A DNA stretch of 63,931 bases, filler included, from Intoshia linei (lineage: Eukaryota; Animalia; Orthonectida), in assembly GCA_001642005.1 (NCBI GenBank). It is 6 parts of 6 records of this genome, joined end to end, with 100 filler letters (N's around TTAATTAATTAA, not from the genome) between each part and the next. Parts side by side here need not be neighbours in the genome. Positions count along the whole stretch, not along the records: positions 20,024 to 31,982 come from LWCA01001122.1; 5 more parts are not named here. One strand, 5' to 3'. Below, piece after piece: positions 1 to 63,931 of the stretch. The number at the start of each line of letters is the position of its first letter. The stretch's first letter is position 1. The position numbers and the translations under genes were made by a program. The notes beneath the pieces were generated by a model. That model searched no databases. It was not told the DNA's origin and saw only the letters and a program-made list of their open reading frames with translations.

Positions 1-153
1 TACGTTTTAATTTGTATTTATTTTGATTAAAACTTATAACAAGTATTTACTACAAAATGTATTAAAGCTTAAATTAAAGTGACCAGAAAAAATACGTACT
101 ATCAATTTTAGATTATTTGGTGTTAAATTTAACGCCAAAACTACTTATCTATC

Positions 154-1408
154 ATGACGAATAAAAATTTCGGCTTAATATTTATTGAGTTTTTTCACCA
201 ATGGATAAAAAAGAATTTTGATGTAGAAGCTCATTTCAATTTTATTTTATGGGTTTTAAAACTTTATAATATTAGTTTTGATAATGTTGTCTGTTTAATT
301 AATGATAATTGTGCAGCAAACAAATCACTTAGTGATAAATGTCATAAACCTCTTGTGGGTTTGATTCTCATAAATTTAACTTAAGTGTAAATAAATATAT
401 CTTGAAACATGAGATTGTTTTGAATAAAGTCAACATCTTAATGAGAAAGTTAAAAACGATATTATTAACTGTTAAACTGCACCATTTCACAGATTTATGT
501 CTAGTCCAGAGCTGCAAGACTCGGTGGAGTAGTACAGCGGAAATAGTTCGTCAGTATTTTCAAGTAAAAGAATACTTAGTAAATTTTGATGACACTCCAT
601 TAATAGATAAGATGTTGAATGTTAGAGAAAATGATAATTTACAAAAATTGAATGTCCATTTGAAAAAATTTACAGCATAACTTCAGCACTTCAGGGTCCA
701 ATTGACTGCTTAACAGTTATAATTCTTTTTGACCCCACAGCGGTAGGCAAAATCTACCCTTTTCCCCTCTCTACGTTAAAAATGACATTCTTATTATCTC
801 CATACTATCTCCATATTAAAAAAAAGTTTTTGAGAAAAAAATGTCATTTTTAACGTAGAAAGGAAAAAAGGGTAGACATTAGCCTATATCTATGCATGTC
901 ACAACATTTATCAACTGAATCAAATATTGTAAATTCAAAAAATTTTGAAACAGGAATTGTTAAGATTATGACTGGTTATGAAGATAATTTAAATAATATT
1001 GAAGTTGGTGCAACATCGCAATTGTTAAAAATGTCTATTAATAATATAGTTATCGAATGTATCAATTGAGATTTCGCTGCATCAATAATTCAAAAAAAAA
1101 ATTAAAACAAAAAACATTGTGTCCAATTACAAGGATTGTGAATTTGTTATACCAACATCGAATATCGTGGAACGATTCGTTAGTTTAGCCGGCTTTTCAT
1201 TCAATAATTTAAGGCAACGTCTTAATCTTGAAAGCTTGGAAATGGAATTGTTTCTTGAATTAAATAAATATACTCTTTATTTTCATTTACGAGTTTACCG
1301 TAAAACAAGTTTGTAAAAATAAAAAGTTGCAATTTAATGTATCATAAACCTAAAACTCAATTAATTAATTGCTGACATATTTAGTCAATTAATTTTTTCC
1401 GATCCCTG
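154..1408 (+). mobile_element. Decayed hAT-family DNA transposon (transposase pseudogene and right end)
   Basis: Broken frames contain hAT-type motifs: NDNCAAN, KTRWSST (TRWxS) and PTSNIVERFVS (C-terminal dimerisation S-x-x-x-ERxFS). Several stops and frameshifts. The terminus TTTTCCGATCCCTG at 1395-1408 is the reverse complement of a CAGGG-type hAT TIR. Confidence 0.75.
744..886. mobile_element. Hairpin MITE inserted in the hAT remnant
   Basis: About 45-bp imperfect inverted repeats: TAGGCAAAATCTACCCTTTT..CTACGTTAAAAATGACATT and AATGTCATTTTTAACGTAG..AAAAGGGTAGACATTAGCCTA. Confidence 0.65.
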
Positions 1409-3056
1409 TGTATGGCCAAGGCTCAATGCCAGAATAAACGAATTATGCCAAAATATCTATACACAAACCAAATTGAGCGAAATAATAATAAAGTAATGTT
1501 CAAATATTGTTACCCAACAAAATCAAATGGAAACATGATATATCTCAATAGGGCCATCATACAAAATACTAAATTTATTTTAGTCCGTTTTAATAAGTGT
1601 TGACATACTTTTGGATCGTTTTTTTAATATTTTTTATAATTTTCAATTCAAATTTTCATGAAACTACCCAAACAAATATTTGATTATCATACATCATTTT
1701 AACCACAAATTTTGATTTTAATTAAAGTCGGCAACATTAAATAGTTATTTTTAATTGTTTATAAGTTATGAATTAATACATGAAATTTAAATAAAATATT
1801 TGTGGTGTTGACGTAATTTTGAATGACTCTATTGGGTTAAAATTTTTAACTATCATTCTCTGCTGTTTTTAATTTGAAGTTTTACCTTAAAAAATAAATA
1901 TTACAATATTCAAACTAATTTGAAAGAAACTCCCTTTATTTTCTGGCAACACTGAAGATTAAATCTTTAATTTTTTTTAAAAGTTACGTAACCCGCATGC
2001 ATTTTTTGGGAAGTGGTGCCTGCTGGAAAAAGTTTGAAAATCACTGCTCTAGCCCGGACTCTAGACTTGGGTCCACTAACGAATTTAAATTACTTCAAAA
2101 GAATAACGATTATTAATTTAGATTATTCTCTTATGAATAAAAAAGTTAATGTTATCTTAAACATTTATTAAAAATTACTATATCCCATAATATCGCCATT
2201 CAAATTTTCTGCAACAAAGCATAAACTAGGAAATTTCAAAATATGATCAAAATAGTAAGTTGGATGAAACTAATAAAATTCAATAATAAACTTGAATATT
2301 AAATGGTAAATTACAGTCACAGTCAGTTCATCAAAATTTCTAAAAATATGTGAGAAATATTCTTGTTGAAGTTACATTGCGGAAATTTTGGGCAAATCAG
2401 TCTGCTGAAAAAATCTTATTGTGGTCATTGATATATTACAAATTGCATATATAATAAAGTTATTAGTCTTATTACATTTACAAATTAATAAAGTTTAAAT
2501 ATATTTTTTGTATTATTTTTATACAAATACATTTATTATGTACCACATTCAATTGTATGATTGTATTTTGTATTTGCACACAGTTTACACTTTACTAATA
2601 CAATTAGATTATTTTGATCTACAAATGTATTATTCATAATTTAAATATGTCTCCACTTTGCCAATATAAAAGTATCCGTATAGTGTACTGTACAGACTCT
2701 ATACTACAGATTTAGAATTTAAAACCAGTCAATTGACGTTAAAATATCTTACTAATAGAATGTATTGTTTATTATTAATAATAATTTGTTACATAATACA
2801 TTTGTAGTTAATTAATATCTAATTCAAGTTACCAAGTAGATTTTTATAAAAAAAATTGAAACAAATTGTATTTAACCGACTCCAACATTACAATAAAGTT
2901 AAACCATAAGTGAATGCAATGAAAACTAAAGAAGTATTGATTGTATCTAAAGGTAATTACAATTAATTGGTGCATTACATTATATTTGTATTAATATCAG
3001 AAAAATAAACAGACCTAAATCGAATATTTACATAAAACATTTTTTATACATATGTA

Positions 3057-7332
<4,276 letters not shown>

Positions 7333-8232
7333 CTTGAAAATTTCCTTTTAGCCGTTTGAATATATTATCAAATTAAATATTTTTAGTTATTGAATTAATA
7401 TCACAAATTGTGGTAATGTTTATTATATACATTAGTATGGTTTACAATATTTAACAAATTACAAGCTTACAACAATACATCCGCCCTTTTTAATATCCTG
7501 TGGTAAATTTTGGTTATTTTCAGAGATGAGACTAAAATAAAGTTATTTATTCACTATTATATATTATTAAATATATTATTATCACTATCAATATATATTA
7601 TTTACGCATTACAGTACCGGAAAGACTTTTTCAACATAATTATTAAATTTATCCCATCGTATTTTTTTATTTTTTTTGGAACAATTTCATTGTAAATTAC
7701 CGGTCGGTAGTGAAGAAAGGTGGTTTTTTTCTATCTTTGAACCTTAAAAATAGTAATTTTTCTCTTGAGAATCACAAAAAATTTTTTTTTAACTTTAGGT
7801 TAATAGATACGGGTGTAAATTACAAATAAAAATTATTGACTGATAGATCAAAATTATGATTTAAATTAGTATTTGATAGTCGCAGTAAAATTTCCAAATT
7901 ATCATAAGTCAAGCTTATCCGTTACCCATTTGATTTTTAATAAAAAATGCCTCACGGTATGGTATTATAATTTTTTTTATATTTAATTAATTATATATTC
8001 AGTTGAGCACTTCGCGGATCCAATGAATTTGTTCGCAGAGACGTATTTTACCCATTCTAGTTTAGACCAGGAGTATAAAAAAACATTTTTGCCGTGACCA
8101 TTTTTCTGATTACAAATCCCATCCACCCTTGTTTAATTATTTAATTCAATTCATTTAAACATTATTATATTTATTGGTCCATGGGATACACTTTACAACA
8201 CTGTCCTTCAGCAAAAAGTTTGGCTAATCTTG

Positions 8233-8647
8233 GTCAAAATCGAGGTAACATTGCCATTTTTGAAAATTATCTCAATATAGAAAATTGATCCCTTTTTGAA
8301 CGAATCTTACCAAGTAATTTTTTATTACGAATTGATTTACATCTTTATTAATCATACTGTGTTTGCTTAGATTAAATAGATGTATAATAAACCATTGAGT
8401 ATAGAATAAAAGTAGATTTTTCTTTGCCATTTTATTTTAATATATGCTTAATTATGAAAATTAAAAATAATTTAAAGAGACTTACTGCCTTTTTTAAGTT
8501 TAATTAGGTTAATGTAACAACTTTTAATCTAACATCATTTAGAAATTTAAAAATGAAAATAATGTTGATAACGATATTAGTGATTTGGTCATTGATCTCA
8601 ATATTACCCATACTAAAGAATCTGCATCGTCAAAAGATTTTCAACTT
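8233..8647 (+). pseudogene. Partial duplicate of the RSK 5' region (copy of 3099-3517, introns retained)
   Basis: Near-identical to 3099-3517 with a few substitutions and one 4-bp deletion. No start codon; ends abruptly in exon 3. Confidence 0.9.
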
Positions 8648-9525
8648 AAATAAATTATCCAAAAAAATAAATATTTTGAAATGGGGTCCGTTACAATATT
8701 TGAGCCGAGAACCTCATGCATTATAAAATGAAATTTTTTTTATTTTCATTTCACTTAACCTATATTTGCACGTCATTTTATTTCATATAATTAATAATCT
8801 ACCATTGTTATCAACATTAATCAAGAAGAAAATAAAATATTTTATGTATCTAAAGCTTTTAATTTTAACAGAAAAAAGCTTTAGTATAATTATGATGCTA
8901 GTCATTTTAAGTTAACGTGTGTAGTGATATACGGATAAAGGAGGAAGATCAATTGTATTTTAAAGTATAAATTTATAGAAACAAATTTATTTTAATAATA
9001 AAGCTCGTGGTATATAAATGTGATTATCGTTCAAGTGTTGATATCGTTATTGTTGTACTTTGTTTATAATAAGTTTATTGTTATTGTATTGTGATACTAT
9101 AGATGTGCTACAACGTGTTACACAAATTTTGTACTTAAGAAAAATTTAGTCCGTTAATCAGAATTTTTTTACTAATTAAGTCAATTCATTACATTTTTTT
9201 ATCAAATTTTTAATCGATATTAAATTATATGGCGTTAATTAGAAATAATTACTCTCATTGCGGAAATATCCATTTTAACTTTATTTCATTTCTGTAAATT
9301 ATTTAAAATTTATAAAATTTTTCATGGACCCGTTGATAATGTTTGGTGTATATTATTTGGTCATGTATTATTGAAAAACTCATAATAACAAGAAATATGA
9401 CCATCTAATGGTTTTTATTTAAAAAAATTAGATTCCGTTAACGAGGGTGTTATTATATGGAAAATTCCATATTAACGGAATTTTCAATACCGTTAATAAG
9501 GACTTATACTGTATTTAATAAATTA

Positions 9526-11458
9526 TTACCTTGACGAATGGGTTCCTAGTCCAGAGTCGTCTGAATGAAGAGAAAGTTTGGTATTTTCATTTTCATGTTC
9601 ATAAGGAGAAAGTATTGGTATATGGTACATGACGAGTATTCCCGTAATGGTACATAAAATTGAGTAAATGACAGAAATAACGACAGTATTAGTTTGAATC
9701 TAAATGTTAAAAATAAGGGATATTAAAATAAAAAAATGCAAATTGCACAAAAATACATATAAAAGTGATGCTCCGAGAACAACACCGAGTCTGGAACAAA
9801 GCATAAAATAAGAAACACCGGATCCACGAAGAGATACAGGGTATTGGTAAGGTGTCAGCATGTATCCATACGTAGTATTGATTGATATCAGGTATATACC
9901 CATCATAATACATATCATGGAAAACATTCCTTAAAAATAAACATTATGTACAAAAGAAATTACTATTTTGATAAAAAGGTAGAGCTATGAAAATAGCTGT
10001 AGAAAGAAACAAATTGACAATAATTGTATATTTTTTATTGACATTGTATTTTTTAAATACAATTATAGTTAAAATGGCCGGCAGAAATCCGGAATTGTAT
10101 ATAGGTAAATAAATATAAATATTTGGATTGTATGCTTTAGCATTTATATTTATACCATAAAATATAGCACTCGAAGAAAAACTACATGAAATAACAATTA
10201 AATATACTAGATTCCTTAAAAACCTCAGAAAATACAGAGCAACAGATTTCATGCGAATTGTTCTATCACGAATAATCATTAATATGGCAGAACTTTTTCT
10301 CTAAATTTAGATACAAAATTGAATTTTAAATAAAATGTACACGTTTCGTTCGATCCATTTGTAAATCGTCTCTTGGATTAGCAAAATGAATATCCAAATG
10401 TGTCGATTGATTCATCCAACTGGGAGATTTGTTTAAACATCTAAACTGTAAATAACACTTTAATCAGCTTATTAAACTCAACCTCAACAATAAAAAACAG
10501 ACTGGGCCGTTTATGCAACCATAATACACGTGAATTTTGAACCAATCTTGAAAAAATGCATATATTCCAGATAAACTTGTTACCCCTCCAATAAAACATA
10601 ACGGAGTAATCATATTAATCATAAAACGTTTGTCCACGTCAACCAATTCTAAAACTAACTGAAATGTAGGCGGTAAAATTTAAAATTTAAAATTTAAGTT
10701 TCAAACCTAAAAGAAACGAAGTACTGAACATTGCAATGTTGAACATACTAATAAAAAAGCGGCATAATATATAGACATAAACATTCGCCACGAAAAGTGA
10801 CGTAATTTCCGTCACAATATTTAAAATACAACAAATGCTCGCTGTCGTCTTTCTACCTAATCTATTAAAAATAAATAAGGTTTATTAACACGATTGAAAT
10901 TACCTGTCGGCTGACATACCTGACCAAAAGCAAGCGAAAACCATGCCAAGTGAAACAGATAAATTCAAAAGTACAACAATAAACGATCTATTGCAAACAA
11001 GATTCCACTAATGATGAATGAAATTATTAAAGTTATTAAAGACTACCTGAACGGGCAGCGTATATCCAAATTTGTCGCTAAAAATATACGCATTGCATTC
11101 TTGGTTGAAAAAAATTGTATTAGAAATAATTAAAAATAAAACCATCTGTATGAGTACATTTGCTCTCATTTTTGAATAAATCACCATCACTTGAGACTAG
11201 GACCGAGTACAATTTGTAATTTCCATTTGTACTATTATAATTATCCGCACATTTAAAATCAGGAACTAGCGAACTAAATACAATGTCCATGTTTGCTTGT
11301 CCATAACAAAATGTAATGACGCACAGACTTGATATAACAAAATAAACATTTGAGGTATTGTAATTGGAAATTTTTTTCAAGATATTAAACCGTTTATATA
11401 CATTCAATTTCCCCTTGGATAATATTGATACTTGAAATTTTACAGTTTTATCAGTCAT
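9526..11458 (-). CDS. SLC22/organic cation transporter-like MFS protein, paralogue 1 (multi-exon; 3' end uncertain)
   Basis: Spliced product has the Cys-containing first loop, GYTLPVQ-WNLVC, MSADRLGRK (MFS motif A), KSPSW (for PESPRW), FYGININ, YPVSLRGSG and SRLG. A further small exon near 9050-9110 is possible. Confidence 0.85.
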
Positions 11459-12882
11459 GTCTGATTATTGCTTCATAAACAAGTTTTTATACATAAAACC
11501 AACTAAAAGCTTTTGATCCCAATAAATCTAGTTTACAATGGCAAACATTATTGATCTCGTTCTGTGTGTTATATAACGTGGAAAAAGTTGTATTTTAGGT
11601 CATATTACACATTTAGGATTCCAAATTTTCTATTTTAGTATTAATTTATGGATAATATTACCATGTATGATAAAATATAATTGATATTACTTACTTACGT
11701 AATTTACATGTTACAACATTTTCAGGCTGAATGTACATCAATATGTATTATAAATTATAATACATAATTTACAATTGTTCAATTTAGGTTGAGGTTTTAT
11801 TTTTTCAATTATTCCTTTCGATTACATATTTTTTTGGTTAAAAAAAATTTTTATTTATTAATTAATGATAATAACAAAAGTCAACAAAATGAAAACTTTT
11901 TTCCGAAATCCGTATGAAACGCATATCATTAAATAGCTAAAATTATTGTGGTCAATAATGTTGACTCAACATACATTTATTTATATAAAATTGAATGTGT
12001 GTTCGTATATTTAAAACATTAACAGTCGTATAATTTAAAAAACCCAATGTTTAATACAGTTTTCCCCAGGGGATGTTGATATCTATTTTTCATCTTCAGA
12101 ATTTGAGTCCTTTAGCGTCAAAAACCCAATTTTTCGTTATTGTTTAAAAACAAATCGGCCCAAAAATTTTATAAAACATAATTTCTGATCAGCATTTTAA
12201 AATCATTAACATTTTCGTTAATCTCAGCCTCAGAAACGCATACCTTCATAATCAAAACCACAAACTACCCTTTTTTTTACAAGTGAAACATGTCCTAAAA
12301 TTTTATAAAACATAAATTCTATGATAGTTTTTAAAATCATAAGCATTATCATAATGGAAACCTAAAATAAGATAATTTTCATCATCAAAACCACAGATTA
12401 CACTTTTTTAAAAATTTAAAACAAAATTACACATGGTACACTTTTATCCAGTTAAAATACACAAAAAATTTGAATCTGACAAAGGGACGCCTTCACCGTC
12501 AAAAAGTCACTTTAGTATTCATTTTTTTTATTTCGAAACTTTTTTATTTAAACTAAAAAAATTTGAAATAATTAATGATCCTAGAATTAAAAAAAGATTA
12601 TTCTGATACAGATTATTCCAGTTGATATAAATACAAAATTTAAACCCAGAAATCTTCTCATTCTCGGTGCAAATAACTTTTTATATATTATCATTTTATA
12701 TTTTTCAAATCTTTGGATCAACAAATGTAAAATTATAATTATATTATTTCAAAGAAAATGTGAATTGAATAAATTCAATAAATTCAATAGAGATATGAAT
12801 GAAAATCTTATAAATTGATTTATGCGATTTTTCGAAAGATGATACTGAATATATACTATTTAGTGTAAAAAAAATACCGGTA

Positions 12883-13471
12883 CAGTCAAAATCTCATTTA
12901 ACGAAAATGGAAAAACGTTAAAATTGCATATTCGTTAAATGAATTTAACAAAAATATTAGAAATGTGCTGCTACACACATGTCTTAAATTTATCAAAATT
13001 ATATTTAATATGAACAAATAATTCAACTTTTTATTATACATGTATATAAAGATTCCATGAATTCATAACAGAGTCGATCTAATTATTAGTAATAATATAT
13101 TACTAATATTTTAATTAAAGCCATATAACCATAACAACATTAAAAAAACTAAAAAAATAAAATATTATTGAATTTACGCGTTTCGTTAATCAGAAATTCG
13201 TTAAATACAGTCAAACTTGTAAATAGTGAACATTTGGTTCACTAATTAATTTTAATGTTCACTATAAAAAAATAATGAACAATGAAAATGACAGTGAAAT
13301 GAAACATTATTAATCATAAATCTAAGTTTATTTTCTATATAAGTCAAGTTATTATAGTAATATCAGTTAAGTTCACTATTAGTTCACTATCAACAGGTCT
13401 GACTGTACCAGATATTTAGGCATTTATATAGAAAATAAATTGTCGACGTTCGTTAAATGAGATTTTGACTG
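12883..13471. mobile_element. Tigger/pogo-type MITE containing a second, nested TA-flanked MITE (13208-13405)
   Basis: TA|CAGTCAAAATCTCATTTAACGAA ... TTCGTTAAATGAGATTTTGACTG|TA. Inner element: TA|CAGTCAAACTTGTAAATAGTGAAC ... GTTCACTATCAACAGGTCTGACTG|TA. Confidence 0.85.
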
Positions 13472-13473
13472 TA

Positions 13474-13870
13474 TTTACAATTTTATTTTATGGAATTTAA
13501 GATATTTATGAGAATTTTTTGGATTATACTGTTTTGACTTAATTTTTAAAATTATACACTCATTCTCTCCAATAAATTAAAAACATGGGATCACAAAATT
13601 GTTTTTAAAATTCTTTACACTAATGTTAACAAAATAAAATTAAGGTTAAATAATTCCCTTTAAATTAAAAGGTAATGCGATATTACGGGTCCACGTGAAA
13701 CAAGTTTGGGAACCACTCCTTTAATTGATTGATAATAGTGAATAATATAATTTTTAAGTTAGATTTTATTATTGAATTTATTTTTTTGTCATAATTAAAA
13801 AAGTCCGCCCTCGGCAAAGCTAGGTAGTTTTTGCATAACGTACGTACATAGTACATAACTTTAAACCTAG
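13474..13870 (+). mobile_element. Non-autonomous Helitron, 3' part (same family as 20431-20773)
   Basis: Ends GTACATAGTACATAACTTTAAACCTAG|T. Body matches the reverse complement of about 35885-36290. Confidence 0.7.
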
Positions 13871-13946
13871 TACATAATAAAAAATGAATCAAAATGTATT
13901 AAATTAATTTTAATATAATAACTATCCGAAATATAACACAATATTA

Positions 13947-16900
13947 TTAAAATCTAATAACGAGACAACTTCCTTCCTCGATATTTTCTGGTACATTTTC
14001 ATTTTCACTAGAATAATTTGTTTTACTAACAAAAATATATAAAAAAATTTAAAAAAAAATTATTTTACTTTGATATGCTTGTCTCTATTCCAGAATCGTC
14101 AGATTCATTACAAGATTTTGAAAAAACTTCATGTTCGTATGGTGAAATAGTGGGTATGTGAAACAAAACTAATAATGCAGTAAATAGACATAGCAAAGCA
14201 TATATCACAGAAATAATAATTGTATTTGTTTGCATCTAAAATTAACATAATTACATTTCTTTCAAATCAAATCAACATAATACAGAGATGATCCAAGGAC
14301 TACTCCTAATCGAGAACTAAACATGAAAAATGATACTCCAGATCCCCGCAGAGACACAGGGTATTGGTATGGCGTTAACATATAACCATATGTTTTGTTT
14401 ATTGCATTAAAGTAGATGCCAAGTATTATACAAATTACTGAATAAATTTCTAAATTTTTTATATTTTAATGATAATTATGATTATAATGGTTCTCAAATG
14501 ACTAAATACAGTCAAATTTTAATATAGGCAATACAATATGTGAATAATTATCTTGTTAATTAAATAGCTCCCTTTGGCAAATTTTTCTATTTTAGTTCTG
14601 AAAATACATAGAATAACAAATAATCTCTAACAAGACTTAATAAATTATAAATGTATCAAAATCTTAACATTAATACAATTTTCTAATAGTTAATTTATAA
14701 ATTAATTGATATTAAGAGTATTCAAAATAAGATTATTTATATTGTTAATTATAAACAATATATTATAATTAAATTATAATGATACATTATTTTTATACTC
14801 TGCTAATGTCTAAGATAACAAAAGTATTACTATTTTTTTAAGACAACTATTGATTTTCCGGGTCGATTATTTACAAAATTGAGTAACAGAACAAATTTTT
14901 TATGAATTATGTAGGGGGCGGTTTAAAAAGATATGTGTAAATTATTGGCTTAGGGGAGATTCTAAAAAAAGGTTGAGAACCCCTGATTTAAATGATAAAT
15001 TGATAATAAGGTTGTTTACACATAAACAACCAAGTCATATATTACATTTGACAACTACTTAATTAACGACTTTACAATAATTATTTATAGCATTATAATT
15101 ATCTATTTTTACTATTATTATATATAGATTACCGTTTCCATAAAACGGCAGAGCTATGAAAACGCATATAGATATAAATAAATTTATAATAATGGTGTAT
15201 TTTTTGTTTGCATTAATTTTTTTCAGTATAATTATTGTAATCACTGCAGGGATACTTCCAGAGTTATAAATTGGTAAATAAAAGTAAAGGTTGGAATTGT
15301 ATGAATTTGCGTTTATATTTATACCATAAAAAATGGCACTTGAAGTAAAACTAGAATTTATAAATAAGTAAATTTTAACTTAAGTAAAACCTCAAACAAT
15401 ATAAAGCAACAGTTTTCATTCGTAATGTTTTGTCTCGAGCAATCATGAGTATGGTAGAACTTTTTCTCTAAAAACATTTCATAATAATTGTATATATATT
15501 ATATAAATCTGTTATCATCAATAATATAATACACGCACCTCTTTGTATTTTATTTAAATTTTCTTTTTGTGGGTTAATCAGTTTCATAGATTTTATATGA
15601 ACAAATTTTAAAATTTTTTTATAAAAAATAAAATAATTATTTAAACGTTAATCTTCAAACGACCTGTGCATTGCACAGTGTGCAATGTAAATATATCAGA
15701 TGTTGAGTTAATATTATTACAAAATTTGGTGCGTGTAATTAGATTAAGATCATCATTTCTACATGTACCCTTTTGATATCAGTTAATTCTGGCTTTTTTC
15801 TAGAATTTGTGAAATGTATATCAAGGTTTTTATCATGATTTATCCAACTAGGAGATCTCTTAAGAAATCTATTTTTATAAATTGATTAATATTTTTTATA
15901 AAATTAAATTTTACATTTACATTGTATTGCTCTAAATCAGAGATAAAAACTTTTTATTATTTATTTATAATAAATGTATTTTTTTCGACGTCCATTCTAT
16001 AGAGCGATATTCACTTAAGCGATATTTATTTGAGCGATGTATTGTTAGAGCGATACATATTAGAGCAGTGGTACCCAAACTTTATTCACCATGGACCACT
16101 TGTCACAAAATAAAAATGTTTGTGGACCACATAATTTTTAAAAAAATCCCCTTAATCCTGAACACGTCACTAAGGTAATACTTACATTTTTTTATTATAC
16201 ATTCCTCTTTAAATCAAAAATTTAACATTAATTTTGATATAGTAGCTCAATGGCGTAATTAAAAAAATTATTAATTTCAAACATAATTATGATGAACTAT
16301 CAGTGCCGAACCTACCGTATCCGAGACCCTTCTATCGATGGATCTCAACGAAAAATTTTCACGATGGGGCTTTAATTTACTAAATTAAGAATAAAACTTT
16401 TTTTTGAATGTCACCTAATTTGTTTACATGTGCCATGTGTACATTTTGAACCACTGTCTCAGAGCGACATAATCTTCGATTTTAATAATTTATTGATAAA
16501 TGACGATCATATTATAGATTTTATCACAAAATTTTTGTGGGTTTCTTTAGGGAAATTTTTTTATCCAATTTTTAACAATTTTGAAGTTAATTTTGGTCCC
16601 TAAATTTGGTGGGGTTTTTAAAGAATTTTTGCCACTTTTAAAGATTTTGAAAATCCCATAAAATGTTAGTCAAAAAATTATTTTCAAAATATTAAAAAAA
16701 TGTTCCCTTAAAAATCCTATCGAATATTGGGACCAAAATTATCTTCAAAATCTTTACAAATTTGGAAAAAAAATCCCTTAAAAACCCTATCAAATCTTGG
16801 ACCAAAATTATTTTCAAAATATTAAAAAAATGTTACCTTAAAAACCCTACCAAATATTGGACACAAATTTATCTTCAAAATATTTACAAATTGGAAAAAA

Positions 16901-18482
16901 AAAACTTCCCTTAAAAACCGCACAAAAATTTGGTCAAAAAAGAAAAAGTATGATTAATTAGGAAAATATATGATTAAGTCGCTCTAAGATATATCACTCT
17001 AACAATACATCGCTCAAATGAATGTTGCCTATTTTTTCAAACAATTATGTTTTTGTAGTTATCTTTTTTTGTATTGAATGTAACATGTCACTAAAGGAGC
17101 CTTGGATAGGTGACTAGGACTATATGACACTACGCATCGTTAGCAAAAAAACATTTGACCTGTTTTTCATATTAGGTAGCCTGGAGATTAGTATGTTCGG
17201 CTCTGCAAAAAACCTCTGAGTTCTATGAATCACTTCTGCTAATCTATGAAAATTTTTCAAATTTTTTGAATTCTTTAAAATGTAAAATTTGGATTAAATA
17301 TTAATTAAATTAAAAATTTTTTCTTATGCTTATACATTAATTGTATTTATATGGAATTTATTTTAATTCAACGTGTGCACTTAAGTGGAAAATGCATTAC
17401 TAAAAAAATTAATTATACCGGGCCCAATTTTCTATATTTCACCCATCATACTAACTCAATCTAAAATCACTAATTTAGAACAATTAACTGCATGCTTAAA
17501 TATATACCTTAGCATAAATAAACAAATGGGTCCATTAACGCAACCATAATATAAATGACATGTCTTCCAATTATTGAAAAATGTATATATTAGGGATAAA
17601 CTGGATAGTCCCATGACAAACATTATTGGAGTCGTCATATTTATCACAAATCTTTTTTTTATGTTAAGCAATTCAATCACTATAAAGATATACATATAAA
17701 AAATTACAAATAAATAAAATTAAATCTAATAACCCAAAAGAAACGTTGTAGTAAACATTGCAATATTAAACATGGTCATGAGAAATCGAATAACAATATA
17801 ACCCTGAATATTAGTAACAAAAATGGAAGAAATTCGAGTTATAATATTGAGTATACTGCAAATGCTAGCCGTTTTCTTACGTCCAAATCTATATAAAATG
17901 TTTATGGTACAATGTACAATATTACCTATCAGCCGATGCTCCCGACCAAAAACACGACGCAACCATTCCCAATGAAACTGCTAGTTTTAAAAGCAAAATG
18001 TTGTAACTTTGATCGCAGACTAGAGAAAACTAACAATAAATTCGTCGAACCCTAAAAAATCATTCTTACCTGAACGGGTATGGTATATCCATATTCGTCG
18101 CTAAATACATATTTTGTGCATCCTATCAAATTAATGAATATGTTTAATATTAGAAATTTTAATTATAACTACCTTTTCCATTATTTGAGCATTGGTATGG
18201 TTTTTTGAAAATTTTGTCATATTTAGACAACATTACCGAATTATTAATAAGAGTAATATTATCCACACAAGCAAATTGAGGAACTAAAGAGCTGAATACT
18301 ATATCAATGTTACTTTGTCCATATGAAAACGTGATGAAACACATGCTTATTATCACAAAATATCCATTTGATGTATTTACATTGGTAATTTTGTGAAATA
18401 ATTTATATACATTCCATATATTATATTTTGATTTATTTCCCGATTCAGGCGTATTATATTGTAACACAATTTGCTTAGTCAT
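13947..18482 (-). CDS. SLC22-like transporter, paralogue 2 (tandem duplicate with the same exon layout)
   Basis: Colinear exon by exon with paralogue 1: GYTIPVQ, FSLVCD, ADRFGRKK, YGCVNGPICL, FYGININ, YQYPVSLRGSG, SRLG. Probable last exon ends ...CLVIRF* at 13947. Confidence 0.85.
15990..17030. mobile_element. Foldback/Mutator-like intronic element with a nested hAT MITE (about 16066-16456)
   Basis: Left arm has repeated GAGCGA units, mirrored by TCGCTC units at 16975-17030. Internal ~60-bp units occur in both orientations at 16520-16940. Nested CAGTGGTACCCAAAC...GAACCACTG element with an imperfect 8-bp TSD. Confidence 0.6.
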
Positions 18483-19178
18483 TAAAGTTAATAAAACCAG
18501 TTTGTAAAAATATATCCAAATAATTTGATCCCATTACATACATACTTTCACTGGTTATTATATTGATCCAATTTGTGTAGAATTACGTAATATTACAATT
18601 CATTTTAATGTATCATTTTATATAAAGTTTATAGTCTACATTTTTTTATTTTAATTTTTACTAATTTTTTAATCATATTCAGAATTTCGATAAAAGTATC
18701 AAAATGAAGATTTATTTAAAATTGCTTTTTAAACTTTTACTTTCAAATAGATACACAGTGAAATTGGGACACTAGAATCTTTTATTTTCAATATACTATA
18801 TAGAAGTAAAATAAAACATTTTAAAGAATTTTTAGAGTTAATAAAGACATTATTAAATACATAGAAAAAAACATAACACGAAGAATAAATTAAAATAAAA
18901 ATAATGGTTCATTTCCAGAGCTAACCTAAGTTTGTTCGTGGCCCGAAATCAAATTGCTTCTAATAAATGTTTCTCAAATGATGTATGATTATACAGCAGT
19001 GTTTCTCAACCGGTGCACCGTGGAACACTACGACACCGAAAAATTTCATAATTGCTTCCAAGTACGCCAAATTGAAAAAAGATTGAAAAAACAGGCATAT
19101 AACATCTAATCACCTTTCGAAGAGTCTGGACGTCATAAATAAGAAAATAAAAAAAATTTGAAAATTGGATAAAACGCC

Positions 19179-19760
19179 AAACTGAATCAAACCATTTTAA
19201 GTGTTTTTGACGATCAAATAATAATTTTTTTAAATAAAGAAAAATTAAAAATCATGGACCATAAAAAAATTAGTAAATTGAAATTAAAGATATGTTCTTC
19301 CAAATCAATTAAAAATAAATAAAATTTTAAATTTACCACAACAAAAACATTTTCAAACAGAATTAAACTTTTTAAACGGGTTTTTAATGTCTAACAAAAA
19401 AATTTTAAATCACAAAAAAATGAAAATTAACAATTAAATTATAATTAAATTAAATTGTAAGAAAAATAAAAATTGTGAGTAGAGATTCACCCAAATCAAT
19501 TAAAATATAAAAAATTAACAACACATTAATTTGCTAAAACTGAATCAAACCATTGTAATCGTTTTTGACGATCAAGGAATAATTTTTTAAAATAAAATAA
19601 AATTGGAAATCATCGACCATAAAAAATTAGTAAATTGAAATTAAAACGATGGATTCTTCTAAATCAATTAAAAATAAATAAAATGTTAAATTTACCACCA
19701 CAAAAACATTTTCAAACAGAATCAAACTTTTAAAGAGTTTTAATGGTAAACAAAAATATT
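19179..19760. repeat. Diverged direct repeat, period about 360 bp
   Basis: AAACTGAATCAAACCATT..GTTTTTGACGATCAA..ACCATAAAAAAATTAGTAAATTGAAATTAAA occurs at about 19179 and about 19537. Confidence 0.75.
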
Positions 19761-19923
19761 TAAAATAAAATTCAATAAAAATGGAATCAATCATATTATT
19801 GATAATTTGGAACAATGAACTGTAGTATAATTAGTAAGATTTAAATAAGAGCTTTTAATAGAACAAGTGAATTCAACTTAGGTTGATAATATAGATAAAT
19901 AACAATCAATCTCATCTTCAATC

Positions 19924-20023
19924 NNNNNNNNNNNNNNNNNNNNNNNNNNNNNNNNNNNNNNNNNNNNTTAATTAATTAANNNNNNNNNNNNNNNNNNNNN
20001 NNNNNNNNNNNNNNNNNNNNNNN
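19924..20023. other. Assembly gap with artificial spacer (also 31983-32082, 49006-49105, 59145-59244, 60722-60821)
   Basis: Each is a 100-nt block of N with TTAATTAATTAA in the middle. Confidence 0.97.
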
Positions 20024-20029
20024 TAAAAA

Positions 20030-20200
20030 AGTTATGGGAAGGTATCATTATTTACAAATGAAAAATAGCAAAAAATGTAAATAATGTGTTTGGTGTGAAC
20101 CATACATAATCCTTTATTAATGATATCATTTCATTTCCAACAAATCTGTCCTCAAATGATTTCAGTATTTGATGGAACCGTTTACCATGCTCATTGGAGT
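20030..20200 (-). mobile_element. Transposase remnant of the DEHGERFHQ family (same family as 30580-31982)
   Basis: Minus strand translates SNEHGKRFHQILKSFEDRFVG. Confidence 0.65.
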
Positions 20201-20430
20201 GTATTTTGCAATTAAATTGTTACATTTGTTCAATACAAAATTTTGTTTAATATAACAAAAATAACAATCCTATTTCATTACAGATAAAGACCACAATCTA
20301 GGTGGATCAAAAAATTTAGTTCTATTAAGCATATGCAAATAACAAAATGCACAGCATTTTTTGGAATCCATGCTTCTTCCAATATATCAACATAAAACTG
20401 ATTGAATATAATCAGATTATATATATTATA

Positions 20431-20773
20431 TCTTAACTTATATAATATGATACGCGATTTTGAAATTGATTTGTTTGTGTATGTTCAGCTTTATTTACAA
20501 AAATACTCGTCTTAGAATTTTATAAAGTCCACATTTTAATTACAGTTTTTTTCCGGGGGTGTTCGTAAACATAATTTCAACCTCCCAAACTCACATCTTA
20601 CGGGTCAAAAACCCTAATTGTCCCTATTTTTGAAAATCAAAAATTAAATTATTTCTGGGTTAACCCATTTTCTCCCAATGTGACCATATGGTCACACAAA
20701 AATAAAATATTAAAAGGTGAAGCTTCGGCAGAACTAGGTGCTGTTTGTACGTAGTACATAACAGTCAACCTAG
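20431..20773 (+). mobile_element. Complete 343-bp non-autonomous Helitron
   Basis: Starts A|TCTTAACTTATATAAT and ends CAACCTAG|T (TC...CTAG in an A/T target, no TSD). Subterminal hairpin TGTAC-GTA-GTACA about 11 nt before CTAG. Many related copies in the window. Confidence 0.85.
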
Positions 20774-20904
20774 TGAATTAAAAAGTGTGATTCATAGTAT
20801 GATATTCATAGACGAGGTCCCCCAAAATAATTTCTGGTAGCCCCTGTAGTGATATATCGCTATCGTACTAATCGAGATTCGAATATATACTAATGTATGT
20901 ATAT

Positions 20905-20976
20905 GTCTAACTAGCAGAGTGTTTATAGTCATATAATTGTATTCTACGTGGCTAGGTTCGAATCGAGATTTGGACA
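20905..20976 (+). pseudogene. Degenerate tRNA-like sequence inside a hAT-type MITE (about 20812-21047)
   Basis: 72 nt. Acceptor-like pairing GTCTAAC/TTTGGAC, A-box-like TAGCAGAGTGT, B-box GGTTCGAATC, T-run just downstream. D, anticodon and T stems pair poorly. Confidence 0.35.
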
Positions 20977-21750
20977 TCTTTTTATTTAAGATGAACTTAT
21001 CAGAGTTTATATTTGCCAATCGTTACAGCCCCATTTGGGAACCGCTGCTCTAATCTGATAGTTTTATAATAAACGATTTTTCAGATATTAATTTTTTATT
21101 ATTGTAGACTCTACTACTAAGTAGAGGTTTAAAGTTAGTGGTGAACTATTTATTTGGATATCAACAACTAACCTTTATTTAAAATTTTGATTTTATTGTG
21201 GATTACTTTTGGTCCATATGGACCACGTCGGAAATCATTGTGCTATGAGTGGTAGAAACCAACTAAAATGTGGTGTTAATTTTGAGATTATATTTTATTT
21301 TCTCATAATATAAATTACTCAGCCTTCCAATTGAAACCAAATCTAAATGTTTTACTTATGAGAAAAAATAAGTAACATTTTTCAGTTCAATGAACAAAAC
21401 TATTAGATTTCAATGATACGCAGGTGATCCTTGTCTACTCATAGAATGTATTTCTTTTATGATGAAAAATACGGTTTTTATTTTTATGAAGAAAATATAT
21501 TTTGCCATCACGGTTCTATAATCGATTAAAAGACGATCGTCGGTAGAGCTAGATGCAGTTTGTACGAAGTACATAACATACAAGCTGTTATATAAATATT
21601 TTTCATAAAATACAAATTACATTTAAATTTAATTATATTTGAACAGTCAGCACTTTAATTTTAAAACTTTTAATCACAAATCAAAACATTGCTATAAATT
21701 CAAGACCATCATTTATTTGAAATATTTACAGGTAAAATAAAATGTATAGG

Positions 21751-23152
21751 TCAATATGAATTGACTATTGTGACGTATGATCTGGGAAAAATTCCTCGAT
21801 GATATTTACCCTTATGTTCATATTCTCCAGTCCACCAGTCTTTATCGCGGTTTTCAACAACTGTGACATATAGGCCGGTTTTTAGTTCTAATTCATCAGC
21901 TTCTTGAGCCTTAAAATCATAATCGGCACGAACTACAATCTAAACGGTAAAGTATATAATGTAATACTCATAAACAAATAAACATTCCAAATTATATAAT
22001 ACATTAACTTACTGTTAATTTTAATTTTATACTTTAACCATACAAATCAAATCATAGGTAAAAATATGTGCATCTATAATCATACAGTTCGATATTTCTA
22101 TATCGTTTACGCAATTAAAATTATCTAAATGTGCCCATCCACCACCTAAAATCTTATCATAAATAAATTAGAATTTGAAAACCGATAAATGTCTATTTCG
22201 CCATTTATTTAAGAAACTGTGTCCCAGAAAGTGAAAAAACAAAAATATCAAGTCACTTTTTTCCGGCGCAAAGTGTACGATAAATTTCATTCTGAAAAAA
22301 CTGAACCTTCCAGTAAACAGCACAATTAACCTTTTTTAAAAATAAAAAACCAAGTCTAAAAGTCTTGAATTCTAAAATTCAATAAAGTTTTTCAAAATTA
22401 ATGCAATTTCATAAATTTGCACCTTCATGACCAAAACACCCATTATTTTAAAAAAATTATAATAACCAATAACTACTCAATATTAAACTATAATAATAAC
22501 ATTATACTGATATTACCTTATAATGATTAAAAAATTACGCGTTTCATGTCGACCAGATAAATGGTTTGAGTACGACTAACAGAATGTTTTTTATGGTATT
22601 CTACAAGATCGTTAATGGAATTGAATTTATGAACCCAAAGAAAAAAATTATTAGTAGAATCTCTCAATATTTTAAAATGTTGAACGGAAGCTCCAACTCT
22701 AAAAATGAAATATAAAACGGTAAAATAAAAAAAACTTGACAGACATTGAAAATCCACCTGGAGAGCTTTCGCTACTACGAACAATGAATGAACCATCAGG
22801 TTGAATGAGTTCATTTGTTTTTGTATCTCGATCCATTAAAATTTTTTCAGATTCACTCCTAGTAATCCTGGAAATGTACCATCTAAAAGTTAAATGAAAA
22901 ATTTATCAATTAAGAAATAAAAATGGAAATTTATTATAAATTACGAATAATTTTTCATCTCAACATAATTACTTGGAACATAACCGCACTGTGAATCAAC
23001 TTCAGCTTTATACCAATTTTTGTCATCATCCACATTAATAATCTACAAATAAGTACAACCGACTTAAAAATTACCTTTAATAAGTCGTTTCTGTTAAAAC
23101 CAATCTCATCTTGCTGTTTGGGTTTAAAATCGTGTTTTGCAAATGCTTCCAT
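21751..23152 (-). CDS. GRB2: GRB2/Drk/SEM-5 adaptor (SH3-SH2-SH3), 5 exons
   Basis: MEAFAKHDF..., [18 protein letters not shown]2 [17 protein letters not shown] and [28 protein letters not shown]-terminal SH3 [26 protein letters not shown]. Confidence 0.96.
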
Positions 23153-23526
23153 CACAAAATTGAAACTTTTGAAAATTTACTTTGCTACTCAATTGAAACT
23201 GTATAGCACAAAATATAACTCTTATCTCAAAATGAGTCAAAATTTAACAATTCAATGTCTTTTCACTTGACAATGAAAATACTTAAATTTGTCAAAATAG
23301 CGACTATAAACATGTGATAAAAATAACTAGCTGTATTACCAATTATGAATAACCTGTCAAAAACACAATAAAAATTTGATGTACCGATTTGCAAATATTC
23401 TCAGTTATTTCTTTGAGCAGCAATTTAATGTTAAACTATTTATCATAATTTTGTAAATTCAATTTTTCTGTTTATTTCATAATTAAATCTAATCGTTTCC
23501 ATGTTAATATATAGAGATTTTCAAAA

Positions 23527-25099
23527 ATGAATTGGAATACTTGTGTAAAATTTGTACATTTTGTTTTATTATTTTATATAGTGTACATTTTTACGTTTAT
23601 ATTTTAAGGGTGGATACATGAAAGCTAAAAATGAAAAACTTGACAATATCCACAATAAAAATGTTGACAATAACTATCTACAAAAAACTGAAATTTTTAA
23701 AAATGTTGCAATTTACGTGACGGGATATACTGGTTAAAATGATAGTTTAAATTTAAATTGAAAATTTTATAATTTAGTTCCATCGTATAATGAAATTCGC
23801 AAAATTATTATTGAAAATGGAGGGAAATTCATTCATAATTATAGTAAATCTAAAGTTACATTTATTATTGCAACCAATGTTTATGGTGGTAATAATTCGA
23901 CTCATTTCCCGAAAGATTGTATTGTACGACCTAAATGGATTATCGACAGGTTTTTCACTTTTTTAATGACTATTTTTGTTTTTATTTTAATTTTTATTGA
24001 CAATTTATGGTGACGGAATGAGAAAATTGTATCTTGTCATTTTTATGATGCAATTTTGATGTAATCAATACATTTACATTTATTGTACTTGCAAGCTAAT
24101 TTTGCATTTTGGAACCAATTAAGACTTAAATTAAGTTTCAATTTAGTCTAAACCAAAAAAAATGCTTACCCGTTCATGAATATACATTATTTAAACAAGA
24201 AACTATACAGCAAATACCTAATACGCATGAAAATAGTGAAACTGATGAAGAAATATTACACATTTTACCCGACAGCATAGTCAAAAATGACATATCTTCT
24301 TTTTATCAACATTCGCGGTTGCACGTCATGTCTACATTGTTGGTTGACTTGAAAATATTTGTTTCCAATTATCATAAATATTTTGACGTTTCTCTTTGTC
24401 AGAATTTAAAAAAATTTTTATTTGAATTCGAAAATAATCAAGACGAATTTGATACAATTGAAAATCAACCTACTCTGTTGAATACATATTTGTATTTAGA
24501 TATGGATTGTTTCTTTGCATCCGTTTCCTTAATTGGCAAGGATCATTGGCAATGTACGTTTAATTTTCTAAATTCAATTTATAAAATTTAGCCGTACAAT
24601 TTGTAATGTACTTTTTGTTATTTTCAAAGTTGGATATACAGTCAAAATCTCATTTAACGAATGTTTTGTGTAACGAATATTTCATTTAACGAACGTCGAA
24701 AATTGATAAACTCTTTTAATATTATGGGTGAATATAAATAAATTGATCGTAATCTATGGTTATTTTTACATTTCTAATATTTTCGTTAAATTCATTTAAC
24801 GAATATGCCATTTTAATGTTTTGCCATTTATTGTTAAATTGAGATTTTGATTGTATTTAATAATTTAATTATGAGAGGTATATTTATCATTTAGGTCAAC
24901 CGGTAGTTGTATCTCATGGACGTGATCAAAATTCAATGTCTGAAATTTCATCTTGCAATTATGTTGCTCGAAAATTAGGAATAAGAAATGGAATGTTGTT
25001 GAAAATTGCTTTTAAAAAGTGCCCTCATTTAGTTATTCTACCTTATGAATTTCATCTTTACAGAAAATATTCTTTTATGGTTTATGATATATTGTTGAG
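23527..25099 (+). CDS. REV1: DNA repair protein REV1, 5' part only (BRCT plus start of the Y-family polymerase domain)
   Basis: MNWNTC-GGYMKAK, BRCT (IFKNVAIYVTGYT..RPKWIID), FYQHSRLH, YLDMDCFFASV, EISSCNYVARKLGIRNGM..CPHLVILPYEF. The last exon ends at a GT donor (25100); no further REV1 exons were recognised. Confidence 0.93.
24639..24853. mobile_element. Tigger/pogo-type MITE in a REV1 intron
   Basis: Same TA|CAGTCAAAATCTCATTTAACGAA TIR as the element at 12883. Confidence 0.8.
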
Positions 25100-25134
25100 G
25101 TAATTATTCAAATAATAATTTTTTATTTTTTAAC

Positions 25135-25440
25135 AAGGTTGACTGCTATGTACTACGTACAAACAGCAACTAGCTCCGCCGAATGCGGACTTTTTTAATT
25201 TTACCAAAAAAATAATTTCAATAATAAAATCATACTTAAAAATGTTACTGTTTGTTTATTTCAATAACTACCAGTGTTAGAATTTTATAAAGTCCACATT
25301 TCAATTAGTTTTTTCTGGGTGTTAGTAAGCTAAATTTCAACCTCCCAAACTCACATCTTACGGTAAAAAAGCCCAATTGTCTTTTTTTGAAAATCAAACG
25401 AGTTCGAAAATTAAAAAAATATATATCTTCAGGACCAAAG
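25135..25440 (-). mobile_element. Helitron-family copy (chimeric)
   Basis: CAAGGTTGACTGCTATGTACTACGTACAAACAGC is the reverse complement of the Helitron 3' end. Internal family sequence follows. Confidence 0.65.
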
Positions 25441-25740
25441 CCACAAATTACGCCCTTTTTTTTGAATGAAAACAGCCCTAGAATATAAAAAAATTTACAA
25501 TTTTCTTGACTGGAGGATTGTTAATACTATTTCGAGCTATAACTACTAAATATACTAACCAATTCTACCTTTTTGATATTTTCAATAAACTTCCACATAG
25601 TGGGATTTGATGTCCGATTAAATGACAAAATGTGTTATTCTATCATTCACACAAATTATTGATTATAGGAAAATTATAGTCAGGTCCATTTTTTATTTTC
25701 AAGTACTTCGTACAATACATAAGTACATAATTATAATTAT

Positions 25741-25977
25741 TTAATGTATGCCGTTTTTGTAGATTATTGGGATTTTAAGTAAGGCTGATATTTTTTCTGG
25801 GTCAATGAATATACCTTTCTGATTCAAAATGTGTCCTAAGAATTTTATTAGGGTAGAGCCAACAATGTATTTAGAAGATTTTAATTTAACCCTTTCACTA
25901 CTAAGTGTTTTTAGTAGACGTCTTTTACATAAATGACTTTCTTGTACACTCCGTCCACTAATTACAACAACAGTCAT
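25741..25977 (-). mobile_element. Ty3/gypsy reverse-transcriptase C-terminal fragment
   Basis: KLKSSK..IKFLGHILNQKGIFIDPEKISAL matches the gypsy RT pattern FLGHxIxxxGIxxDPxK. Confidence 0.75.
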
Positions 25978-26129
25978 ATTTCTATCAATAATTATAATTA
26001 CAATACTGGATACATATCAAAAATTTGGCAGAATATAAAATTAGCGAGATGCTATTACATGTTCATTTAAAAATTGTAAAATTATTAGTTCTTAATCAAT
26101 TCATACCATATTTAGTAAATTAGTGGAAA

Positions 26130-27016
26130 TATAGAGTGTCCACAATTATAACAACACAACTGTTTATTAATTATAATGACTATATATACTACATGAATAT
26201 TTCTTTCAATAATTAATTGACTTTCTTCCAACCTTTAATACTTCGATTGCACGATTTTTTACAGAATCTGATAATTTTAAAAACGTTTCATCCAAAATGT
26301 CCTCCCATGAATCCATTACGACTTTAGTTAGTTCATTAATATTGTTTATTTCCACCATAAAGACATCGAACCATTATACCCCAAATATTTTATATGGATT
26401 GAGATCTGGAGACACAGCAGGCCAGTTCATAATATTAAAAAAATGATCATTTAAAAATAATTTTGTCGATCTAGGTTTGTGACAACTCGCATTATCTTGT
26501 TGATAGATTAAATTTTCGTTGTGAGGAAGGAAAGGTATGAGGTTATGTTCTATAACTGTTGGGTACTTGATAGAGTTTATATTACCATTTACTTGGACAA
26601 GACATTTTATACCACCACTTGAGAAAGCTCCCCATATCATAACACCACCTCCACCAAATCATCTGACCCTTTCTGGCAATTCATGGCTTAAGTCATGACA
26701 GTAATAATTGTAGTAATCGGGACCATCTAGATTGAACTTTTTTTTCATCAGTCCAAATGATATTTTTGGAATTTATATTACTCTTCAAATAATTTTCTGC
26801 CCACTTTACTCTGGAGTCTTTGTGTCTTGCTAGTAATTTTGGCTTTGGTTTAATTTTAACAAGGATGATATTTTGGTTTGACTTGATAACATTGTAAACG
26901 GAAGATTTTGATATATTTATTCCCTTAGAGCACATAATCGTCGCAACACCTCTTACTCCTTTATTAGGATTTAAAGTTACCTCCCTTATATTTAGCAGGT
27001 ATTGTAGAATCCCCAA
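26130..27016 (-). mobile_element. Tc1-family transposon, decayed transposase
   Basis: IIWTDEKK, FGGGGVMIWGAFS, QQDNASCH, WPAVSPDLNP. Contains a stop and frameshifts. Confidence 0.9.
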
Positions 27017-27019
27017 TTT

Positions 27020-27653
27020 GTTCGTCAGACATGGTAATTAATTGTGTTCGTAACTCAACATACGTTTTTCCAGTACCTGTTAAATCAAGCATCTGTTTAA
27101 TCATGTTATGAGCTGGAAGTAATCCATTCTTCAAAAATACCTACTTCATAATGTCACTAATTTCACTTTTCGTTCCACTCAGACAATTAAAAGCATCTTC
27201 CAAGCGTGATATATAAGAAAGTAATGATTCAGTAGTTTTCATCCTTGAATTAGAGTTTTTGTAGAATTTCCCTTTGAGAAAATTCAGAGGTTGATCGTCT
27301 CAGAGACAGCAAGGCTTTCCACATATTTTCTACGTTTCCGTCATTCATCGGTCGAAAGGCTTCTAAAACTTGTAGAATTAAGTGTGGAATTCATTGTACT
27401 ATCAGATAAAATAGAATTGGGTAGATTTTCTCTATGCCTTTTACTGGTTAAATTTCTTTTGCAAACTGGGCAATGTACTCTTGTCGGACAAATGATAATA
27501 AATCCATTTAATTCAATCCATATATTTAATTCTGAATATCTCATTATAAAAATATTGTAATATTAAAATAAAATAAATAAGAGAGTAACGAAGTAAATAT
27601 AAAAATAAAACAAACAATTGTGAACGAGTGATAATAATAATTAAAATATTACA
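27020..27653 (-). mobile_element. Decayed LTR-retrotransposon gag with putative short LTR (27556-27653)
   Basis: RMKTTESLLSYISRLEDAF..FLKNGLLP is gag-capsid-like. The 98-bp segment upstream is bounded by the inverted repeat TGTAATATT/AATATTACA (TG...CA). Confidence 0.5.
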
Positions 27654-28099
27654 ACAAAAAACTAAACTTTTTATTTTAAAAATATAATTGAACTATAAAA
27701 TTGTATGGTTTATAAAAATATATAAGCGTGGAATAAATGCGAGAAGTGCGGGAAGAAGTGCGTTCAAATGTACATCACTAATGGAAATGCGCGAATTACG
27801 CACTTTCTGGCAACTCTGCATAGGTGTGCAATTTGTTTCTCTTGCTCTATGTTGCCATTTTGCTTCGTGTGTCCAGATGTTGTAGCCTTTTTGGAGCTCT
27901 TTCCACTGGTGGTTTTTCTCATTTTTGATGGGTTTTCTTTTGATTCGTATCTTGAGTGATGAGGGTTTGATTTTGTGTTTTTTTATGGATTTAATTTAGT
28001 TTACTTTATTTGAAGTAATATATACATTAGTAAGTAACATATTTATATCTGTTATATTGACTGGAAAAATATATTTAACTTTGTTTAAAACCTCAATGT

Positions 28100-28760
28100 T
28101 AATATTTGTTCTTTTTATCAGTTCCGTGAAACATTTAATCAAAAAACTTTTCATCAGACACAAAGCATCATTTTATCTGATTTAGATAAATTGAGATTAA
28201 ACATTTTGTTCACAATCAATTCCAATATCTATTGGATTTTTTCTATACGATATAGTTTCACAGGTAATTATATCATTTGACACTCTTGACAATATTGACT
28301 GAGTGAAAACTTTCAATTCCCAAAATAGCTTTGCATGATCAGCAGTATCGGATTGAAATTTTGCGTTCATAATTTCAAAAGAACGTAAAATTGGAGCGGC
28401 AAATTTTAGGTACATCAAATTTTTAGTAGTATAAAAATTAAATATATTTTGCGCTTTGGTTTGTGTTCCTCTCCGAATTATTAATCGGTCATTATTTATA
28501 ATTTTGTACAATTTTCTATATTCTTCAAGTCTAAGAGGTGATTTATTGAAAGAAGAATATGTGTCTCTTATTAAAATATCTATGATATCGGGAATAATAT
28601 CAAAGGCGTACGAGCAGGCCAAATGAAGTGAATGGCTGATACATTTCACCAATATATTATTAGGTATACGGGTTTTTAGTTTAGAATACAATGAGTTATG
28701 AGTACCACAAAGGTTGTTCTCTCAAAGGTTGTTGTACGCAAGAGACTATTTGCAGATGTA
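28100..28760 (-). mobile_element. hAT transposase fragment
   Basis: NLCGTHNSLYSKLK..VKCISHSLHLACS (CxxH motif), FEIMNAKFQS. Confidence 0.75.
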
Positions 28761-28913
28761 TTTTATTGTTTCCAAAGTAATATATCGATATTAAATTGAA
28801 TAATGATATATTTAATTTTATAAGTAACACAGTAGTTTCCTCAAGTAGATTTTTTGCAAATTATATGATCTGTAAACATCTAAATATTATAAATTAATTT
28901 TTAATATTCATTA

Positions 28914-29350
28914 TTGAAAGTCTCCCAAGCTTACAAATCTTTCCAAATCACCCGTTGTGGGACAACGTAGTATTTCAATTCTTTTGATAGGATCAGGCAT
29001 CAACCTGACTACACCGTGGAATTCGACCAGAATATTGCCACAGAAGTAGCTAACTGACGTTATCAATACTTTAGCTGACAAATTATATTGATCTGCCAGC
29101 GATTTTACAGTATGACTTGTTATATTTTGCTAGCGCAACTTATCAAGCTGTCGTCTCCCATAAATATAGCATACTGAATGTCTGTACATTCATTTATCAA
29201 GTCAGTACAGGATATCATGTTATAAATCGTGTTTACGATAGCTGTGCTTGGGTCACCGCTTTGTGTCTGACATGTTTTCTGGAAAGCTGTACCGTCTCTT
29301 GCCCTAGAAGTAGATACTTCGTGGAGTCTGTTCCATATGACACAATCGTT
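28914..29350 (-). other. Endogenous viral element: alpha-like (+)ssRNA virus RNA-dependent RNA polymerase fragment (motifs B-E)
   Basis: IWNRLH..QTQSGDPSTAIVNT (motif B) and YAIFMGDDSLI (motif C). After one frameshift near 29120: LADQYNLSAK (D), SYFCGNILV (E), PDPIKRIEIL and ERFVSLGD. Order and spacing match tobamo/virga-type RdRp. Visibly more GC-rich than its flanks. Confidence 0.9.
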
Positions 29351-29803
29351 TTTAGTCTTCACAGTTACAGTCAATGATGGGTTATTTAATTTTATTATAT
29401 CATTTTGTACGGTTTTAGATGTGCCATAGATGAAAATGTGATCTCTTAGTATATGATCTACTTCATCGTATTTGCACCGTTCCGCTGCTTTTCTAAGCCG
29501 GTATACGTAAATCTCTATATCTTCCTCCGATTTAATACGCATGGTAGAAAATTGTAGTCTTTCATACATTATATTTACTGAATCCCACGGAATTATTCAT
29601 ATTTTACTTCCTTAAGGTTAATTTTTGTTGCCCTCCTTTCCGATACACAATTTTAGTAAATTTAATTCGTCAGTTATTTCTGTATTTACTAGTTTTAGCA
29701 TAATAATGTTATCATCGAAATCATTAATCCATTCGTTTGGATTTTGGCTTAATTTGCCATGTAACTTTTTTATGGGTGGATTTATGATGAAATTTTCCGT
29801 CAT
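29351..29803 (-). mobile_element. Ty3/gypsy gag (frameshifted), fused in frame to the viral RdRp fragment
   Basis: EWINDFD..LLKLCIGKEG, then ERLQFSTMRIKSEEDIEIYVYRLRKAAERCKY..LRDHIFIYG..NPSLT, typical of gypsy gag capsid. Confidence 0.8.
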
Positions 29804-29831
29804 GGATTAATTAATTAAGCCATTAAATAAT

Positions 29832-29991
29832 TGTAATGTAACAGATAAGTAATATATAATATTTATTGAATTAATTAAGTTAACGTATAATAAATTATTT
29901 ACTACTATATTATTATATATTAATTCGATTTAAAAGTGTGATTTGAATTGAGTGATAATGAGAATAAGGTATGTACTTTATTAACATTACA
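29832..29991 (-). mobile_element. Putative 160-bp 5' LTR of the gag-EVE element
   Basis: Minus strand begins TGTAATGTTAA and ends TTACATTACA (TG...CA with terminal inverted repeat), about 30 nt upstream of the gag ATG. Confidence 0.6.
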
Positions 29992-30579
29992 GTGATGATA
30001 TATATTCAGTACCAATTTAATAAGTACTTAAAAATACCAATTATGTATCAATAACACAGTACAACATTTTTCGAAAAATTTCAAAATAGATTTTTCTAAC
30101 CTATATCGTTTTGTAGCTGGTATTCTTGTGATTCGAATAGTGTGGGTCACTTTATCAAGTCAGATCGACGTTTCGAGATATAATAGGAATAAAATACCAT
30201 AATTACAAAAAAGTTATATTGATTGTGATCTAAAACCCACTATTTGACCTTTAACAAAGTTATGGATTCAACCAAAAATTTTGCTTGTGGCAATATACGT
30301 ATGTATCTACCATAACGAGAAAAAAAATTGACAAAATTTAAAGTATTTGAGAATTTAGCCTGTGGCGTTCCTCTTATATTTATTTTAATTTATATTTAGT
30401 TATTTCTTTAGAAAAATTAGTATTTTTGAATAGATTTCTACTTTTATGAGTGATATATACATCCAAGAGTCTACTTTTCATTCTATCTTTAGCAATGCTA
30501 AGGTTAGATCGAGATTTTTTTTATACATTAAAAATAATGTAAAATTAAAATTTAATGAATTTTTGACAACAATCTAGAA

Positions 30580-31982
30580 TTTACAAACAAAATATAGTCA
30601 ATGATCATCGAATTCATTGATTTGCCTTTGAATCGGGTCTCAAATGTTTTCAAAGTTTGATGAAAGCGTTCACCATGCTCATCTGATATAAGTTGAGAAA
30701 CTGGTAATTGATCATAATGGCATTACAGCAGGTGCACTTTAAAACTCATCAAACAGTCTATTTTAGAATAAGAATTAAGCAAATATTCTATGTATCTTTT
30801 AGAATTTGGAAATTTGTTTTTACCTAATTAAAATTTTAGATTTTTATATGAAATTAATAACCTAGTACAAAGTTAACGACATACTTAAATGACCTTCATG
30901 CATTTAATTCATCAGGACATATACCGTTTTTAAATGTTTTAGACATAAAAAGTTGTTTGATTTCTGGCCCATTTAATACTTTTGCCAACAATTTTATTTT
31001 TGATAAATGTGGCAGAACATTTATTAAAGTAATACATGGTTGAGAAGGGTCGAGAGATCTTTTTCTTAACATTTTAAAAACTGTGAGCATAATCCGATTT
31101 TTAAGTGTAATGGAAGTAACAATATCCTATCAAATTTAATCAGAGCAACTTTCATAACATTATGTTGGTTGACTTACGTGTAGTCCACTCACATAATTGA
31201 TAATGATTAACTCGATCGGTAGCATTGAAATAACACCAATAACAGGGGTACTTAGTGTTACTCAATTGCATTCCTGTTAAAATCGTCATCATTTTTAGAT
31301 CTGCCATTATCATCCAGTTGTATGAATGATATTGAATTCGTAAAAAAAATTTTTTTATGTTATCATATGACTCATTCAATTTTCGTGAGTATGCTAATAT
31401 AATTGGATAGTAACATTTTTTGGAATTGATAATAATAACCTTCAGACTTGATGTACACCCATCTAGAAAAATGTACCAATCATCATACATATAATCGATA
31501 TTTAATATATCCATGAGATTTTTAAGATTGCTACAATATATCAAATCATCTTCAGTAACATAAAAACTTATGTATTCCCCACCTCTTATACGATGTAACG
31601 TAGATCTGACATCACTGTCGGTAATACCCCACGATTTGATCTTCGAAACAACTTTTTTACTCACTCCATATTTGGATGATGAGTTTCTTTAGTAAAGCTG
31701 GGGTCATTTAATAAATCAGAAGAATTACTTGTATCGATATATTATGAGGAGGTAGTCAAGTCCTCTGTAGATTCATTGATATATGGGATTGTTGATGATG
31801 GCAGTGTAGGGTAAATCTTCCAGTTGTTCACCTTTTTTAAATTAATATTTTTATATACGTAGCAATAATAACAATCACCTTTACAATTTGGTATAGTCTA
31901 TATTCTTGGAGTATTGAAATATTTTAGTGTAGATGCTTCTAACATCGGAATTTGGGCAGTGTTAATGCAAAAACAACATGGA
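30580..31982 (-). mobile_element. Decayed DNA transposase of the DEHGERFHQ family (tentatively Chapaev3/CMC-like), cut by the gap
   Basis: GDCYYC..YPTLPSS, IFLDGCTSSLK, ADLKMMTILTGMQLSNTKYPCYWC, LPLHLKIGL, NGPEIKQL, SLKVHL, SDEHGERFHQ. Multiple stops and frameshifts. Confidence 0.75.
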
Positions 31983-32082
31983 NNNNNNNNNNNNNNNNNN
32001 NNNNNNNNNNNNNNNNNNNNNNNNNNTTAATTAATTAANNNNNNNNNNNNNNNNNNNNNNNNNNNNNNNNNNNNNNNNNNNN

Positions 32083-33462
32083 AATTTTAGGTTTATAATA
32101 TATCATTATGGTGATGTAGTATTCTTGAACCTTTTTGACTTCATCCACTGTAATGTCAGGAGATGTGGTGTCGCCAAACAATGCTCTAAAACCATGCGTC
32201 AATATTATTTCCAATATATGATGACGACACGGCAAATTGAGTATATCATGTAAAAAATTGGTCAAAATTTTGACACTACCTATGTTTTTAGAAGTATTTG
32301 AATGGGTGGTATCATAACAACATCCGATTACTTAGATTATACATATTACATCGAGATTATACACAGTATTTGCTGTAGTGATACCTTTTCCTCCACATTG
32401 CTCAGGTACACCTAATATATATTCCTTACAGGTAAATACATCAATAATTACAACAGCTATCCGCTCGTACCCTTTTCGAAATGATTTACCATCATAATAT
32501 ACAATACATTGTTGGATGGAATCTATTTCAGTGTTGATTTTACATACTAAAATGAAACGATTTGACTGCCTTCTTCTTCTAACTGTTGATGAGGATATAT
32601 TTAAAGGTGAACTGGCACCTCTTAATGACACACCGCATTTATCAATTTTGTCTGTTCTTCTTCAACGATATCTTCATTTTGGTTAAGACAGTACGAGTAT
32701 TCAATTTTACTATATTCTCTTACCATTTGTTTAATTTTTTTCTTTTTAGCATATTCTTGCTTGACAGTTTTTAAATATTTTATTTCAAGATGAAGATGAT
32801 TTTCTAATTGAATATTTGTCACTACACCAGATGAATTTTTCTTTTGCATTTTAAAAAATTATAGGTCTTCTTTATATGTGATACTCTGGTAATCTTTGTA
32901 AAATTTGAACAAAATCTGCTAGAATTGATTCGCCTTTTTGCATTCCTGTAATTATTCCATAATACTTTTAATTTACTTTCTATTCTATCGACCAATACAG
33001 AATTTAAGCCAGACATTATACCAATTTTTTCAATTTCTGTAGAAATTAATCTAAAAGGTTTTATAACCTTATCGTGTTTTAATGCCAAAATTCTTTTTAA
33101 TACTTGACCATTAGTTGGAAAATTTTTCTGGTCAAAATTATAACCAATATAATGTTTCACATTAATGTTTTCACTTCGTAACTTCATTTAAGTCAATAAT
33201 TTACAAAATTTCGCAAATTCACGTTGATATATAATTGAATCTTTAATTAAGTTTAATTTAATTTAAAATCGTACATATTGACAATACAATTTATTTGCCA
33301 AATTAAACTTTATTACCACATAAATGTTTAAATCTTATTTTATCTTGCCCCACTTCAAAATAAGTTTATATCAAAAAATTTTTTCACTATGGTTTATGTT
33401 TTATAAAACTTCATCTATTTAACCTTAAAGTTCTTCGTAGTTACATACCGTGAAACACCCTA
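32083..33462 (-). mobile_element. Decayed DNA transposon (tentatively Sola2-like) with a GGGTGTTTCA terminus
   Basis: FPTNGQVLKR, YYDGK..ERIAV..LGVP..GKG, CYDTTHSNT, PCRHHILEIIL. Terminus TGAAACACCCTA near 33451-33462; similar ends occur at about 44418, 48917, 50544, 58219 and 60884. Confidence 0.7.
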
Positions 33463-33501
33463 ATGTATATAATACATTTTCAGCGTTTTTAATTGTTTCA
33501 G

Positions 33502-34614
33502 ATGTATTTGAAAATCCCATATTTTGGGCATTTCGTCAAATTTAACCTCAATTTAAAAAAAAATTTGGACGTGATTGAAAAATCATGTTGATATCACGTT
33601 GACCAGCTCATTCAGACGAACAAGAGGCAGTATCGGGTCTAAATGGGTACAGGGCGCAGCCGCCGATTTTATCGATGTCTCACCGGTTGAGTAACATTGT
33701 TATAATTATCATTTTTTTGTTGACCAATCCAATCTGCCAATAATGAAAAAATTTTTGAGTTGGAAACCTGATTTAATATTTAACTGAAACTTTTTTTTAG
33801 AAATTATTTTATTGTAGTGAACGAATTGATAAAATGCAAAAAGAAAATTGAAATTATGGATAAATGTATAATATAACTATGATAAATAATATAATTACAG
33901 CATATAAACAAGGAAGTATTGGTTTGGAAAAACTGTATGAAAAAAAAATAGTTCAAGTAAGAAATTTATAATGTATAACAAAAATAGTTATCAAACATGC
34001 ACGCTGAATTGATGGATTTTAATTTCTCATTACACAAAAAAATAAAATTAATTAATCAGGTATTTCGTATAGCAATCACTATATACAAAATTTAGAATAA
34101 ACAAAATTCTTTAATTTCGTAAAATTTCTTTTTATCGTATTAATTTGATTTAGCTATGGCTATATGGACGTCAATGTGAGTTGTGCAATACCAAGAGTCG
34201 ATCATTGCGGAAAAATATATTATGTTTATGAAGTACTTACCATTGAATTGAATTTTATTTATTTTTTTAGATCAAAGTAAATGTAAATAAAGACGAGTGG
34301 AAAGTTTACAGACGATACTCAGACTTTTACAACTTCCACCATGAAATGTGCACCAAAAATAAAATTTTCCACAATCTACATTTACCAAACAAAGAAATTT
34401 TTAATAAGGTAATTTCCAAATTACGAAGATATATTACGATTAGAACTCGAAAGTTTTAAAAACTCGAATACATCAACTACAAAATTATTTACAAAGAATG
34501 TTGATACTTAGTATAGTACCTCCCCTAAAAAAGGAAAGTTTACTAAAATTCAACATTCTAGTAATGAACAAAACTGACAAAATATATTGTAGATCGTACG
34601 AAAGTTCCGTATAA
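33502..34614 (+). CDS. SNX29: Sorting nexin 29-like (coiled coil plus PX domain; RUN-domain region apparently disrupted)
   Basis: From 33818: LYEKKIVQLSNMHAELMDFN (cf. SNX29 YEKKLIEVAEMHGELIEFN) and PX domain DEWKVYRRYSDF..HLPNK..QLQNYL. The segment at 33502-33650 gives PIFW/HFVKFNLN (cf. RUN-domain PVFWYYVKEVLN) only through a frameshift. Confidence 0.8.
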
Positions 34615-34629
34615 ATATATAATAAACTT

Positions 34630-34923
34630 TTAATGGGTAAATTTGCTCCATATGTGCATCAAGAAAACTAAAGCTATAAACACTATTGACGAAACGACGA
34701 CGGTGATGGGTCCTCTAAATAAAAACGAAATTATAAATCTAAACTTCATTTTATATTACACTTTAATTTGAGTGAGTTCTTCGTTGTAAAACCGCCAAGT
34801 AGAAGAAGACAGAGCTCCACCTGGTTTCTCTGACGGTCCGCGTCTACATTTATTTATTATTTTATTGCACTCTAGAAATAATTAATTAGAATACCTATTT
34901 TTTAAATTGGATCGAGATTTCAT
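34630..34923 (-). CDS. SEC61B: Sec61 translocon beta subunit, 65 aa, 3 exons (34923-34895, 34843-34760, 34714-34630)
   Basis: Spliced product MKSRSNLKNRRGPSEKPGGALSSSTWRFYNEELTQIKVGPITVVVSSIVFIALVFLMHIWSKFTH* carries the WRFY..KVGP..HIWxK signature. Absent from the ORF track. Confidence 0.93.
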
Positions 34924-35338
34924 ATTTTATAAAATTTATTTTGCAGTTTCTAAGTTGTGACGTGGTAAAATCACCTAAGCAATGATATATAATGTCATTC
35001 ATAGCAATCAAATTATGTGAACAATGTTTTTATACATTTTTTATTTAGATAATGCTCCTAATTATTAAACACCATTAGTAGTTCCGATTCTGACATTAAA
35101 CTTTAGAAATATATGACCTAAAATTTGTATTACTAACATTATTTTATTGCAAAAATGGTTCATATGCAACTATTCTAAATGACTAATACTAGGACAAGGA
35201 AAGTAATAAAAATTTTAGATTTAGTTGGAATTTAATTTATTTGGACAAGATCACATTGACTGAATAAATATTAGCAGATTGTAACTATACACTGCTTTGT
35301 TGATTATTAGAAGAATTGTACGCTTACATTTTTGTTAA

Positions 35339-38300
35339 ATGGGCTGTGTAGTTTCAAATCATGTTTTTAATAGCAACAATTTATGTACATCAAAGATTTC
35401 CAAGTGGCGAAAAAAACACCACAATTCAAATTTTTTGAACCAAAACTGTACTGAATCGTATGCGACCAAGGAATATTTAATTGATATATGGTCAAATATT
35501 CACGGAAAAAATAAATTGAATAAAAACGACTTCAATGCACTCGATTATGAGGCCCAAGTTATTGAAGATAACGTTAAGCGCAAATTTCTTGCTTGTCAGC
35601 ATATCGGAGATCGTCATTATGGAGGTAATTGTTAATTCATTAAACTCAGTGGTAACAAAGACTAGTTTAAACTTTGCGATATATAAGTGAAAACATAATA
35701 TAAAAATAACATTGCTAGTAGACCACTAAGCAATCAAGTTAGGTAATTAGTTCATTATAATTAATTGTATAACATTTTAAAATTTTGACGCTCAAATTGA
35801 TTATATTATCACTAATATAATTGGTTGATTTATTTTTTGAATTAATTTAATGGGGACATTGACGTGATAAAATTTTATTTATAACTAGGTTGACTTCTAT
35901 GCACTACATACAAACAACACCTGGCTCTGCTGAAGGCGGACATTTTTATTCTACAAAAAAATAAATTCAATAAGAAAATCTATCTTAAAAATGCTACTAT
36001 TCACTATTATTTATCCTTTCAAGGAGTGGTTCCTAAACTTGTTTCAGCTCGGACCGGTCATTTCACATTATCTTTTAATTTAAAATTAATTATTTTCACT
36101 TAATTTTATTTTAACATTTGGCTAAGAATTTTATGTAAAAATTATGCTCATATTTTTTTAATTTAATTTATTAGAGAGAATGAGTGTATAATCTTAAAAA
36201 TAAAGTAAAAACAGTGCATCCTAAAAATTATGTAAATAGCTTAAATTCCAGAAAAAATACAATTGTAAATAAACCTGTATTTTCATTGAGTAAAAAATAG
36301 TTTGTATCAATAATACTTTATCTATCTATTTATTTAATTAATCAGCACTTTAAAACATATTTCGGGTGAATTTTACCAACATTGTAATAAATATAAAAAT
36401 GATAACAACAAAGTTGTACTTTTAGAATTATGTAAAGCAGTGATTCTTAACCTGGGCGATAGCGCCCTCTTGGAGCGTTTTTATGGTCGAATGGGGCGAA
36501 AATATTTTTATCGTATCAGTTGGGATTTTTCTGAAGAAATTTCTGAGGATTTACTATTTGTTACAGAATTAAAACTTGATACAAGAATTTATTATAAAGT
36601 CTCCACAATTTTGAAATCAGTTTTAGACTATTTTAATGAAAACAACATTCCAATAAGCAACGTCATGGCTTGTGCAACTGATGGGCACCTGCCATGATAG
36701 GCCTACATCGTGGGTTTATCGTTCATTTAAAAAAATTAAATCTAAAATTGTTTGCAATACATTGTACAATGCATCGTACATCGCTAACACTTGGTTTCTA
36801 GAAATTTGAGTGATAAATTGTATGCTACACTAAATGTGGTTATTAAATGTGTTAATAAAATAAAATTCCACCCATTGAATGATAGAATTTTCTCAAATTT
36901 ATGTTTGGAAAATGATGATGAATTTCAAAAACTGTTAATGCATACTGAAGTTAGATGGCTCTCAAAAGGAAATTTTTTAAAGTGTTTTTATAATTTATAC
37001 GACTCTGTTACTGAATTTTTTATGAAAATTAATGATGAATTATATTATAAACTTGCTAATTTAAAATGCAATTTTTTTGATATTTTTGGAAAATTAAATT
37101 ATGTTAATTTACTATTACAAGGAAGTATATGTCTTATAAAGGTCAAGGGAGTAGTGTTATTATTCATTAATAAACTTGAATTTTACCGGACAGCATTTCA
37201 GAGACATGACGTGATTAATTTTGTTAATTTAAATAAATTCAAAGACAAATATTTTATTTTTGAAGATGATATGATTTGCTACTGTTCGCATCTTGCATCG
37301 TTAACGAATGATATGGTCATAAGATTCAAATACATTATTGAATTAGAAATACCAGAGTATGCAATAAATCCATTCAATGTTGATGTTAATTCAATTCTAT
37401 CGAATTTAGTAGAAGAATTGATTGACTTACAAAATGACATTAATGGACAATTCATTTTTAAACAAAAGGGTTAATCTACCAGATTTTTTCAAATAAAGAA
37501 TTCATATCCAAATCTTTGGAACGAAGTGAAATTGTTACTATTGGCCTTTCCATCTACTTACCTTGTTGAGAAAGGTTTTAGCGTAGTAACTGATCTTCAA
37601 TCCAAAAAGAGGAACAAACTACATTTATGAAAACGGGGTGACTTAAGATTATGCTCAACAAATATCGCTCCTGATATTGAAAAATTATCAAATAGTCATC
37701 AATATCAGGATAGCCATTAATAATAAATTTTATCTTTTCTTTGTAAAGCTTAAACATTTATAATGTCATGATTCCATTTAATATTTCTNTAGCCATTAAT
37801 AATAAATTTTATCTTTTCTTTGTAAAGCTTAAACATTTATAATGTCATGATTTCATTTAATATTTATTATTTCAAATTTGTTGTATTTATTCATTATAAT
37901 ATATTTTTTTTTTTTTTACATACTCAGTTTTTATCGTATTTGTTGTATATATTATTTTCATGATCCATCAAATTAAAAAAATAATGTCAAATTTCATTTG
38001 CATATTTCTTAAGATATCAAAAAAACAATTATTAATTGCTTTTTTTATTGTATTCCGTATCAATTCTACTGTTAAAAAAAATTGCTGCAAAAGATGCACT
38101 GCACATTTATAAACTTTGTAAATTAAAAAAAATATTGATTGTCTTTATGGGGGGATAATTTTTGTTGAAAATTGGGCGATTCACCACTAAAGGTTAAGAA
38201 CCACTGATTTAAAGTAAATATAGTTGTAGAATAAAATTTAATATCAAGTGATTTTAAACTCTTTTAAATGAAAAATTGCGTGAAATTGCGTGCCATGAAA

Positions 38301-39578
38301 GACTCAATTTCGTAAAATTATATTTGCGATAAAACACCATCCTTGAAAAACTGTGATAGCAATGTGGCATTTTTAAAACTCGACTCTTCTTAGATAAATT
38401 GGAACAAATAAATAATTAGACATTCATTTTTAACTAAATTACTTTATATATAAGTAAGGATATAAATTGGAATATTTAATTGTAGTTTTAATGTATCATA
38501 TACTTAATATAGTTAATTATAAAACCTAATATAAAATAAATTTAAAATTAAATTTTAGATATCCCAATCGACCCATCCCTCAACATTTGTATAGAAACCA
38601 TATTCACTCAGTTATACCGTAATAGAATAGCAAGAAATATTAAAAAACAGCGATCGGTAAATTTATGTGGATGGTATTTATCTATGATTTAGCGAAGTGA
38701 AGGCTTCAATGATTTGTTCAAAATTAAAAAGAAAATAAAAATGATTACTAGAACGTCATCTAATATTGATTTGAAACTCTGTAAGCCCCAAGAAAATGGA
38801 GATGTAACTCACTTAGACAAAGATTTAGTTATCGATGCCCTAAGTTATGCCATGATTATCCACATTTTATGTATAAGCAATATAAACGATAACGTAGAAC
38901 AGAAACTTAAAATATTCAACGAGGTTACTTTTATAGATTTTATAAACCTTTTTTAGTCTGGTAAACTAAATAATTTTAACAACATGAAGGAGATAAAACA
39001 ATTTTTATACAATATATTCAATACCAGTTTACTTTGTACGGAAATTGCCGTTATAGCTTTGGTTTGAATTTATATTATAGACCCTTACGTGATGTTTAGG
39101 TTTATATAGAAAGGTTGGTTATTTCATCCAAAATTCAAATATCAGAGTCAAACTGGCGAAGAATTTTATTGGGGGCAATTGCTTTAGCGTCAAAAGTTCA
39201 CGATGATCAAGCGGTGTGGAATATTGATTTTGTCGATATTGTAAAAAATATTGAAGTGAAACAAATGTAATTTTTTAATTAGTTTTGTAAATTTTTTATT
39301 ATTCATTAAAACATAGAAACACCATTGAACAAATATATTTGCAATATCTTCACTTTAACACGGATGTTGCAGCAAGTGTATATTCCAAATATTACTTTGA
39401 TATGAGATCGTTGTTTTATGTGTTTCAGAAAAACGATCAATACATATTTGAAATGTTCAATGTAGACAAAAATTTTACGTGCAAGGTTAATTATATATTC
39501 CAGTTAATTACTGAATTATAGGATAAAGACATGAGTGCATCAAAACACAGTATATTAAGCAGAATTAAAATTATTTGA
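35339..39578 (+). CDS. CCNY: Cyclin Y
   Basis: MGCVVS (myristoylation/palmitoylation-type start), QHIGDR, and cyclin box VYIERL..NWRRILLGAIALASKVHDDQAVWNIDF..YLHFNTDVAASVYSKYYFDMRSL. Intron 1 is about 2.9 kb and filled with TEs. Confidence 0.93.
35885..36430 (-). mobile_element. Helitron-family copy in CCNY intron 1
   Basis: A|CTAGGTTGACTTCTATGCACTACATACAAAC is the reverse complement of the family 3' end. Confidence 0.7.
36438..38206 (+). mobile_element. hAT Buster/Charlie-type transposon, internally deleted, in CCNY intron 1
   Basis: TIRs CAGTGATTCTTAACCT / AGGTTAAGAACCACTG. 8-bp TSD ATGTAAAG/ATTTAAAG with central TA. Motifs ACATDG, IHCTMHR, LMHTEVRWLSKG and AFPSTYLVEKGFS, with frameshifts. 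Confidence 0.92.
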
Positions 39579-39754
39579 TGTAGCTAAATGTTTTTTGTAC
39601 ATGTATAAATGTGATATACTTGTTGTTTCATATTTACTGTTTTTATCATAATAAATTTTATCAATCCCATTATATTTTCTTATTGATTATATTTAAATAT
39701 TTATGGAGACACATTATCTTTGATTATATGAAAGTTATTTATTTTATATAAAAA

Positions 39755-41705
39755 ATGATTGTAAATGAATTTCGAATACCACTTTCCATGTCGGTAAAAG
39801 AATACATGATTGGACAATTATATATGATTCAAAAAAGTCTATCTCCGAAATAGTAGTTCCGCTTCTGTTGAAATTTTGGGTATATTTAAATAAATTTTGT
39901 AAATTTTGTAGTTAATGAAGAATATGAGGATACATTTCATAACGTGGGACAGTACACACACAAAATGTACAAATTGTCCAACATAACCTACTACATACTA
40001 TACCAGCATGGTTGAGATCATTATTAGGAGTATGTGAAATCAAGATTGAAGAACATTCTTTGAATAATTATCCGACTACATTAACTAAATACAGTTGCAA
40101 TTTCTCTAAAAAATTTTCGCTTGAAATAAAATCAAAATATCTATCAGACACAGGGTCTTTCTAAAAATGTTTTTAATTTGCCAGTGGATGAATATAAGAA
40201 TGTAGCTATTGAATATATTGATATAAGAAAGGATAAAGATAAGGATTCCTCAGAAAATATAAAAGCCAATGAAGATCCGACTGTTTATGTATCTAGTACT
40301 CAACCGCATCGATGCCCGCTTAAACAGCATTGGTTAGAAGATTTTCAAAATGATAATATACCCAAAGTTTGCATGTGTGCTTATAAATTGTGTATAGTCA
40401 ATTTTGATGGGTATATTGGGTTCATAATAATCATATAATTCGTTTTAGAATATGAAGGTTTCAAAGGAAAATTGAGTATTTTATTCTTGATTTTGCTATT
40501 AAAAATACACTGAGGTTAGCTCATCGACAGGCCTGGGTTTGGCAAGATGAATATTATCGTTTAAAATTAGAACAATTGCGAGATTTGGAAGTACAGGCAG
40601 CTAAATTGTTATCGGAAACAACTGAACCTTCAAAAGAATGGAAAAAATTAGGTTACATTATCTAATTGACACTAATTTAATCATCTTTTTTAAATTTAGA
40701 GGATGATGTTTACTATAATGCAATTTTTTAGTTTTTAAAATAATAAAAATAAACATTATCATAAATGTCAACCTTAAAAAAGATTGTTTTCACGATCAAA
40801 ACCACAGATTACCTTTTTTTAAATGAAAACAGCCATATAATTTCACAAAAATTACAGATGGTACAGCTGTATCCTGTTAACATAGACAAAAATTTTTCAA
40901 TATTTCTATTTTTTTTAAATAAAATTCCACGGTATTCCTAGTTCGTTTATTTTAATTTTGTTTAAAATTTATATCAATATATTTATAATTTACGTAAATA
41001 TTTTGCAAATTTTTTAATTTAGAATTCTATTTGAATTTCAAAGTATTACAAAGAGCTAGCAAACAAACTATGAAGGAAATATTACATTTATATTCATACG
41101 TTTGGACATCTGAATATTTTATAAACGAAATTGTAAATATTAATTTGAGATTAATCAAAATTATTATAGATAGAAAATCCTCTTATATTTATTGGAAGTA
41201 GAGAAAAAAGTTACTTACGTTGCTAGTTGAAAATGCGTAAAAATTCACGCGATGTAGTTGAATACTGGAAAAAATATGGTTGCATAATTTTATACATTAC
41301 ATTATACACACATAATGACCAATGATTCACATAAATACAATAAAAACATTTATGCGAAACAATGCAATGCCTAATGGTTATTTTCAATTTTGCAATGAAA
41401 ACATGTACAAACGCCAAAAAAATAAACTGTTATACCTAAAAGATTTACTGGCGAATACAAGTGCCTGTGTAGTTGCTGGTTATGGCTCTAGAAAAGATAT
41501 TGGCATCTACAAATCCATTGGATTATCATCAGATTCTATATATGTTAATAGTAAATTATTTAAAAACATTGGATTCAATGCTACTCCAATAGAAAATTAT
41601 TCTGAACATTTAAAAACCATTAAAAAGTTACAATATCACTACAACAATTCCAATTTAGACGAATTATCAAAACGTAACGGACCAATTTTCAAAACTATCA
41701 TTTAG
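39755..41705 (+). pseudogene. PITPNM: PITPNM/RdgB/Nir2-like gene with multiple disablements (PITP and LNS2 domains)
   Basis: PITP domain: MIVNEFRIPLSMSVKEYMIGQLYMIQK, GQYTHK, IPAWLRSLL, MCAYKLC, AHRQAWVWQDE. LNS2 domain: DVVEYWKKYG, VAGYGSRKDI. Needs several frameshifts (about 39835, 39850, 39985, 40160, 41320) and passes in-frame stops (about 40453, 41224). Confidence 0.8.
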
Positions 41706-41772
41706 AAATAGTAAATAAACATTTATTAAAATTATTTTTCGTTACTAATCGACTTAACTGCGATATTCTATA

Positions 41773-43602
41773 ATGCATTACATTATCCAAAATGAAAAAA
41801 ATACCTTTGAAGATCATGATATGTAATTAGTTTTACGGAAATATGTATATTTTGTAGTAAATGTTGTGTTTGTGGTACGATAATTGAAAACAACCCGACG
41901 AAAATGTGCATTTCTTGTGTTAAATCCAATATCAATATTACATCTGATATTGCCAGATCGTATGCGATTCATCAATGCCGATTATGTTTAAGATTCTTGC
42001 AACCACCCATGACATGGATAAAAGCAGACATGCACTCTTCCGACCTGTTATCAATCTGTCTCAAAAAAATAAGACGATTGAACAAAGTAAGTGTATATTT
42101 GATGATGATATTAATGCATAGTTTAAATTAATAAATGCTGTTTTTTCATGGACAGAACCTCATAGCAAGAGATTAATTGTCAATATTACAGTTCAAAAGG
42201 AGGTACGCATCAAAGAAAATTATTCAATGTTTAGGTAACCAAAAAAGCTATATTGGAAGAAGAAATTTCTATAAAATACATTATTGCTGCCCAAACGTGT
42301 AACGATTGTCATCGAATTGAAGCTAAAGACTATTGGCGTGCTGTGGTGCAATTGAGACAAAAGGTTAATATGTTGTGCATGTTATTTACGTTTTAGACGT
42401 TGTTTCGCAAAACTATATTATATATGGAACAAAAAATCGTAAAATCATGCGCTCATAAAGATTGTACAAAAATTGATATGCTTTCAGGTTGGTACATATG
42501 GGTCAACTTTAATTATATATTAGATGGAATAGACTTTTATTTTGCTCAACTGCAAGATGCGAAAAAACTTAATGACTATATTATGTGTAATACTCCATCC
42601 AAGTAAATTATATTTATATTATATACTATTTTTAGATACCACACGTCTAAGGAACTTGTTACACATAATGAACATACCAGTGTATATACGTATAAAAATA
42701 CATTTTCTATTGAAATTTCTCCAATTTGCAATGTATGTTAAAATTGTGACCGTTAATTATTTTAATTAGGAACACGTTGTTTGTCTCCCAAAAAAATTAG
42801 CAGTAAAATTAGGAAATTTGTCGCAGATTTGTGTTTGTATAAAAATTGCTCAAGACATCCACCTTATTGATCCTACCACAGCTAGAAGTAATTTTTTACG
42901 GTTTTTTGTTATCAAATTTAGTAACTAACATTACCAAGGAATTGTACTGGAAATGTCCTTTTAAACCTTTGTTTGATTTGAAAAAAATGGTAAAATTTAT
43001 AGTGTTGGATATCAATAAAATTGAAAAAGCACAATTACCGCATGTATCTGGTGCTAGTAGAATATCTAAAAAGGTTAATAATATCGATTCCAATTTAACC
43101 TGTTTAGCACAGTTTAGCTGAAGCGTGGGTCACGTTGCAGGATAGAATAGGGCAGGATGAAATTATATACACGAAAACACATTTGGGAAATATTCTAAAA
43201 GTTGGCGATCTAGTTATGGGGTATGATATATTTAAATTATTTTTAACATTATAATTATACAGATATCACTTGGAAAACGCCATGTGTAACAATAGTGATT
43301 TTGACCAAATGAACTGTGATGTAATTCCTTCGGTTGTTTTAATAAAAAAAAAATATGACCCAGAAAATGGAACAATTCGAGAACGAAAATATAAACGCAT
43401 GGAACAAATTAATCCAACAAATACAGAAGACGTTATTGACTATGCCGCCAATTTGATGGAGTATTCTAGCGACTATGAGGAAAGCGGTATTGCTAATAGC
43501 AGTTTCTTTAACTTTTTATATTTTGATACTCCTTTATCAAAAAAATTGCAGTGGTTCATAAAATGGGCTCTATCTCCACGGGTGGTGAGAAAAGCGTACT
43601 AA
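41773..43602 (+). CDS. NMD3: 60S ribosomal export protein NMD3 (multi-exon)
   Basis: CCVCG..NPTKMCISC, CRLCLRFLQPP, WTEPHSKR, CNDCHRIEAKDYWRAVVQLRQK, GIDFYF, TKTHLGNILKVGDLVMGY. Confidence 0.95.
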
Positions 43603-44417
43603 TTTATCGTAATACATAATGTTGTATATGAATAGTAATATTATGTAACAGGACAAAATAAGTTTCGGTCCATTTTTGTGTACTGTAAAATATTTCCACC
43701 TTTTTGTGTTCGAACAAAGATTTTGTGTCAGTTTTTAAATAATTTGTTTTTCCTAATTTTCTAAATCAATCAACATCCCGGTTAGGGAACTTAATTTTAA
43801 TGATAAAGTTAATTATATATTAGATTGCAAAATGGACATTGACTGATATTTCTTTCTTATATTTTCGATTGTATAATTTTGGTTTATAAATTGTTTAAAT
43901 AAAAATTTTATCAAAATCTAATTAAATTTATTAAATTAAATTAAACTAATACTAATAATTCCGCCAGTGGTTGTCGATTTAAATCTAAACTTTTGGTTGA
44001 ATTCAATGCATACTTTTTAAGATTATAAAAAATATTAAACGATTGTCGGTGTAGGTGGTAACGAAAATTTTTGACGGCTACCAGCGGGAAATGTCAGTCC
44101 GTGATAGGTTCTATTATAAACCATGATGAAACTGATATTATCATTTAGACCAGGGATTCTGAAACTTTTTTGAACCATCGCCCCAATCCAAAAAAATTAA
44201 ATTTTTGATGCATGACAACCCTAATTATTAATTATTAGAAAATATATTTTCTGAATTGATACATGATGAGAACTTTCATTTCGTTAGAAATCTTATACAC
44301 CATAAAAGAAGATGTATAATATCGGTATGTAGTAGCGCTAGTGTACTGAATGTTCTAAATGTGATATTGGTGTATGTGTAGAATTTTTCATACCATACCA
44401 AATAATCCATATGCAGT

Positions 44418-45580
44418 AGGGTGTCACATCGATTTTAAATTTTGAGAATTTGAAAAACTGAGTAGTTAGGTGGGGTGTATTTTTGAAAGCAGATCACGAT
44501 GTAAAAAACAGTTTTTCAAAAAAGTCAGTAACGATGTTGCGTTGCTCAATTAACTATATAACAAAAAATATCTAAATTCAACTTTATTTTAATGTTTTTC
44601 TTAATTTTTTCATACAAAAACTTAAATTCCTGTTTAGTTTGTGGAGAAAAATTAAAAAAAATTGTATATTTAAATATATCGTGTGCATCTAAATCATGTA
44701 CAATTGACTTTATTCTATAATATCAAAAAAAACTTTGAAAATTATAGTTATTATTATTTTGTTTTGGTGTTTAAACAATATTTTATGGGGTAAATAAATG
44801 TAGACACTTTTTGTAACATTTTAAAATTTTACTCTAATGATAGAAGAGACATTAAGATAGTAATAATACAACAAAAATTTTATATATCCTCAATAGACCA
44901 ATAAAATAAATAATTTTATAAGTTTTTATTTCAAATCAATATGTGATTATTTAAATAAGTGGTTCTCAATTGGGGTAATTTTACTATCTTCAGGAGAGAA
45001 ATTGAAAATTCAAGAATTATCTATTAGAAAATAAAATTTGGAAGTTAAAACAGTCTAAAAAAGTAAATTTTTATGAATTAAATGTAACTGAAGTCGGTTT
45101 AGTTTTATATTCTTTATTGAAAAATTCCTGATCTATTACAGCAGTGGTATTCTACCTTTATCTGTTCGCGACCCCCTTATAAACATCAAGAAGAATCAAA
45201 TTCTTGACCCATATCATCCATTTAAATATACCTTTATTATCATTGAATTCTAATTACTATCTCAGTTTAGTCTAGATTAGAATTGATAAATCTAATCTCA
45301 GTTTACTTTATAAAATGTCAAATTGAAAAGGTGATATTTTCTGCGGCCTATTTATAAATTTAAATTTAATACTGCAAAATTATCAACGTATATGGATGTT
45401 CTAAAAAGGATGCTTAATTTAAAAGAAAATAAAACGATATGTACGTTTAATATTGTAGCAAAAGAAATATTTGAAATATATAAAAAAACAAGATTAAATA
45501 TCATTTCTGAATGGACAATTAACAAAAGACTCGATATATTTTACGTCGAATATTTCCAAATGAATTATAAATATTTTTAA
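44418..45580 (+). mobile_element. Sola-like element remnant with nested MITE pieces
   Basis: TAGGGTGTCACA terminus. The ORF at 45392 (TYMDVLKRMLNLK..VAKEIFEIY) resembles the N-terminus encoded at 32822-33187. Confidence 0.5.
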
Positions 45581-46241
45581 AATTTCATACATTTATGTAT
45601 CTATTTTTCATGAAGTAGAGTTTAACTAACTATATATTTTATTTGATTTTTTTTAATTCACATGGTATCATAGTTATAATAAATAGAAATTAGTATGGGG
45701 GGTACCAAATTACATTTTTTTTAGTTTAAGGGTACCAAATGCGAAGTATGTTGAGAACCGCTGCTTTAATCACTATTATCATAGTAATTTCTGAAGTGAT
45801 ATAATACTAACGTACCAATCAAGATTAGAATATATAGTTTTGATGTAACATACTTGGTTCTAACTGGTAGGGTGGTTATTTATGTCGATAATTAATTAAA
45901 ATCAATTTTTTGACATTTTTACATGTACCGAATCAATACTACCGATCCCCATACTCAATTATTAAAAGCTATGGTTATATCATTATAGAATTATTTATTA
46001 TTATTATTAATAATATATGCATTATTAGTTGTCAGATAAACAAAACCTATTAAATGATAAAAATGATTTACATTCAAAATAAAAAATCTTCAAAACCAAA
46101 TTGAAAAATTATCCCAGTATAAAAACATTAAAGATAAATTGCAAAATGTGGAACTGTATACCATTTAGCGATATAATTAATTTAATGAAATTATTATAAA
46201 TAAAATTTTCTTTTATTTCTCATATCAGTTTTCTTGTTACA

Positions 46242-46835
46242 TCCTTACATATGTATAATATTTAACGCAATATTTGTTTGTGCGTGTGTGTTCCCGGTTA
46301 TTTCAATAACTACCAGTCTTATAATTTTATAAAGTTCACATTTCAATTACAGTTTTTTCCGGCAGTGTTAGCAAAATAAATTTCAACCTCACAAACTTAC
46401 ATCTTACGGGTCAAAAAATCCAATTCTCCTTTTTTTGAAAATCAAACGAGTTGGAAATTTAAAAAAATATATACTCTGATACGGATTTTAAAATTAACTT
46501 AATTAATTACTTAAAATAGTTCTATAAATTTTCGTAGAACATAGCGGTTACCTTAAAGAAAAACAATTTACAAAAAATTAATACATTAAATCATACAACT
46601 GAATTGAATTACCGTAAAATTTTGTGTTGTTTTTTTATTGTAATAACTGAAATTATTTTGTTTATACTCGCTTAAATTTATTAGCCACAATTAAAAATGA
46701 TTATTCTTTGAAAATTTTATTTTTGCATTCATATAACAAACTACATATTAGAAAATTTTCAAATATAATTTTAAATTTAAGAATATTTAAATTTTTCGAG
46801 AGCAAGCACTACCTGTAGTACATAGTTTTGTCTTC
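46242..46835 (+). mobile_element. Helitron-family copy (diverged)
   Basis: Internal block CATTTCAATTACAGTTTTTTCCGG..CATCTTACGGGTCAAAAA is shared with 20431-20773. Degenerate 3' end near 46800-46835. Confidence 0.6.
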
Positions 46836-47440
46836 TATGGTGCATTTCACATGATGGAGTGGTTCCCAAACTTATTTTACCATGGACCGCTCAATTCACG
46901 TAAAATAAATTTATATAGAGGTATTGACTTACTGTTATTTTGTTAACGTTCATGTTAAAATTTTTAAAAACAATTTGGTGATGCGATTTTTTAATTTATT
47001 AGAAAAAATGAGTATATATTACAAATAAAGTAAAAACAGTACAATCCATCGCAAATAAGATGAATTTCATAAGAAATAAAATTGAACAAACCAATAGTAA
47101 TAATGTGATGACTGACCTGGTCAGTCTGACCATATCGTCACATGTAATATCTCGATAACTACTAGAGTAAATTCTTTCAAATTTCAGATTTTTGCAATTG
47201 TATTTACTGAGTACCACCGGTGTTTCTCAAACGTGAGAAAGGATTAAAATTATTGAATAAAAGAAAAAAAAATCAAATAATATAATAAAGCACCTGCATA
47301 AGTTTAAAATCCTATATTAAAAGAGAAGTGTACTACAATATTATAATATAGTAGAATTGGTGCAGCTGATTTAATTTTATTTGAAAATTATCCATCTGTT
47401 GTGTACCCTAAAAATAAAAATCCATCATATCAAATTATAA

Positions 47441-48803
47441 ATGTTTTGCAACAGGTCAACATGGGGATTTATCTTAATGATTTTACTTTCGTTCACTTAT
47501 TTCGTAGTAGAACTAGTATTTGGACATTATAGTAACACCTTATCATTAATATCTGATGCATACCACATGTTTGGAGATGTGTTTAGTTTTTGCATTGGAT
47601 TATTCGCATTAATGGTAATTTGAAAATTATTTATGTCTAAAATTCATTAAATTTCATCAATAGTATTCGAAAAAAAGCAGCTCCAGCTACAGTTATGGAA
47701 GATCAAGATCGATAATATTAGGAGGTTTAATAAATGCAATTTTTATGATGACATTATGTTGGACAATAATGATTGAAATATTTATAAAAATTTTCTCAAT
47801 ATATACAATTTTAAATTATAATGGAGAGGATAATGTGGAAATGGAACGTGTTTATTTCATTCAAAAAAAGAATTTTTTGTCAATCTTGTGGGTTGCTATT
47901 TTAGGGTTAATAATAAATATAATTGGATTTTTTGTTATAAATCACAGTGGTATATTAAAATTAATAATAATTAATAAACAACTTTTAGATCACTCACATG
48001 GTTCACCTAACACGGAAAAAAATGATAAATCAACTAACGAGGAAATTATAGTAATGCAAAAATTAAAAACTAATAGCACAAAGCCAAATTGTTGCAAAAA
48101 AATTACAAATTTTATCAAAAATTATAGAGGTTTAAAATTGCACTTGTTTTGTAATCAATTTTAAATTTTATCAGTAAATCCAAATTTGAACATTAGAGGA
48201 GTTTTATTACATATACTTGGCGATATTATGGGTTCAGTAATGGTTATAATCAATGCAATTATTATGTTACAATTAGATTATGAATGGGTTCAATATTTTG
48301 ATCCTATCTGCAGGTAAATTGATAATGAATTAATTTTTATTAAAAATTTAGTTCAATTATAGTGGTGATATTGATGATTGCCACCATTCCAATAAGTTTT
48401 ATTTGTAAACCAAAATGTAAAACCAAAATTTAGTTCGAAAAACTTGCAGAATATTAATGCAAAAGGCGCCAGATAGATATAATTTAAAACAAATAAAAAC
48501 TGATTTAATAAATGAGGTAAAAATATAAAAATACTCTTTTTAATTCAAAATAGATACCACAAATAGTGAAAATTGAATCTGTGCACATTTGGTCTCTCGA
48601 TGGCCAAAAAAACATTTCAACTATTTCGATAATTTTGTATGATAATTTCAAACTTCTTGAAATTCTATGTAAAAGTAATTTTTGATATTGAAATTAAAAT
48701 TTATTTAAATTAATATATTCAAAATTCAGAGGAAATCAGAAATTTTTTTGCCATAAGAAATTTGGACAACATAAATATTGAAATTAATTATATACAAAAA
48801 TAA
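47441..48803 (+). CDS. CDF-family zinc transporter, SLC30A1/ZnT1-like
   Basis: ELVFGHYSNTLSLISDAYHMFGD (TM2 HxxxD), SYGRSR..LGGLINAIF, HSHG loop, NIRGVLLHILGD (TM5 HxxxD), YFDPIC, ILMQ, VHIWSL. Confidence 0.92.
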
Positions 48804-49689
48804 ATGTACCACTTTTAATTTATGTTTACTGATTTATTCATTCAGAATATACATGCATGTATAGGATTTCTTTATCAAATGATGGAATAGATCAGATTTT
48901 CTGCATGATGGATACTAGGGTGTTTCAAAAAGTAGAAATTTTGCGAGTTTCTCTTAGCCTTAGTAAAAATTAAGCTAGTATTTATATTTAGAGTACTATG
49001 TGACTNNNNNNNNNNNNNNNNNNNNNNNNNNNNNNNNNNNNNNNNNNNNTTAATTAATTAANNNNNNNNNNNNNNNNNNNNNNNNNNNNNNNNNNNNNNN
49101 NNNNNTTGTAAACGTCGCGTTTATATTCTTGTATTTTTGATAGGGTTAATATAATATTGTAAAAATTAATGTTATTCATTGTTAATTTTGGTGGATTATG
49201 GCATTTATTATATCGGTTTATATCATTAAAATAAATATCTTTAACTTTTTTTACGAAATTATCATTTATATCTGGTTGACATGTATCCCATGATATGGAC
49301 CAACCAAAATATCTCCAATTCTTGTGGTCATTTTTGGTATTTTAAAAGATTGCAATAAAATTGAATTGAAATTTATATTGATATAAAAATAATGAACGTA
49401 AATCAAATATTCAATAGCGTAAAATATTTAATATATGTGCTGCAGTATTTATAAGGCGAGATGAATAATAAATAATGATTAGATATTAATTAATTCAAGA
49501 TTATATTTCAATTCAATTATAATGGTAGTGTAATCTGTCCAAGAAAAAAAAGGGAAAATATTTTGATTATAATATTTTATAATAACAAATCTCAACAGGA
49601 TTATTTTTAATTGAAAAATAATTTTAATCTCTTAATAATAGTCACTCGAATTATAAACAAAAGACTTAATGGAAGAGACTAACATCAAC

Positions 49690-49860
49690 ATGGAATCGAA
49701 CAGTATAAAATTATTTTCGACAATAAGAGGAAAGGCTAAGCTGTAATACTTTGGATATATATATACAATACATCAAAGGAACATGAACACATTATACTGG
49801 AAATGTGTAAGTTCTAGTTGTAAAGGTAGAATCACATCCAATCATGATTTTGAAACAACA
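49690..49860 (+). mobile_element. FLYWCH zinc-finger fragment, probably a MULE transposase remnant
   Basis: STIRGKAKL*YFGYIYT..LYWKCVSSSCKGRI with an internal stop. Confidence 0.65.
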
Positions 49861-50649
49861 ATTCATGCAAATAATATTAACTCTATATAAATATAAATTT
49901 ATTTAATTAAATAATATAAAATTTAAATATAATTATCGACAAATGTGCAATTAAGAATTCTTATGATACAATTATCATGAAAAAAAAAATTTCCCGAATA
50001 TATTGTGAAAAATTCATTTAATTTGTGCTTCTTAAAAATGACTTCAAAATTATTTTAACAAAAAATATCTAATAAATTTTGGTATATTATAGAATCTCTG
50101 TATTGACCATATTCACTGCAAACATGACTTCATTCAATGCAAACATGACTTTATTTTTGTTAACATGATTAACAAGATCGTGAATGTCTTGTATTTGAAT
50201 GAATTTATTATATTGTAAATAACCAGAATTAGAGAAATTAAATCGTTAATAAAATCTAAAAAAATTGAGCCAGAAACAAATTTAAAAAAATAAACTGTAT
50301 AACTAAACATGGAGAACAGTATTATAAAGGCGGTACCATGTTTAAAAGCTCAAACGCCGATTACCGTTAAAATAAAGTTCAGTTTTAATTTCTTCATAAT
50401 ATTTATACAGTGATATTTAAAATGTCAAACGCAACTCAAATAGATAGCGTTAAATATTTTTGATTGCGAATTAGTTTTTCTATTATAAAAATACACACTT
50501 TTAGTGTCAATTGGCCATCCAATTCTAAAATTTTTCAAAAAATGTGACACCCTAATAGACACATTATGTCTAATAAATTAAAAAAATCGAATAGCAATTT
50601 TTTTTAAAATTCTTTACGCAAATGTTAACAAACAAAAAATTAAGATGGA

Positions 50650-50932
50650 ATAATATTCACTTTAAAATAAAAAAGTAGTATGATATAATGGTTCCACCTA
50701 AAACAAAAATGGGAACCGCTTTATTAAAGGATTGATAATAGTGAATAGTAGGATTTTTAAATTAGATTTTCAACGTGAATTTATTTTTTAAGTATAATAA
50801 AAATTGCGAACACCCCCGGAAAAAACTGTAATTGAAATGTGGACTTTATAAAATTCTAAGACGGGTAGTTATTTAAATAAAGCTGGACACACACACAGAC
50901 AAAAATCGCGTAGCATATTATATAAGTTAAGA
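50650..50932 (-). mobile_element. Helitron-family copy, 5' part
   Basis: Minus strand begins A|TCTTAACTTATATAATATGCTACGCG, as at 20431. Confidence 0.75.
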
Positions 50933-51561
50933 TAATTAAATTATATATAATATATTAAAATATATTAANACACACACAGACAAAAATCGCGTAGCATATT
51001 ATATAAGTTAAGATAATTAAATTATATATAATATATTAAAATATATTAAAAATTGTTATAATATTTCGAAAGCTTCACAGTCACAGGTCGACATTATAAA
51101 TTCAATTTTATTAGTAATTTATATTTTATTACGATTTTCGGTTTATTTTGGTTATTTGAAATTTTATTTTTTCTTGAATTTGAGTTATTTATTAACCTAT
51201 ATTTACAAATATTTAAAAATTCTTCATATGTCAGAATTAGATAAGGTTTGTACAATTTACGCAATTGAAAGTCTATAATTTTATAATTATGACCATTTAA
51301 CCTTACATTGTAATAAAATGTATCTAAAAATATTAAATACTAATAAGCTAAGGATCAGAATTTTTTAATGTCATGTAATATTCGGAAAAAAATGATATAG
51401 AATTGAATTTTGAATGGTCGAGTTCGAACCAGTTTTAAAAATGGTTAGGAATCACTGAAATTATATATTTTATGGTGATAAATATATAATTGAAATTAAA
51501 ACTAATCATGGCATAGTATCACATTTAATATAATATTGTTGTATGGATAATGATTTTTAGG

Positions 51562-53863
51562 TTCTTTGGTTATCTCCAAAATATATTCCAATTACATTAA
51601 GATCTAAAATCGTTATCGATGATGCACGAATATCTGTAAAAAGAATATATCCAAATGAATGGCAGTTATCATTAAAAAATGTATCCGTATCAGATGCAGG
51701 GGATTATACATGTGTGCTTAACAACGTCGGACAGCACAGACAAATATTTTCTCTAGTTGTTAATTGTAATTATCTCATCCTAAATGGATACTTAATATTA
51801 ATTTTTCTAAAATGACCATTCGGATCAACGTAAAATGTGTTTAAATATAACTGTACTAATAAGTTTTTCATGGTACTGATAAACTCACTATAAATAGGTA
51901 TTAAACCGGACAGTAAATATTCATTTAATCAACAGGTCGTTTCAACTAAAAGTGTTATCTCAATTGAGTAACATCGGATAATTTTTATATATCCTTTAAA
52001 GATACTGATGAGTCGATATAAAAATTGACTCAAATCATTCCCATTAATTTTCAACCCACGTTTTAGATTGTTAATTCTAGTGACAAATTTTTATGAACTT
52101 TTGAATTAAAATTTGTGATATTTTAAAATTTATTAATTTTACAATTTAGTTGTCCCGAGAATTGATGAAATGACTTCTAGTAAACAACAAATATATGCTA
52201 ATATTGGCACAACTGTAAATTTGTTTTGTAATGTAACAGGAAATCCAATCCCAACAATAAAATGGTTGAAAATGACAAATATCAATCTCTATAATGGTAT
52301 AATATACATACTGAATTGTACTAAACTTCATAAAATATCATTTAATACGCGCATTTTAACGTGTGTGCAATTTTTATTTATTATTATAATAATGTGAATA
52401 TTTAATATGATATTTATATAATTATAATTAAAATTTCAGAATTCAAAATTGATACAATGTCAATATTACTTAAAAACGTCCAAAAATCGGATTCAAATTT
52501 TTATAAATGTGTAGCTTCGAATGAAATCAAAAAAAATGTTTACAGATTAATAGAATTAATTGTTCAATGTAATGTTTGTTTATGGCATGTACTTTTATTA
52601 TATGGTTATTTTAATTTTAGTTTATAACTAAATTAGATCCGCCCGATGTTCAACTACTAAATTCACGAATTGGACAACAACAAGGGAAAACTTCGATTTT
52701 GAAATGTAATATTGATGCAGTCCCCGTGCCTTTTTCAGTATATTGGGAAAAGAATGATGTAACTTTATCCAATGACGAACGTTTTAAAATTGAAACGACT
52801 ACCTTTGAAAATAAAATAATATTAATGATAACTATCAATAATGTGCAAATAGACGATTTTGGATTTTATTCTTGTATTGCATCTAATAAGTTGGGTACCT
52901 CATTGGATGTTGTTACTTTATATGGTATTTAATTTATTATATATTATATTAAAATGTACATAATATAATACTTCATATAATAATTTTAACGGCGGTTAAA
53001 TTAGATTTTAAAACGTGTCCCATAATTAAAAGTTTTTTTTTAATTTAAGGTTTATTTTATTTTTAAACAAAATGGCAAATTGGTTTTTTGATCCTGAAGG
53101 ATTCAGTTTTGGGAAATGAAGCATAGATAAAAACACCACTTGCGAAAAACTGTATTAGAAATTGTGATTTGTTAGATTCAAAGACTGTTAATGTTTTAAA
53201 TATACGATATAATACAGACACAGGAATTCAATTTTATATAAGTAAAGGACCAGCTTGCTTTTACGTACTTGGTACAAACAGTAGCTAGATCTGCCGAGGG
53301 CCGTGTTTTTAATCTATTAGACAGTGTGTGTATGATATTAAAAACAATCAAATTATAGTTACAATTTAAAAAACATGAATCCTAGAGAATTTTAAATTTT
53401 AAATACCCGTTGTACATATTTTTTACATATTGTTTTGTTTTAGAAATTCTAAAAATCGTTACAACACAAATATATCACACAAATAAGGATGTAGATTTTA
53501 CTAATAGTTTAATTTATTCTCACAATCGATCAACAACCATTAAGCCTGTCCACAAAAATGATAAAATTAGCAGTACCAACTTATTTAAAAGTATATTTTA
53601 TAAAATAATTTTCATATTATTAACACGTCTACCCAATCAAACAAAAAATAGCAACTAGCAAGTAAAAATGAAAGTTTTTATTTCAAACTCAATGTGGAAT
53701 TTGAATTTGTTAACTTTCAGTAATATCAAAGAATGGTTGCATTTAAAATTATTATAAAATGCTAAAAATGTTATAATTTGTTTTTGAGGGTTAGAAAATG
53801 TCGAGTACATTATCTTGTTTCAATTTTAATTTTTATATTTACCATGTTCTAATTTTAATTTAA
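51562..53863 (+). CDS. Lachesin/DIP/IgLON-like three-Ig-domain adhesion protein (5' exon or exons not seen)
   Basis: Ig1 WQLSLKNVSVSDAGDYTC; Ig2 VNLFCNVTGNPIPTIKW..FYKCVASN; Ig3 LKCNIDAVP..DDFGFYSCIASNKLG. S/T-rich stalk and a hydrophobic GPI-signal-like tail (FYIYHVLILI*). Confidence 0.85.
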
Positions 53864-54438
53864 TTATAAAAGCGTGTTTGAGGACTCGTGTTTATAATAA
53901 TATAAATTATTAAATCTAATATAGACGATTATTTCACACCAAAATATACAATTTTCTTAATACTAACCGTTATTGTTTTAATTGTTTAATAAAATTTTAT
54001 TCAAACACAATAGTAATATCTTTAGGGTTATTAGTAATAATCCTACAATTTTATCAATTGTTTGTTTCCATTTCGCCACTAATTAATTTTAATTTTACCG
54101 AAATCAACTTTCATTTTGAATAATAACACTCAATAAATACTATTTTCACAGTATTGTTAGGTAGTGCGCTACAATGAACAAAAGAGAAAACTGCTCGAAG
54201 CCATCGACTGCTTTATATGTAACTAGAACCTTAAAACCTTAAAAATACAATTCTTAATCAATTTAATGAGGTAATGTGAATGTCCGAGATAATTATTACA
54301 CTAATAATCAAACCATCCAAAATATGAAATCTAAATTTGCTAAATTGATTTTAGTCTCATGAATCATAATAATTATAAAAATAAGAATAATTTATTAACG
54401 TAAATATTTAAATGTCACATATCCATATTTTGTATTTT

Positions 54439-57400
54439 TTAATCTTTTGTTTCTACAACAGCCATAAAAAATTTCTGATATACATGATTAAATTTTTCTA
54501 AATCAATTTAAATGAAAATAAAAACAATGTTACGTATTATGACATCTAATTTGATAAAATGATTCTTTTTATATACAAAAAAGTAATAAAATGGTACTCC
54601 AGAGAATACAAACAAACATCCTATGAATGATAAAAATGGTTCATATATAATTGCTGCCAAAACAATTAAGAATTGTAACACCAAGAATGAATAGACTATT
54701 ATTGAATGCACCTAAATTTTCAGCTATATGGTTACAGTAATTTATTATTGATTACAAGTTGATTAATAATAATAATAATTTATTATAATTATAACTATCA
54801 ACGATAATGAATATTTTTAATTACTCTAATGGGAGACTGTTTTGCAGCTGGTCTTCTACGTAGTACAACTAGTACACAAATGCAAGCAAAAATTGCGAGA
54901 GATTCCACAAATGTTAAAGCAACAATCAAGTCACTTGTTTTGGTTGTAAATAAAAAACAACAAGATGTTATTCCCTATATTTATATTTTCATATATTAGA
55001 ATAAAATTTAATATTCACAAACTATTAACTCATTAATTATTTTTAAATATATGTTATAGATTATTATTAAAAAATATTGAATTCCATATGGAATAATATA
55101 AATGTCTATCTGAGCCGGGTAGGATAATGTTGTAGTGAAACTAATTATGATTAGACTAGTGCAAGTTAATTGATTAAATTTATAATTAGTAAAAGTTAAA
55201 AAAATTAATTTTTTAATTAAGTTATAATGGCTCTTATTTGGCTAAATAAAACCACGACAAAAACAATTTTTCCAAAAATAGTATCACGTTTATTAAAATT
55301 AGAAATTATTACTGTAAATATTATTGAAAATCCTGGAGTTTTGGTAGAGTTAATAAATGAAAACATTTCTGGTAAATGGTTGTATCTCCCTCCAACGAAA
55401 TACATTCTAAACTTTACATTAAATTTATAATTTATAAATATTTTAAAAAAATGTTGATACCTGGGAACACTCAACATGCAACCGTTTAAACTTCCAAAAG
55501 TTGACGCTGCTACAAAAAATGGAATTGTATATGCAAAATATTTGCTAATTTTAAATGCAAAACTCTAAATTGTATTATTTTTATTATTCTTTAAAAGTAT
55601 TATTTCATTGTCATTGGTCATTAGCAGGGTCCCTTTTTTCTCAAACATTAAAAATTTGTCATAACAAAAAGATATTCTAAAAATTATTCAAATGTTTGAT
55701 TTTAAGATTCATATGAGAAATCAATTATTATAATAATTTTTGATTTTAATTTTTATAATTTTAATTATATAATTATATATTAGTGATTATTAGATTAAGG
55801 GATGTGTGATTTCTGAATCGTAATTCTTAAGATTTGATTCATGTGTGCTTTCATGCTTACATATAAAGTAAAAGTTGGTAAATGTGTGTAGCTATTTACA
55901 TCAGGGGTTCCCAATGTTCATTCGATTAATTCAGTTAGTAGCGATTTTCAATTAGAAGCGATTTTAAAAATAATAAAAACATAAAAAGAAATTTTAAAAA
56001 AAGATAAAAAGTGACATATTAAATATATTAATATCAACTTTGGAAATATCTCATAATCAGTTAAATCAAAAAAAATTTCTTATTTATTATTTAAATTTTT
56101 AAATACATATTAATCGACGTAATCGAAATTTTTTTCCAGGGGCGTTGAAAAAATATATTGATAAAAATAAGGGTCGGTATACAAAATGAGTTTGCAGAAC
56201 CATTGACTTACAGTGTTGTGTATTCAGATACGAACTATCGTGCACTTCATAAACACCATTGTGCATTTATAACAGAGTCCTCAGTGAGGACTCCTTACGC
56301 TTTTTGACACATAACCAGTGGTCACGTTTTATAATTCTAATAGTTTCGTGGGCACCAAAGCTGAATAAATAATATATGCATGAATAGCTACGATGATTAT
56401 TGACTGATTACTGACTTATTGATTATTGATTATATACGAAATTTACTCATTATTCAATATTTAATAATTAAAAAACTGTGTTAATTAAAAAAAAATATAT
56501 TTATTACTGTCACTTTTTATATCAGTGGATCCCAAACTTGCTATAAAAATATCCCCTTACAACCAAAAAGTTCATCAACGCTCCACTCTATCCATCTAAA
56601 ATCGTTTTTTGGGTATACAATGTTTTATAATCGCCCTTTGGGCGATATCGCCCACTTTGGGAACCCCTGGTATATATCTTGTTGGTATATGTCTTAGTGG
56701 GTCGTACATTAATCGTATCCCTGTTTAAAATATTAAGAATGGCGCCAATTAAGAAAAAGATGGGAAAGCGCGCGAAAACCTTAAAAAAAAAACCGCTTAA
56801 TGTTTTTACAGTAAATTTTTCTAAAAATATATTTTTAGTGGTTTTAATTACCCTCTTCAGCGTGGTATAGGGTATTTTCAACTCAAATCAATATTTGTCT
56901 AATGTATAATGATATGTACCGCGCGATATAAGTTGTATCATATGATACACAACAAGAATACGAACACATTGAAATAAATTTATCTCCATTCATGTTTGGT
57001 ATGAATCATACTTTACGATTTATTTTTGGTACACGAAAATTATTATCAGTTTAATAAAACATACCACTGCGACAGCATTTGAATTAATAACTTCATCTAC
57101 TGTTAATTCAGTAAAATAAGCCACATTTGTCAAAACATAAATAATCATAACGAAAGGCATAGACAGATATATAGCTCTAGGTAAATTTCTAAAAGTGACA
57201 ATTAAATCAAAATATACAGGTATACGCTACTAATTTTACAATTAATTTTAGAACAAAAATAATTTTTACACAAATGGATTGACTAGTTCTTCAGTCAAAA
57301 AGTTTAAGGAATACCATCCAGCATAGGCGAATAAACCATTATATAAAGATGTCACATATTGTCCACTAATGTGACGTGAACTACCAACAAATGCATTTGA

Positions 57401-59144
57401 TAAACTACCAAATTTTCCTATAAATTGTTAAATTAAGATGCGTAACAACATTGACTGTTTTACACTTTGAATCGTCATCGTCTACTTTCTAATTTTAAAT
57501 TGGATGGGTGCATTCAGATATGCATTTATTTCAATGCTATTTTTTTAGTTCAGAATCTGAACGTGGTATTATGTTAAGTCAAGGTTAAATTTTGTCCAGA
57601 AGTTACAAGTTAGTAAAAAGTCAAAAAAGTTGGACCCATTTTATTGTGGTACGTGGAATCGACCGGTCCGATACAGATTGATAATATGGCTCTTATTAAA
57701 TTAAGGACGATAAGACAGTCTTTGTGAATATATTATATATAATATATATTTTAATCAAAATAAACCTGTACAAATATTATAAACTCCAATAAATATAATA
57801 ACGAGAAGGATTAAAACTTTTAAAATTGTCGTTAGATCTTGAATTTTATTTGATAATTTAACACTCTTTAAATTTATAACAGTAATAAAACCTATTAAAA
57901 TTAATTAAATTGTTAAAAATATATAATTTATAAATTTTATAGTAACTATAATATATTTACACTGATATTAATATATAATAGTATTATAATAATTATTATT
58001 GGGAAGTACAATTTGATTTAAATTAATTTTCTAAGAAAATATTTATTCACACAATTTCAATTATTGTGCCCCCAATTTTTATAAGATTGGTGCAATAATT
58101 TTGTTAAATTTAGGACTAATTCTAAATATTAACCGCACTCGGATAAATATTTGCTTAAAATCATACATATATAGTATTTAACATGGAAATATCTTAATTA
58201 TAATTATAGTCTACGTATTAGGGTGTTTCACAGAAACAAAACGGAAATTTAATGTAGAAACTATTCAAGTTCATAATATATTACATGAACGTCAGATAAG
58301 AAATTCTTTAATGTAATACGATACTATAAGAATATTAAAATTGCTGTCCCCCCTTCAAAACTAAATTTTAATAAAAATTTTTCACCATTGCATTAATTAT
58401 AATCAAAACTATAAACAAAACATACTCTAAAGTTGTTATAAAATCTGAAATTTTTCAAAATTTCAAACACCCAAACTAAGGGTGATGAATGATTATATGC
58501 GACATTCGTTTAAAAATATTATATATTCATTATTTTTTTAATTATTTCAATTTGACAGTTTTCAATATCAATTTAGTAAATTTTTACTTCAATTTACATA
58601 TCATACTTTGAATATTTTAGTAAAAATTTAAATGAAAGTATAAATCTAACTTCCATTAAATTTTAAATTTTAACACACTTTTTTGTAACGGGTATCAAAG
58701 TTATAAAACTATAAAAAATATATTTGTTGGCTAATTATTTTAGGTTTCAAAAACCGTTGAATTCTATTGAAAACCATAGTACATTGCATTAAATTATTCA
58801 AGTATTAAATTAAATTACTACTATTTTGCCTAAAAATAAACCTTACTAAAAACTATAGCTATATATTTTTTTCAATCTAAAGGTGCGGCCTTATCAATTT
58901 CAGATAATTGGGATATATCATAATGTTTAAAATATGTTCCCCACCCTGCCCTAATACATATAATGTATTAGTAATAATATATTAATATTATTAAATTAAT
59001 AATTTTTAAAAACATTACTCAGAATAACCATAGACAACATGACCACCGAAGAATCTGGCAGAGGTTCATCACAACCTAAATAAGCCACTTGTAAAAAGTT
59101 TTTTGCAGATGTTAAAGCTATTGCTGTATTTGCTGCAGGGTACA
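54439..59144 (-). CDS. SLC7 L-type amino-acid transporter light chain (LAT/y+LAT-like); 5' end lost in the gap
   Basis: [54 protein letters not shown]-like [39 protein letters not shown]. Confidence 0.92.
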
Positions 59145-59244
59145 NNNNNNNNNNNNNNNNNNNNNNNNNNNNNNNNNNNNNNNNNNNNTTAATTAATTAA
59201 NNNNNNNNNNNNNNNNNNNNNNNNNNNNNNNNNNNNNNNNNNNN

Positions 59245-59692
59245 GCAGTTATGGAGGAAGAACTGTCAAACACAGATTTGAAATTGTAGACAGTTGTAGA
59301 CTCATAATGGGCTTAGATTTAATAAAAAATTTAAATTTGATATTCAGTAGGAAAAAAAAATCGTTAACCTCGTTTCAAAGTTCTCTCTAGATATTAAAGT
59401 TAAAGAGGGCGCTATTCCTGTCATATGTATAACAAGAACGTTCCCGTATGGTCTCAATGATCAAGTAAAATGTAAAATGGATGAGTTATTGGCAGATGAT
59501 ATTATTGAGCGAATAGAAAGAAACGAATGGGTAAGTCCATTGCTTGTAGTGCAAAAGAAAGATGGAGATATTAGACTTTGTGTTGACCTGCGATCATTGA
59601 ATGAAAATATTATTGTAGATTTGCATCCTTTTGATTGAAGATATTTTAAATAAAACGCACGGAAGTATATGCTTTTTAAAAATTGATCTTAA
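59245..59692 (+). mobile_element. Ty3/gypsy pol fragment (end of protease and start of RT)
   Basis: IMGLDLI, RTFPYGL, EWVSPLLVVQKKDGDIRLCVDLRSLN, FLKIDL. Confidence 0.88.
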
Positions 59693-60721
59693 CCCATTAG
59701 TAACCGATTACTACATATGTAGTCATTTATGTTTCATATTGTACCTCGAAAAATACTTGATGGAATGGAACAAGTAGATATTTTCTTATAGCCAAGAATA
59801 TACTTTATCTTTAGACACCTTAAATCTCAGATTTGGTGATTGACAACATGTTGATATTGCGGTTTAAATCATTGCCTATTGACAATAAAAATAATAATTT
59901 TCTGATTCATTTTAAGTGATTAAATTAATGAAATCAGCCTAAAATTCTGCTCGAGTAATGATTGCCATTAATCAATGTTATTCATATTTTTGAAAATTGC
60001 ATGGATATTGTGTTAGTTATATAGAGATTTATACATGACTCCATATGTAGTCATTGGCCGCTAACCGGCAAACAAGTTTAATATGATAATTTTATCTAGA
60101 AATTGACAAACTAAACCTATTTATGTGTATTAACTAATTTAATTAACTGAAAATAGATAAATATTTTATTAATCTATATTCAGTTTCTAAGTATATTTAT
60201 ATATTAATTCGTATTTTAAAGAACATATTAGACTGAATAAAATTTAATAAGTTTATTTTAATTATAAATTATCAACATTTGACAGCATGCCTCGTTTTAA
60301 CACTTTAAATAATTCTATTGAAAATGTAGACCCAGATTTATTAACTGATATAATAATGGTTGGTCAACCACAAGGAGGTTATGATTTTACATTTAATTGA
60401 TGAATTTACATTTTGTCGATAACAATCATCTTTTAACAAATAAAATGGCAAAAATCAAACCTTTATATGATATGGGAAATAAAGTATTGATGAAATACGG
60501 AGTGTTTCATAAAGATTGAAGTATCGATGAATCAATGGTGAAATCAAATCAATATTGAATATAAACTTCTTTAAATAGCTGTTGCTATTGACACTTAGTC
60601 ATATTGGTTAAATTTTAATTCTGAGTCATAATGAATATCAAGATATATATAACTAAAATCATTTACTGAATTATCGACATATTTTGGACTTATTAATGTT
60701 GTTTTCCGGTTAGCGGCTAAT
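59693..60721 (+). mobile_element. piggyBac-family element inserted at a TTAA in the gypsy RT
   Basis: TTAA|CCCATTAG start. Remnant LHFVDN..KMAKIKPLYD..N..SIDESMV at about 60400-60540. Inverted copy CCGGTTAGCGGCTAAT at the gap edge. Confidence 0.8.
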
Positions 60722-62040
60722 NNNNNNNNNNNNNNNNNNNNNNNNNNNNNNNNNNNNNNNNNNNNTTAATTAATTAANNNNNNNNNNNNNNNNNNNNNNN
60801 NNNNNNNNNNNNNNNNNNNNNATTTTAAAAATACACACTTTTAGTGCTAATTGCCCATCGAATTCTAAAATTTTCTAAAAAATGTGACACCCTAATGAAC
60901 ATATATGAATGGCGCTAATAATATAATTAAAACTTTCGACACGTCCCACTCAATAATAATCCCGTGATTACTTTTACATAAAAATATTTTTTTGAATGAT
61001 TTATTAACAGTTCCCATAAAATCAGTTATTTTCAATGATCGAAATTTGTTTTCTTATTGAATTTCATCAATTATGCAGTCAGCAAAAGACCCAGGCTTTC
61101 TGTGAAATAAATTTTCTCACCGTTTAAACTTCTTCTCCGATCACTGTAGTAACTACAGTGTAGTTGATCAATCGATTCATGGCAAAAAGTCATATTGATA
61201 TAATATCATATATTGTATATTTTAATAGTGTATGATTTTTTATAAAATTGGGACCACGCCATTGTAAAGATTATGGAAGTTCATTATTTTATTGAAAATG
61301 TTCAAATTCATTATAATTAATTTAGAAGTAATGGTTTTTAATTTTGATATTATTAATTTCTTGACCAAATTTTACGAATAAAACGAACGTTTTTATCAAA
61401 TTTTAACGTTTTTTTTCACTATGGTTAAAACCGTCTATTTTAAGCTTATTAATTTTTACCTTTCAGATGCATTTAATTTTTTTGTTTAATGGCATCTTAT
61501 TAAAAGAATGTGAATTAACATAATTTGAAATTTACCTCTAAATCGGGTGACGTTTATATCTTTTGTAAATCAAAATGTGATATTATGGGGTTATATGGTT
61601 TTTTCCAATTAATTATATTGTATAAAACTAAGAGTAAAGTGACAAGTTAAACATTGTTTCTCAAAATTCTTTTTTACGTCAAAACATGAATGTTACCATA
61701 CCAAATATAATTATACTAATTTTGTACAATCAAATGCGATTTAAACAGTGAAATGTATAATAAATATTATGCTTTTCATAACTGCCGGCTATCTTCAATA
61801 TTCATTGAAATGTATTCATTTCGCTTGCCAACCAAATTGAGTCTGACACCCGTGATCAATAACCAAGGAATAAAACTGATTTTAGTTTTGAAAAAACGAC
61901 TTAACGATTTGAAAATATGACGATTTAAAAATAATGAAAAAGTGACTATGTTTTAAAAACGTGACGTTAGTTACGAAAAACGTCTGTACACTACTGTAGT
62001 GATGATAACGGAAAAACCAAATATATAAACTGTATTTAAA

Positions 62041-63479
62041 CTACAATTGCTGTGTTGAATTTCCATTATACGTAGCTTGATCATCACTGTCGCTGTTGTC
62101 ATTATTCTTATGAATCGAAGTAACATTTCTAAAACTAAAAAATATAGTGTGAATAAAAAAACTTACCTGTCGGGTAATTTGAAATTTCTAGGTTTTTTGG
62201 AACTAACAGGATTTGTAAGGTTCTGATTAGTAAATAAAGAAAATAGAGAATTATATAAGTATGCAGCAAACGTATACGAAGCGTTAAATAAACGCATGAA
62301 AGGAAGATTGAAATAAAAAGGAAATTTATTTGACACGTTGGCTTCATATATCTTTAAAAAAAATATACAAAGTGTATATGTAAATATGAAATTAAATTAT
62401 AAAATTACTTCGACATTTAAAACGGAACTAGGCGTCAAGTTTAGCGAAACAAGTGTTTTATCTTTGTCTTTATCCGTGTATACACAGCGAGAGTACGAAC
62501 TTACCAGTCTAAACTTTGCGTAGTTTGTGTTCTAAAAAAATATATTACATTTCAGTGATTCATCACAAATTACATTGATGATATATAATATAATTGAATT
62601 CAGTAATTCAGTTTCAGGGATATGGATATTTTTAGTGACATTGTTCGGGAATTTAAGTCGAATTTTTGCTATTGGAGAATCGTTATTTTGTAAACCAATA
62701 TTTATAAAGTCCGATTTCTTTAATATATTCGCTGTTTGACTATTATCAGTAGATTTATGATGTACGGGTTCACTAAATAAATTCAAATATTTTTCAAAAC
62801 ATGTTAAGGTACAATATTAATAAATTGTACCTTTGTTGACGAAGGGCTTCGGCATTATTTATTAACGCTTGACGTTCTGGATTTCTATGCACAATTTTAG
62901 GTTTCAAATCTTCTATTATACGTGCCTTTCGTATTTCTTCGTCGATTAAAGAACGTTCCTTTCTATAATTTTAATGATTAACAGTATGTAAGGCACATGA
63001 CTGTTTCAAATTATAATACTTCAAGAACCACAAAACTAATAAATACAAATTACTTGGATTGTTCAATTTTTTGTAAAATTTTTTTTCTTCTTTCTTCGTC
63101 TTCTTTTTTATCTTTCAAAATTTGTTTTAGTTGTTTCTGTCTATCAGTCTCACGTTGGTCCATCAAATCATTAGCATGTTTATCTGCACCTTCAAAAATT
63201 CTATTTTCACGAACGTTTTTCATTCTTTGTTCAAAATCCTGTGACGGTTTTTGTTTCTTTATTGGTGTTGTTAATCTAATAATTTCATAAATTATAACAT
63301 TTTATTTCCAAAAATAATATTATAACATTAGTATAATATATAGTATTATATAATATTATGAATAAAGTTAGAAATTCCTGATAATTAGTATATTAAAATA
63401 AGCATACTCAATGTGTCCTTTTCCATCAATAATTAATTCATTATATAAATTTTCAATCTCCTTTATCTCCTCAGGGTTC
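62041..63479 (-). CDS. UBXN4: UBX domain protein 4 (erasin)-like; 5' exon or exons not identified
   Basis: Charged coiled coil, UBX domain (AKIRLKFPN..FRLVSSYSR..TLVSLNLTPSSVL), amphipathic hydrophobic segment, and the diagnostic C-terminus DDQATYNGNSTQQL* (cf. UBXN4 TWNGNSTQQM). Confidence 0.88.
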
Positions 63480-63515
63480 TAGTTATATAATAAATATTTT
63501 CAAAATAACTTATTC

Positions 63516-63757
63516 TGTATAATACTAAGAGTAGAGTGCTGGATTACAATCCCAAGTTTAAGCACATATAGCTCTTTGATGATACGAGTACGTGCGATGC
63601 ATAATATCGAACAATTCGACAATCATAGAAGCCTGTGCGATAGTTAAACATAGTTAGTTAGTTACATTAGTTAAACATTAAATTATTAATTAAATATAAG
63701 TAAACAATCTATTTTATTTTATTGGCTTCTAATTTTTTCTCTAATTTAGTCTTAACA
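63516..63757. mobile_element. Possible solo LTR
   Basis: TGT...ACA ends with an imperfect inverted repeat. Flanks TATTC/TATTA could be a 5-bp TSD with one mismatch. Internal AGTT(A) repeats. Confidence 0.4.
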
Positions 63758-63931
63758 TATTAAAGTACCTAGTTAGCACACATTAGTAGAAAACATCATG
63801 GCATATTGTGTAATAAATACAATCCAATTTCACATAGCTTGTTTTAAATTTTACAACATACAGTCAAACACCGTTAATAGTTAATTTTTTTACTACAATT
63901 TGACAGTGTAATTATAGCTAGTAGACAATTT

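Follow-up and report, generated by a model that had tools for sequence, protein, structure and literature searches.

How did part of an RNA virus polymerase come to lie in the DNA of Intoshia linei (Orthonectida), and what kind of virus did it come from? RNA viruses of Martellivirales are not known to have a DNA stage. The locus that raises the question lies on the minus strand of a 63,931-nt stretch of AT-rich animal DNA from the assembly GCA_001642005.1 (hereafter the window), which joins six parts from six records; the gaps between the parts (19924-20023, 31983-32082, 49006-49105, 59145-59244, and 60722-60821) consist of two 44-N runs and one constant 12-nt spacer, which is not a biological repeat. 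The locus sits on the contig at 20024-31982, which also carries an SH2 exon (22530-22835), a Tc1 transposase remnant (26696-27037, minus strand), both identified with Pfam, and repeats common to other contigs of the window. Elsewhere in the window, Pfam matches marked host exons for a phosphatidylinositol transfer protein with LNS2 (40130-41702), NMD3 (41820-43599), cation efflux (47667-48164), and Ig I-set (52621-52929). Reverse-transcriptase fragments lie at 25768-25980 (minus strand) and 59384-59629 (plus strand), and a duplication of ~430 nt with 98-99% identity at 3099-3525 and 8233-8655, 5.1 kb apart, while no tRNAs were found within the window.

The viral polymerase fragment

We scanned 28 frames against Pfam, where the family RdRP_2 (PF00978) has a curated cut-off of 27 bits. 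The stop-to-stop ORF at 29123-29596 (frame 1) matched this family with an E-value of 1e-9 and 38.3 bits (profile positions 248-319), and frame 2 matched it at 28914-29129 with an E-value of 1.3e-8 and 34.6 bits (positions 325-391), such that each piece alone exceeded the cut-off and the two were collinear, in profile order. Piece 1 (29123-29353, minus strand) holds motifs B and C, with similarity extending to about 29141, and piece 2 (28914-29129, minus strand), which follows a frameshift and has two stops at its end, holds motifs D and E and a DPIKR segment. In BLASTP comparisons with Wenling toga-like virus, piece 1 was 43% identical (30/69) to residues 2443-2510 and piece 2 was 42% identical (27/65) to residues 2525-2589, and the two comparisons gave E-values of 2e-17 and 2e-10. 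Judged from its sequence, the fragment is a Martellivirales-type (RdRP_2) polymerase piece in host DNA. An origin from a retroelement reverse transcriptase or a cellular RdRP was rejected, as the Pfam matches are to viral families; the 140-aa ORF at 29123-29542 (minus strand), on record as predicted protein P0001, matches two of these, PF00978 and PF00680.

Together, the two pieces span only profile positions 248-391 of 440, and the fragment is thus truncated. Motif A is absent, since a relative starting at profile position 218 begins with this motif and the match in the window starts at 248, and the 140-aa product cannot work as a polymerase because motif A is missing. One frameshift, between about 29140 and 29100, separates the pieces, and the ~40 nt between them match the length of the Wenling toga-like protein's linker, so that an intron would not fit. 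Neither piece has internal stops, motifs B to E are recognizable, and motif B reads QTQSGD; the signs of decay are the truncation and the frameshift, the latter also present in read contigs. The GC content of the fragment was 39.6%, versus a median of 26.3% across 5994 sliding 437-nt segments, and the highest value in any such segment not overlapping it was 36.6%. These few lesions and the unchanged GC content suggest a young insert.

A word-based search for homologues of piece 1 returned only the window's own protein, P0001 formed a single-member protein cluster, protein searches found no near-identical longer protein for the viral piece, and close relatives in viral_contigs numbered none (0 of 7 stretches confirmed). 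When a profile of six polyproteins was run against 1879 frames of the window, it recovered only the two RdRp pieces and no other part of the polyprotein, such that the methyltransferase and helicase fragments for which the original prediction had proposed a genome search were not seen in the window. Much else in that prediction was borne out: six-frame translation placed the quoted peptides on the minus strand at this locus, the single frameshift put at about 29120 falls within the interval given above (also in the contigs of runs X1 and X2), and the raised GC content relative to host DNA, the lack of introns, and the proposed RdRP_2 affinity, with matches to viral proteins in BLASTP, all held.

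Fusion to a Ty3/gypsy-type gag remnant

Read 5' to 3' on the minus strand, the locus comprises an LTR-like segment, the 5' part of a gag, the viral piece, an AT-rich spacer, and an unrelated repeat; the in-frame fusion to a Ty3/gypsy-type gag and the LTR-like segment had both been missed by the original prediction. The first 79-81 codons of the ORF that holds motifs B and C are retrotransposon gag rather than virus. This gag part (29354-29803, minus strand) runs in one frame with three stops at 29597-29620. Its section at 29354-29542 shares 55 of 63 residues (87%) with P0002, which is recorded as a hypothetical protein from Intoshia linei and continues beyond the shared part into further gag and protease-like sequence, and a gag profile matched 29360-29581 with an E-value of 1.5e-21. 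The N-terminal piece at 29621-29803 is collinear and matched the gag profile with an E-value of only 2.4; an ATG at 29803 opens this 61-codon piece, in the same frame, beyond the three stops. Among 20 homologues of P0001 in a representative library, one was the protein itself, 7 matched the viral part, and 12 matched the upstream part; 9 of these 12 contained Retrotrans_gag (Pfam), and 4 of the 12 contained integrase and/or RT-RNase H domains in gypsy order, which links the gag to elements arranged protease-RT-RNase H-integrase. The gag element is multi-copy, with other copies in runs X1 and X3 that differ at 29598-29682. These copies carry 103 different letters in place of the 85 in this stretch, which is the one with the three stops.

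The LTR-like segment (161 nt; 29831-29991, minus strand) begins with TG and ends with CA, has 8-nt perfect inverted ends, and ends 27 nt before the gag ATG; it is likely the 5' LTR. As a measure of chance, a TG start whose 8-mer recurs inverted 100-400 nt downstream was seen at 95 of 120152 positions. The outer edge of the segment falls on loose ends of reads at 29991/29992, the point at which an adjoining high-copy repeat (29992-30054) stops. Loose ends of read contigs occur at both edges of this repeat (in X1, at 29992 in 25 contigs and at 30054 in 18), with a summed depth of 4301 in the bin 30000-30199. No second copy of the LTR-like segment was found in the window, and residues 64-277 of P0002 had no tblastn match there. 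Neither pol nor a 3' LTR follows the viral insert. A primer-binding site and a target-site duplication could not be demonstrated at the locus either, and the act of integration is thus not directly seen. The gag and the LTR-like segment are best read as a remnant of a Ty3/gypsy-type element and not as a whole element.

Behind the viral piece, the AT-rich spacer (28722-28911), in which 60-nt segments contain 13-22% GC, is not the rest of gag, pol, or a second LTR. It is followed by a 174-codon open frame of a repeated element (28200-28721, minus strand), diverged copies of which occur in runs X3 and X4. This frame may resemble a hAT-type transposase; it had no match in Pfam or PDB, and its single-sequence fold reached a pLDDT of only 34.5. 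The reverse-transcriptase fragment at 25768-25980, on the gag strand and 3.4 kb downstream, may stem from the same element as the gag and have been displaced.

The boundary between gag and virus, which was placed at the protein level only, is abrupt. The match to P0002 breaks off at 29354, and matches to virus proteins set in at 29356-29347, leaving no gap between the two. A profile of the virus clade begins at about 29356, right where the resemblance to gag ends, and the viral piece follows gag in sense and in frame. Parts of 28300-30000 occurred in 5 of 6 listed sequencing runs (more than half of it in one of them), none of which is recorded as RNA, and contigs of four runs were aligned to the locus. 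A contig from run X1 aligned to 28894-29483 with 3 other letters, no gaps, and a depth of 34.5, on the order of the flanks, and it bridges the gag-virus junction, reaching 129 nt into gag and ~460 nt to the viral side. A contig from run X2 covers 28972-29229, also ungapped, and since both align without gaps, the frameshift was not introduced when the window's sequence was assembled; the two runs stem from one sample of guessed DNA type that is possibly the assembly's source, and thus confirm the assembly but do not represent independent animals. Both contigs differ from the window at 29051, a non-synonymous change and one of the 3 differences in 590 nt, which implies a second allele or copy or an assembly error. 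At the downstream junction, the X1 contig overhangs by ~20 nt, below the 31-nt bar, with a depth of ~40 in the bin 28800-28999. Integration, as originally proposed, thus has read backing at its upstream (gag) junction, while the overhang at its downstream one falls short of that bar. Runs X3 and X4, from another study, have contigs on the gag-like and downstream repeats and none over 29000-29399, and such contigs show presence only.

Placement of the virus

We compared the fragment with reference polymerases obtained by motif scans of viral_contigs, which gave at least 398 loci (at least 303 with a motif and at least 179 with a long enough core). A further 46 cores joined this set, which was then thinned, partly by identity and partly by hand, to 72 references. 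Ten references were looked up by their neighbouring gene, which allowed 8 to be named (three tobamoviruses, Negev virus, Culex pipiens-associated Tunisia virus, Xingshan nematode virus 2, Beihai barnacle virus 2, and passion fruit green spot virus), while alphavirus, endornavirus, and bromovirus-like rows were labelled by motif and length only, with an endornavirus motif that we assume to be diagnostic. When the integrated piece (a non-retroviral endogenous viral element, hereafter the EVE) was read through with an X at the break, its best identity was to Wenling toga-like virus (41% over 143 columns), most of that virus's group was 33-36% identical, and identity was 36% to the unclassified locus L317 and 27% to the best alphavirus row. 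Among the matches listed from 189 reference cores, the top two summed BLAST scores belonged to Wenling and Shenzhen toga-like viruses.

The EVE fell inside the Wenling toga-like/Stellipti group in all four trees; it covers 37% of the full-core alignment, and its branch is long and carries no other sequence. Support for the group was 99/94 in a tree of 73 rows (LG+G4), 100/94 with 42 rows and 390 columns, 98/91 with 32 rows under a mixture model, and 95/96 with 38 rows and the 150 EVE columns. The group joined the alphaviruses with support of 99/96, 98/95, and 95/95 in the first three trees, and this sister link was not recovered in the fourth. An AU test rejected a grouping of the EVE with 14 tobamo-, nege-, and kita-like rows (p = 1.6e-6; 42 rows, 390 columns), rows that were assigned after the first tree had been seen and of which 8 were named via a neighbouring gene; with 38 rows and 150 columns, the same constraint gave p = 5e-4, or 3e-4 without the tobamoviruses. 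A constraint placing the EVE with alphaviruses was not rejected (p = 0.34), and no free tree places it there. An endornavirus affinity was rejected, as the best endornavirus-like score among the matches listed was 31.6+27.3 bits versus 63.9+42.0 bits. The locus L317, a possible neighbour, fell outside the supported group in all four trees; its RdRP_2 core (L317:45-2549) lies close to where the toga-like/alphavirus branch begins, at a position that is not firmly supported.

Named relatives of the EVE are Wenling toga-like virus, Shenzhen toga-like virus, Dermatophagoides pteronyssinus virus 4, and Stellipti viruses 1 and 3, and all share with the window the QTxSGD pattern in motif B. This pattern occurred at two loci in viral_contigs (L001 and L002), both of the toga-like group, and at four loci in metagenome_contigs, none of which was an RdRp. 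L002:1-4383, an IMG/VR contig with a 1460-codon open frame, is a further member of the group, next to P0020. The trees and AU tests overturn the virga/nege-like placement of the original prediction, and motif B of the fragment is not of the QR(K/R)SGD type expected for Virgaviridae, negeviruses, and Kitaviridae. The suggestion of an undescribed virus lineage in that prediction stands, given a best identity of 41%. We conclude that the virus likely represents an undescribed lineage of the unclassified Wenling toga-like/Stellipti group and is likely an unnamed distant cousin of alphaviruses. In the available text of PMC9241645, the Stellipti viruses are listed directly after Togaviridae for the Martellivirales tree (an order of text in which the branching is not visible), and the part of PMC12633358 consulted describes fluke Martellivirales as related to Togaviridae.

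Origin of the fusion and its known counterparts

How the viral piece came to stand behind gag is, we believe, probably explained by a template switch of a Ty3/gypsy reverse transcriptase onto the genome of a toga-like virus, which would have made the now likely inert fossil. A virus of the Wenling toga-like/Stellipti group would have been present in a germline cell of its host, probably an orthonectid, where viral plus-strand RNA may have met the element's reverse transcription and ~440 nt were presumably copied. The hybrid cDNA would then have integrated. Plus-strand copying during the element's reverse transcription would account for the sense orientation and the abrupt junction at ~29354. 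What is seen today is the LTR-like segment, the 5' gag with its three stops, and the viral piece with its one frameshift, with no pol or 3' LTR behind; the 3' half may have been lost or displaced by later insertions. The gag fusion and the LTR-like segment point to this integration route, and a plain insertion into gag is disfavoured because it would leave the rest of gag downstream, where none was found. An in-frame and sense join has by itself a chance of about 1 in 6, and the downstream flank, which is not the element's 3' half, speaks against the template switch. In its present state, the locus is likely a dead relic.

A parallel fusion in the same virus group argues for the template switch. 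P0026 (ENA), a protein of 2429 aa on a 27.8-kb contig, combines in one frame a helicase (residues 1083-1331), RdRP_2 (1763-2145), and a gypsy-type RNase H (2201-2327), and its residues 1763-2327 also include a Ty3/gypsy RT-connection. It falls in the same group as the EVE in the 73-row tree, and in-frame gypsy fusions were thus seen in 2 of 10 sequences of this group examined. P0026, known as a protein, appears to be a second, much longer capture from this group. In both cases, the same segment follows motif E and the viral part breaks off no more than about 20 residues beyond it, although a common breakpoint in two cases may be chance. The toga-like group may have been captured repeatedly, perhaps as it replicates where gypsy particles assemble.

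It is unlikely that a real EVE arose instead from cDNA made in trans (e.g., by a LINE enzyme) and patched, at a DNA break, into a gypsy copy that was already dead and whose remainder was deleted. The absence of the element's 3' half behind the insert would fit such a repair, as would a gag that has three stops and differs from other copies at 29598-29682, and the region is rich in transposon debris, which makes landing beside one likely. Yet patching requires two events in the same place, an insertion and a deletion, the viral piece is not followed by a poly(A) tract, and both the sense in-frame join and the second such fusion in the same virus group tell against it. We regard as very improbable that the LTR-like segment still drives a transcript and that the hybrid was kept as a source of antiviral small RNAs or as a gag-RdRp decoy protein. 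The missing motif A, the frameshift, and the upstream gag stops oppose such a function; the stop-free pieces, the recognizable motifs B to E, and a GC content that has not drifted to the host level would agree with it, but youth alone gives the same features, and no ortholog was found for testing selection. Two published observations speak for such a function: in mosquito cells, piRNAs that derive from EVEs counter virus (PMC6797480), and eBxnv-1 yields a transcript (PMC5177903). Least credence of all goes to viral RNA or cDNA of the sample (from the parasite or its host animal) having been joined to genomic DNA in library or assembly, for although the viral part occurs in one sample only, the run type is guessed, and the downstream overhang is short, the 590-nt contig that spans the gag junction is unbranched and at the depth of its surroundings, the frameshift is present in two runs, and neither another polyprotein part in the window nor a near-identical longer protein was found.

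The locus is likely a record of a toga-like virus having infected a tiny parasitic animal, probably an orthonectid. Tentatively, it may be the first characterised virus sequence of Orthonectida, from a deep unnamed branch of an invertebrate alphavirus-sister group, captured by a gypsy element in an animal whose genome ranks among the most reduced, and belonging to a group that is maybe repeatedly captured. In the records examined, hosts or sources of the toga-like group have so far been a Wenling marine sample, mites, and polyclad flatworms, and the locus extends the host range of this poorly sampled group next to Togaviridae to a probable orthonectid, which bears on where the alphavirus lineage came from. 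The sequence can also serve as a marker when orthonectids or their hosts are searched for the living virus. That an LTR-gag-virus junction is preserved in an animal other than an arthropod supports the view that non-retroviral EVEs generally can form by template switching, though the locus itself shows neither a new mechanism nor a function.

One sentence in the available text of PMC6396948 (2019) states that Intoshia linei has a viral-family RdRP gene, probably from a virus, and there gives no sequence, tree, or context. The figure key of that paper places PF00978 and PF00680 among viral classes, and its filter, as described in the same text, requires a near-complete domain, which the 140-aa ORF is not; the hit may have been this ORF or another, longer one. 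A virome screen that includes Orthonectida (PMC11097642, available in part) may bear on the claim to a first virus. Our search by titles and the starts of abstracts, which left out most subscription journals, found no paper on an orthonectid virus or EVE.

Compared with the Wenling/Stellipti group, the EVE has the same QTxSGD..TA..NT motif B and DPIKR segment, and shares FVSLGD with Wenling toga-like virus; the group members are exogenous viruses with polyproteins of 2500-2700 aa, whereas the EVE comprises ~145 codons in host DNA that are 33-41% identical to them. The Stellipti viruses were found in the polyclad Stylochus ellipticus and are, in the available part of PMC9241645, unassigned Martellivirales with Wenling toga-like virus as best match. 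Togaviridae are more remote. Alphaviruses are sister to the toga-like group in three full-core trees, and nsP4 structures were the only PDB matches of piece 1, all weak (E-values of 0.017-0.11), but identity is ~27% and motif B is unlike that of the nsP4 structures in the alignment.

Fusions of the same kind are known from other animals. In Aag2 cells of Aedes aegypti, the portion of PMC6797480 available describes a CFAV EVE and virus-Ty3/gypsy hybrids, and proposes that the reverse transcriptase of an LTR element recombines with viral RNA by copy choice without homology, giving rise to EVEs beside LTR and gag. As at our locus, the viral fragment adjoins the LTR and gag of a Ty3/gypsy element; those hybrids involve other virus families in an insect host, and that locus makes piRNAs, whereas ours is known from sequence alone (PMC6797480). 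The closest described case, as far as the accessible text of PMC5177903 goes, is eBxnv-1 of Bursaphelenchus xylophilus, also a truncated (+)ssRNA virus RdRp in an LTR retrotransposon of a non-arthropod parasite. It differs in being a nodavirus in a Bel/Pao element with both LTRs, in its 570 aa with all catalytic residues, and in having been expressed and PCR-confirmed, whereas the Intoshia locus has a gypsy-type element, one LTR, no motif A, and a frameshift (PMC5177903). Both the mechanism and this kind of EVE are therefore already known from mosquito and nematode, and what is new, within the literature searched, is the lineage of the virus, the probable phylum of its host, and the junction that has been preserved.
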